Shown: positions 1 to 64,000 of the stretch, one piece after another | Numbering within the stretch: position 1 is the stretch's first letter | How the letters are laid out: each line of letters begins with the position of its first letter | NCBI GenBank assembly: GCA_002269645.1 | Contig: NIVC01001632.1 | Span: forward strand, 1 to 64,000 | Origin: Macrostomum lignano | Lineage: Eukaryota | DNA length: 64,000 nt | Reading direction: 5' to 3' | Position numbers and translations under genes: made by a program | Notes under the pieces: generated by a model | Seen by the model: only the letters and a program-made list of their open reading frames with translations | Database searches by the model: none | Told to the model about the DNA's origin: nothing

Positions 1-61
1 GGTGGACTCCGGCTTCTTGGCTCTGCTGCAGACTGTTGCTAGGCTGGTTGACGCGTGAGTA

Positions 62-104
<43 letters not shown>

Positions 105-134
105 AGTGTCTGTCTGTCTGTCTGTCTGTCTTAG

Positions 135-187
<53 letters not shown>

Positions 188-216
188 TTCTGTCTTTCTG
201 TCTGTCTGTCTGTCTA

Positions 217-279
<63 letters not shown>

Positions 280-336
280 GTCTGTCTGTCTTTCTGTCTT
301 TCTGTCTGTCTGTCTGTCTATCTGTTCGTCTGTCTA

Positions 337-394
<58 letters not shown>

Positions 395-3300
395 GCCTGC
401 CTGCCTGCCTGCCTGTCTGTCTGTCTGTCTGTCTGCCTGCCTGTCTGCCTGTCCGTCTGTTTGTCTGTCTGTCTGTCTGTCTTAGTGTCTGTCTTAGTGT
501 CTATCTGTCTACCGAGCACAAGCCACTCGCCATATCCCATTGCTCGCGCTTGCCACCGCAGAGACGATCCAGTTCGATCGCTGCCCACATCAGCCCCGGC
601 CATGGGCCCCGTTGTGGAATCGAGCCGCAGTCGCCGCCATGTGCCCTACTCGCCACTGAACGGCCCCGAACTGGTTGCCCTAATGAAAATTGGCACCCGG
701 GTTGTGCGCGGCCAGGACTGGAAGTGGGGCCATCAGGTGAGCTTGGCGTCTTGCTTTAGTTCACTTAAGCACAGTTAGGAAGGCTGGAAGGGCGTACGGT
801 TCATTGAAGGGTCAAGAATCCAACGGAACCTTTGCGTATCAATCAAATGAACACTAACAATCCAGCGGCCCTCATTTGGGAATCCAACTTCCCTATGACG
901 AATGACTCAATTTGAATCCAGCTTCCCTATGACCGAATGACTCGATTTGAATCCAGCTTCCCTATGACCGAATGACTCAATTTGAATCCAGCTTCCCTAT
1001 GACCGAATGACTCGATTTGAATCCAGCTTCCCTATGGCCGAATGACTCGATTTGAATCCAGCTTCCCTATGACCGAATGACTCAATTTGAATCCAGCTTC
1101 CCTATGGCCGAATGACTCGATTTGAATCCAGCTTCCCTATGACCGAATGACTCAATTTGAATCCAGCTTCCCTATGACGAATGACTCAATTTGAATCCAG
1201 CTTCCCTATGGCCGAATGACTCGATTTGAATCCAGCTTCCCTATGGCTGAATGACTCAGTGGGAGTCCAGCTTCTCTATGACCGAATGACTCAATTTGAA
1301 TTCAACTTCCCTATGACCAAATGACTCAATTTGAATCCAGCTTCCCTATGGCCGAATGACTCAGTGGGAGTCCAGCTTCCCTATGACCGAATGACTCAAT
1401 TTGAATCCAGCTTCCCTATGACCGAATGACTCAATTTGAATCCAGCTTCCCTATGGCCGAATGACTCAATTTGAATCCAGCTTCCCTATGACCGAATGAC
1501 TCAGTGGGAATCCAGCTTCCCTATGACCGAATGACTCAGTGGGAATCCAGCCTTCCTATGACCGAATGACTCAGTGGGAATCCAGCCTTCCTATGACCGA
1601 ATGACTCAGTGGGAATCCAGCCTTCCTATGACCGAATGACTCAGTGGGAATCCAGCCTTCCTATGACCGAATGACTCAGTGGGAATCCAGCTTCCCTATG
1701 ACCGAATGACTCAGTGGGAATCCAGCTTCCCTATGACCGAATGACTCAGTGGGAGTCCAGCTTCCCTATGACCGAATGACTCAGTGGGAATCCAGCTTCC
1801 CTATGACCGAATGACTCAGTGGGAGTCCAGCTTCCCTATGACCGAATGACTCAGTGGGAATCCAGCTTCCCTATGCTATCCTATAACCATGACGGAAACC
1901 CTTAGACTAAGCGAACACCCATAAATCCCCCGATAAACCCGGCCGCAGGACGATGGCAACAGCGTTGGCACAATTGTCGGCGAACTAGGCGACGACGGCT
2001 GGATCCGGGTGAACTGGGACAGCGGCGGCACCAACTCCTACAGGATGGGCCGGGAAGGCAAATACGATTTGAAGCTGGCCGAGCCCCCCTTGATCTCCGA
2101 GGAGGACGATGACGATGACGAAGATTTTGACGACGACATTAGCCAATTTGACGACAGTGTCGATTTCAGCGACAATGATATTGACTACGAGGTCGACGGC
2201 GAGGTCTCGAACGTCGTCGCTGTTGTCGACGGCGCCGACCAGCGGCAACAGAAACTGGACGACGACGCCAGCAACGTCGCCGATAGGCGACATCGTCGAC
2301 ACCAAAACTATCGACGTCGTCGCCGATCAAAATCGAAATTATCGACCGACGCGCGTCGTCGACTTCAACAGGAGCGTCGGCGTCGTGCCGTTGAGAGTGA
2401 GGCCAGACATCCGGACTGCGGCCTGCGGCGGATCTGCTCGGCGTGGCGTGTCGGCCTGCTGCACCGGGTGGCCAGCCAGCCCGACTGCTTGGACCAGCGC
2501 TGCTGGGACCGTCTGGCTGCGTTCGTCTACGACGCTCTGGCCTCGTGTCTCGAAGGCGGCGATGCCGGCGACAACGGTGGCTGGTTCAGCTTGAAGCTGA
2601 TCCTCCGACTATGCTGTTGCAAAGCCTTTGTTCGTAGGCTGGTGACCGATAAATGGGTCGGCCTGCTGGTGCGTTGGAAGGTCAAAGTATTGAAAATTAG
2701 AGTACCTTTAATACTCTGAGATCTCTTTCGACCTTTAACTCCAGGAGTGCATTTTTGTAGTTTCTTTAAATTTGGCTGATTTTCTTTCATATCTGAGTTA
2801 AGTGGTATCTGGGGTGAGATTCTATGGTATCTGGGGTGAGATTCTGTGGTATCTGGGGTGACATTATATGGTATCTGGTGTGAGATTCTATGGTATCTGG
2901 GGTGAGATTCTATGGTTTCTGGGGTGAGATTCTATGGTATCTGGGGTGAGATTCTGTAGCATCTGGGTGAGATTACGTGGTATCTGGGGTGAGATTCTAT
3001 GGTATCTGGGGTGAGATTCTGTGGTATCTGGGGTGACATTATATGGTATCTGGTGTGAGATTCTATGGCATCTGGGGTGAGATTCTGTGGTATCTGGGGT
3101 GACATTATATGGTATCTGGTGTGAGATTCTATGGTATCTGGGGTGAGATTCTATGGTTTCTGGGGTGAGATTCTATGGCATCTGGGGTGAGATTCTGTAG
3201 CATCTGGGTGAGATTACGTGGTATCTGGGGTGAGATTCTATGGTATCTGGGGTGAGATTCTGTGGTATCTGGGGTGACAATATATGGTATCTGGGGTGAG

Positions 3301-6300
3301 ATTCTGTGGCATCTGGGTGAGATTATGTGGTATCTGGGTGAGATTATGTGGTATTTGTGTTAATGTTGTCTTAGATGTGATATTCAGGATGTAATTCTGA
3401 GGTACGCGGTGTGAGATAGTCCGTGGGATTTTTCGAGTAATTGGAACTGCCGCCCAGTTTTTTCATTATTATCATGGAATAGATGATTTAAACTAACTGT
3501 TCGCGCCTTTTTCTGTTGCTAGGTCCGGCTCTTCGACAAGCAGGGTAAGCCGCAGCTCAGTTCGCGCACTTTCGAATATCAGCTGGGCCTGCTCAGACTG
3601 CTGCACATTCTCACGGCCGCGTCTGCCGATCGGATCCGACCCGAACCGGCCTTAGTGCAGTTGCTATGGCAACGTTGCGACGCTTTGCTAGCCGGATTTC
3701 AAGCCGACCCGGGCGCCTGCAAAAACGACGTACTTTGCAATCGGCCCGACGTGCCACTGACTGCGCCAATGTATTCCGCCTACTGCCAGGAAGCCCTCTG
3801 CGTGCTGCGACTGTTTGCCAATTCGGGCGTCTGGCGGCCGCTCCTCCTTGGCGAGGCCCGTCGACGCCTAGTCGATCTGGCCGACGCTCTGGACTCTGGC
3901 AAAGCGTCGAAGGCTTTTCCTCGCGGCCTGAGCCTGGCCTGTCTAGTCTGCGACCTGGAGCCCAGGGTCTACGTTGGCAGCCTAGTCTGCCTCGGCGCTT
4001 CAGCCGACGCCGACGCAGCCGACGATGAGGCCGATATCGACGGCGACGCGGAAGCCTCCGACGTTGGCCTGGCCGTGGTTCAGCAAATCTCCAATGGCGG
4101 CAGTTGACTTTGTCGAAAGCGACCTCGACGTCGGCGGCGGCTGCTGCTGCGATCCGGCTGAAACTCGACGCCTTGCCGGCCGGCGCCACCCGCGGTGTTC
4201 AATTGGACGCTGAGACTCTCGAGCTCTCTTCGTTGACAATCCTGACGGTGCCGATGCATTGCGCCGCATTGTTGAACGCTTGGTACTGAAGTCGGCTAGA
4301 AATGGACCGATAGAAAAAGAAGAATCCAAAGAACTCGATGAAACTGCGGCTTCCACGTCGCTGCTAGTTGAATCTTTTACTGCTCGGGCGCTGCTGACCC
4401 TGGGCGAGCGTCTGCAGGCTGGCTGGCTCGGCTGGCTTGGCGACTCCTTATCAAAGTATCGCCAGCTCCTCTCCGTGGCCGTCCAGCCCAGCCGCCTGCG
4501 GCCCGGCTACTCCGCCGTCGAGATCGACTCCGCCATTGTGAACCACGAGCATTATCTATTGGCCTCGCTGAACTGCCGTCGGCAGGACGACGGTGGCAAC
4601 CAGATGGCGCTGCCGCCGCAGGCGAGGATACCAAAATCCACCGGCCTGACAGCGTCGGCCTCGTCGACGGCGGTGTCCGCAGAGACGTCCGTCGATCGCC
4701 GCCTGCTGAACGTGGCATCCGCGCCGGCCTTCGGCTCGTCGACAGGCGGCGAAGATCGACAACGCCAGCATCGTCGACAGCGTCGGCAGCATCCTCGGCG
4801 TGGCGAAGACAGTCGACGCCGTCGCGAGCAGCGTCGGGGACGACAATCTGGCAGTGACGGGAAGCCGACTGGCGGCGGCTCGCCGTCGTTTGTCCTGCCG
4901 TTGCAGCTGGCCCCAGTGCTAGAGATGGGATTCCCTCAGCGGGCAATTCAACGCGCCATCGCGGCGCTCGGCCGATCGTTGGCAGCCGGCTGACCCGCGG
5001 CGGAGACCAGCAGCTGCCGAGCTGCGACGCCGTAGTTGAATGGCTGATAGAAAACCCCGAATCGGGGACCGGCGACGGCGTCGGCAGCGATGGAGGCGAC
5101 GCTACGCCTACTGAGCAGCGGGCGCCTTCGATCTGCTCAACTGATGATGTTGACAACGACGATGATGATCTTGACGGTGAGGAAGACGACGATGAGGATG
5201 ACGAGAACTGGATCAGCGCCGACTCAAGCGGAGCTAGCGGCTCCGGCAGCTACAAGACAATCGGCGATTTTCCTACAATAGATGAATACGCCAGCTACGT
5301 TAAGTCGTTGGTTCGAGTCGGATCGCGTGTCCGCTGCCTGCGCGACTACCAAGGCGTTGTTCGGGCCGGCGACGTCGGCCAGGTGGTGTCGATCGATTGC
5401 GACGATCTGCACGATTTGAATGTGCGCGTCGCCTGGCACCGCGGCGGTGGCGGCGGCGGCGGCAGCGAGGATCCGCCGCAGCCGCCTGTAGTTTACTGGG
5501 CTCGATTCGCCCAGCTGGAGCTGCTGCCGTCAAGGAGTAGAGCTGCGGCTCGAAGCGGAGAAGACGCCGATGGAGAACGGTTCGGTCGGGGCGAACGCGA
5601 CCATGGTGGCGACGATTCAACCGCTGGTCGGCAGCGCCGATCTCTGACCCGCTCTGCCGCCTTGAAAGTTGGCGATCGGGTGCAGGTGAGCGCTGCGTCC
5701 GTTTCTTTAAGGGGGCCGCCCCTCCCTCACAGCTCCGATGCTTTAAGGGGGCCGCCCCTCCCTCACAGCTCCGATGCTTTAAGGGGGCCGCCCCTCCCTC
5801 ACAGCTCCGATGCTTTAAGGGGGCCGCCCCTCCCTCACAGCTCCGATGCTTTAATGGGGCCGCCCCTCCCTCACTCCGTTTCTTTAAGGGGGCCGCCCCT
5901 CCCTCACTCCGATGCTTTAAGGGGGCCGCCCCTCCCTCACTCCGTTTCTTTAAGGGGGCCGCCCCTCCCTCACTCCGATGCTTTAAGGGGGCCGCCCCTC
6001 CCTCACTCCGATGCTTTAATGGGGCCGCCCCTCCCTCACTCCGATGCTTTAAGGGGGCCGCCCCTCCCTCACTCCGATGCTTTAATGGGGCCGCCCCTCC
6101 CTCACTCCGATGCTTTAATGGGGCCGCCCCTCCCTCACTCCGTTTCTTTAAGGGGGCCGCCCCTCCCTCACTCCAATGCTTTAAGGGGGCCGCCCCTCCC
6201 TCACAGCTCCGATGCTTTAAGGGGCCGCCCCTCCCTCACATCTCCGATGCTTTAAGGGGGCCGCCCCTCCCTCACTCCGATGCTTTAATGGGGCCGCCCC

Positions 6301-9300
6301 TCCCTCACTCCGATGCTTTAAGGGGGCCGCCCCTCCCTCACTCCGATGCTTTAATGGGGCCGCCCCTCCCTCACTCCGATGCTTTAAGGGGGCCGCCCCT
6401 CCCTCACTCCGTTTCTTTAAGGGGGCCGCCTCTCCCTCACTCCGTTTCTTTAAGGGGCCGCCCCTCCCTCACTCCGATGCTTTAAGGGGGCCGCCCCTCC
6501 CTCACTCCGATGCTTTAAGGGAGCCGCCCCTCCCTCACTCCGATGCTTTAAGGGGGCCGCCCCTCCCTCACTCCGATGCTTTAAGGGGGCCGCCCCTCCC
6601 TCACTCCGATGCTTTAAGGGGGCCGCCCCTCCCTCACTCTCCGATGCTTTAAGGGGGCCGCCCCTCCCTCACTCCGATGCTTTAAGGGGCCGCCCCTCCC
6701 TCACTCCGATGCTTTAAGGGGGCCGCCCCTCCCTCACTCCGATGCTTTAATGGGGCCGCCCCTCCCTCACTCCGATGCTTTAAGGGGGCCGCCCCTCCCT
6801 CACTCCGATGCTTTAAGGGGGCCGCCCCTCCCTCACTCCGTTTCTTTAAGGGGGCCGCCCCTCCCTCACTCCGTTTCTTTAAGGGGGCCGCCCCTCCCTC
6901 ACTCCGATGCTTTAATGGGGCCGCCCCTCCCTCACTCCGTTTCTTTAAGGGGGCCGCCCCTCCCTCACTCCGATGCTTTAATGGGGCCGCCCCTCCCTCA
7001 CTCCGATGCTTTAAGGGGGCCGCCCCTCCCTCACAGCTCCGATGCTTTAAGGGGGCCGCCCCTCCCTCACTCCGATGCTTTAATGGGGCCGCCCCTCCCT
7101 CACATCCGATGCTTTAAGGGGGCCGCCCCTCCCTCACATCTCCGATGCTTTAAGGGGGCCGCCCCTCCCTCACTCCGATGCTTTAATGGGGCCGCCCCTC
7201 CCTCACTCCGATGCTTTAATGGGGCCGCCCCTCCCTCACTCCGATGCTTTAAGGGGCCGCCCCTCCCTCACTCCGATGCTTTAAGGGGCCGCCCCTCCCT
7301 CACTCCGATGCTTTAAGGGGGCCGCCCCTCCCTCACTCCGATGCTTTAAGGGGCCGCCCCTCCCTCACTCCGATGCTTTAAGGGGCCGCCCCTCCCTCAC
7401 TCCGATGCTTTAAGGGGCCGCCCCTCCCTCACTCCGATGCTTTAATGGGGCCGCCCCTCCCTCACTCCGATGCTTTAAGGGGGCCGCCCCTCCCTCACAG
7501 CTCCGATGCTTTAAGGGGGCCGCCCCTCCCTCACTCCGATGCTTTAAGGGGGCCGCCCCTCCCTCACATCCGATGCTTTAAGGGGGCCGCCCCTCCCTCA
7601 CTCCGATGCTTTAATGGGGCCGCCCCTCCCTCACTCCGATGCTTTAATGGGGCCGCCCCTCCCTCACTCCGATGCTTTAAGGGGGCCGCCCCTCCCTCAC
7701 TCCGATGCTTTAAGGGGGCCGCCCCTCCCTCACTCCGTTTCTTTAAGGGGGCCGCCCCTCCCTCACTCCGATGCTTTAAGGGGGCCGCCCCTCCCTCACT
7801 CCGATGCTTTAAGGGGCCGCCCCTCCCTCACTCCGATGCTTTAAGGGGGCCGCCCCTCCCTCACTCCGATGCTTTAAGGGGGCCGCCCCTCCCTCACTCC
7901 GATGCTTTAAGGGGGCCGCCCCTCCCTCACATCTCCGATGCTTTAAGGGGGCCGCCCCTCCCTCACATCTCCGATGCTTTAAGGGGGCCGCCCCTCCCTC
8001 ACTCCGATGCTTTAAGGGGGCCGCCCCTCCCTCACTCCGATGCTTTAAGGGGCCGCCCCTCCCTCACTCCGATGCTTTAAGGGGCCGCCCCTCCCTCACT
8101 CCGTGCTTTAAGGGGGCCGCCCCTCCCTCACTCCGTTTCTTTAAGGGGGCCGCCCCTCCCTCACTCCGTTTCTTTAAGGGGGCCGCCCCTCCCTCACTCC
8201 GTTTCTTTAAGGGGGCCGCCCCTCCCTCACTCCGTGCTTTAAGGGGCCGCCCCTCCCTCACTCCGTTTCTTTAAGGGGGCCGCCCCTCCCTCACTCCGAT
8301 GCTTTAATGGGGCCGCCCCTCCCTCACTCCGTTTCTTTAAGGGGCCGCCCCTCCCTCACTCCGAAGGGGCCGCCCCTCCCTCACTCCGCTTTAATGGGGC
8401 CGCCCCTCCCTCACTCCGTTTCTTTACTCCGCCCGCTCCCTCACTAAGGGGGCCGCCCTCCCTCACTTCGATTCATCAGAAAAAAGTTTTCAATAAAATT
8501 CCCCTAAAAAATCTGCAGGTCCGACCCGAGATCGCGAATCCCCGCTACCGCTGGGGAAGCGTCACCCCAGCCAGCGTTGGCGTCCTGGTCACCCTGTGCG
8601 GCCAGCCCGCAAGCCAGCCCGAAGCCATTGTTGATTTTCCCGAGCACCGCGGCTGGCGCTGCCTACAGTCGGAGCTGACCGTCGTCCCGGCCGCCTGTCA
8701 CGCCGGCTACTCCTGCGTCGACTGTTGGACTGCGCCGATTCGCGGCTGTCGCTACGCCTGCCGAGTTTGCCCGGATTTCAACCTGTGCGAGGCCTGCTAC
8801 CTGGGCGGCCAATCTGGCCACCAGCCTGGTCACGAATTTCATGTCATAGCCTCGCCTGATGCTTCACCGGTGAGTCTTGGTTCACTTCCGGTGTGTGGTT
8901 GATTCGGCATGGTCTTTGTCAGTTTGAGTCTTGGTTCACTTCCGGTGTGTGGTTGATTCGGTATGGTCTTTGTCAGTTTGAGTCTTGGTTCACTTCCGGT
9001 GTGTGGTTGATTCGGCATGGTCTTTGTCAGTTTGAGTCTTGGTTCACTTCCGGTGTGTGGTTGATTCGGTATGGTCTTTGTCAGTTTGAGTCTTGATTCA
9101 CTTCCGGTGTGTGGTTGATTCGGTATGGTCTTTTTCAGATTGAGTCTTGGTTCACTTCGGGTGTGTGGTTGATTCCGTATGGTCTTTGTTAGTTCAAATA
9201 GTTTTTGTTTACATTTTAAAACTCGCCCATCCGTGCCAGGTGCGCGCCGGCTCGTGTGCGACTCAACGCGACGCTACAGCCGCCTCCGATGTTGGAGGCG

Positions 9301-12300
9301 CTGCTGCCGCAACAGCCGCAGCCGCAGGCGCCGATCCTGTCGCTGGTCGTCGGCGTCGACTGCGCAGCAACCGCAAACGCCGCTCCCACTGGGGCTACTG
9401 CGTCAAGCAGGTGACGGTGTCAAGCCGTGGCGACCTCGTGCGTCGAATGCTCGGCGACTCCAGGGCTGCTGGCGGCGGAGGCTGCTGGCGCAGTGCCGCC
9501 AAGACCTCAGGCGCCAGGCATTGGATTCGACTAGAGATGAACGAGGAAATCGTCATCGATCGGCTGTCTATCAAGGTGAAAATTTGCACTTGATTTGAAG
9601 TGATTGAACTGATGGGTCACGGGCGCATCAGTTGAGTTGTAGAATTGTCAGAGTCGTTGTGTTAGTGTTTTACTCTCTCTACTAACTCAAGTAGACTAAA
9701 TAGAGTTGTTATTAAAAGCGAAATATGATTTTAATTCATTAAGTGACGCAGATGCGTTTTAGACGTGACTCGGTGGTTCTACAGCGACTCTGGCACGCCT
9801 CAGATACGACTCTGCGGCCCCAGAGTCACCCGCGTCACCCCAGAGTCACTTGCATCGCCCCAGAGTCACTTGCGTCACCCCAGAGTCACTTGCGTCACCC
9901 CAGAGTCACTTGCATCACCCCAGAGTCACTTGCGTCGCCCCAGAGTCACTTGCATCGCCCCAGAGTCACTTGCGTCACCCCAGAGTCACTTGCATCACCC
10001 CAGAGTCACCTGCGTCGCCCCAGAGTCACTTGCATCGCCCCAGAGTCACTTGCATCGCCCCAGAGTCACTTGCGTCACCCCAGAGTCACTTGCGTCGCCC
10101 CAGAGTCACCTGCGTCGCCCCAGAGTCACTTGCATCGCCTCAGAGTCACTTGCGTCACCCCAGAGTCACCTGCGTCACCCCAGAGTCACTTGCGTCACCC
10201 CAGAGTCACCTGCGTCGCCCCAGAGTCACTTGCATCGCCCCAGAGTCACTTGCGTCACCCCAGAGTCACCTGCGTCACCCCAGAGTCACTTGCGTCGCCC
10301 CAGAGTCACCTGCGTCGCCCCAGAGTCACTTGCATCGCCTCAGAGTCACTTGCGTCACCCCAGAGTCACCTGCGTCACCCCAGAGTCACTTGCGTCACCC
10401 CAGAGTCACCTGCGTCACCCCAGAGTCACTTGCGTCACCCCAGAGTCACCTGCGTCACCCCAGAGTCACTTGCGTCACCCCAGAGTCACTTGCATCGCCC
10501 CAGAGTTTTTTTAAAGTCGCAGACAATAAAACGCCTCAAATTGACTCTTAGGCGACTCTTCAAGGACTTTTTGACTCTTTGTACCGTGACATCTCGTCGT
10601 TTTAGTAGAGTCGTCTAGAGTCACTTCTTTCCTATTTTATTGATACCTGTGTTATCTGCAACGACTTTGGGGCCTAGGTGCCTTTTTCGTCGCTGTGTAC
10701 ACTTTGCATGAGTGCGTGCTCGAGAATCAGCGCAATGTGCATAACTTGATTCACTAGCTTGCATCCTTTCTAGCTGGACCTGGCCGATTCGCTCTACTTG
10801 CCCAAGCTGGTCATCGTATCGCTTGGCGACCTCACCAAAGGCTTCAAGGAGGTGGCCAGATTCAATCCCACCGCTGCCAACGCCGCCTCTGGCCGCGGCA
10901 GTTCAATGACCGAATGGCTGACGCTGTTGCAGAACTGCGATCGAGCCCATCGAATGGTTGAAATTGTGCTCATGGACAGTCGAGATGATACCGTGTTCAA
11001 TGCCAAGGTGGGTTTCGTGCTTTGAATTTTATTTATTACTAATGCTGCTACAATTTTTTTCTTCTGATAAGCTTTTTCTGATGCTCGTGGTATCGCTCTA
11101 GATAATCACATGATCACCCTGGATAGTCACGTGATCACTCTGGATAATCACGTGATCACTCTGGATAGTCATGTGATCACCCTGGATAGTCACGTGATAA
11201 CTCTAGAAAGGCACTTGGTCGCTCTGGAAAGTCACGTGATAACTCTAGAAAGGCACTTGGTCGCTCTGGAAAGTCACGTGATATATACAAATTTCAAAAC
11301 GGAAATTTTTTTGTTTACCGAACCCGATGACCGCAGGTGCACGGGCTGAGAATCCTCGGTCACCGTCAGCAGGACCTAACCACCATCTATCCCTACCTTG
11401 TGGACGATCAAGTTGACGCGTACACAACGACCTCCGCGACTGCCACGGCCGCCTCGGCGGCCACCGCCTCCGCTGGCAAGCCAGACGCGCCCAGCGTTCG
11501 CACTCACGTCTTTGTTTGGGGCCTAAACGACAAAGACCAACTAGGCGTGGCCAAAGGCTCCAAAGTGAAGGTGCCGCAATTTAACGAGCATCTAAGCGCT
11601 TTAAGATGCACTCAAATTGCCGGCGGATCCAAGAGCCTATTCTGCGTCACGGTGGACGGCGACGTCTACGCGTGCGGCGAGGCGTCCAACGATCGGCTTG
11701 GCTTAGGCAGCTGCGCCGATAATGTTAGCGTGCCCACCATCATCCCCGGACTGGCTGGCTACAAGGTAATGAACCGCGTCAATTGAAATTTATTACTCGT
11801 AAAAGACGATATGTATCGAAAATCATTTTAGTCGCTGCTTTTGGGAATACCCGATATGTATCGAAAAAATCTTCATAATCGCATTCTATAAGGATGGCCG
11901 ATATGTATCGAAAAAATCTTAAAATTCATACCCTAATTAGAACGCCCGATATGTATCGAAAGTCGTTTGAAATAAGCAGAAAATCAAAACACGCTAATAG
12001 CTAACGAAACAAGTATGCACATAGTGTCGTTAAATCTCGTGCACTAAATTGTCTCTACAACTTATAAATTTCCAGATAAAGAAGGTTGCCGTCCACTCCA
12101 GCGGTCGGCACTGTCTGGCACTGACGGTTGACGGTCAAGTTTTAAGCTGGGGTGAATGCGACGATGGTAAATTAGGTCACGGAGTTAGCGAGCCGCAGGT
12201 GAGAAATTGTAGGTTATTTTTTGTGTCCACATACTTTTATTTATTGTAAGTTAAACTGTTTTAATTAATTTAAGAAAGCCACATTTTCGGAACCGATATA

Positions 12301-15300
12301 CTTAAAAATCGAGAAAAAACGCTGAACCGATATGTATCGAAAACATTTAAAATCAAGAAAAAATTTTTGGCCGATATGTATCGAAAGCATTTAAAGTTAA
12401 GGAAAAAAATTGAGCCGATATGTATCGAAGTAATAAATAATAAAGTAGAGTTCATGACCGATATGTGTCAAAGTCACTTAAATCAATTATTTCAAAGCCG
12501 ATATGTATCGAAAACACTTAAAATCAAGTAAAAATAGCAAAGTTGATGATGTTTAAAATCTATTAAATTAACTCTAATTTGTGTCCACAATGTCGTCTAT
12601 GTAGGATCGTCCCCGCCTAATTGAGACTCTCAAGCCCTACCGCATTGTCGACGTGGCCTGTGGCAGCTCGCATTCGGCCGCTGTCGGCTTCAACGGCGAA
12701 TTGTTCACCTGGGGCCTGGGCGAATACGGCCGACTTGGTCACGGCGATAGCGATACTCAAATGCGGCCGAAGCGGGTCGAAGCGCTTAAATCGATGCGTG
12801 TTGTTCAGGTGCGCTTGTGAAAGACAGATTGGGTTGTAGTCTGCTCTTACCTTGTCTAATCTCACATTCTGTCTTAGTCTAACATTTTCTAGTCTCACTT
12901 TTTCTAAGCCTAACATTTATCTAACCTTTACCTAGTCTCACACCTTGTCTATTCTCACTGCCTTGTCTATTCTCACCGCCTTGTCTATTCTCATCGCCTT
13001 GTCTATTCTCACCGCCTTGTCTATTCTCACCGCATTGTCTATTCTCACACCTTGTCTACTCTCACACCTTGCCTATTCTCACCGCCTTGTCTATTCTCAT
13101 CGCCTTGTCTATTCTCACCGCCTTGTCTATTCTCACCACATTGTCTACTCTCACCGCATTGTCTACTCTTATACCTTGTCTAGTCTCACACCTTGTCTAT
13201 TCTCACCACCTTGTCTATTCTCACCACCTTGTCTACTCTCACACCTTGTCTACTCTCACACCTTGCCTAGTCTCACCAACTTGTTTAGTCTCACCAACTT
13301 GTCTAGTCTCACACATTGTCTAGTCCCACCGCCTTGTCTTCTCTCACACCTTGTCTAGTCTCACCGCCTTGTCTAGTCCCACCGCCTTGTCTACTCTCAC
13401 ACCTTTCCTAGTCTAAATAAATCTTTAGCCTACTTTTGTAAGTTATGTAAGTAGTATGCTAAGCAAGTTCCTGAATGCGCGAACTTTTCAATTTACCGAA
13501 TTTTCTTATAACCCCCCCCCCACTCGCAGGTGTCCTGCGGCAGCCGGGACGCCCAGACCGTCGCCTTAACCGAAGACGGCAACGTCTGGTCGTGGGGCGA
13601 CGGTGACTTTGGCAAACTTGGCCGCGGCGGCTCCGAAGGCTGCAATTTGCCGGCTCGAATCGACGTGTTGTGCGGTCGTGGCGTTGAACAACTCGAATGC
13701 GGGGCTCAGTTCACTTTGGCGCTGACTAACCGTGGCGAAGTGTGGACCTGGGGCAAGGGCGACTATTACCGGCTGGGCCACGGCACTGACGAGCACGTGC
13801 GCAAGCCTACCATGGTTGAGGCGCTGCGCGATAAGCGAGTTGTTCACGTGGCCGTTGGGGCTCTGCACTGTCTGGCCGTCACGGATCAGGTAAGGAGCGA
13901 TAAGGCTATTTAATGTACATGTAGCCTAGTGCTTAGAGCGTCGGACTCGCGACTTGAAGGTCGGGGGTTCGCTTCTCGATCCCCACTGGAACAATTTGGG
14001 TCCTTGAGCAAGACACTTAACTCTGCATCATTACTTGAGTTCACCCAGTTGTAAAATGGGTGCCAGCATTAGCTGGGGTAATTGAGGACGTGTGTGTGTG
14101 TGGCGACCCCCCAGTCCTTGGACTGAACAGCCGTACGCAGCCTTCAGATGCGCCGCGCAAACAGCTGCGGCTGAGCTGTCGGTTGGGGCCGGTGTAATCA
14201 ATTATATCATTATTATTATTCCGAATGTGCAATGCCAGCTTAATCTTCATAAATTACCGTCCCAGGGCCAGGTCTACGCCTGGGGCGACAACGACCACGG
14301 CCAGCAGGGCAACGGCTCCACCACGGTGAACCGCCGGCCCTGCCTTGTCCAAGGCCTGGAAGGCTACCGGGTCACCCGGGTCGCCTGCGGCAGCTCGCAC
14401 AGCGTCGCTTGGACTCTGGCCGACTTTGGCCAGGCCGCCGCCGCTGCCGCCGCTGCAGCCGCCGCTGCCGCACCGGCGCACGAGCCGGTCCCGTTCGCGG
14501 CGGAGCGCAACCCTCTCGGCAGGACCTTCGCCATGGACGCCTGGGAGCGCGACGCCTGGGATCACTCAGTAGCTCCCCAGCCGCTGTCGGCCGCAGCCGC
14601 CGCCGACAAGCCGGTCGCAGCTTCGTCGTCCTCGACAGCAACGACGACGACAACACCGTCTCGACCGTCGCTTAGCCGCGTGACCCTCAGCGCCAAGCGG
14701 CTGGCCGACAAGCGGGCGGCGCTGACCTGCCTGCTGCGGGCTCGCCTGCTCCGTCTGGCCCGCTCAGCCGCCGTCGACTGCCTCAGCGCCGAGGTCGCTC
14801 TGGCTGCTGAACCTGCGCCGCTGAAGCAACCGACGACTCCTCCGATATCACCCTCGCCGCCACCACCGCCGCTGCCGGCGCCTCCGCGCTCGGAGACTCT
14901 GGAGAATCTGGACGGCGGCGCCCTGACCAGCATCGACGACATTCGACTGGACTTGCCCAGCGGCTCGCCAACTCACGCCCAAGTCGAATCCTCGCTAGAG
15001 GCCACCCCGGTGGAGGAGAGCCCGCCGCCTGCAGTTGAGCCCGAAGATGAAGCCGAGCAACACCGCCTGCTCACTAGCGGCGGCATCGCCCAGCTGCTCA
15101 GCCTACTCAAGCTGGCCATCTGCGATCGGGTGGCAACCTCGCCAGCTCCGGCCGTTAACGCGGCCTCGTCGCGCCGTCTGGCCGAGAAGCTCGAACGCCT
15201 GGCCGACGCCAATCAACGCGTCGCCAGTCTGCTGATTGACGCCTGCATCGCCGAGCTGGAGGCGGCCGCCGTCGACTCCGAGCTCACCGGCCAGGGCCGT

Positions 15301-18300
15301 CGGCCGGCCCCTGTAGTGCAGGAGAGCCCGCATCCATATCTGGACGACTGCAGCCTCTCCGGCATAGTCTGCATCCCCGGCGCCGAGATGCTCACCGTCG
15401 AATTCGATCGGCAGTGCTCAACTGAGAAGCGGCACGATCCATTGGCTATACTAGATGGGGCCGGCCGCATTGTAGCCGTCCGGTCCGGCCGGGAATGGTC
15501 GGATTGGTCGCAGGAGATCAAAGTTCCTGGCTGCGAATTGGCCTGGAAGTTCACTTCGGACCTGTCTGTGAACGGCTGGGGCTGGCGGTTCACTGTGCAC
15601 CCCGTGATGCCGACGTCCACGCCCGTGTTGGTGCTCAGCGATGCCAGCGTTCTGGAGCGGCCCTGCATCCGCATGGCTCAGCGTCTGCTACGCCGCCTGG
15701 TACCACCGATTCCGGCAGCTGCCGCGGCCGCCATCACCCTGTCGCCGACTGCCGCTAGTCGATTGGCCGCCGCTCTTGGCGCCACCGCACAGTTGAATTC
15801 GCTAACTGCTGATCAGCGAATGTGGGCGCTGCACATGCTCAGGGCGCTGGTGCGGGGACTGCAGCGGACCGGAGCAGCTGAGGTGGGCCTACGCAATCGA
15901 TCCGTTTTTTGAAGAGGAATAGTAGTTGAGGATATTTTAGGTCATAGGGGAATCCCTTCTTCTAGTATGATTGGGAATCTCTTCTGCTCGTTTGATGGGG
16001 AATCCCTATGCTGATATGATGGGGAATCCCCACTGCTGGTATGATGGGGAATCCCCACTGCTGGTATGATGGGGAATCCCCACTGCTGGTTTAATGGGGA
16101 ATCCCTCAGCTAATGTGATGGGAATCACTCTGCTGGTATGATGGGGAATCCCTTCTACTGATATGATGGGGAATCCCTTCTACTAATATGATGGGGAATC
16201 CCTTCTGCTGGTATGATGGGCAATCCCTTTGCTGATGAGATAGGGAATCCCTCTACTGTTATGATGGGGATTCCCTTCTGCTGATATGATGGCGAATCCC
16301 TCTACTGATACTTCTATGATGGCGAATCCCTTCTACTGATATAATGGGGAATCCCTTTCACTGGTATGATGGAGAATCCCTCTGCTGATGTGATGGTGAG
16401 TCCCTCTGCTAATGTGATGGGGAGTCCCTCTGCTGATGTGATGGGGACTCCATCTGATATGATGGGGAATCCCTTCTGCTGATGTGATGGGGAATCCATC
16501 TGATATGATGGGGAATCCCTTCTGCTGATATGATGGGGAATCCCTTCTGCTGATATGATGGGGAATCCCTTCTGCTGATATGATGGGGAATCCCTTCTGC
16601 TGATATGATGGGGAATCCCTTCCACTGGTATGATGGGGAATCCCTTCTGCTGATATGATGGGGAATCCCTTCTGCTGATATGATGGGGAATCCCTTCTGC
16701 TGATATGATGGGGAATCCCTTCTGCTGATATGATGGGGAATCCCTTCTGCTGATATGATAGGGAATCCCTTCCACTGGTATGATGGGGAATCCCTTCTGC
16801 TGATATGATGGAGAATCCCTCTGCTGATGTGATGGAGAATCCCTCTGCTAATGTGATGGAGAATCCCTCTGCTGATGTGATGGGGAATCCTGGTCCATCT
16901 GCCCAGTCAGTAACGGGAATCCAACTCTAATCTGCCTCCGACAGGGTCGCGAATCGCCAGTCCAGTCGCTGCTGCGCACCCTGCCGGACATGCTGTCTCG
17001 CCAGTACGATTTCGAAGAGACGGCTGTCCGCTCCGGCAAGCAGCTGATGCACAGCCCGTTTTTGATAGTCCTGTGCGGATTAGCCTGCGACAGCGACCTC
17101 GATAAGTCGCCCTGCGCCTCCAAGTGGGCCTGGTTTCGGCGCTACTGCCTTGTCCAGCGAACTATCCAGTGTCTGCTAGGCCACCAACAGTCTCTGCCGC
17201 AGGAGTTTGTTGACGAATTGCGCAAGAAGATTGGCGACGCCAGGCGACCAGACGAGCGATTTATCGACTGCAAGACCTTCGGCTTCGAGCAGGACAAGCA
17301 GCTGGTTAGTTTGGGAGGAGAGTGGCTGTTCTCTGCCATTTTTAATCCGTTATCTAGCCCCTAATCCCTTATCTCGTGTCCCTAATCCCTTATCCTCGCC
17401 ATCCTCTCCCCGATCCTTCAGCTGCCTCCCCTCCCCGATCCTTCAGCTGCCACCCCTCCCCGATCCTTCAGCTGCCTCCCCCTCCCTCCCCCCTCCCCGA
17501 TCCTTTAGCTGCCTCCCCCTCCCTCCCCGATCCTTCAGCTGCCACCCCCTCCCCGATCCTTCAGCTGCCACCCCTCCCCGATCCTTCAGCTGCCACCCCT
17601 CCCCGATCCTTCAGCTACCACCCCTCCCCGATCCTTCAGCTACCACCCCTCCCCGATCCTTCAGCTGCCACCCCCTCCCCGATCCTTCAGCTGCCACCCC
17701 CTCCCCGATCCTTCAGCTGCCACCCCCTCCCCGATCCTTCAGCTACCACCCCTCCCCGATCCTTCAGCTGCCACCCCCTCCCCGATCCTTCAGCTGCCAC
17801 CCCTCCCCGATCCTTCAGCTGCCACCCTCCCCGATCCTTCAGCTGCCACCCTCCCCTATCCTTCAGCTGACACCCTCCCCCATCCTTCAGCTGCCACCCT
17901 CCCCCATCCTTCAGCTGCCACCCTCCCCCATCCTTCAGCTGCCACCCTCCCCCATCCTTCAGCTGCCACCCTCCCCATCCTTCAGCTGCCACCCTCCCCT
18001 ATCCTTCAGCTGCCACCCTCCCCATCCTTCAGCTGCCACCCTCCCCTATCCTTCAGCTGCCACCCTCCCCCATCCTTCAGCTGCCACCCTCCCCCATCCT
18101 TCAGCTGCCACCCTCCCCATCCTTCAGCTGCCACCCTCCCCTATCCTTCAGCTGCCACCCTCCCCATCCTTCAGCTGCCACCCTCCCCTATCCTTCAGCT
18201 GCCACCCCTCCCCGATCCTTCAGCTGCCACCCTCCCCCATCCTTCAGCTGCCACCCTCCCCCATCCTTCAGCTGCCACCCCCTCCCCGATCTTTCAGCTG

Positions 18301-21300
18301 CTATTTACCTGTTCAATAACTGGGAGAAGTGCATTTTATCATTCCCGTCGCATTAACAGTAGCCGGCTTACAGTGTATTTTTAGCTAGTCCTGTGTCGAT
18401 TACATTAAAAAGGTATAAAGTAGCAATCTTTTTATAGATAGCGTTGAGTAAGAGTGAAAATATATAATAATATATACATGTCATAAATATAATAGCTGTT
18501 AGATTTTTTAATCAAAACGAGTGGCCTTGTTGGGCTAATACTCCTTGTTACGGTTCTATGCGCTTCTGCGTGTTCCTGCGAGAGAAGGGGGAAATGCGTT
18601 AGAACGTAGTGAAGCTGTGGCTTTATGAATAGCTATAGTGTAGCTATGCTATCCTTTTGTGCGCAGCAGTGTAGATCAGCTTGGTAACTGAATAGATTTC
18701 AGACTGCGTTTAATTAATTGGGTTTAAGTGTGTCGCCATTGTGCTGCCTTTTCTAGGCTGAAAGAAATTAATATGGCTAAAAAAGAGTTCAAGTGAGACC
18801 GGGGGAGGAGGATAGAAAAGAAAATTAAGTAGAAAATGTTGGGGCTGCTTGATTAGCAAGAGATAGGAGCGATGGAGAAGAAGAGGGAGATATGATATCT
18901 CGTAGCAGTTGGGGAGATGTGATAGCAGTTGGGGAGATGTGATAGCAGTTAGGGAGATGTGATAGCAGTTGGGGAGATGTGATAGCAGTTAGGGAGATGT
19001 GATAGCAGTTGGGGAGATGTGATAGCAGTTAGGGAGATGTGATAGCAGTTGGGGAGATGTGATAGCAGTTGGGGAGATGTGATAGCAGTTGGGGAGATGT
19101 GATAGCAGTTGGGGAGATGTGATGGCAGTTGGGGAGATGTGATAGCAGTTGGGGAGATTTGATGGCAGTTGGGGAGATGTGATAGCAGTTGGGGAGATTT
19201 GATGGCAGTTGGGGGAAGTGATGGCAGTTGGGGGGATGTGATGGCAGTTGGGGGGATGTGATGGCAGTTGGGGAGATGTGATAGCAGTTGGGCAGATGTG
19301 ATAGCAGTTGGGCAGATGTGATAGCAGTTGGGGAGATGTGATGGCAGTTGGGGGGATGTGATGGCAGTTGGGGGGATGTGATGGCAGTTGGGGGGATGTG
19401 ATAGCAGTTGGGGGATGTGATAGCAGTTGGGGAGATGTGATAGCAGTTGGGGAGATGTGAGGAGAGGAATCACTACGTGAGACTAGCTCAGCGGCCTGAG
19501 GATCAGAACTGTCAAACAACATAGTTAATCTGACACACTACCCCACAGGTGCACTGGTACAACAAGGCGCCAAACCAGTGGACCCTGACCTGGCCATCGG
19601 GCACCGGGCAGATCTGGGGCTGGGGCCACAATCATCGGGGCCAGCTTGGCGGGGTTGATGGCAGCAAAGTGAAAGCGCCGGCTCTGTGCGAGAATTTGAC
19701 AGCCCTGCGACCGGTGCAAATCATTGGCGGCGAGCAGAGCCTATTCGCTGTCACCGCCGATGGCAAGGTGTACGCCTGCGGCTACGGCTCCGGCGGTCGG
19801 CTGGGCATCGGCGGCAACGACTCGATGCCGTCGCCAACACTGCTGGACTCTCTGGTGCACGAGTTTGTGATTAGAGTGGCCGTTAGCAGCGGCGGTAGGC
19901 ACTGCCTGGCTCTGACTAGGAATGGCGAAGTCTACAGCTGGGGCGAAGGTGAGGACGGCAAGCTGGGCCACGGCAACTGTCAGAGTGCTGATCGGCCAAA
20001 GCTAATAGAAGCCCTGCTAGGCACTGAGGTGACCTTTGTGGCTGCCGGGGCCTCGCATTCGGCTGCCGTTAGCGCCGAGGGTCATCTGTACACCTGGGGC
20101 AAGGTGAGAGATCATTTTGCTTTATTAGGCCAGATCCTCCTTTAAAAGAGAATCCCCAGAACTAATATCCCCAGAACTAATATCCCCAGAACTAATATCC
20201 CCGGAACCGAAATCCCCGGAACTGAAATCCCCGGAACTGAAATCCCCGGAACTGGAATCCCCGGAACTGAAATCCCCGGAACTGAAATCCTTGGAGCTGG
20301 AATCCCCGGAACTGAAATCTTTGGAGCTGGAATCCCAGGAACTGAAGTCTTTGGAGCTGGAATCCCAGGAACTGAAATCCCAGGAACTGAAATCCCAGGA
20401 ACTGAAATCCCCAGGAACTGAAATCCCCAGGAACTGAAATCCCAGGAACTGGAATCCCCGAAACTGAAACCCCCGGAACTGGAATCCTTGGAACTGATAT
20501 CCCCAGAACTGAAATCCCTGGAACTGGAATCCTCGGAACTGAAATCCCCGTAACTGAAATCTCCAGAACTGATATTCCGGAACTGAACTCCCCGGAACCG
20601 GAATCCTTGGAACTGATATCCCCAGAACTGAAATCTCCAGAACTGATATTCCGGAACTGAACTCCCCGGAACCGGAATCCTTGGAACTGATATCCCCAGA
20701 ACTGAAATCCCCGGAACTGGAATCCTCGGAACTGAAATCCCCGTAACTGAAATCTCCAGAACTGATATTCCGGAACTGAACTCCCCGGAACCCAACCTAG
20801 GACTGATTGATGCACTATGACCCGCTTTCTATGACCAATGATCCAACATATTACTAAGCCTAAATGACTGACGGTAGCAGCCGTGTCACTCACTCACTCA
20901 CCCATTCACACACCCGCCAGGGCCGCTACGGTCGCCTCGGTCACAATGACTCGGAGGATCAGCGTCGGCCGAAGCGAGTCGAAGCGCTCAAAGATTATCG
21001 CGTTGTCGACGTTGCCTGCGGCAGCGGCGACGCCCAGACTTTGTGCATCACCTGCGACGGCTGCGTCTGGTCCTGGGGCGACGGCGACTACGGCAAATTG
21101 GGCCGCGGCGGCTCCGAAGGTGAGATTTGACTGAAGCTTATGACCTAATAGTCTATGACTTGGCTGAGATGATCAATGACCAAATAGTCCATGACCTAGC
21201 TGGGATGATCAATGACCAAATACATGTAGCTGGGATGATTAATGACCAAATAGTACATGACTTGGCTGGGATGATCAATGACCAAATAGTCTATGACCTA

Positions 21301-24300
21301 GCTGGGATTCTTTATTGTCATACGGCTCGGATTATCAATGACCAAATAGTCCATGACCTAGCTGAGAGGATTAATGACCAATTGGTCTATGACCTAGCTG
21401 GGAGGATTAATGACCAAATAGTCTATGACTTAGCTGGGAGGATTAATGACCAATAGTCTATGACCTAGCTGGGAGTATTAATGACCAAATAGTCTATGAC
21501 CTAGCTGGGAGGATTAATGACCAAATAGTCTATGACCTAGCTGGGAGGATTAATGACCAAATACATGTAGCTGGGATGATTAATGACCAAATAGTCTATG
21601 ACCTAGCTGGGAGGATTAATGACCAAATACATGTAGCTGGGATGATTAATGACCAAATAGTACATGACTTGGCTGGGATGATCAATGACCAAATAGTCCA
21701 TGACCTAGCTGAGAGGATTAATGACCAATTGGTCTATGACCTAGCTGGGAGGATTAATGACCAAATAGTCTATGACTTAGCTGGGAGGATTAATGACCAA
21801 TAGTCTATGACCTAGCTGGGAGTATTAATGACCAAATAGTCTATGACCTAGCTGGGAGGATTAATGACCAAATAGTCTATGACCTAGCTGGGAGGATTAA
21901 TGACCAAATACATGTAGCTGGGATGATCAAAGACTTTTTCGAGTTTTATGGAATATAGAAATTGGTACTATTAATAGTTCCTAGTTTATTGTCTGTACAT
22001 GTCTTTGTAGCATATTTCATTCTAGAATTCTTTATTGTCATACGACCCTCAAATGAAATGGTGCCTAACCACCACCCCCCCCCTCAACAAACAACGAGAG
22101 ACAGCACTTTTGCAGGCTCCTCAGTCCTCAGTTGATTCAATAATTAATTAAATAAGAAATAGGGCAACGGTATGTGAGCCGTGTTGTGCCTCTGCTGCCT
22201 GCCGCTTCTTGTGCATTTCTATTCTACTCTACAGAAATATACTTATATATTGAGATAAGACGTTGCAGGCGTGGTTTAGTAGTAGATTAAACCTGCAGCC
22301 ACTGTTTAGCCAGTAGGATGCTTGCTAGCTACTTAGAGTGGAGCATGTTGGGAGGTGGACCCTGAGCCGGTTTGGCTTGCACAGCTGTGCAAAGCGATCT
22401 CATCTCAACTTATTATAATTACGGACGTCGATGCTACTCGAGAATCTTCCTTCTGCCTCTCTGCCACTGGTCTGCTCAGTCTGTAATATATCCACATATA
22501 CTAAATAGGAGTACTAATATTCATTAGATCCAGTACAACTGTGTTTAGTTTAGGGAATGTTGCCCTAGCCTTAGCAGTTTTATATAGTTGATTCATCTGC
22601 ATCAGCTTAGAGACTGAAGTAATATTCGTAAAAGGCTTGCTCTGCCGCCTGCCTGACCATATTTGTACACACAGACTTCTTTTATACAGCGCTTGCTCTA
22701 CGAGCGTAATAGTTTTTTATATCGATCTTATCAATCCATTCATATTACTTATCTTATCTACTATCAAGCCTATATAATCGATAAAGCCAATTAGATAATA
22801 TAAACTTTCTACTATTAGTCAGAAAAAACAGTCTGCACTTGTTTTTTTGTATCTATAACTGTGATATAAAAGTACAATGTACTTTCTTAAAGTTAATAAT
22901 AAACATGACCATGAAGTTGAAGGCGTGGTTTTGTCAATTTAAAGAGTGGGGGGTCGGACGAAAGGGGAGAGAATATTCGTATTATATCGTAGATTGTAGA
23001 AGCCTCTCTCTGAGCTTATCAGCAGGCACAGCGGGGGCTAGTTTAAGCTACGCTTCAAGAGCCAATCAGCGAGCGTTAGAGGGTGAGAAAAGTCGCGGCC
23101 GTGGGGAATGATAAGCAAAACAAATGTACATGCACCCAACAGCCGGTAAATGTACACTAGACTGGGAGAGAGCAGAGAAATTAATGACCCCTAACATTTC
23201 ATATAATAAATGAAATAATCAATAATATTGAAATCAAAAACTGTGTACTTAATTTCTGATGATAATGCATACATGGTAAGTTTGTAAATTGAAAATCGCC
23301 TTATTATAACCAGCCAGTTAACACGCTGCAGTGACAACGTAACAAACAGTCTACAAAGACATCTGGCGGCCCTGTCGCCTAACAGTTAACACGAATCCGC
23401 AGGAAGGGTGAAATTTAAGAAGACAAAACTTAGCTAAATGCTGCTAAAAATCAGCGATTCTATTTTTTGTTTTCCAAAATGATAAAAAAAGTTTGAAAAA
23501 CGATTTGCAGAAAAATTTACATTATGATGGCATAGTAAACTATGACTTTACGGCCTATACCAGAGTACCAAAGGCTCTATACCAGAGAAATTAAGCATCA
23601 CTACAGATAATAAGAAAACTCATTGGCACTTAAAGACAGTAGGCCGCTTTTTGTTATAATTATAGTTCTCATTTCAAACTGGGATGTCATAAGAATTGAG
23701 AGCGATGTGTCATTCCCCGAAACCCTCCCCAGGCACCCTAAGGAATTGGATTCAGATCGCGTGATTTCTGGGTTCTTCTTAAACTTCAAACGCTCTTAAA
23801 GTTATATAGATATATGTCTATCGCTGATACCCGAAAGGCGTGCAGATAACGGATGTCTATGGCCACGAGAGAGTATAATTTCGCGTTCGTACAATGCGTC
23901 TAACACTAACTTTTGAGTGCTCGCGCACTCGTGCACAAATGCATTTTAGAAAGTTGAACTCAAATTTTGGTGAGACAAAAAAAATTGAAAATTATACTTT
24001 TTGCACGAGTGCATAGACGTTAACAGCACTCAAAAGTTAGTGTCAATCCATCATAGCCATACCATAGTTAATCGTAGGATTGTTCAGTATGTAGCTTGAG
24101 TTAAATAAATAGCCGAAATAGCTACGTGTACTATCAGTCTATCACCCTTTTTCTTGGCAATTATAAAAAGTCGACCCCATGACCTCCACTTTTGGCTAAG
24201 CCACTAATACGAGCATTCTCAGGACAGGAGTCATAGGAGGACCCATTAACTAATTGTATTTTTTTCTCTATTGTAAAAGTATCAGCTCCACTTTTTAGGT

Positions 24301-27300
24301 AATTTTTCTAATTTACAAAAAACTGTTGCTCATCCCGGACCGAGAGGCGCGTGATTATCATGGTTATAGCTTGTGAAAGCGACCTTATCCAACAAATAAA
24401 TCCCAGGTTGCCGAGTCCCGATGAAGATCGACTCCCTGACTGGCAAGGACATCATCAAGGTCGAGTGCGGCTCCCAGTTCTCCGTGGCTCTATCATCCTC
24501 GGGCCTAGTCTACACCTGGGGCAAAGGCGATTATCACAGATTAGGCCACGTGTCCCAGGACCCACCCGAGCATGTTCGCCGGCCAAAGGCTGTGGCTAGC
24601 CTAGAAGGCAAGCGGATCATAGCCGTCTGTTGCGGCTCCTTGCACTGCGTTGCCTGCACAGCCGAGGGCGAGGTTTACACCTGGGGCGACAATGACGAAG
24701 GTCAACTAGGCGATTCCACCACTACGTCTATTGGCCGGCCTCGCCTAGTGGCCGCTCTGCAAGGTAAAATGATTAACCAGGTGGCCTGCGGATCTGCGCA
24801 CACTCTGGCCTGGAGCACGCATAAGTCTGGCGCCGACGGCGGCTCATCAGCTGGCGGCCGTCTGCCTGAGTCTGTGCCGGTTGAGTACACGGCTTTGCAA
24901 GGCCTGCCGCCGTCTCTTCTGCGCGATCGGCTAGTACTGTTAAATCTCTTCTCTGAGCTGCTCTGCTACACTGCGCCGCTCATTAACTTTCAGGTTAGAG
25001 GTCTATTGAGTTTTATTCTATTAATTATTTCTATCGGATTTTAGTTAGTGTACGTGTTCTTCTGTGTACGCGCGTGTACTTTAATGAGCATGTACTTTCA
25101 GGCGTGTGTACTTTAGTGCACAGGTACTTTGTTGCGTTTGTACTTTCGTTCACGAAAGGGGGGTTATAGGGGGTTGCAGCCTAGTGGTTAGAGTGTCGGA
25201 CTCACGCCAATTTGTGTCGTTGAGCAAGACCTTAACTCTTCATTGCTTCAGTTCACCCAGCTGTAAAATGGGTGCCAGCATTAGCTGGGGTAATTGAGGC
25301 TGTGTGTGGCGACCCCTCCCCCCCCCAGTCCTTGGAGCCGTACGCAGCCTTCAGATGCGCCGCGCAATAGCGGCGGCTGAGCTGTCGGTTGCACATCTTC
25401 CCAATAGGACGGGTGTAATCAATTATTGTTATTATTATTATTATTATTATCATTATTACTTTCGTTCAAATGTTCGAGCGTATTCATAGCATTCGCATGT
25501 ACTCTAGTGCACCGTTGCGCTTATTTTGAAGCTTTGGAGTAAATTTGCTATTTACTATTGCAGGCACCTGGAATGCACCAGCTGCGCTACTTGCTCCTAG
25601 CCTCCGTGAAGGAGTCCCTATTCCGCAAGGTCATCCAGGCTACTATGGTCAGGGACAAGCAGCACGGGCCCGTTATTGAAGTCAACAGGTTTGTAGCTTT
25701 ATGCTAACTTTATCCTAAGTATAGTGTTTATGCTATATGTAACAAAGACTTAATATCGTCAAATATCTGGCTTTTTAAACAAAGACTCGGCGCCAGCGCC
25801 CGTCGGACCAAGCGCGACCCAAGCCGATCGGTTCTGGCCCAGGTGGCCGCCAAGATGGAGTCCGCCCAGACCGAGCACTGGCTGTTGCCCCAACGAGTTT
25901 GGAAAGTGAAACTGGTCGGCGAATCCGTCGACGACTGCGGCGGCGGCTATTCGGAGTGCGTGGCCGAAATCTGCGAGGAGCTCAGCACCGGCGCCGTGCC
26001 ACTGCTGTGCCCCGCGCCCGCCAAGGATTGCATGGTGAGTGTTTATACCAGATGTAGGAAAAATTCGCGGAAATTACATGGAAAACCCGTGGAAGTTCCG
26101 TGGAAATTACGTGGAAAATCCGTGGAAGTTCCGCGGAAATTACATGAAAATTTACTAGTCTGCTAAGTTGTCGTATTAAAAGTTTATGAAAACTTACGAG
26201 TATTATTAAAGCGGAATGTTCGTCTTCAGGAGATTTCGTAGTACCTGCTAAATTCTATTCAATCGAATAGCACGAAAAATTGTTGCTATGGTTACCCTCT
26301 GCCCAGGTGCTAAACCCTCATTCGGCCGCCGATCCCAAGTGGCTCCGGTTTGTCGGCAGTCTCTTGGGCATCGCAATTCGCACAGGCAGCCCGTTGAACC
26401 TCAGCCTGCACGACGCCATGTGGAAACTGTTCGCGGGCGAGCCGCTGACCTTAGACGACCTCACCGATTTGGACAAAGACACTGTGGCCTCCCTGATGGC
26501 CATTCGCACTATGGACGACGCGTCCTTAGCAACCGCCGAGCTGCCATTCGCCGTAACGAGCATCACAGGCGGAGAACCGCTGCCACTGCCGGCTCCCCAG
26601 CTTCCTTCATCGTCTTCAGCCTCATCGTCGGCTACAATAACACCAGACAACAGGGCCGAATATCTTCGTCTGGCTGTGCAGCACCGGCTGCGCGAGTTCG
26701 ACTCAGCGGCTGCTCAGATTCGAGCCGGTCTGAGCCTTGTAGTGCCGCTGCCCTACCTGTCCTTGTTCACCAGCCAGCAGTTGGAGAGCGTCGTGTGCGG
26801 CAACCCGGAGATTCCCGTGGCTCTATTGAAGTCTATCGCCACTTACAAAGGCGTCGAACAGTCCAGCCCGCTGATGCGCTGGTTCTGGGAGGTCATGGAA
26901 GAGTTTTCCAACGCGGAACGATCCCTGTTCCTCAGATTCGTGTGGGGCCGCGCCCGCCTGCCCAGGTCTCCGGCTGACATGCGGGGCAGGGACTTTGTCA
27001 TACAGATATTAGACAAGTACACCCCGCCTGATAACTTCCTGCCGGAGGCTTATACCTGCTTCTTTCTGCTCAAGATGCCCAGGTGAGACTTGAAGCTATG
27101 AGAATGAAAACATGACACTAGGCTAAGCGTGAGAGCCAGGGCAGTAGCAAGGCAGTGTTCTGTTCACTATGGATGTATGTGGCTCGTAGAATAATTCAAC
27201 CCGCTGACTCACTCATTCACTCGCCCTGCCTCGCGTTCAATGAGAGTGCTATCATGAAGAGTGACATCAATGACAATGACATCATGAAGAGTGACATCAA

Positions 27301-28206
27301 TGACAATGACATCATGAAGAGTGACATCAATGACAATGACATCATGAAGAGTGACATCAATGACAATGACATCATGAAGAGTGACATCAATGACAATGAC
27401 ATCATGAAGAGTGACAGCATGAAGAGTGACAGCATGAGAGTGACATTAATGACAGTGACATCATGAAGAGTGACAGCATGAAGAGTGACAGCATGAGAGT
27501 GACATTAATGACAGTGACATCATGAAGAGTGACAGCATGAAGAGTGACAGCATGAGAGTGACATTAATGACAATGACATCATGAAGAGTGACAGCATGAA
27601 GAGTGACAGCATGAGAGTGACATTAATGACAGTGACATCATGAAGAGTGACAGCATGAAGAGTGACAGCATGAAGAGTGACAGCATGAAGAGTTACAGCA
27701 TGAAGAGTGACATTATGAGAGTAACATCATGAGTAACATAATGAGAGTGACATAATGAGAGTGACATAACGAGAGTGGCATAACGAGAGTGACATAATGA
27801 GAGTGACATAATGAGAGTGACATAATGAGAATGACATAATGAGAGTGACATAATGAGAGTGACATAATGAGAGTGACAAAATGAGAATTACATAATGAGT
27901 GACATAATGAGAGTGACATAATGAGTGACATAATGAGAGTGACATAATTAGACTGACATCATGAGAGTGACATCATGAGAGTGAAAATCAGCGTGACATA
28001 ATTAAAAGTGGCACAGTTAAAGGGTGAGACCAAACAGTTACAGCCTAGACTATCCGTCTCACTGCAGGTACACCTCCAAGGCCCGTCTCAAAGAGAAGCT
28101 GAGCTACGCCATTCACTTCTGCAAAAGCATCGACATTGACGACTACGCCAGGGTCGCCTTGGCTCAGGGCCAACTGGTGGACTCTTCGTCTTCTTCCGCC
28201 TCTTCT

Positions 28207-28239
<33 letters not shown>

Positions 28240-28455
28240 TTCAGGAGCAGCAATAGAAGCAGCCGGCGAAACAGCGACGCCTCTAATGGGAACGAGACCG
28301 CGGCACAGGAGGCCGCCGCAGCCGCAGCAGCAGCCGTCACCACCGCCCCCGACTCGTCCCTGCTGTCGGCATTGATGCTGTCCGAGGCTGCCGCTCACCA
28401 CCGACGAGCGCGCGGCAGCTCCAGCTCCAGTTCCGACTTTGACTTTTTTTCTTGA
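1..28455 (+). CDS. HERC2: HERC2 E3 ubiquitin ligase, 5'-incomplete, 20 exons in window
   Basis: GT-AG exons with consistent phases: 1-54, 562-736, 1949-2680 (donor could be 2686), 3523-5685, 8519-8869, 9240-9575, 10774-11007, 11337-11765, 12076-12198, 12605-12808, 13530-13889, 14266-15882, 16945-17304, 19549-20103, 20921-21119, 24407-24993, 25564-25688, 25785-26034, 26307-27082, 28068-28455 (TGA 28453-55). Recognised motifs in HERC2 order: MIB/HERC2 ([16 protein letters not shown]...[13 protein letters not shown]), UBA-like ([10 protein letters not shown]), CPH (RVGSRVRC...RYRWGSVT), ZZ finger (CVDC...[13 protein letters not shown]), DOC (HWIRLEM), RCC1 repeats (WGxGDxGKLGxG), HECT ([14 protein letters not shown]...[16 protein letters not shown]). 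Confidence 0.96.
61..510. repeat. (TCTG)n microsatellite, HERC2 intron
   Basis: Long TCTG run with CTTAGTG interruptions. Confidence 0.95.
884..1876. repeat. 35-bp minisatellite (GAATGACTCAATTTGAATCCAGCTTCCCTATGACC)
   Basis: About 28 tandem copies; a GTGGGA variant dominates the 3' half. Confidence 0.95.
2805..3355. repeat. 22-bp minisatellite (ATGGTATCTGGGGTGAGATTCT)
   Basis: Tandem copies visible. Confidence 0.92.
5698..8460. repeat. 33-bp GC-rich minisatellite (TTAAGGGGGCCGCCCCTCCCTCACTCCGATGCT), about 2.8 kb
   Basis: Roughly 80 copies filling HERC2 intron 5686-8518. Confidence 0.96.
8872..9190. repeat. 54-bp minisatellite starting inside the 5' splice site
   Basis: GAGTCTTGGTTCACTTCCGGTGTGTGGTTGATTCGGCATGGTCTTTGTCAGTTT, about 6 copies. 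Confidence 0.92.
9818..10506. repeat. 20-bp minisatellite (CCCAGAGTCACTTGCGTCAC)
   Basis: About 34 tandem copies. Confidence 0.95.
11095..11285. repeat. 21-bp minisatellite containing CACGTG (GATAGTCACGTGATCACTCTG)
   Basis: About 9 degenerate copies. Confidence 0.85.
11806..12515. repeat. Phased CCGATATGTATCGAAA motif with diverged spacers, in two adjacent introns
   Basis: Copies at 11806, 11851, 11898, 11946 and at 12293 (degenerate), 12327, 12371, 12415, 12458 (variant), 12498; spacing mostly 40-48 bp. Confidence 0.85.
12930..13410. repeat. 18-bp minisatellite (CCTTGTCTATTCTCACCG)
   Basis: Degenerate tandem copies. Confidence 0.9.
13920..14220 (+). mobile_element. tRNA-derived SINE with CORE-like central domain, copy 1
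   Basis: A-box-like TAGCCTAGTGC, B-box-like GGTTCG..ATCCC, central CCTTGAGCAAGACACTTAACTCT...TGTAAAATGGG resembling the MIR/CORE consensus, (ATT)n tail; alignable second copy at about 25172-25458. Confidence 0.75.
15945..16892. repeat. 25-bp minisatellite (GATGGGGAATCCCTTCTGCTGATAT)
   Basis: Tandem copies, homogeneous core at 16520-16800. Confidence 0.93.
17405..18302. repeat. About 24-bp C-rich minisatellite (CCCTCCCCGATCCTTCAGCTGCCA)
   Basis: Tandem copies visible. Confidence 0.93.
18895..19460. repeat. 20-bp minisatellite (GTGATAGCAGTTGGGGAGAT)
   Basis: Tandem copies visible. Confidence 0.94.
20152..20790. repeat. 15-bp minisatellite (GGAACTGAAATCCCC) with higher-order duplications
   Basis: Tandem copies visible. 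Confidence 0.92.
21138..21930. repeat. 36-bp minisatellite (AATGACCAAATAGTCTATGACCTAGCTGGGAGGATT)
   Basis: Tandem copies with a block duplication. Confidence 0.92.
23903..24043. mobile_element. Small MITE-like foldback element
   Basis: Perfect 19-bp inverted repeats ACACTAACTTTTGAGTGCT (23903-21) and AGCACTCAAAAGTTAGTGT (24025-43), plus an inner inverted pair GCACTCGTGCA/TGCACGAGTGC. Confidence 0.6.
25172..25458 (+). mobile_element. tRNA-derived CORE-like SINE, copy 2 (internal deletion removes the B-box region)
   Basis: Shares CAGCCTAGTGGTTAGAG, TTGAGCAAGAC, TTCACCCAGCTGTAAAATGGGTGCCAGCATTAGCTGGGGTAATTGAGG and CCGTACGCAGCCTTCAGATGCGCCGCGCAA with copy 1; ends in (ATT)n. Confidence 0.75.
26066..26150. 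repeat. Short 11-bp repeat (CGTGGAAATTA/CGTGGAAGTTC)
   Basis: About 7 degenerate copies in intron 26035-26306. Confidence 0.7.
27250..27990. repeat. Compound 30/15/14-bp minisatellite built on ATGA(A)GAGTGACA
   Basis: Unit changes progressively along the array. Confidence 0.92.
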
Positions 28456-28539
28456 TGTCCGGACTATGCTTCGGAACTGCTTTGTGGCTATGGATTTTAT
28501 AGGGGCTTGGATTGGGATCTGCGGCTGTTATTATCCCAG

Positions 28540-29480
28540 TGTGGGATCTGTAGTTTAATATATCCCAATGGGGGACCTGTAGATTAAAATATCCCAATTG
28601 GGGATCTGTAGATTAAAATATCCCAATGGGGGATCTGTGGTTTAAAAATATCCCATAGGGGATCTGTAGATTAAAATATCCCAATGGGGGATCTGTAGAT
28701 TAAAATATCCCAATGGGGGATCTGTGGTTTAAAAATATCCCATAGGGGATCTGTAGATTAAAATATCCCAATGGGGGATCTGTAGATTAAAATATCCCAA
28801 TGGGGTATCTGTGGTTTAAAAATATCCCATAGGGGATCTGTAGATTGAAATATCCCAATGGGGATCTGTAGATTAAAATATCCCAATGGCGGATCTATAC
28901 TTTAAAATATCCCAATGGGGGATCTGTAGATTAAAATATCCTAATGGGGGATCTGTAGATTAAAATATCCCAATGGGGGATCTGTGGTTTAAAAATATCC
29001 CATAGGGGATCTGTAGATTTAAATATCCCAATGGGGGATCTGTAGATTAAAATATCCCAATGGGGGATCTGTGGTTTAAAAATATCCCATAGGGGATCTG
29101 TAGATTTAAATATCCCAATGGGGGATCTGTAGATTAAAATATCCTAATGGGGGATCTGTGGTTTAAAAATATCCCATAAGGGATCCGTAGATTAAAATAT
29201 CCCAATGGGGGATCTGTATTTTAAAATATCCTAATGGGGATCTGTAGTTAAAAATATCCCAATAGGGATCTGTAGTTTAAAATATCCCAATGTGGGGATC
29301 TGTAGTTTAAAAATATTCCAACATGGGGATTTTTAGTTTAAAATATCCCAATAGGGATCTGTGATTTAAAAATATCCCAATGAGGGATCTGTAGTTTAAA
29401 AATAACCTAATGGGGGTCTGTAGTTTGAATACATCCCAATAGGGGATCTGTAGTTTGAAAATATCCCATTGTTGGGACCT
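28540..29480. repeat. 29-30-bp minisatellite just 3' of the HERC2 stop (GGGGGATCTGTAGATTAAAATATCCCAAT)
   Basis: About 30 copies, more degenerate toward the 3' end. Confidence 0.93.
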
Positions 29481-30289
29481 ATTTTAAAAAAATTTTTACA
29501 ATATAGGAATTGCAGTTTAGAAGTGCCCTAACATAAACTGATTATATTTGTATATTAAAAAGCATGCCTTGTGCTCAATCCGTAGAAAATCAGGGTACTT
29601 GTTAATTAGACTTAAATTCCTTTATTTTATTTAAGCTACGTAATCTTTATATCCAGCGCGTAGCTATCGCTCAAGCCATACATGTAGTAGTAGATTAGAT
29701 GAGTCAAGATGACCCTTGGACTCTGTGCTGGAGAATTATCAATGGTTTTTATGCACCAGCTGCTTGGAGTAGTAACAGCATGTTTTTAAGAACGAACAGA
29801 ATCCAATATTTACTGCATTATAACATGATTTCTATTATAGTTATTAAATGTTGTTTGATGTTTGTTTGTGCCTAGCAAATGTTATACTGCTATTACACTG
29901 CGGACTGTAAAATCCTTGAAATACACTCCTGTTTAAAAATTATGCAGCCACACTGAAAATGCTTAATAATATGCTTATAATGTGCTTCTGCCACATAACT
30001 GCTCTAATTGCTTTCTTACTGAGCAGCCTGTCATTTGCGTTCAACACTTGACAGTTCATTTGCGAGCTCTCCGGCACCTGCTTTCCAACCTTGATGTCAA
30101 TTATTTAGCAGCTGGGCTATGGATAGCCATTCTGAGTCCTCTGGGCTCCCCCCTCCCCCTCTCTCCATCTCCCTTCTCTCCTCTGCCTTCTACCACATGT
30201 CCTCTCTCCACATCCTTTACTATTTTAATGGAAAAGCAAATTAATCATCTGAGCTCGTTGGCCATCAGAACTGATTGAGTGGCTCCTTC

Positions 30290-31240
30290 CTTATCTCTCT
30301 CTCTCTCTCCTCTCTCCCTTTCTATGTCCCTCCCTCCTCTCTCCTCTCTCCCTTTCTATGTCCCTCCCTCCTCTCTCCTCTCTCCCTTTCTATGTCCCTC
30401 CCTCCTCTCTCCTCTCTCCCTTTCTATGTCCCTCCCTCCTCTCTCCTCTCTCCCTTTCTATGTCCCTCCCTCCTCTCTCCTCTCTCCCTTTCTATATCCC
30501 TCCCTCCTCTCTCCTCTCTCCCTTTCTACGTCCCTCTCTCCTCTCTCCTCTCTCCCTTTCTATGTCCCTCCCTCCTCTCTCCTCTCTCCCTTTCTATATC
30601 CCTCCCTCCTCTCTCCTCTCTCCCTTTCTATGTCCCTCCCTCCTCTCTCCTCTCTCCCTTTCTACGTCCCTCCCTCCTCTCTCCTCTCTCCCTTTCTATG
30701 TCCCTCCCTCCTCTCTCCTCTCTCCCTTTCTATATCCCTCCCTCCTCTCTCCTCTCTCCCTTTCTACGTCCCTCTCTCCTCTCTCCTCTCTCCCTTTCTA
30801 TGTCCCTCCCTCCTCTCTCCTCTCTCCCTTTCTATATCCCTCCCTCCTCTCTCCTCTCTCCCTTTCTATGTCCCTCCCTCCTCTCTCCTCTCTCCCTTTC
30901 TATGTCCCTCCCTCCTCTCTCCTCTCTCCCTTTCTATATCCCTCCCTCCTCTCTCCTCTCCCTTTCTACGTCCCTCTCTCCTCTCTCCCTTTCTACGAGT
31001 ATGTCCCTTTCTCCTCTCCTCTCATCTGTCCTTTTCCCCTCTCTCTGCCTCCTCTCTCCTATCCCTCCTCTTTCTATCTCCTCTCCTCTCTCCCTCTCCT
31101 CTCTACCTTATCTCCTCTCTCTACCTCCTTTCTCCATTAGCTCTACTCCTCTCTCCTCCTCGCTGTCCCTCTCCCCTCTCTCTGTCTCATCTGTCTCCTC
31201 TCCTCTCTCCTATCCTTCCTCTCTCCCTCTCCTCTCCTCC
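30290..31240. repeat. 34-bp polypyrimidine minisatellite
   Basis: TCTATGTCCCTCCCTCCTCTCTCCTCTCTCCCTT units grading into CT-rich low complexity. Confidence 0.92.
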
Positions 31241-31894
31241 CACAGTCCAAAGCCATCTTAAAACATTGCCAGTCTGAAGCCCCTAAGAAGCCCAAGGCCA
31301 CTCGCTACACAAGCTGTTACCCCCCCCCCCCTAAAAGCATTCTCGTCAACTGTGCTAAAGGGATGCCGTTGGTAATTCATGGCCCCTTGTTGCCTGACAG
31401 CTGCCGGTAAACTAACTAAGCAATTAATGTACAACTTCATCTACAAGGACGCTGCAGGCCTGTCAATCAAACTTTACCTTGGTCCATGTCCATCATTAAA
31501 ATGCCACGCCGGGAGCCGGCAGGTCTCAGAAACTTGGCTGCTTTGTCTTTGCTCTGCTTCTCTGAAGCAGCAGACAACCAGCGTCATTGTCTCAGCCGCA
31601 GGTGCGACTCGCGGGTACTGCGCGCTAAGTAGGACTGGGGAAATTGTTTAATGAGGGTTTTTTAGTTACTTGTTTAAAAGGTCTTGATGCAATCACTATA
31701 CTGCAGGATATCCGGTAAAATTTAGTTTCATTTTGATCCTCAGACTCGATTAGCTATCTGATTATGCTGTAAGGGGAAAATTGATTGACAGTTTGCAGCC
31801 GTAGCAATGGGTTTTTCAAAAGCATTTAGAGGGGATGACAAACTGGGATGATGAAAGCGATAATAAAGAGTGACTGGGGGACAGTAAAAAGACA

Positions 31895-32295
31895 GGGATA
31901 AGAAATTGGGATAAAATATGAGGGGATAAGAATCTGGGATAAATTATGATGGGATAAGAATCTGGGATAAATGATGATGGGATAATAATCTGGGATAAAT
32001 GACGATGAGGGGATAAGAATCTGGGATAAATGATGATAAGGGGATAAAAATCTGGAATAAATTACGATGAGGGGATTAGAATCTGGGATGAATTATGATT
32101 ATATAATCTGGGATAAATGATGATAGGATAAGAATCTGGGAGAAAAGATGATGAGGGGATAATAATTTGGGATAAATGATGAAGGGATAATAAACTGGGA
32201 TAAATGATGATGAGGGGATATGATCTAAAATAAATGATTACCTGGGATAATGATGGATAAGAATCTGGGATAAATTATTGGATAAGAACCTGGTA
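31895..32295. repeat. Degenerate ~30-bp repeat (CTGGGATAAATGATGATGAGGGGATAAGAAT)
   Basis: Recurring GGGATAA motif. Confidence 0.8.
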
Positions 32296-32879
32296 TAAGC
32301 AAGTAGATGCAAGTGTCTTTTAAAAGCAGAAATGCTTCTGGCAATTGAATTTTCTGCTCCTAATTCTACGAGAAGGGCGGCTGTAATGTCTGTTTGAACC
32401 GATGGGTCTATTCTTGGCACTGGCACAAGAGCCTGGCTGACCGCTAAGGACTCGAAGGACTCAAAGAACGATTAGTCGCTGGGATAAAAAAATGCTCGCT
32501 GGGGTAGGAGGAGGCAGCAATGCTCCCATTGGGATTTCTTCTGGCAGCGCTGAGAGGAGCAGATTGGGCCCCGGAGGTCATCGAGGACCTGCAACTGCAG
32601 GCCATGGTTCAGCATCATTTTCTGCTGAATATCCAGCTGATTAGGGCGGCCGGTTGCGCGGGGTTGCAAATCCTCGTCTTTATTGGCCAGGGACTGCCAT
32701 TGGCTGTAGAGCGGCAGTTTCGGGTGCAGCGGAGGCTCTCAACTCTTATTATCCGAGATCTGCATTCTGGCGGCTGCCATTGCGGCTCCACATCTCTCCG
32801 TCTGTCCGTCTGATACCGCGCTTCGGACTGAGGCTACGGCACAGCTGAAAAAAACTGCTGGTGAGTCGGTTTTGGTCGA

Positions 32880-33300
32880 TTCTCCCTTAATCTATTCTCC
32901 TAAGTCTTCCCGAGCCTTTTCTCCCCAATTATATTACCCCCAATTCTATTATCTCCAATTCTATTATCCCCAAATCTGTTCTCCCTAGATCTATTCTCCC
33001 CTAGTATATTCTCCCCAAATCTGTTCTCCCTAGATCTATTCTCCCCTAGTATATTCTCCCCAAATCTGTTCTCCCTAAATCTATTCTCCCCTAGTATATT
33101 CTCCCCAAATCTGTTCTCCCTAGATCTATTCTCCCCTAGTATATTCTCCCCAAATCTGTTCTCCCTAAATCTATTCTCCCCTAGTATATTCTCCCCAAGT
33201 CTATTCTCCCCAAGTATATTCTCCCTAAATCTATTCTCCCTAAATATATTCTCCCCCGAGTCTATTCTCCCTAAATCTGTTCTCCCGAGTCTATTCCCAG
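32880..33300. repeat. 15-bp minisatellite with 45-bp higher-order unit (xTATTCTCCCC)
   Basis: Tandem copies visible. Confidence 0.88.
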
Positions 33301-33824
33301 AGTTTATTCTCTTAATGTCTAATCTAGTCTGCAGAAGTATATTTATTTGTCTATTCAACTAGCTTTAGCAGAAATTATTCTAGTCTCTTCAGTTCCGGCA
33401 GAATTCTGCTAAACTGAAAGCAGCATCATTAACTTTGAGCAGCTGTAATTAAGCTTCATCATGAACAGTATTGCAGCTGCATCAGCTCCATAGATAAGCA
33501 TGCCATCTACTCCACTCAAGCTGCCAGTTACACTTGACAGCCAGGCCCCCCGGGGGGGGGGGTCAAACAGTTGATGTGCTTTAATCAGCCAGGGAAGGTG
33601 GCTGAGATGCCAGCATTGTCGCAGCAATGAGCCAGGGAACTAACGAATTACGAGGCAGTAAATGATCATTAAAATAAAAATTCACACTGTAAACAAAATT
33701 TGCAGCAAACTGGTAGGGCTGGCGTTTACTGCCAAATCGCAATAATTGCTAAAGAAATGGCTCGTAAAATGCTGTAATCCGTTAGATCATTTGGGAAGAT
33801 TTATGCTACTGTGGGAATTTTATT

Positions 33825-34488
33825 TTCTCCAGATTCTACATTAGAACTCCACTTCCTGTCCAGATTGTGCATTAGAGCTCCACTTCCTGTCCAGATTGTG
33901 CATTAGAGCTCCACTTCCTGTCCAGATTGTGCATTAGAACTCCACTTCCTGTCCAGATTGTGCATTAGAACTCCACTTCCTGTCCAGATTCTACATTAGA
34001 ACTCCACTTCCTGTCCAGATTGTGCATTAGAGCTCCACTTCCTGTCCAGATTGTGCATTAGAGCTCCACTTCCTGTCCAGATTGTGCATTAGAACTCCAC
34101 TTCCTGTCCAGATTCTACATTAGAACTCCACTTCCTGTCCAAATTGGGCATTAGAACTCCACTTCCTGTCCAGATTCTACTTAGAGCTCCACTTCCTGTT
34201 CAGATTCTACATTAGAACTCCACTTCCTGTCCAGATTGGGCATTAGAACTCCACTTCCTGTCCAGATTCTACTTAGAGCTCCACTTCCTGTTCAGATTCT
34301 ACATTAGAACTCCACTTCCTGTCCAGATTGTGCATTAGAACTCCACTTCCTGTCCAAATTGTGCATTAGAACTCCACTTCCTGTCCAGATTCTACATTAG
34401 AACTCCACTTCCTGTCCAAATTGGGCATTAGAACTCCACTTCCTGTCCAGATTGTGCATTAGAACTCCACTTCCTGTCCAGATTCCAG
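33825..34488. repeat. 31-bp minisatellite (TCCACTTCCTGTCCAGATTGTGCATTAGAAC)
   Basis: About 21 copies. Confidence 0.94.
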
Positions 34489-34904
34489 GCCTAAGGGACA
34501 ATTCACTCCAAATTACAGTTTAGAAGTCCATTTTCTAAGCAAATTGTCTTTAACTTTTCGAGGACTTGTTAGCTGACTCACTGACTAATTCCTTATTCAA
34601 GTCCCAGTTCGAGTAGTGCCCAGATCGTAGATTTGCGACGCGATCTAAAATCTTATCTCTTTTCCCATGCCGTGGGACAAAATGAAAGGCTGGCATGTCA
34701 GCAGCTGAGTGGCCACACGGGACCCTGTGATTACAGGCCGGCTCCACGGCCGGTGCGCGTTGCTGCGTGTCTTTTTTAAGAAAGAGAGACAGAGATTTTC
34801 TGCTGCTGAGGCTGACTTTGCGAAAGTAGAAGACAGGCCTCAGAAAATACGTTTTGAAGCCATAACCCAGCTGATAGATGAGTGATCTGAGAGAAGAGAG
34901 CTGT

Positions 34905-36530
34905 GGGAAGAGAGGGATATGAAGATGGGAAGAGAGGGAGATAAAGATGGGAGAGAGACTGAGATGAAGATAGGAAGAGAGGGAGATAAAGATGGGAGAG
35001 AGACTGAGATGAAGATAGGAAGAGAGGGAGATAAAGATGGGAGAGAGACTGAGATGAAGATAGGAAGAGAGGGAGATGAAGATGGGGAGAGACTGAGATG
35101 AAGATTGAGAAGAGACTAAGATGAAGATGGGGGAGAGACTGAGATGAAGATAGGAAGAGAGGGAGATGAAGATGGGAAGAGACTGAGATGAAGATAGGAA
35201 GAGAGGGAGATGAAGATGGGAAGAGACTGAGATGAAGATGGGAAGAGACTGAGATGAAGATGGGAAGAGACTGAGATGAAGATAGGAAGAGAGGGAGATG
35301 AAGATGGGAAGAGACTGGGATGAAGATAGGAAGAGAGGGAGATGAAGATGGGAAGAGACTGAGATGAAGATAGGAAGAGACTGAGATGAAGATGGGAAGA
35401 GACTGAGATGAAGATAGGAAGAGAGGGAGATGAAGATGGGAAGAGACTGAGATGAAGATAGGAAGAGAGGGAGATGAAGATGGGAAGAGACTGGGATGAA
35501 GATAGGAAGAGAGGGAGATGAAGATGGGAAGAGACTGAGATGAAGATAGGAAGAGACTGAGATGAAGATGGGAAGAGACTGAGATGAAGATAGGAAGAGA
35601 GGGAGATGAAGATGGGAAGAGACTGAGATGAAGATGGGGAGAGACTGAGACGAAGATGGGAAGAGACTGAGATGAAGATGGGAAGAGACTGAGATGAAGA
35701 TTAAGAAGAGACTAAGATGAAGATGGGAAGAGACTGAGATGAAGATAGGAAGAGAGGGAGATGAAGATGGGAAGAGACTGAGATGAAGATAGGAAGAGAG
35801 GGAGATGAAGATGGGAAGAGACTGAGATGAAGATAGGAAGAGAGGGAGATGAAGATGGGAAGAGACTGAGATGAAGATAGGAAGAGAGGGAGATGAAGAT
35901 GGGAAGAGACTGAGATGAAGATAGGAAGAGAGGGAGATGAAGATGGGAAGAGACTGAGATGAATATAGGAAGAGAGGGAGATGAAGATGGGAAGAGACTG
36001 GGATGAAGATAGGAAGAGAGGGAGATGAAGATGGGAAGAGACTGAGATGAAGATAGGAAGAGAGGGAGATGAGGATGGGAAGAGACTGAGATGAAGATAG
36101 GAAGAGAGGGAGATGAAGATGGGAAGAGACTGAGATGAAGATAGGAAGAGAGGGAGATGAAGATGGGAAGAGACTGAGATGAAGATAGGAAGAGAGGGAG
36201 ATGAAGATGGGGAGAGAGGGAGATGAAGATGGGGAGAGACTGAGACGAAGATGGGAAGAGACTGAGACGAAGATGGGAAGATGGGGAGATGAAGATGGGG
36301 AGAGACTGAGATGAAGATGGGGAGATGAAGATGGGGAGAGACTGAGATGAAGATGGGAAGAGACTGAGATGAAGATGGGGAGATGAAGATGGGAAGAGAC
36401 TGAGATGAAGATGGGAAGAGACTGAGATGAAGATGGGGAGATGAAGATGGGGAGAGACTGAGACGAAGATGGGAAGAGACTGAGATGAAGATGGGAAGAG
36501 ACTGAGATGAAAATGGGGAGATGAAGATGA
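34905..36530. repeat. 22/44-bp purine-rich minisatellite (GAGATGAAGATGGGAAGAGACT)
   Basis: Tandem copies over about 1.6 kb. Confidence 0.94.
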
Positions 36531-37084
36531 GCTCAAGGAAAAGCAAGTTGAAAATTAACAAAATATTTTTGTGATAGACGTGAATTGAGCTTGAAAATTA
36601 GTGGAAAACAAAAGTTGAGGGCAACGGGAAGATTTCTATGAGCTATCATTATTTAAAGGGCTACGGCTAAGGCTAGGGCTGTGGCGCAGTTGACAGCTCT
36701 GGGCAGAACAATGCACCATGAAAAGAAACTGCAATGATGAGACAAAGAAAGTGCTGCAGCATTTAGCGAGGAATTGCTGAATAATTCATGAGCTGCCTCA
36801 TCAAATTGAGTAGAAGCGTGTCAGACAATGAGAGCGGGCTTACGAGACTCGGGTGCAACTCAAGCACTACTGGAGCGACAGTTTGAATAGAACTAATTGG
36901 GAAGGGGGAATTGGGAAGTTAAATACACTTATGGGGAGGAAAATTTTAGGACCCTAATTGGCGAGGAAAAAAAACTAGGACGCAACTACTCGCTCGCTTT
37001 TGTTCCCATCTTGCAGACACGCGCCGCGCCACTGCATAGCTGAGCAGCCCATTGTGGAGAACCTGCTTGCCGCTTTGAGGAGAC

Positions 37085-40043
37085 ATGAAGCACTGCACCA
37101 AGCTGCCCATCTGGTGGGCTGTGCTCGCCCTCTGTCTGGTGGCACCTGCCAGCCTCAAGGTGAGAATGGCGAGAGCGAGAGGGAGGGCGAGAGCGAGAAG
37201 GAGGGCGAGAGCGAGAGGGAGGGCGGGAGCGAGAGGGAGGGCGGGAGTGAGAGGGAGGGCGAGAGCGAGAGAGAGGGCGAGAGTGAGAGGGAGGGCGAGA
37301 GTGAGAGGGAGGGCGAGAGTGAGAGGGAGGGTGAGAGCGAGAGGGAGGGCGGGAGTGAGAGGGAGGGCGAGAGCGAGACGGAGGGCGGGAGTGAGAGGGA
37401 GGGCGGGAGTGAGAGGGAGGGCGAGAGGGAGGGTGAGAGTGAGAGGGAGGGCGGGAGTGAGAGGGAGGGCGAGAGGGAGGGTGAGAGTGAGAGGGAGGGC
37501 GGGAGTGAGAGGGAGGGCGAGAGTGAGAGGGAGGGCGGGAGTGAGAGGGAGGGCGAGAGCGAGAGGGAGGGCAGGAGTGACAGGGAGGGCAGGAGTGACA
37601 GGGGTGAGATGGCATAGGGGAGAGAGAAGGGGTGAGATGGCACAGGGGAGAGGGAAGGGGTGAGATGGCACAGGGGAGAGTGAAGGGTGAGATGGCACAG
37701 GGGAGAGGGAAGGGGTGAGATGGCACAGGGGAGAGAGGAGGGGTGAGATGGCACAGGGGAGAGGGAAGGGGTGAGATGGCACAGGGGAGAGAGGAGGGGT
37801 GAGATGGCACAGGGGAGAGTGAAGGGTGAGATGGCACAGGGGAGAGTTATTAAGGGTGAGATGGCACAGGGGAGAGGGAAGGGTGAGATGGCACAGGGGA
37901 GAGAGAAGGGGTGAGATGACACAGGGGAGAGGGAAGGGTGAGATGGCCCGATTGACTGCCATAGACGGCGATCGCTTCCGCAGGTTTGCAGTAGGAGGAG
38001 GATTAGTATAACTCTAATCCACCTGTAGAGAAGAAGAAAACGGGGTGTCATTACTCGTAATTGGGGCTTTAAACTCAGCAGTTGTTTGCCCTGGAAACAC
38101 ACGGCAGACAGGAGATTAACAATGCAGCTTGTATCAAGGACTTCTTTACATAACACTTGGACTAGAAGCCAGACTTCTCTCGACTTTAACCCCAAAAAAC
38201 AATCCAATTTATGGACAAGTTTTACTCTAGTCCAGGTCTTTATCGACGTCCTTGGCGCGGGTTTATCTAGGCTGATCGACTTTTTGCCTGCCAGACGACG
38301 CTATTCTGAACAAACAAAATCGTTTCTGCAGAGAATTCGGAAGAAACTCCCGTATCTAGCAAAAGCCGGGCAATCAGAGCAACACAATATGAGCAAAAAT
38401 AGAATGCTTTTAACCGGCAATTGTGGATAATAGACATTGTGACCGTTCTGTACAGCTCAGTTCACAGAGCTCGGAAAGACATGGAGAGTATCGATGTTGA
38501 ACTTGAAGTTCAGCACATTTACAGGGGTCAAAGAGAGGTCGGTGGATAGTTTTGAAACGGAGTTGGAGAACGGGACAGCTGGAGAGGGGAGGCCAGAGAG
38601 GGGAGGTCAGATAGGAATCCGCTAGAGAAGGGAGGTCAGAGAGGAGAGGTCAGAAAGGGGAGGTCAGAGAGGAGAGGCCAGAGAGGGGAGGTCAGACAGG
38701 AATCCGCTAGAGAGGGGAGGCCAGAGAGGGGAGGTCAGACAGGAATCCGCTAGAGAGGGGAGGTCAGACAGGAATCCGCTAGAGAGGGGAGGTCAGAGAG
38801 GAATCCGCTAGAGAGGGGAGGTCAGAGAGGAATCCGCTAGAGAGGGGAGGTCAGACAGGAATCCGCTAGAGAGGGGAGGTCAGAGAGGAATCCGCTAGAG
38901 AGGGGAGGTCAGACAGGAATCCGCTAGAGAGGGGAGGTCAGAGAGGGGAGGTCAGAGAGGGAGTCAGAGGGGGCCGGTGGGGCGAAGGTGTCAAAAAGCA
39001 AATTAATCAAATCAGTGGCATGAAAGTCATTAAGCAGATCCCAGCGGTGTGCAAAGTGTTGATGGCCAGCTTCTAAACAGTTGAACTTAGCTAACAGAAC
39101 TGAATATCAGCAGTGCTAACCAGTTAAAATTCAGTCTGATCAATCAGCTTACCCAGCTAAATGAACTAAAAGCATGAAGAAGGCAGACTAAAAAATAAGA
39201 AAATTAAGACTCTAAAAATTTTTCGCACGGTGTGTCATCGGGAGCTGCTTCCATCAAGTCAGCCGCTCAGTCAGTGCAGTTAGTAAAATCCAGAATCCCG
39301 AATAAGAGTTATTGCTTCTGCCGTTCCGAAACAAAATTGATTAACTCCAAGAGTGTTATAGAAAGCGAAAATCGCGCACTCAGCACTATCCTGATCTGTC
39401 TTGAGCCGGTGGCTTGGCTAAGAACATAATCTTAATTCCAGTTCGGCAGTCCTTCTATAGCAACTTTACTTTACTAACTCAATTTTTCGTGGCGCTACAG
39501 AGAGAAATTTGATTCGCCTCTCTCATTCCGCAGCAAATCGAGGATGCCGACTCTCAAGCTGAAGTCGAGCGCCGCTTCGACCCGCTGATCATGAGAAAGA
39601 GGTTCGACCCGCTGATCATGAGAAAGAGGTTCGACCCGCTGATCATGAGAAAGAGGTTTGACCCGCTGATCATGAAGCGCTTCGACCCGCTGATCATGAA
39701 GCGCTTTGACCCGCTGATCATGAAGCGCTTCGACCCGCTGATCATAAAGCGCTTCGACCCGCTGATCATGAGAAAGAAGTTCGACCCGCTGATCATGAGA
39801 AAGAAGTTCGACCCGCTGATCATGAGAAAGAGGTTTGACCCGCTGATCATGAAGCGCTTCGACCCGCTGATCATGAAGCGCTTCGACCCGCTGATCATGA
39901 AGCGCTTCGACCCGCTGATCATGAAGCGCTTCGACCCGCTGATCATGAAGCGCTTCGACCCGCTGATCATGAGAAAGAAGTTCGACCCGCTGATCATGAA
40001 GAAGCTAGGAGGTTCGGGCAGATCAGAAGAAGACAAAGAATGA
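37085..40043 (+). CDS. Putative neuropeptide/peptide-hormone precursor (signal peptide + 17 x FDPLI[M/I]), 2 coding exons, about 194 aa
   Basis: Exon 37017-37159 (polypyrimidine + CAG acceptor at 37016, ATG 37085, donor AAG|GTGAGA, phase 0) encodes MKHCTKLPIWWAVLALCLVAPASLK. Exon 39534-40043 (TCTCATTCCGCAG acceptor, phase 0) encodes QIEDADSQAEVERR, then 16 FDPLIM and 1 FDPLII separated by KR/RKR/RKK, then KKLGGSGRSEEDKE*. The splice between them is inferred. Confidence 0.8.
37165..37945. repeat. Two purine-rich arrays (GAGAGGGAGGGC-type, then GGGTGAGATGGCACAGGGGAGAG-type) in the peptide-gene intron
   Basis: Tandem copies beginning directly after the 37160 donor. Confidence 0.9.
38585..38965. 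repeat. 29-bp minisatellite (GAGAGGGGAGGTCAGACAGGAATCCGCTA)
   Basis: Tandem copies visible. Confidence 0.88.
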
Positions 40044-40248
40044 GCAAGGACAGCTAATTGACTCAGCAGCAGAGAAGGCCAATCAGTAGACGCCACAGCA
40101 GCGAGTTCAGTCTACAGCGACAACGCTATCAAATTCAAAGGCAACGGTTATATTTAATTTATCCCTAAAAAACTTTTCCCCAAAGCTACGAAAGCTCCAT
40201 AAAAATGTCAAGTCACAGAGCAAGATCTGTACCGGCCAGGCAAGCTGA

Positions 40249-40254
40249 AATAAA
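40249..40254 (+). promoter_or_regulatory. Candidate poly(A) signal of the peptide-precursor gene
   Basis: AATAAA about 205 nt after the TGA at 40041-40043; a second AATAAA lies near 40410. Confidence 0.35.
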
Positions 40255-40965
40255 ACTCTTCGGACTCCTGCAATTCAAAGCCGTGCTTTAAAACTTTGTC
40301 AGTTATTTCAGAACTTGTCAGAAGATTGATGGGAGCATAATCCTCAGAGGGAACTAATAGGAAAAAAGGGAGTGAGGGAATGGAGAGATTCACTAGACTT
40401 CTTCTCGAACAATAAAGCAAGGGTTCACTGTGTCATTACAGGACCTAGGAATCCAGGCATTGTGAAGCTTAACAACTGCTGCAGGCTCATGCAAATTACG
40501 GTTCTGTAAGTTGGGCAAAAGCCGCAAGCATCAGATACAAAATCCGCAATGCTAGGCGAATTCAATAGGAACAGTTTTTAAGAAAGCAGATTCTCCGCGT
40601 TGATAACAATTAGATCGCTGGGCACTGGATTTTTCTCCGGTGAGAAAAACTTTAAATTTTCGTACGAGGGCTGTGCTCATTCCGCTGACTCTGAGCACAT
40701 TCAAGAGCGCCAATTCTGTACTCAGGCACGAGCTCATGCACACGCTCACACAGGGTGTACAGCAGCCCAGACTTTCTAATCGTCTGGCATGTACTCTCTC
40801 TGTGCCTTGAAAGCTGGCCATCAGGTGCGTCGCCACCAGGGGGGGGGGACATGTCCCCCCTCAGTAAAAGCTATGGGGGACATGCCAATGCTTTGTCCCC
40901 CCCCACCCCACCTTGTGACCCGTTGTGGTAATCAATAACATTTCTTCAGGACGCCAAGAACGCCA

Positions 40966-41903
40966 AGGTTGTCAAGAAAGTTCCTGGCAATTCTAGAATG
41001 TTCCATCAACTCGAGTTTTTTAAATGCTGAATCGCATCAAATATCAAAATAGTCCCCATCTGAGTCAATGACCTTCTGCCATTTTTCTGGCAGACTTTTT
41101 ATAACATCACTGTAGAAACCATCACTGTATGAGCCATTGATTGACTTCATCGTCATCAACGAAGCTCTGACCGCGCAGGCTGTTGCTCATGGCCGAAAAC
41201 AGGTGGTAATCGGATGGTGCAAGGTCGGGAGAATATGGTGGGTTTGGGAGAATCTCCCACCCCAGTTGCAGCAATATCTGGCGGGTCACCTTAGCCGTAT
41301 GCGGTCGGGCGTTGTCGTGAAGGAAAAGAACTTTGCTGTGCCCTGGGCGCAGTTCGTCGATTTTCTCAGCCACCTTCTGCAGTTGTTGGCAGTAGACCTC
41401 GGCTGTGACAGTGGTGTTGCGAGGAAGCACAGGATACCTTTGCTGTCCCACCATACAGACAGCATGACCTTTCGCGGGTGCAACTCCGGTTTCGGATGAT
41501 GCTGCGGTGGTTGATTCTCAGAGACCCAAGATTGTCGGCGCTTCTCGTTGACGCAGAGCACCCATTTCTCATCTCAAGTCTTAATCGACTCCAGCCAAGC
41601 TGTGGTACGCCGGAACGAGAGCAATGAAGTTGCCGCCTCCGCCCGCCGCTGACGGTCAAAGTTGCTGAGGTGGTGGGGCACCCACTTGTCGAGTTTTGAA
41701 ACCTTGTCAATGGCACGCAGTTTGTTGAATTCGGTTGTACGAGCTATGAGACGCCCCAAGGGTGGCCGCTATTTCACGTATTGTCAGATGCGGGTCAGCT
41801 TCCACTATGGCGCCGATTTCTTCGTCATCAACTTCGGAAGGCCTACCCGATCGTGGCTGATCTTCGATGGATTCGTCGCTAGCGCGGAATCGTCGAAACC
41901 AGA
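40966..41903 (-). mobile_element. Decayed, 5'-truncated mariner transposase fragment (D,D34D)
   Basis: Minus-strand pieces WFRRF...EDQPRSGRP, KWVPHHL, T*DEKW (nonsense where G is expected), KVMLSVWWDSKG, FLHDNARPH...YSPDLAPSDY (34 residues between the Ds), LPEKWQKVIDSDGDYFDI* (stop 41037-39). Mariner-like TIR remnant AGGTTGTCAAGAAAG at 40966. Several frameshifts and stops. Confidence 0.92.
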
Positions 41904-41904
41904 G

Positions 41905-42745
41905 TGCCTGCAGCGCCAAAATGAGTGCCTGTGGCACCAAAATGAGTGCCTGCGGCGCCAAAATGAGCGCCTGTGGCACCAAAATGAGTGCCTGCGGCGC
42001 CAAAATGAGTGCCTGTGGCACCAAAATGAGTGCCTGCGGCGCCAAAATGAGCGCCTGTGGCACCAAAATGAGTGCCTGCGGCGCCAAAATGAGTGCCTGT
42101 GGCACCAAAATGAGTGCCTGCGGCGCCAAAATGAGTGCCTGTGGCACCAAAATGAGTGCCTGCGGCGCCAAAATGAGCGCCTGTGGCACCAAAATGAGTG
42201 CCTGCGGCGCCAAAATGAGTGCCTGTGGCACCAAAATGAGTGCGTGGCACCAAAATGAGTGCCTGCGGCGCCAAAATGAGTGCCTGTGGCACCAAAATGA
42301 GTGCCTGCGGCGCCAAAATGAGCGCCTGTGGCACCAAAATGAGTGCCTGTGGCACCAAAATGAGTGCCTGTGGCACCAAAATGAGTGCCTGCGGCGCCAA
42401 AATGAGCGCCTGTGGCACCAAAATGAGTGCCTGTGGCACCAAAATGAGTGCCTGCGGCGCCAAAATGAGCGCCTGTGGCACCAAAATGAGTGCCTGTGGC
42501 ACCAAAATGAGTGCCTGTGGCACCAAAATGAGTGCCTGCGGTGCCAAAATGAGTGCCTGCGGTGCCAAAATGAGTGCCTGCGGTGCCAAAATGAGTGCCT
42601 GCGGCGCTAAAATGAGTGCCTGCGGCGCCAAAATGAGTGCCTGCGGCGCCAAAATGAGTGCCTGCGGCGCCAAAATGAGTGCCTGCGGCGCCAAAATGAG
42701 TGCCTGCGGCGCTAAAATGAGTGCCCGCAGCGCCAAAATGAGCGC
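41905..42745. repeat. 21-bp minisatellite (CAAAATGAGTGCCTGCGGCGC / CAAAATGAGTGCCTGTGGCAC)
   Basis: About 40 copies with two alternating variants, inside the inverted-repeat element. Confidence 0.95.
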
Positions 42746-43614
42746 TGACAACATGATTCTCAAAATAATGGAAATGTAGGAATTTAGTCATGTACATGTT
42801 GAATTCTTGGCTTTGTCCCCCCACCATAAAATCCATGGCGACGCCCATGGCTGTGAGTCGCACAACAACCCCCCTCCAGACCAATTCTCGTGCTCACAAG
42901 CCCCAAATGAATCGATAGATAAACAACCGAAAAGTACAGCATATTGTTAGAATTTTCATAAATACGGTCTTAAATAAACAGATGGAGCATGTTGCCGAAA
43001 AACGCGCACAGGTAAGCTACAATTATAACAGATTTATTCAGAGTATTTCAATATAATTCAGAACAGAATCTCGAACACAGCGAAAGAGAGCGGGCAGGGG
43101 CGCGGACACAGTAACAATAATTAATATATTAATAACAATATTGCAGGGTTACAGGGTTACAACTATCAATACTAGGATTATATTAAAAAAGCTACACCGA
43201 TCAATATCTCATAGCAAAGGACTTTTAAAAAAGAAACTATTTATTGACAGATCGCGCCAAAGCAGACATGAATGAAATTTGTCGCTTGTAACAACTTCAA
43301 TCTCTCAGCAAATTAATAGGCAGGCACTGCAGTGTTAGCCCATCACAGTGAGAGATCTCTGCTCGAAATGCCAATTAGATTTGATTCGCCGCGATATGAA
43401 TGATGCGATTTGAGTGCAGAACTTCTGTAGAGATCTGTTGGGGCTCTTTGGCTAGATATGACTGCTACCTTGGACAGGGGAAGATGAGACCGGCTTAGAT
43501 GGGGGAATAGATTAGAGAGTGATGGATCAGAGGGGAGAGTGATAGAAGACGGGGAGAGTGATAGATAGAGAGGGAGCGTGATAGATACTGGTAGGAGAGT
43601 AATAAATGAAAAAG

Positions 43615-44045
43615 GATGAGTGATAGATGAGAGAGGGAGAGTGACAGATGAGAAAGGGAGAGTGACAGATGAGAGAGGGAGAGTGACAGATGAGAGAGGG
43701 AGAGTGACAGATGAGAGAGGGAGAGTGACAGATGAGAGAGGGAGAGTGACAGATGAGAGAGGGAGAGTGACAGATGAGAGAGGGAGAGTGACAGATGAGA
43801 GAGGGAGTGACAGATGAGAGAGGGAGAGTGACAGATGAGAGAGGGAGAGTGACAGATGAGAGAGGGAGAGTGACAGATGAGAGAGGGAGAGTGACAGATG
43901 AGAGAGGGAGAGTGACAGATGAGAGAGGGAGAGTGACAGATGAGAGAGGGAGAGTGACAGATGAGAGAGGGAGAGTGACAGATGAGAGAGGGAGAGTGAC
44001 AGATGAGAGAGGGAGAGTGACAGATGAGAGAGGGAGAGTGTTAGA
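43615..44045. repeat. 21-bp purine-rich minisatellite (GAGAGAGGGAGAGTGACAGAT)
   Basis: Near-perfect copies. Confidence 0.94.
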
Positions 44046-44589
44046 TGAGATCGAGACAGATCAGAGAGCCGGACCACATGGCAAAAAACAGTACACACAG
44101 CAATAGTACATGACATTAAAAGAAGCCAGAGTCTTCACGGGGTTAAGTGTAACAGATAAATATAAACGCAGCAAAATGTGTTGTTATTATTATAAAAAAT
44201 GGAAAAGGCGTAACACAGTGCAAAAGAAGAAATACACAACTAAAATAGAACGTGCTTGAAAGAAAACGCAAAAGCACAAAAATAGGTCAACTTTATTACT
44301 GCTAATACATGGGTAGCAAAACCAGCAATACAACACTGTACGGTTTTATCTTGTTTGGTCGGACAAAGTACAGATATCAATAGAATGATGGAGTATCAGA
44401 CAAAATAAATAATAGTGAATAAAACGAAAATCACACGGGTTCAAGACAGACAAATAATAAGTCAGCATAAATATGATAATATCAAATTACTAAAGTCGTC
44501 TGAATATTTTATGCACAGGCTGGATACAGATCTTGCCAAATATGAGTGAGTTATCGCATTGGACATTCATGATGTGTCAAAAGCTCAAA

Positions 44590-45430
44590 TTTGCTACTCA
44601 AATCTACTTACTACTCAGATTTAATTACTTAATACTCAAATCGATCTCCTACTCAATTTACTGCTCAAATCTACTTACACAAATCCACTGCTCAAATCTA
44701 CTTACACAAATCCACTGCTCAAATCTACTTACTCAAATCTACTCACTACTCAAATCTACTTACTCAAATCCACTTACTCAAATCCACTTACTCAAATCTA
44801 CTTACTCAAATCTACTTACTACTAAAATCTACTTACTCAGATCTACCCACTACTCAAATCCACTGCTCAAATCTACTCACTACTCAAATCTACTGACTCA
44901 AATCTACTCACTACTCAAATCCAATGCTCAAATCTACTCAATACTCAAATTCACTGCTCAAATCTACTCACTACTCAAATTCACTGCTCAAATCTACTCA
45001 CTACTCAAATCCAATGCTCAAATCTACTCGCTACTCAAATCTACTTACTCAAATCTACTCACTACTCAAATTCAATGCTCAAATCTACTCGCTACTCAAA
45101 TCTACTCACTACTCAAATTCAATGCTCAAATCTACTCGCTACTCAAATCTACTCACTACTCAAATCCAATGCTCAAATCTACTCGCTACTCAAATCTACT
45201 TACTCAAATCTACTCACTACTCAAATCCAATGCTCAAATCTACTGGCTACTCAATCTACTCGCTACTCAAATACAATGCTCAAATCTACTCACTACTCAA
45301 ATCTACTCACTACTCAAATCTACTCACTACTCAAATCCAATGCTCAAATCTACTCACTACTCAAATCCAATGCTCAAATCTACTCACTACTCAAATCCAA
45401 TGCTCAAATCTACTCACTACTCAAATCCGA
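44590..45430. repeat. ACTCAAATCTACTC-type degenerate minisatellite downstream of the CNOT1 stop
   Basis: Recurring CTCAAAT motif. Confidence 0.9.
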
Positions 45431-45671
45431 ACGCCAAGCTCCCAGGGGGACATCTCAGACAAAACTAATTGAATGGTGCAAAAAACAATACGGATTTTAA
45501 AAATAACTCAGACAAATAGACAAACGGGGGCGAATGGGGGAGGTGGAGAGGACGCGATCAAAAAAAAATTCAGTCGATTCAAGTCAATTCCAGCCACCCA
45601 AAATAGCAATTATTATTATTAGTAATATTAATAGTTATCATTAGCGCATACGAGAGCTGCGGCGATAGTCA

Positions 45672-46163
45672 TCAGAGACCATTGTCAACTGGATCCTGCT
45701 GCTGCTGCTGCTGCAGCGAGTGAGGCAGCGGCGGAGGCGGCGGCATGCGAAATCCGGGCACGCAGGATCTGGCCACGGACTCGAGCACCCTGCCGAGTGG
45801 ATGAGGGAAGAGAGACTTAATTAAATTAATCCCGGCCAGATAATGGTTATTGAATTTAGAAAACAATGGACGCACTTTTCAATTTGAGGCGAGAAGCGCA
45901 CGAACTCGTGATCCCAGAATCGATAGGTGGGATTCTTCAGCAGCTCGGTGAAGGTGAGCAGCAGGCCCCACGGATGCGGCCGGAGCACTATGAGGCGCTC
46001 GAGTAGGACTCTGCGGATTAGGGCGGGGTGCGTATTGCATCTGTGCGTATTGCCGATACTGTTTGAGACATGCTGGTCTGTCTGCCTTGGTCTGTATTAG
46101 TGTCTGTCTGTCTGTCTTTCTGTCTGTCTGTCTGTCTTTCTGTCTGTCTGTCTGCCTGCGTGC

Positions 46164-46221
<58 letters not shown>

Positions 46222-49200
46222 ATCTCTCTGCCTGTCTTAGTGTCTGCCTGCCTGTCTGTCGGTCTGTCTGTCTGCGTCTGTCTGTCTGTCTGTCTCTGTC
46301 TGCCAGTCGCCCCGACAGGCCAGTGCACCAACAGCCAACTCACCTAGTAATCTGCTCCTTAATCTGTTCATTGTTGCTCTCGCGGAAGAAGAACAGCAAC
46401 ACCTGGTTAAAATAGAAGGTGTGCGAGTTCGGATAGCGCAGCTGATTAGCCATGGCATTGAGCAGCAGGTAGCGACCCTCAGTGCAGCAGAACATGACCA
46501 GAGCCTGCAGCGTCTCCGTGGCAACGCAATGAGTCATATTATAGGGCTGCAAAGAGTTGCCGGTCTCGTTAATACGCTTCACAGCCCTACGGCCGATGTA
46601 CAGCACCAGAGCGTTGACCAGCTGGGTGTTGTACTTGACCAGGCCGCCATCATCCTGCTGTAGGCGGATGCGGCTCTGCAAGTCGGTCAGGAACAGCACC
46701 GGCTTCCTAGTCGCTAGAAAACTGTCAACCTCTTGACGCAGTTGGCTGGGAATGCTGGCCTCCAAGCTGGCGAAGCTGCCCTTCGGCTCCAGCTGCATCT
46801 CTGGCAGGGCGTAGCACTGAGCTGCCGGACTCTGGATCGGGTCCAGCAGTTGCACAGCCTTGGGAAAGGCGGACAGGACCAGGTTGCGCAGCTGGATACA
46901 ATTAGCCGGTATCACGTCGCACAGGGCGTGATGATACTCGCTAACAAAGTCAGGGAAATCGTGTAACAGCACCAGGATCAGGCGTAGGGCACCTCTGTAC
47001 AGGGCCTGCACAGTCTTGATGAAATTAGCCGTGGCCAGGAATGGAGCAATGAATTTAAGCAGGTCGATGAGTAGCTGAGCGTACATTGGCCAAGCGGCCT
47101 GGCTGCAGAGGAACTTCGATAGCATAGTGCGGTGGCAGATGCACTCCAGCTGAGGGTGGCAGGGTTTTTAGTTAATCAATAGTATTTGTTGTACCTGGTG
47201 TCTGACAAGTTCATTGGGATTTTACTTGAAAATGATAGGGACAAACTGTTTGATAATATTGTGACATTAGTGAATCAGACTAGTTTCAGGCGGGTTAGGC
47301 CACTTTCAGGTGAGTCATTTAGGATTCGGGTGAGTCATTTAGGATTCGGGTGAGTCATTTGGGATCCAGATGAGTCATTAGAGATTCAGGTGAGTCATTT
47401 GGGATTCAGGTGAGTCATTTAGGATTCAGGTGAGTCATTTAGGATTCAGGTGAGTCATTTAGGATTTAGATGAGTCATTTGGGATTCAGGTGAGTCATTT
47501 GGGATTCAGGTGAGTCATTTATGGTTTAGATGAGTCATTGGGATTCAGGTGAGTCATTTGGAATCCAGGTGAGTCATTTGGGATTCAGGTGAGTAATTTG
47601 ATATTCAGGCGATTCATTAGAGATTCGGGTGAGTCATTCGAGATTCTGTGAGTAATTTGGGATTCAGGTGAATCATTCTAGGGTCAGATAAGTCATTAGA
47701 GATTGAGGTGAGACATTCGAGATTCGGGTGAGTCATTCGAGATTCAGGTGAGTCATTCGAGATTCAGGTGAGTCATTAGAGATTCAGTTGAGGCATTTGA
47801 GATTCAGGTGAGTCATTAGAGTTTTAGATAAGTCCAATCTTGTCTAAATCCAATTACAATTGGATTCCAATCCTTACCCAGCTGTAGCTAAAGGCGGGCG
47901 CCTTGGCGGGCCGGACAATGTGCAGGGCATTGGCAAAGGCGGCCAGCATTTGATCAGTCAGGCTGGCCAGAGCAGGAGAGATCTGGCCAACAGCCTCGGC
48001 TGGGCAGAGCAGCTCGGAGAATAGCAGTACAAAGATGCGCTGGAACGGCATTGGGTGGAATCTATCCGACCGGATGTCCTGCTCTTGAAGCAGGGTGCCG
48101 GCTATGATGCCGAGGATTTTGTTCAGCAGATTGAGCTTAGTGTTGGCCGCGGCCTCACGATTGGCTTCGCCAGCCTGCTCGCCGCTGTGCTTCACCATCA
48201 CGGCGATGAGGCGGATGTAGGCGTCCAGCTCCTGGTAGCAGCTGATGCGATTGCTCAGCAGCTCCTGGCCGGACTTGAGCAGGGCTCGGAAACAGTGCTC
48301 CATCACGTAGTCGGTTGTTAGGCGGAAAAACCTGCGGTTGGGTTGCGGTGGGTTTAATGACTTTTTGTTGAACCACATTGTCTAGTAGATGATCGACCGA
48401 CTTGTCTACCGATTTGTTTACCGACTTGTCTACCGCATCTACCGACTTATCTACAGACTCGTCTACCGCATCTACCGACTTATCTACAGACTCGTCTACC
48501 GCATCTACCGACTTATCTACAGACTCGTCCACCGACTTGTCTACCGTCCTTTTCTACCGCATCTACCGACTCGTCTTCCAACTTGTCTACCAGATCGTCG
48601 ACCGTCCTGTCTGTCGACCTATCTACCGACTTGTCTACCGACGTTTCTACCCTCCTGTCTACAGACTTTTCTATGCACTTGTTTGCCGCCTTATCTACCG
48701 ACTTGTCTACCAATTTCCCTATCAAGCCTTCACTAACTTGTCTACTTAAACCACTAACTTAGCTAACAAGCCAACCGACTTCTCAACAACTGCACCAGTT
48801 AGCCTACCAAGAAGGCTACTAATTAAGCTACTATCTCTACTAACTTGATATCTCTTAAACTTAAATATCTAAGCAATGGGAATAATAATACATATTTCAC
48901 CTGGTAATAAGATCGTCAGTCTTCAGTATGCCAAGCATAGTCATCTCCTTGACAAATCCGTTAAAACTCCTCTGGTCCACCATACGCTGGGTGGTGCTGT
49001 ACAAGGCGTACCATTTCTTCATGAGGCCCTCGCTGATCTCCTGCAGCCAGGGCGGATCGTCGAACTCCCTAGCCTGAGAGCAGCCGCTGTACAAATACAC
49101 TGTGGCGGGCATCTGGTGAGCCTCTAGCAGGCCGAAATCCAGTAGGCCGCGCATCTGCCGGCACACAACTGCGGCATCCTCAGGCGCTTGGCCAGCGGGC

Positions 49201-52200
49201 GATTTGTCAAGCCACTGAGCCAGCACGGCAATAGTGCCAGTCAGGTCGCACTCGTTCAGCACAGTCTGCTCGCGATTGTCGGACAGCACTAGCGAATGAA
49301 ACAGGTCCAATACGAACCGGACAGCGCGCAGATTGTTATTGCGAACCTGTTTGGCCAGGTGAGAATCGAGCGAGTGCAGACTCACAATGTGTATTTTGAG
49401 CAGTTCAATAAACGCGTCGCTATTCCATTTGTGAGTTTCGTTCAGCTCGGTCCAGATCAGCGTGACCACGTGACTCATGCAGCCGGAGTTGAAGCCGAGT
49501 CCGCTGATCTTCGGCTGGTACATGAGCCGCAGTACAACAGTATGCGCGTCTTTGTACCGCTCCAGCACTTCTCTCGGGTACAAAGACTGCAAAGACTGAC
49601 GCTTGAAAGTCTGGAATAGGGAGACAACGGCGGCTTTGACCAACTCGTGGACGCTGGCATCGTTGCCAGTCTGTCGCGCGGCCTGGGCCCGGTCAATCAG
49701 CACCCGGAGCCGCTGGACTAGTTGGGCGGCGCTATCAGCCGAACCGCCAATAGAAGGCGAGTTGGCGATGTACTGCGACTGGCGCTCCACCTCGGCCGCG
49801 ATCGTGTCGAACAGCTGGGCGGCTTCATTCCGCTGCGGCGGCGGCACCGCCGGCTGCGCGACTGCAGCTGCTGCCGATGTCGCAGTTAAACTACTAGGCG
49901 CCGCGGTTGTTGATGAAGCTGTTGACGAAACAGCGGCGGCAGCGGCGGCGGCAGCCGGAGGCGCCGGCGAAGCAAAGCCTGGCACGCTGTCAGCGTACTC
50001 GGCATAGACTGCTAGGCTGAACGGCGACGGCTGGCCGATGGTCTTGCGCAGCTGGGCAGGCATGGACTCGCCGCTGTGGTAGGCCAACTGCTGGGCGTCG
50101 TAGTAGCGCCGGCCCTCCTGGCGGGCCACAATCCTGCTGCGGTAGTCCATCTCAAGGCTCACGTCTACCTGGGCTAGTGCCTTCTCCACGCACACCTGGG
50201 CGATGGGATAGCGAGCTCGCGTTTACGAGTGAGAATGATTGCGATTGGCATTCTATGCAACAGGCAGCATGAGCTTTGCCTAGCATGCAGCAGGCATCAG
50301 TGATATTCCCTTATCATGAAGGATTCACGCATTCTAAATTCAAGATTCACACATCCAGACGGATTCACGCATCCTGAATCCAAGATTCACACATCCTGAC
50401 TGCAAGAGTCACACATCCTAACTGCAAGATTCACACATCCTGACTGCAAGATTCACACATCCTAACTGCAAGATTCACACATCCTGACTGCAAGATTCAC
50501 TCATCCTGACTGCAAGATTCACACATCCTGACTGCAAGATTCACACATCCAGACTGCAAGATTCACACATCCTGACTGCAAGATTCACACATCCTAACTA
50601 CAAGTTTCACACATCCTGACTGCAAGATTCACACATCCTAACTGCAAGATTCACACATCCAGACTGCAAGATTCACACATCCTAACTGCAAGATTCACAC
50701 ATCCTGACTGCAAGATTCACACATCCAGACTGCAAGATTCACACATCCTGACTGCAAGATTCACACATCCAGACTGCAAGATTCACACATCCAGACTGCA
50801 AGATTCACTCATCCTGACTGCAAGATTCACACATCCTGACTGCAAGATTCACACATCCAGACTGCAAGATTCACACATCCTAACTGCAAGATTCACACAT
50901 CCTGACTGCAAGATTCACACATCCAGACTGCAAGATTCACACATCCTGACTGCAAGATTCACACATCCAGACTGCAAGATTCACACATCCAGACTGCAAG
51001 ATTCACTCATCCTGACTGCAAGATTCACACATCCTGAAGTATTTGAATCCCTGAAATTTTAGCATATTTTGTTTTGAATTAGTAAGTAGCAGCGCTCGCT
51101 ACTCTAAGTAGGGCCATTTTACTCTATAGCAAAACACACCTTCTGAATATAGGCGGTGCCCAATTCCAAATTGTCGCTAGCGATCATTTTAGCGGCCTCG
51201 TCCATCATCTCTTTCTGATGCGGAGTTGGCGAACTAATCACGGCTAAGAATTGCTGCTTTAATTTAGTCTCCATATTGACGCTTAGAGCTTCACGGCAGG
51301 TGATCAGAGCCATGCCGGCGGTGAGAAATCTGGCCATATTGTGCGCGGCGGCTCTCAATCGATTCTCATCGTCGTCCAGAGCAAAATCTTTGCGTACAAT
51401 GCCTTCAACGGTGGCTAGAACAATGCGAACGCAGCGCTGGGCTACGGGTTCTAGCAGGTCGTTGACAGTGTGCTCAAGTGTCTGGCGAGCCTGGCCAGCT
51501 AGCGGCGGCTGGGACTGCAGCAGGTGCAGGCCAGTATTGATGCTGAAGTAAGCGCTCAGTGGCCGGCTGGTGTCAATGTCGGTCCATTTGAACCGAGGAT
51601 ACGGCACCGGCGCAGAGGCAGCTGGCTGCTGCGACGGTCCAGCATTTGACGAAGTGGTCGATGACGGCGTCAGAGCGGCCGCGGCAGTTGACGGTGGCTG
51701 CTGCGGCGGCGGCATCGCGAGCTGCAACTGTTGGTGAAGATGCTGCTGCTGCTGTTGTTGCTGCTGCTGCTGATGCGTCATTGGCGGAGGCATCATCGGA
51801 GGCGGCTGCTGCATCGAGATTGGCGGCAAGCCTGTGCGGACATTTTAATAGTGGTAGAATATCAGTGGCATTTCAATGATTTTTCAAGTGTAACTTCGCG
51901 TTCAGAGTCGAATTACAAGTAGCACAGGCCAAATAGGAAAGAAGTGACTCTAGACCAGGGGTCAGCGAACTCCGGCCCACGGCCCACATGCCGGCCCTCG
52001 GGTACTTTGAAACTTTACAATAGCAATCCGCGGATCTCCTAGGTTTGCTGCTCCCCCCTTTAATGCTTCGTTGTGCTGTTGCCGCCTGCCCGCTTCGCTT
52101 TGTTTGCCTCTTGGCCTGTCCATCCTCATGGTTGAACTGTGACATCTCGTTGTTTTAGAGTCGTTTAGAGACTCTGAAACGAATCTGGGGCGACGCAAGT

Positions 52201-55200
52201 GACTCCGGGACGCTTCTTGGCTTAGATGCCATTTTCATCGGGCAATAAACACTCGGTTTTAGCCTATTGAACTAGAATTGCACTAACTAGCCTACTGAGT
52301 TAGTGGAAAGTTAAGCGCCAGCACAACGATTCTTGGACGACTTTTTCGCGACTCTTTCACGCTTCTACAACTCACGTGACGCGCTTGTGATGCAACAGTC
52401 ACCTCTCCGTCGCATTTGACGCGTTTGAGTCGTTCCTCTTTTCTCCTCTCTAGTCTAGTCTCTTTTCTCCTCTCTAGTCTAGTCTCTTTTCTCCTCTCTA
52501 GTCTAGTCTCTTTTCTCCTCTCTAGTCTAGTTTCTTTTCTCCTCTCTAGTCTAGTCTCTTTTTTCCTCTCTAGTCTAGTCTCTTTTCTCCTCTCTAGTCT
52601 AGTCTCTTTTCTCCTCTCTAGTCTAGTCTCTTTTCTCCTCTCTAGTCTAGTCTCTTTTCTCCTCTCTAGTCTAGTCTCTTTTCTCCTCTCTAGTCTAGTC
52701 TCTTTTCTCCTCTCTAGTCTAGTCTCTTTTCTCCTCTCTAGTCTAGTCTCTTTTCTCCTCTCTAGTCTAGTCTCTTTTCTCCTCTCTAGTCTAGTCTCTT
52801 TTCTCCTCTCTAGTCTAGTCTCTTTTCTCCTCTCTAGTCTAGTCTCTTTTCTCCTCTCTAGTCTAGTCTCTTTTCTCCTCTCTAGTCTAGTCTCTTTTCT
52901 CCTCTCTAGTCTAGTCTCTTTTCTCCTCTCTAGTCTAGTCTCTTTTCTCCTCTCTAGTCTAGTCTCTTTTCTCCTCTCTAGTCTAGTCTCTTTTCTCCTC
53001 TCTAGTCTAGTCTCTCTTCTCCTCTCTAGTCTAGTCTCTTTTCTTCTCTCTAGTCTAGTCTCTTTTCTCCTCTCTAGTCTAGTCTCTTTTCTCCTCTCTA
53101 GTCTAGTCTCTTTTCTCCTCTCCTCTTCTTCTGTCTTTTCTCCTCTCCCTACTCGGTTCCCTCTCATCTCTCCCCTCTGGCCCGCAGTCACACGCTAGGC
53201 TCCCTATCTGGCCTTGAGGTAAAACACAAGTCGTCAAAGAGTCGTATCTGAGTCGCAGTTGAGCCTAAAGCACACATCTGCGTCACTTTATGAATCTGTA
53301 ACAACTTTGAATTGTTTGCAATAATTCTTTAAACTCTTGGGCACGGTCGTCAACGTTTTCAAGGGGCCATTTTGCATGTAACTTTTCAGAATCGGCAGTT
53401 TGGAAACATACCGGAAGTGGATGATGAGACGGCGCTGAAAACCTGCTGCTGATGATGATGACGATTAAAAGCAGCCGAGGAGGCTGAGGGCGCGTCTTGA
53501 AAGCTCAACGGCGGCATTGGAGGCTGGGAATGATGCGGAAAAGTTGCAGGCTCGAATTCCTCAGCCGGTGCGGTCATCTGCAGGCCAGCAGCTACCCGAA
53601 GCTCCGACTGCTCGGTAGGCCTCCCGCCGGCAGTCTGGCTGGAGCGGATCTGGCAGCTCTCCATCTCGATCTGCCTGACCCGTTCGCTGTCCCGCAGATA
53701 ATAAGCCGGCTCCAATTCGTCAAAATTGATGCTCAAATTTCTGCACAAAATTTCCACTTCAAATTTTAACGAATTCTTCACCGCCTTGTCCATGTGCAGC
53801 TCTTTCAATACGCGAATGATGCCCATTGTCCAGGGATTTGGAGGCCGGAACACGGTGCTAGCGTTGCAAGCCTCCAGGGTACGAGAGACAAAGGGTACAG
53901 CGTAGTGCATCTCTACCTGACCTTTGCAGTAGGCCTCCAATAGCAGGCCTTTCAAATTCATGTCTTCGTATAGTATAGGCCGGTTCTTAGCCAGCGTGAG
54001 CAGTCCGAGAAAGCGGCCAATATTTTTGAGCAGAGCCCTGTCATTATAATCGTTCAGATCCGGTCGCATATTGAGCAGCAGTGCTCTAATACTGCGAAAC
54101 GTTTGCTGCAGTACAACTTCTTTTAATTTAGGCACATTCAAAGCGTCCATCAAGTCAATGTAGAGCTGGTGAAAGTTTGGCTCTGTGGTAACCCGCTTCA
54201 TCACTAGGTACTGCCCCAGCCAGGGTATGTAATCCTCTGGCACAGCTCGGAGCAGCTCTTCCGCTTTTGTGCCAATATTAATCTTGCTCAAATTGTTAAA
54301 GATGAAGAATACAGCATCCTGTACAGACTCGGGAGGGCTAACTGGCTCCTCAACGACTGTCGAGTCTGGAGCTGAATCGCCAGATCTGCCTTGCTGATCA
54401 TCGGAGCGACCGGCTGTGACCAGCGACCCGGCACCGGCCTCCGTGTTGCTGGCACCGTTCGCAGCAATTTGAATTGCAATCTGCAGATCCTTGGGGAACT
54501 TGGCGAAATTGGAGCAGGACAGCAGGTGGCTGGCTACCTGGCGGTAATCCGATAGGCTGGGCTTGCACCTGTGCAGGGCGGGTTGGAGTTATGAATGCGG
54601 TGGATGTGGGATTATATGAATATCGGATTAAATGAGTCTGGGATAAGGGATTATATGAATGAGATATGAGATAACGAACACAAATTGGATTATGAGCACA
54701 CGGAGATGGGATCATGAGCACACGGAGATGGGATCATGAGCACACGGAGATGGGATCATGAGCACACGGAGATGGGATCATGAGCACACGGAGATGGGAT
54801 CATGAGCACACGGAGATAGGATCATGAGCACACGGAGATGGGATCATGAACACACGGAGATGGGATCATGAGCACACTGAGATGGGATCATGAGCACACG
54901 GAGATGGGATCATGAGCACACGGAGATAGGATCATGAGCACACGGAGATGGGATCACGAGCACACGGATGTGGGGATCATGAACACACTGAGATGGGATC
55001 ATGAACACACGGAGATGGGATCATGAGCACACGGATGTGGGGATCATGAACACACGGAGATGGGATCATGAGCACACGGATGTGGGGATCATGAACACAC
55101 TGAGATGGGATCATGAGCACACGGAGATGGGATCATGAGCACACGGAGATGGGATCATGAGCACACGGAGATGGAGGACCATAATAAACAACTCTGCTAC

Positions 55201-58200
55201 ATAAAAACAGTTATAAACTCACTTATTAAGAATATCCAGGCCAAAGGTGAAGAAAGTCTGATCAGACTCGGTCTCAATCGGCCTAGTGAGGCAGAAGTTC
55301 AGCAGGCGCAGGAAATAGGTCAGCACGCTGTGCGAAGCCAATTGAAATCGCAGAGCAATCACATGACCAAACAGTTCGGCCATAATGGAGCGCTGCTTAG
55401 GCGGGAAACTAGTTGGAATGTGGACAAACTCGTCAGCCAATACTCTGAGAAAATAATTGCACAGTTGTTTCTCGTTAGGATCGCGAAGCACGGCGAACAC
55501 TTCATCCGAGGTGATTGCGCTGCTAAATAGACTTTTCATGATTAGATTGACTCGCTCGTCTAGTTCAGCAGATGGCGGCTGGGTCAGCAGCTCCGGGGGC
55601 ATCGCTAGGCCCAGCATCGGGCTGCGATAATGCGACGGCGCACTGCCAGGAGGTCCCGGAGGCGGAGGCGGCGGCATGCCCATGTGACCGGGTGGAGGAG
55701 CCAGGTGCGGCGGCGGCGGCGTCGGATGACCCGTTCCGGGATGCGGCGATCCGATGGGTGGCGGCATCACCGACATTGATGGCGGCGGCAGCTTGTGCTT
55801 CGGTGTCAATTGCTGGGGCGGCAGCAGGCCGGCCAGGGGATTGGCGCCGGGTTTCAGCATGGAAGCGGACGGAACCGGAGAGAGAGGCATGTCTGAAATT
55901 GATTTTTTAAAAATCGGATCAAAGCTTGAGCCTCGCGCGAGAGACTGCCGTTGGATGTTTTAGCAATGATAAACACCCGTTTCTTCAGGCAGCGCTACGG
56001 TCACCCTTGAGACACCGCTACGGTCACCCTTCAGACAACGCTACGGTCACCCTTCAGACAACGCTACGGACACACTTCAGACACCGCTACGGTCACCCTT
56101 GAGACACCGCTACGGTCACCCTTCAGACACCGCTACGGACACACTTCAGACACCACTACGGTCACACTTCAGACACCGCTACGGTCACCCTTCAGACACC
56201 GCTACGGTCACCCTTCAGACACCGCTACGGTCACCCTTGAGACACCGCTACGGTCACCCTTCAGACACCGCTACGGACACACTTCAGACACCACTACGGT
56301 CACACTTCAGACACCGCTACGGTCACCCTTCAGACACCGCTACGGTCACACTTCAGACACCACTACGGTCACACTTCAGACACCGCTACGGTCACCCTTC
56401 AGACACCACTACGGTCACCCTTCAGACACCACTACGGTCACACTTCAGACACCGCTACGGTCACACTTCAGACACTGCTACGTTCATCTCAGTGGCGTTA
56501 AAAACTAATAGCCACTTACTAGACATCTGTGAGCTGAATGCGGTTTGCAAGCCACTAGAGAATGATCCGCCCACAACCGATTGCGGAGGCGGCCCCGGCA
56601 GCTTGCTAAACGCAGACGGTGGAGGCGGTGGCGGCGGCGGTGGCGGAGGCGGCGGCGGAGGCATCAAATTGGACGCAGTCAGATGATCTCCGCCGCTATG
56701 CTGACGTTGCATAATTTGATGAGGCGGCAGGGTCTGAGATCGGCCATGCAAATTTCGATTAAAATTGAGTAGCAGAGTTGCCACATCGGCTGTGGTTTCT
56801 GGCAGCAGCGAGCTGCCCGGCTGCGGTGCGCGACGCTCGAGGCAGCGGAGTATGGTCTGGACTGCGGCCTTGTCCAGGTACTGGAGCGGGAACGGGCGGC
56901 ATTTTAGTGTTTAATTGGAAATCTAAGGATTTAGTGTTTATATGGGAGACTCTTTAGTGTGTTTTTAGGAGATTCTTTAGTGTGTTTATGGGAGATTATT
57001 TAGTGTGTTTATGGGAGATTCTTTAGTGTGTTTATGGGAGATTCTTTAGTGTGTTTATGGGAGATTCTTTAGTGTGTTGATGGGAGATTCTTCAGGGTGT
57101 TTATGGAAGATTATTTAAGATGCTTATGGGAGATTCTTCAAGGCGTTTATAGGAGATTATTTAGGATGCTTATGGTATGGGAGATTATTTAAGGTGTTTA
57201 TGGGAGATTATTCAGGGTGTTGATTCGATATTCTTTATTGTGCTTATGGGATATCATTTAGAGTGGAGAAATTTTTAGGATGTTTATAGGAGATTATTTT
57301 GAGTATTTATGGAAGATTCTTAAGGGTGTTTATCGGAGATTACTTTGGGTGTTGATGAGATTATTTAGGGTGGTTTTGGGAGATTGTTTGATGTGTTAAT
57401 GGCAGACTCTTCAGAATGGTTTATGGGAGATTCGCCAAACTTCAGGGTGTTTATGGGATATTTAAGGTGTCTATGGGACACTATTTTGGGTGTTTATGTG
57501 AGATTTTTTAGGTTGTTTATGCGAGATTCTTCATTATGTTTATAAGAGATTGTTTGATGTGTTTATAAGAGATAATTTAGGATGTTTATGGGAGATTCTT
57601 TGGGGTGTTTATGAGATTCTTTGGGATTGTTTAGTCTGTTGAAGGACATTTTCGGTTACTTATTTACTGTCTTATTTCAGCGATTTTCAATTCATAATTT
57701 GTGCTCATAAACAATATTTTAATAACAACAATGAAAAAATCATTTACCTGAGCTACAGGCTTCTGGAGCACCTCTAATGGCGCCTCCTCCCCAGCAACCA
57801 GCGAGGCCGCTCGAGTAGTCAAAAACTTCACGGCCGCTTGAACGAATCCGTCGCCGCATTCCCCCAAGCGTTCGTTAATCCAGACTTCCAAATTTAGAAA
57901 GTCCCGCTTAGCCGCAAAACAGGCCATGCTCAAAGCGAACAAATAATTCGACGATTTCAAAGCCATAGCCAGACCCTCCATATTGCTGCTTTGCAGATAA
58001 TTAACTATCAATTCTAAAGCTTTAGCAACCCGAATCAATTCCAATTTGTCGTCGCTATCTTGGCTACCGTTGTGCACTGTCCAATCAGCTAGGGCCGCCA
58101 GCAGTACAGGCCTTACAGGAGGGTAATTCCAGGCATGGCCCAGCACCGAGTGCACGTTCTGACTGTTGCTAAGCAACAGACAGGTGAGCAGCTGGAGTAG

Positions 58201-61200
58201 CTCCTGTTTGAGTATGCCCATACCGGTTGGAGTTGAGTCGTGCGATTGTAGCAGAGAAAGCATAAGTAGCTCAGGACAGGCTTTGATTGGCTGGTCGAGC
58301 AGCTCGCGAACTTCGGTATAGAATCCCTGGGATGAGTGGACATTGGGGGAGCTTATTGCGTGAGGAGATGGTTTTATAGCGATGTCAGTAGAAGGTCAAT
58401 GGCTAAAATACCTTTTCGGACAGGCACAGCAGAGCGTCGATCAGGTCCAGATTGCGCCACATCTGGGCGCCTCTTGCTTCGTCATCAGCCCCAGCTGCAC
58501 CCAGCGATGCGTTGAGCTTCAGCCGGCCCAATTCCGATTGGCGGAAGCGCCAATAGCCGAGGCAGAGAATTTCGGGATAGAGCAGGCAGTGGCGCAGAAA
58601 CGATAGCTGGCCCTGGGCGTTGCGCCAAGGCCGGTAGAATATCTCTATGGGCAGGTCGCTGGTCGGGCCCTGGGATTTGGGCGAGCGGGAGTGCAGCACT
58701 GATGTTCTGGTCTGCTATAACCATATTATGCTAAATCAATGGTTTAATAAGGCATCGTTTAAACTCGGGTTATCTGGGGACAGTCTTGAGTATTTGGGTC
58801 TGAGGATCTGGGAGGCTGGTATCACAGTATGAGGATCTGGTATCATAGACTGGGGATCTGGGAGGCTGGTATTATAGACTGAGGATCTTGGGAGACTGGT
58901 ATCACAGTCTGAGGATCTTGGGAGACTGGTATCACAGTCTGAGGATCTTGGGAGACTGGTATCACAGTCTGAGGATCTTGGGAGACTGGTATCACAGTCT
59001 GAGGATCTTGGGAGACTGGTATCACAGTCTGAGGATCTTGGGAGGCTGGTATCACAGTCTGAAGATCTGGGAGGATGGTATCACAGTCTGAGGATCTTGG
59101 GAGGCTGGTATCACAGTCTGAGGATCTTGGGAGGCTGGTATCACAGTCTGAAGATCTGGGAGGATGGTATCACAGTCTGAGGATCTTGGGAGGCTGGTAT
59201 CATAGCCTGAGGATCTTGGGAGGCTGGTATCACAGTCTGAGGATCTTGGGAGGCTGGTATCACAGTCTGAAGATCTGGGAGGATGGTATCACAGTCTGAG
59301 GATCTTGGGAGGCTGGTATCATAGCCTGAGGATTTGGAGGGGAGCAGTGGCCCCAGCAACTGAGGATCTCCCAAAGGCAAATGAAAACAACCCATCATCC
59401 CTACCTGAAATCCCTTCATCAGACAGACCCTGAGCAGTTCAAAGGCCCGCGGCGATTTCACCTCGAATCCGTCGTGATCAAGTTCGGCAACAACGCTGCG
59501 AAACTGCAAACCGGGGCACAGTTCGCGTACAGCCGTTAAGAAATTTTCAACACACCAAGCGCTGGCGGCAGGCACATCGGCAGCCAGGCCGGGCCCGTGA
59601 AGGCCGATCTGCCGATCGATCAGCTGACCGTCGCAAGAGCGCAAAAACATTGAAATGCAGCGAGCTACAACGCTCGGACTAAGCTCTCGAACACCGAACT
59701 CGGAGATGATGAGTCTGGCAGAGTCTGCAGTTGCTATGCAGGAGTAGCCCAGTTCTTCTAGGAGTTCCGCCAGAGCCCAGTCACTCTGACTGGCATTCTA
59801 TGGATGGAGGGAAAACAAAAACTGGATTGATTGGGATTTGAGATCTTGCTGGGATACTGATGTTTGACTGCCGGCGATTTAGGCCAAGGGTGATAGAAAC
59901 ACTTAGTGTTAGGCTGGATTGGCAGTCAATTTATACCAGTCAAATGTCAATGACAGTCAAATGTCACTGATATTCAAATGTCTCTGACAGTCAAATGTCA
60001 CTGACAGTCAAATGTCACTGACAGTCAAATGTCACTGGTAGTCAAATGTCACTGGTAGTCAAATGTCACTGGTAGTCAAATGTCACTAGTAGTCAAATGT
60101 CACTGGTAGTCAAATGTCACTGGTAGCAGATGTCACTGGTAGTCAAATGTCACTGGTAGTCAAATGTCACTGGTAGTTAAATGTCTGTGACAGTCAAATG
60201 TCTCTGACAGTCAAATTTCACTGGTAGTCAAATGTCACTGACAGTCAAATGTCTCTGACAGTCAAATGGCACTGGTAGTCAAATGTCACTGTTAGTTAAA
60301 TGTCTCTGACAGTCAAATGTCTCTGACAGTCAAATGTCTCTGACAGTCAAATGGCACTGGTAGTCAAATGTCACTGGTAGTTAAATGTCTCTGACAGTCA
60401 AATGTCTCTGACAGTCAAATGTCACTGGTAGTCAAATGTCTCTGACAGTCAAATGTCACTGGTAGTCAAATGTCACTGGTAGTCAAATGTCTCTGGTAGT
60501 CAAATGTCACTGGTAGTTAAATGTCTCTGACAGTCAAATGTCTCTGACAGTCAAATATCACTGGTAGTCAAATGTCTCTGACAGTCAAATGTCACTGACA
60601 GTCAAATGTCACTGGTAGTCAAATGTCACTGACAGTCAAATGTCACTGGTAGTCAAATGTCACTGGTAGCAGATGTCACTGGTAGTCAAATGTCACTGGT
60701 AGTCAAATGTCACTGGTAGTCAAATGTCACTGGTAGTCAAATGTCACTGGTAGCAGATGTCACTGGTAGTCAAATGTCACTGGTAGTCAAATGTCACTGG
60801 TAGTTAAATGTCTGTGACAGTCAAATGTCTCTGACAGTCAAATTTCACTGGTAGTCAAATGTCACTGGTAGTCAAATGTCACTGACAGTCAAATGTCACT
60901 GGTAGTCAAATGTCACTGGTAGTCAAATGTCTCTGACAGTCAAATGTCTCTGACAGTCAAATGTCTCTGACAGTCAAATATCACTGGTAGTCAAATGTCT
61001 CTGACAGTCAAATGTCACTGACAGTCAAATGTCACTGGTAGTCAAATGTCACTGGTAGTCAAATGTCACTGACAGTCAAATGTAACTGTTAGTCAAATGT
61101 CACTGACAGTCAAATGTCACTGGTAGTCAAATGTCACTGGTAGTCAAATGTCACTGGTAGTCAAATGTCACTAGTAGTCAAATGTCACTGGTAGTCAAAT

Positions 61201-63653
61201 GTCACTGGTAGCAGATGTCACTGGTAGTCAAATGTCACTGGTAGTCAAATGTCACTGGTAGTTAAATGTCTGTGACAGTCAAATGTCTCTGACAGTCAAA
61301 TTTCACTGGTAGTCAAATGTCACTGACAGTCAAATGTCTCTGACAGTCAAATGTCACTGGTAGTCAAATGTCACTGGTAGTCAAATGTCACTGGTAGTCA
61401 AATGTCACTGGTAGTCAAATGTCACTGGTCGTCAAATGTCACTGGTAGTTAAATGTCTCTGACAGTCAAATGTCTCTGACAGTCAAATGTCACTGACAGT
61501 CAAATGTCACACTGGTAGTCAAATGTCACTGGTAGTCAAATGTCACTGGTAGTCAAATGTCACTGGTAGTCAAATGTCACTGGTCGTCAAATGTCACTGG
61601 TAGTTAAATGTCTCTGACAGTCAAATGTCTCTGACAGTCAAATGTCTCTGACAGTCAAATGTCTCTGACAGTCAAATGTCTCTGACAGTCAAATGTCTCT
61701 GACAGTCAAATTTCACTGGTAGTCAAATGTCACTGGTCGTCAAATGTCTCTGACAGTCAAATGTCTCTGACAGTCAAATTTCACTGGTAGTCAAATGTCA
61801 CTGGTAGTCAAATGTCACTGCTAGTCAAATGTCACTGGTAGTTAAATGTCACTGCTAGTCAAATGTCACTGGTAGTTAAATGTCTGTGACAGTCAAATGT
61901 CTCTGACAGTCAAATTTCACTGGTAGTCAAATGTCACTGGTCGTCAAATGTCTCTGACAGTCAAATGTCTCTGACAGTCAAATGTCTCTGACAGTCAAAT
62001 GTCACTGGTAGTCAAATGTCGCTGGTAGTCAAACAACCTATATAATAGAAGCCTTGAAAACCTAAGAATCTCAATTACTATAAAACTATTGATTTTTCAA
62101 ATGAAATATGAATTATAGAAAATATGGAACATAAAATGCAGTATACTATGCTTACTACTTGTGAGTAGCTACTTAACATCGAGCAGGGAAAAAAGATAGC
62201 CATAAAACAACACAACTAAGCAAGCGAATATCAAGTTTAAAAAAACACGTGTTCAATTCTATTTTTGCTCGCTAGATATCGAATAACATTTCAATCTTTG
62301 CCCGGCCCCCTTTATTAGCTTCAAAGCAGGTGGATCTATCTTCAGTAACAAAGGGTGCGGCACAGTATGGTGAAAAGAGCTGTGATTAAAGCCAAGGAGG
62401 CCAAGAAGCAGAGCCTGAAGAGCCAAGCCTTTGCCAAGCAACTCCATTTTTAGACATCAGTAGGCTGAGATGTGTGAACTAATTATTCATTATAAATTTG
62501 TTAAAAATCTACCTTTTGCGAGCAAGACTGAAGGCTCTGCAGACAGCTCACAGTTGTAGTATAACAGGACATAAAACTCAAATATAATGTATTTTTGGAG
62601 GCCTATTGCCTGGAAAATATATACTGTGGTAATCTTCACTGAATAAGATCAATTGCAATAATTGTTTTTTTATGAAAAAAGATTATTGCCTATCTACACA
62701 AGTGTATTGTTTTCCAGGAAATCGGCCTCCTAAAAATTTACACGATCTTTGAGTTTCATGTCCTGTTATACTATAGTGGTCCTTGAGTTCTCTGACAATA
62801 GGCGGTTTGGGGAAGAGTTGGCACTCCAGACTTTTGTGTTCTGGGCCTTCTTGTAAAAGCCTAGTCTGGATTAGTGATTTCTCTACCCCCACCCCCTAAA
62901 GGTAAACACGCGCGCACACACCTGCAAAGCGGAATTCGAGCTAACAACCATCTGTTGCAGCGAGCTCGGCTCTCTAAATGTTTTAGACACGGGCAGATCT
63001 TCGGCCTCCGAGTAGAGCAGCGGCGCCAGTACTACGGGCACTCGCTGCTTAGGGAAATCTATACGCAACACGCGTAGAAATGCTTCAACAAGTTCCGGGC
63101 TGGCGCCGAATCGTTTTGTAGCCAACTGCTCTTCGCGCAGCTTAGTCAGTATGAGGTGCACCATCTCGATGCTCATCTCCTGCAGGCCGGCTGTGCCAAT
63201 GCCGATGCCGCCGCCGACGCTGATGTCGTGACTGCCAGTGTCGGCATCGACGTAGGATCTCAGCAGGTCGGGCAGTTTAGCCTGTAGCCAGGTTTGAGCA
63301 GCATCGCGAGTCTCCTGACGCAGTGAGAACAGCAGGGCTAAGCCCAAAGTCACCTCGTGAGCTCGGGTTAGTTTCAGAGTCCTGCTAATCTGCGGCAGCA
63401 GACTCTGGTTGGGCCTGAGAGTCTTCTGTGTTGAGAACGGATGATCGATGGCGTAGCAGATTAGAGTGACAAAATTGGGCTTAGCAAATAGGCTGTTGAT
63501 CTCCTGGGTGAGCAGCTGGATTTGCAGAAAGTCTTTGATCCCGCTGTGACGGTCGTAGCCGCCGGAGCCGCTGTTGGCAGCTGAGAAGTCTATGCTGGAG
63601 AACAGGCATCTGTACAGATGGCGCTCCGCCTCAAATCCGTGCTGGTTCACCAA
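45672..63653 (-). CDS. CNOT1: CCR4-NOT transcription complex subunit 1, 5'-incomplete, 13 exons in window
   Basis: Minus-strand exons with consistent phases: 63653-62922, 59797-59405, 58714-58412, 58326-57748, 56880-56520, 55892-55223, 54568-53412, 51831-51140, 50195-48901, 48331-47878, 47149-46344, 46010-45876, 45789-45672 (TGA). Motifs: [112 protein letters not shown]. Confidence 0.96.
46075..46300. repeat. (TCTG)n microsatellite, CNOT1 intron
   Basis: TCTG run with TTAGTG interruptions. Confidence 0.93.
47305..47830. repeat. 20-bp minisatellite (GGGATTCAGGTGAGTCATTT)
   Basis: About 26 copies. Confidence 0.92.
48390..48750. repeat. 11-bp/33-bp TCTACCGACT repeat
   Basis: Degenerate tandem copies. 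Confidence 0.85.
50340..51035. repeat. 22-bp minisatellite (AAGATTCACACATCCTGACTGC)
   Basis: About 31 copies. Confidence 0.94.
51956..52010 (+). mobile_element. hAT-Charlie-like transposon terminus
   Basis: CAGGGGTCAGCGAACTCCGGCCCACGGCCCACATGCCGGCCC directly follows CTCTAGAC, which fits the NTCTAGAN target consensus of Charlie-group hATs; no intact opposite end found. Confidence 0.5.
52432..53120. repeat. 24-bp minisatellite (TCTAGTCTAGTCTCTTTTCTCCTC)
   Basis: Near-perfect copies. Confidence 0.95.
54690..55170. repeat. 22-bp minisatellite (GAGATGGGATCATGAGCACACG)
   Basis: Tandem copies visible. Confidence 0.93.
55990..56480. repeat. 23-bp minisatellite (GACACCGCTACGGTCACCCTTCA)
   Basis: Tandem copies visible. 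Confidence 0.93.
56930..57620. repeat. Degenerate 23-bp repeat (TTATGGGAGATTCTTTAGTGTGT)
   Basis: Homogeneous at the left end, decaying to the right. Confidence 0.82.
58800..59335. repeat. 30-bp minisatellite (CTGGTATCACAGTCTGAGGATCTTGGGAGG)
   Basis: Tandem copies visible. Confidence 0.93.
59935..62032. repeat. 17-bp minisatellite (GTCAAATGTCACTGGTA / GTCAAATGTCTCTGACA), about 2.1 kb
   Basis: More than 100 copies, two variants in block-duplicated order. Confidence 0.96.
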
Positions 63654-64000
63654 CTAGGAATAGTTAATGATGATGTGAACAATTGGATTTTATCCATTAA
63701 GCTAGGGATAATCTACCTAAATAGATTAACTGAAATGCATCATCACTGAAGTACCTACATTTGATTCTGCATATAGCCATACACACTTATTAGGGCTAAT
63801 GCATAAAAAATTTTCCCTCAGTCTTAATATACGATTCTTATCTATAAGGCCAATTGCAAAGGACCTTTTGTTTTATGCATATAGCATTTTATGTAAATGA
63901 ATATTCAATTTATAACATAACTTTTTCTTCAAAGATAAAAAGTACATAGAGTGATATGAAATAAACAAAGCATATAGAGAAGTGTTTATTCATTATTCAT

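What the first reader, a model, noticed from the sequence alone, without database searches (positions are those of the whole stretch)
37017..40043. Hidden neuropeptide precursor gene encoding 17 copies of FDPLI(M/I), disguised as another satellite
Seen: the array at 39570-40000 reads as KR/RKR/RKK-FDPLIM, 17 units counting the first (RR-flanked). Unlike the neighbouring satellites, its units vary only by whole codons (24 vs 27 nt) and by synonymous or conservative changes (TTC/TTT, CGC/AGG, R/K, one M to I). It is framed by a splice acceptor, a unique acidic leader (QIEDADSQAEVERR) and a unique tail with a stop. A phase-0 exon 2.4 kb upstream encodes a classic signal peptide (basic N-terminus, LPIWWAVLALCLV core, A-P-A cleavage motif). 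Established: signal peptide plus repeated short peptides between dibasic prohormone-convertase sites is the standard neuropeptide precursor layout; no Gly precedes the basic sites, so the peptides would not be amidated. Inference: a flatworm-type neuropeptide. From memory it resembles planarian FDPI(M/Q)F-type secreted peptides, which I could not verify; this non-amidated, highly multicopy form may be uncharacterised. The KK sites may be cleaved less well and give longer products.
Basis: partly seen in the sequence, partly recalled or inferred. Interest (0 to 1): 0.88.

Follow-up and report, generated by a model that had tools for sequence, protein, structure and literature searches.

The report
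Flatworm FDPLIM neuropeptide precursor gene
What looks like one more 24-base satellite in this Macrostomum lignano (free-living flatworm) sequence is very probably a real two-exon gene for a secreted precursor carrying 17 copies of the small peptide FDPLIM; it is a badly annotated new member of the already known flatworm FDPI-type (spp-15 / npp-26) neuropeptide family, not a new kind of signal.

Summary
ATG 37085-37159 encodes a 25-codon signal peptide ending at a phase-0 AAG|GTGAGA donor. A 2374-nt satellite-filled intron follows. Exon 2 (39534-40043) encodes QIEDADSQAEVERR, then 16x FDPLIM and 1x FDPLII separated only by RR/KR/RKR/RKK/KK, then a unique tail and a stop (194 aa).

The window is Macrostomum lignano. 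The only public model of this locus (UniProt A0A1I8HH48) is a truncated fragment that reads exon 1 out of frame through a weaker donor.

The main support comes from a paralogue next to the other CNOT1 copy (PAA57848.1, Mlig023240). It has the same structure: a signal-peptide exon, a phase-0 intron, an acidic leader and 16 genomic FDPLMM units. Its unit core differs by one base, although the flanks no longer align. Spacers in both loci encode only K/R.

Planarian spp-15 (FDPIQF/FDPIMF-amide, MS-confirmed) and schistosome npp-26 (non-amidated xFDPILF, neuronal, candidate GPCR ligand) share the layout and the intron position.

Expression, processing and function of this gene are inferred, not shown. 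Verdict: a genuine gene and a new member of a known family. Interest is moderate to low (0.35), not 0.88.

The parts
37017..37084 (+). Probable 5' UTR part of the signal-peptide exon. It begins right after a strong acceptor-like site (ttttgttcccatcttgcAG, AG at 37015-37016), which could take a trans-spliced leader or an upstream non-coding exon.
   Evidence: Sequence. The paralogue L001 has a similar ...cctccttgcAG about 50 nt before its ATG. Use as an acceptor is inferred.
37085..37159 (+). Exon 1 coding part: MKHCTKLPIWWAVLALCLVAPASLK, a signal peptide (n-region +2, h-region IWWAVLALCLV, APA|SLK cleavage motif). It ends in phase 0.
   Evidence: It is the only one of 54 upstream phase-0 ATG..GT candidates to pass the signal-peptide and donor filters. 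It is colinear with the signal peptides of paralogues P0002 (MVHPTK...) and P0038.
37160..39533 (+). Intron, 2374 nt, GTGAGA...CAG. It contains three unrelated minisatellites (37168-37603, 37600-37947, 38582-38973).
   Evidence: The donor matches MAG|GTRAGT at 8 of 9 positions, against 6 of 9 for the rival donor at 37115 used by model P0001. The splice itself is inferred, with no transcript available.
39534..39575 (+). Acidic leader QIEDADSQAEVE followed by RR, the first cleavage site.
   Evidence: P0001 contains the identical residues.
39576..40004 (+). Peptide array: 16x FDPLIM and 1x FDPLII (unit at 39729), separated by RKR/KR/RKK, ending in KK. It has a 7-unit (177-nt) higher-order repeat.
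40005..40043 (+). Unique C-terminal tail LGGSGRSEEDKE and TGA stop.
40044..40254 (+). Probable 3' UTR up to the first AATAAA (40249-40254). A second AATAAA lies at 40411.
   Evidence: Consensus match only.
32758..32860 (+). Possible upstream non-coding exon. It matches residues 1-34 of public model P0001 at 100% and ends at a strong donor CTG|GTGAGT. Low confidence that it belongs to this gene.

Best explanation
This is a functional two-exon gene of Macrostomum lignano. It encodes a 194-aa prepropeptide of the flatworm FDP(I/L)-type family (planarian spp-15, schistosome npp-26).

Shown from sequence:
- an N-terminal signal peptide in exon 1;
- a phase-0 GT...AG intron directly after it;
- an acidic leader;
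- 17 hexapeptide units, each bounded by di- or tribasic sites;
- no Gly before the basic residues;
- a unique tail, a stop codon and a downstream AATAAA.

Inferred mechanism:
1. The signal peptide is removed (probably APA|SLK).
2. In the regulated secretory pathway a PC2-type prohormone convertase cuts after RR/KR/RKR/RKK, and less efficiently after KK. M. lignano has a neuronally expressed, essential PC2 homologue (PMC4490696).
3. A carboxypeptidase E-like enzyme trims the basic residues. This releases about 16 FDPLIM and 1 FDPLII with free C-termini (FDPLIM [M+H]+ 735.375), plus the leader and tail peptides.
4. The peptides are released from neurons and act on a rhodopsin-type GPCR, by analogy with SmNPP26 and SmGPCR9/SmGPCR20.

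The array grew by unequal crossing-over (7-unit higher-order repeat), while selection held the peptide and the basic spacers constant.
For: - Architecture verified base by base.
- Organism and locus: P0001 (A0A1I8HH48, M. lignano) maps at 100% identity to three pieces of the window.
- Paralogue PAA57848.1 / Mlig023240 (L001) lies about 5.8 kb from the other CNOT1 copy. Exon 1 is a 27-codon signal peptide with a GAG|GTGCGT donor in phase 0, followed by a 320-nt intron. Exon 2 encodes MPDSEDMEDDSRDEEKR, 16 genomic FDPLMM units and a tail. The annotated protein carries the exon 1/exon 2 junction.
- The core unit is TTCGACCCGCTGATCATG here and TTCGACCCGCTGATGATG there. That is 17 of 18 bases conserved in all 33 units, while exon 1, intron, leader and tail no longer align by blastn. 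Within-array homogenisation cannot explain that cross-locus conservation.
- All 5 variable core sites are wobble positions (P = 0.004 for the predicted frame). All six spacer classes encode only K/R on the + strand but mixed K/R/N/L/F on the antisense strand.
- Known family with the same layout: Smed-spp-15, Smed-spp-16, Sma/Sja-npp-26 (PMC2953531). Schistosome npp-26-type proteins were recovered by phmmer (P0066 at 1.4e-9, P0122 at 2.2e-6). The S. curassoni gene has a phase-0 intron exactly after its signal peptide.
- Function in relatives: Smnpp26 is neuronal, and NFDPILF activates SmGPCR9.
Against: - No transcript, EST or peptide evidence for this gene could be obtained. Look-ups of the exon-2 ORF, P0001 and P0002 found nothing, and the spliced product could not be looked up.
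- The only public model of the locus (P0001) uses a different donor (CTG|GTGGGC at 37114/37115). If that donor were real, it would put the signal peptide out of frame.
- The gene does not appear as its own protein in the NCBI Mlig_3_7 annotation, as far as the protein searches show.
- The wobble-position test is strand-ambiguous: the antisense frame MISGSKRF gives 4 synonymous changes plus 1 M>I as well. It also rests on few mutational events.
- phmmer E-values are inflated by repetitiveness. Most of the 270 hits are unrelated repeat proteins, so homology to spp-15/npp-26 rests on motif, layout and intron position rather than on statistics.
- KK sites (the last spacer here, most spacers in the paralogue) are poorer convertase substrates.
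- The signal peptide was scored with heuristics, not SignalP.
Confidence: 0.78

Rival explanations
1. A secreted multi-copy peptide precursor, processed as described, but not neuronal. The peptides would be made by a gland, the gut or the reproductive tract, for example as seminal-fluid, adhesive-gland, antimicrobial or pheromone peptides.
For: Nothing in the sequence specifies the cell type. In planarians many prohormone genes are also expressed outside the CNS (PMC2953531). Smnpp26 and Smnpp40 signals also occur in parenchyma and subtegument. Three diverged paralogues in one species could indicate fast-evolving secreted products.
Against: The closest characterised relatives are predominantly neuronal and have candidate GPCRs. 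The peptide core is strongly conserved between paralogues, which is unlike fast-evolving reproductive or defence peptides.
Confidence: 0.1
2. The public model P0001 is right: exon 37040-37114 is spliced at CTG|GTGGGC to 39534. The product is then a non-secreted protein, or a different reading in which the array is translated without a signal peptide, or the ATG at 37085 is not used.
For: P0001 (A0A1I8HH48) exists in UniProt with exactly this junction, and its three pieces match the window at 100%.
Against: - P0001 has no start Met, no signal peptide, is truncated inside the array, and looks like an ab initio partial model.
- Both paralogues place a Met-initiated signal peptide in frame with the array.
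- With that junction the ATG-37085 frame would stop after about 26 codons.
Confidence: 0.05
3. A silent or decaying duplicate. The real, expressed gene would be the paralogue Mlig023240 (FDPLMM), and the window copy an unexpressed ohnologue that has not yet picked up disabling mutations.
For: Only the paralogue has a complete gene model in the NCBI annotation. No transcript evidence could be found for the window copy.
Against: All 17 units, both splice sites, the start, the signal peptide and the stop are intact. The two loci have diverged beyond DNA alignment everywhere except the array, so the window copy has stayed intact over a long time. Its only non-synonymous core variant is a single M>I.
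Confidence: 0.05
4. Just another non-coding minisatellite whose open frame and K/R-rich spacer are accidents of an AG-rich unit, with a fortuitous signal-peptide-like ORF upstream.
For: The window holds about 35 satellite families, and almost all give long ORFs. Another array (52436-53147, minus strand) mimics dibasic-flanked repeats by chance. The antisense frame of this array is open too.
Against: The same unit is conserved at a second locus with the same signal-peptide exon, intron and leader layout. A third paralogue and schistosome and planarian relatives share F-D-P-(L/I) and KR. All length variants are multiples of 3, unlike every other array. The upstream exon is unique among candidates.
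Confidence: 0.02

Closest known systems
Schistosoma npp-26 (Sma-npp-26 = Smp_071050, SmNPP26; Sja-npp-26)
   Same: - Flatworm gene with an N-terminal signal peptide.
- Several KR-flanked short peptides with an F-D-P-I/L-x-hydrophobic core (NFDPILF, SYFDPIIY, EHFDPIIY).
- No Gly before the basic site, so the peptides are not amidated (PMC2953531).
- Phase-0 intron directly after the signal peptide in S. curassoni.
- Recovered by phmmer from the window's exon 2 (P0066, P0122).
   Different: - Schistosome peptides carry 1-2 extra N-terminal residues and end in F/Y, not M.
- Only about 5-7 non-identical copies, against 17 near-identical ones.
- A long unrelated N-terminal propeptide.
- Function (neuronal expression, SmGPCR20 and SmGPCR9 interaction, RNAi phenotypes) is known there and untested here.
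Schmidtea mediterranea spp-15 (and spp-16)
   Same: Signal peptide, leader, then 8x KR-FDPIQF and 1x FDPIMF. These hexapeptides start exactly at F-D-P like FDPLIM, in a multicopy tandem layout, and were confirmed by tandem MS (PMC2953531).
   Different: spp-15 units end in Gly and are amidated (FDPIQFamide). Position 4 is I, not L, and the C-terminal residue is F, not M. There are 9 copies rather than 17. spp-16 has a single longer non-amidated pQFDPIMYGKLRQFY.
Macrostomum lignano paralogues: PAA57848.1 (BOX15_Mlig023240g1, FDPLMM) and A0A1I8FZM5 (FDPLYGM)
   Same: Same species and same layout. The FDPLMM gene has the same exon-intron structure, sits next to the other CNOT1 copy, and its unit core differs by 1 nt in 18.
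   Different: - Different signal peptides, leaders and tails.
- FDPLMM uses mostly KK spacers, all units are 24 nt, and the gene is inverted relative to CNOT1.
- Its annotated protein has only 5 of the 16 genomic units.
- Both are annotated only as hypothetical or secreted proteins, and neither is described in the searchable literature.
Nematode KR-FDP(Y/F/L) repeat precursors (C. angaria CAI5456649.1, Trichostrongylus KAK5970707.1, Mesorhabditis CAJ0583665.1)
   Same: Signal peptide, many KR/KK-flanked short peptides starting with FDP, and a two-exon gene with the intron after the signal peptide.
   Different: Peptides are shorter and more variable (FDPY-, FDPF-, FDPMF-type). The intron is in phase 2, not phase 0. 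There is an extra C-terminal ...GFGRK peptide. Homology versus convergence is unresolved, and I could not match them to a named nlp family.

Membership tests
Flatworm FDP(I/L)-type neuropeptide precursors (spp-15 / npp-26) | N-terminal cleavable signal peptide | tested here: met
   n-region MKHCTK (+2), h-region IWWAVLALCLV (mean Kyte-Doolittle 2.60), APA|SLK (-3,-1) motif. Values are comparable to Smed-spp-15, Sma-npp-26 and P0038. Heuristic scoring only, as no SignalP was available.
Flatworm FDP(I/L)-type neuropeptide precursors (spp-15 / npp-26) | Tandem copies of a 6-8-residue peptide with the core F-D-P-(I/L)-x-hydrophobic | tested here: met
   16x FDPLIM and 1x FDPLII, compared with FDPIQF/FDPIMF (spp-15) and NFDPILF/SYFDPIIY (npp-26).
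Flatworm FDP(I/L)-type neuropeptide precursors (spp-15 / npp-26) | Every copy bounded by dibasic prohormone-convertase sites | tested here: met
   RR, KR, RKR, RKK and KK only. The spacer DNA varies but always encodes K/R.
Flatworm FDP(I/L)-type neuropeptide precursors (spp-15 / npp-26) | Statistically supported sequence homology to named members | tested here: inconclusive
   phmmer recovers schistosome npp-26-type proteins (P0066 at 1.4e-9, P0122 at 2.2e-6). Unrelated repeat proteins score as well or better, so these E-values are not trustworthy for a repetitive query. Smed-spp-15 itself was not among the sequences inspected.
Flatworm FDP(I/L)-type neuropeptide precursors (spp-15 / npp-26) | Gene structure: phase-0 intron directly after the signal peptide, all peptides in one downstream exon | tested here: met
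   Window 37159|39534 (predicted), L001 6081|6402 (in the annotated protein), S. curassoni ...SSIINA|GT then IPVHEL. This is a common layout for neuropeptide genes, so it supports membership without being diagnostic.
Flatworm FDP(I/L)-type neuropeptide precursors (spp-15 / npp-26) | Occurs in Platyhelminthes | tested here: met
   The window is Macrostomum lignano.
Flatworm FDP(I/L)-type neuropeptide precursors (spp-15 / npp-26) | C-terminal Gly giving amidated peptides (spp-15 subtype only) | tested here: not met
   No Gly precedes any basic site. The npp-26 subtype and spp-16 also lack it, so this separates subtypes and does not exclude family membership.
Flatworm FDP(I/L)-type neuropeptide precursors (spp-15 / npp-26) | Neuronal expression, mature peptides detectable by MS, activation of a GPCR | not testable with these tools
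   Known for spp-15 (MS) and SmNPP26 (WISH, Y2H, BRET). No expression or peptide data for Macrostomum were reachable.
Nematode KR-FDP(Y/F) repeat precursors | Shared ancestry with the flatworm genes (same intron phase, alignable non-repeat regions) | tested here: not met
   The C. angaria intron after the signal peptide is in phase 2, against phase 0 in flatworms. Similarity is confined to the K/R-FDP motif.

The most novel reading that the evidence does not exclude
FDP-type peptides may be an unrecognised, ancient protostome neuropeptide family. It would link flatworm spp-15/npp-26, the three-gene Macrostomum expansion (FDPLIM, FDPLMM, FDPLYGM) and the nematode KR-FDP(Y/F) repeat precursors. 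The Macrostomum paralogues kept after genome duplication would then signal through distinct receptors. In that case M. lignano, which is transgenic, transparent and RNAi-tractable, would be a convenient system to deorphanise a receptor family of anthelmintic interest.
Probability: 0.12. Interest if true: 0.55.

Novelty: new member of a known kind. Interest (0 to 1): 0.35.

Why it matters
- **Annotation:** this is a clean case of a real peptide-hormone gene being lost among satellites. One public model mis-frames and truncates it. The paralogue's model collapses 16 units to 5, probably because short-read transcript assemblies cannot span the array.
- **Biology:** it adds a basal free-living flatworm to the FDPI-type family. 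The schistosome member (SmNPP26) is under study as a ligand of SmGPCR9/SmGPCR20, receptors that affect gonad development, egg production and motility. Macrostomum is genetically tractable, so its three paralogues offer a way to study this signalling system outside a parasite.
- **Method:** in this genome, ORF plus dibasic sites is not enough. A cross-locus comparison is what separates a gene from a satellite.

It does not reveal a new kind of molecule or mechanism.

Tried and rejected
- Direct transcript or contig evidence failed.
- Literature string searches for FDPLIM, FDPLI, DPLIM, RFDPL, KRFDP, FDPLYGM, FDPLMM, Mlig023240 and the UniProt accessions gave nothing relevant. McVeigh 2009 (PMC2749192) is not held.
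- I tried to fetch M. lignano CNOT1 to build a species-specific splice-site profile. The search returned nothing, probably because poly-Ala words swamped the candidates. I ran no further search on it and used the generic MAG|GTRAGT consensus instead.
- Pfam hits of the precursor (CdrL_M, DUF1848) are repeat artefacts with no passing stretch. Rfam and tRNA scans of the window were empty.
- I first took the 'all five variable sites are wobble positions' result as proof of the + frame. I had to weaken it because the open antisense frame shares the same wobble positions. Spacer coding and context settle the strand.
- I considered a fungal Kex2-processed repeat or RiPP precursor (ustiloxin-type). 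I rejected it because the window is a metazoan genome (HERC2-like gene, CNOT1, mariner) with a 2.4-kb intron.
- Most of the 270 phmmer hits (P0006, P0007, P0009 and others) are unrelated repeat proteins and were discarded.
Full report
**1. Observation**

The region was read and translated.

- **Array:** exactly 17 units match TT[CT]GACCCGCTGATCAT[AG] from 39576 to 39998. The + frame starting at 39534 reads QIEDADSQAEVERR, then (FDPLIM + RKR/KR/RKK) repeated, then [20 protein letters not shown] and a stop at 40041-40043. One unit (39729) is FDPLII.
- **Other frames:** the other two + frames have stops in every unit. Two antisense frames are open.
- **Exon 2 needs an upstream exon:** an in-frame TGA lies at 39510 and no ATG precedes the array. 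The sequence ...ctctcattccgcAG|CAA at 39533/39534 is a good acceptor.
- **Exon 1:** ATG 37085 to 37159 encodes MKHCTKLPIWWAVLALCLVAPASLK and is followed by GTGAGA. Both boundaries are phase 0, which gives a 194-aa product.
- **Intron:** 2374 nt, holding three unrelated satellites.
- **3' end:** AATAAA occurs at 40249 and 40411.

**2. Is it more than chance?**

The window is extraordinarily rich in minisatellites, with about 35 families, and nearly all of them give ORFs of 100-350 aa. An ORF is therefore worthless as evidence here. I ran three controls.

- **Satellite comparison.** Among 35 arrays, 39573-40001 is the only one in which all non-modal unit lengths (7 of 7; 24 nt x9, 27 nt x7) differ by a multiple of three. 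Other arrays with periods divisible by three show 0/18, 11/29, 6/21 and so on. However, one other array (52436-53147, minus strand, RRKETRLE x30, inside a CNOT1 intron) also has an open frame with about one dibasic site per unit. That criterion alone gives false positives.
- **Upstream exon.** There are 54 ATG-initiated, phase-0, GT-terminated candidate first exons (15-60 codons) in the 11 kb upstream of the acceptor. Only 37085-37159 passes modest filters: donor at least 7 of 9 consensus positions, 11-residue hydrophobicity at least 2.2, and a positive n-region. Window-wide, 2 of 443 pass, and the other lies inside a real HERC2 exon. About 0.1 chance hits would be expected.
- **Cross-locus comparison.** See section 4.

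**3. Organism and existing annotation**

The best protein hit, P0001 (UniProt A0A1I8HH48, Macrostomum lignano), maps at 100% identity to three pieces of the window: 32758-32859, 37039-37113 and 39534-39776. The window is therefore this M. lignano locus.

Pfam confirms the surroundings:
- an RCC1 + HECT (HERC2-like) gene upstream on the + strand;
- a mariner DDE relic at 41125-41454 on the minus strand;
- CNOT1 downstream on the minus strand.

P0001 is a poor model. It has no Met, is truncated inside the array, and is named 'PSCyt2 domain-containing protein'. It reads exon 1 in another frame and leaves it at CTG|GTGGGC (37114/37115), which matches 6 of 9 consensus positions. Its first piece ends at a strong donor (CTG|GTGAGT, 32860/32861) and may be a genuine non-coding upstream exon. 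A strong acceptor-like site also ends at 37016. This part is uncertain.

**4. Paralogues**

An exhaustive phmmer search with exon 2 gave 270 hits. Most are unrelated repeat proteins, but a few are clearly genuine relatives.

*P0038 (PAA57848.1, BOX15_Mlig023240g1, M. lignano).* Its locus L001 lies about 5.8 kb from the 3' end of a CNOT1 gene. L001 15-84 aligns to window 45793-45724 on the minus strand. This is therefore a paralogous copy of the same neighbourhood, with the peptide gene inverted relative to CNOT1. Its structure:
- exon 1 is ATG plus 27 codons (MRHNSTCRIGLACLMAFLLCAGVTHCE), then GAG|GTGCGT in phase 0;
- a 320-nt intron ends ...tctccAG;
- exon 2 encodes MPDSEDMEDDSRDEEKR, 16 genomic FDPLMM units with KK/KR spacers, and RRFLRKLHRLHE plus a stop.

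The annotated protein contains the exon 1/exon 2 junction but only 5 units. The model evidently skips 11 units, most likely because an assembled transcript collapsed the repeat.

The core unit differs by one base (ATC vs ATG, I vs M) in all 17 versus all 16 units. Meanwhile exon 1, the intron, the leader, the tail and the UTRs no longer align by blastn. Homogenisation within an array cannot keep two loci alike, so the core peptide and the basic spacers appear to be under purifying selection.

*Codon-position test.* The five variable core sites in the 33 units are all codon position 3. Three are synonymous (TTC/TTT, GAC/GAT, CCG/CCA), one is the fixed I/M difference and one is a single M>I. P = (1/3)^5 = 0.004 for the predicted frame.

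There is a caveat. The open antisense frame (MISGSKRF) shares these wobble positions and shows the same pattern, so this test does not pick the strand. The strand is settled by three things:
- the spacers, six DNA classes that all encode K/R on the + strand but KRR/KRF/NLFL/NFFL/NFF/NLF on the antisense strand;
- the splice sites and the signal peptide;
- the homologues.

*P0002 (A0A1I8FZM5, M. lignano).* This third paralogue has MVHPTKSLLIVAACLAVAYG, a leader and KR-FDPLYGM repeats.

**5. Known family**

Collins et al. 2010 (PMC2953531; Table 3 and supplementary tables) describe:
- Smed-spp-15: signal peptide, leader, 8x KR-FDPIQF-G and FDPIMF-G, with FDPIQFamide and FDPIMFamide confirmed by MS/MS;
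- Smed-spp-16: pQFDPIMYGKLRQFY, not amidated;
- Sma/Sja-npp-26 (Smp_071050): signal peptide plus KR-flanked TLFNPILF, NFDPILF, SYFDPIIY, SYFDPILF and EHFDPIIY, without Gly.

Smnpp26 is expressed mainly in neurons. It interacts with SmGPCR20 in a membrane yeast two-hybrid assay (PMC10783048). The non-amidated peptide NFDPILF gives a Gαq BRET signal through SmGPCR9, and RNAi produces gonad, egg and motility phenotypes (PMC13367911).

My phmmer search recovered schistosome npp-26-type proteins: S. turkestanicum P0066 and S. curassoni P0122. It also recovered an intronless AT-rich environmental contig encoding a signal peptide plus about 10x KR-YFDPIMY (P0024). The S. curassoni gene has a phase-0 intron exactly after its signal peptide (...SSIINA|GT, then about 8.8 kb, then IPVHEL...), as in both Macrostomum genes.

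Nematode proteins with KR-FDP(Y/F/L) repeats also scored (C. angaria, Trichostrongylus, Mesorhabditis). They have a two-exon layout too, but the intron is in phase 2. Their relationship is open.

**6. Mechanism**

*Shown:* the layout, namely signal peptide, acidic leader, 17 hexapeptides bounded by basic residues, no Gly, and a tail.

*Inferred from established prohormone processing and from the relatives:*
1. Signal peptidase cleaves, probably at APA|SLK.
2. A PC2-type convertase cleaves after the basic sites. M. lignano has a neuronally expressed PC2 homologue whose knock-down is lethal in juveniles (PMC4490696).
3. A carboxypeptidase trims the basic residues.
4. About 16 FDPLIM and 1 FDPLII with free carboxyl ends are released (for masses).
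5. The peptides act on a rhodopsin-type GPCR.

KK sites are probably cut less efficiently. In the paralogue, though, KK is the main spacer, so the family presumably uses it. The 177-nt (7-unit) higher-order repeat (spacer order) shows that the array grew by block duplication.

**7. Novelty and score**

Neither FDPLIM/FDPLMM nor the accession numbers appear in the searchable literature. The gene has no correct public model.

The kind of gene, the peptide motif, the non-amidated variant and a multicopy layout are all already known in flatworms. It is therefore a new member of a known family.

- It is useful for annotation, and for bringing a tractable free-living model to an npp-26 signalling system of parasitological interest.
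- It is not surprising to a specialist.
- Interest: 0.35.
- Confidence that it is a genuine FDP-type secreted peptide precursor gene: about 0.78 for the neuropeptide reading, and about 0.9 if the non-neuronal variant is included.
- Expression and processing remain to be shown.

Noticed in passing
window 52436-53147 (minus strand), inside a CNOT1 intron: A 24-nt satellite (about 30 units, 97% identical) whose minus-strand frame is open for 299 aa (ORF 52292-53191) and reads ETRLE-RRK repeated. It mimics a dibasic-flanked peptide array. It has no signal peptide or splice context that I looked for, so it is probably chance. It shows that ORF plus dibasic sites is not diagnostic in this genome.
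   Followed up: partly
whole window: About 35 different minisatellite families (periods 12-54 nt, arrays of 0.2-2.7 kb) occur roughly every 1-2 kb. Most lie in introns of the HERC2-like and CNOT1 genes, and each family is unique to its site. This is a striking genome property of M. lignano that breaks assemblies and gene models.
   Followed up: no
L001 6402-6872 (Mlig_3_7 NIVC01002440.1) vs protein PAA57848.1: The genome encodes 16 FDPLMM units, but the annotated protein has 5. The public CDS skips 11 units, probably because a collapsed short-read transcript was used to build the model.
   Followed up: yes
window 32758-32860 and 37039-37114; UniProt A0A1I8HH48: The public model of this locus is a mis-framed, truncated fragment with a spurious name ('PSCyt2 domain-containing protein'). 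Its first piece ends at a strong GTGAGT donor and could be a real non-coding 5' exon of the peptide gene, or part of something else.
   Followed up: partly
window 40043-45800 vs L001 220-6001: In both paralogous neighbourhoods the peptide gene lies about 5.7-5.8 kb from the 3' end of CNOT1, but in opposite orientation (convergent here, tandem in L001). This implies an inversion after the duplication.
   Followed up: partly
window 41122-41716 (minus strand): Relic of a mariner/Tc1-type transposase (Pfam Transposase_1 and DDE_3 on 41125-41454), broken into overlapping frames, between the peptide gene and CNOT1. Its upstream part runs into the 21-nt satellite at 41902-42742.
   Followed up: partly
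L002 (C. angaria CANHGI010000006.1), P0005/P0153 (Trichostrongylus), P0143 (Mesorhabditis): Nematodes have signal-peptide precursors with many KR/KK-flanked FDPY/FDPF/FDPL peptides and a C-terminal ...GFGRK peptide. They are two-exon genes with a phase-2 intron after the signal peptide. I could not assign them to a named nlp family. Either convergence or deep homology with the flatworm FDP family is possible.
   Followed up: partly
L003 (JGI sample 3300030603, 904-nt contig, GC 30%): An intronless environmental contig encodes a signal peptide plus about 10x KR-YFDPIMY (non-amidated). It is probably a transcript of an AT-rich free-living flatworm, and it looks like another unannotated member of the family.
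   Followed up: partly
window 40840-40915: Runs of G(10) and C(6-8) flank the repeated motif GGGGGACATG(T/C)CC... They form an imperfect palindrome-like element downstream of the peptide gene, possibly a transposon end.
   Followed up: no
window 12787 (minus strand): A single KRFDPL match in a minus-strand ORF (12617-12916). It is isolated, with no repeats, and is most likely chance.
   Followed up: no
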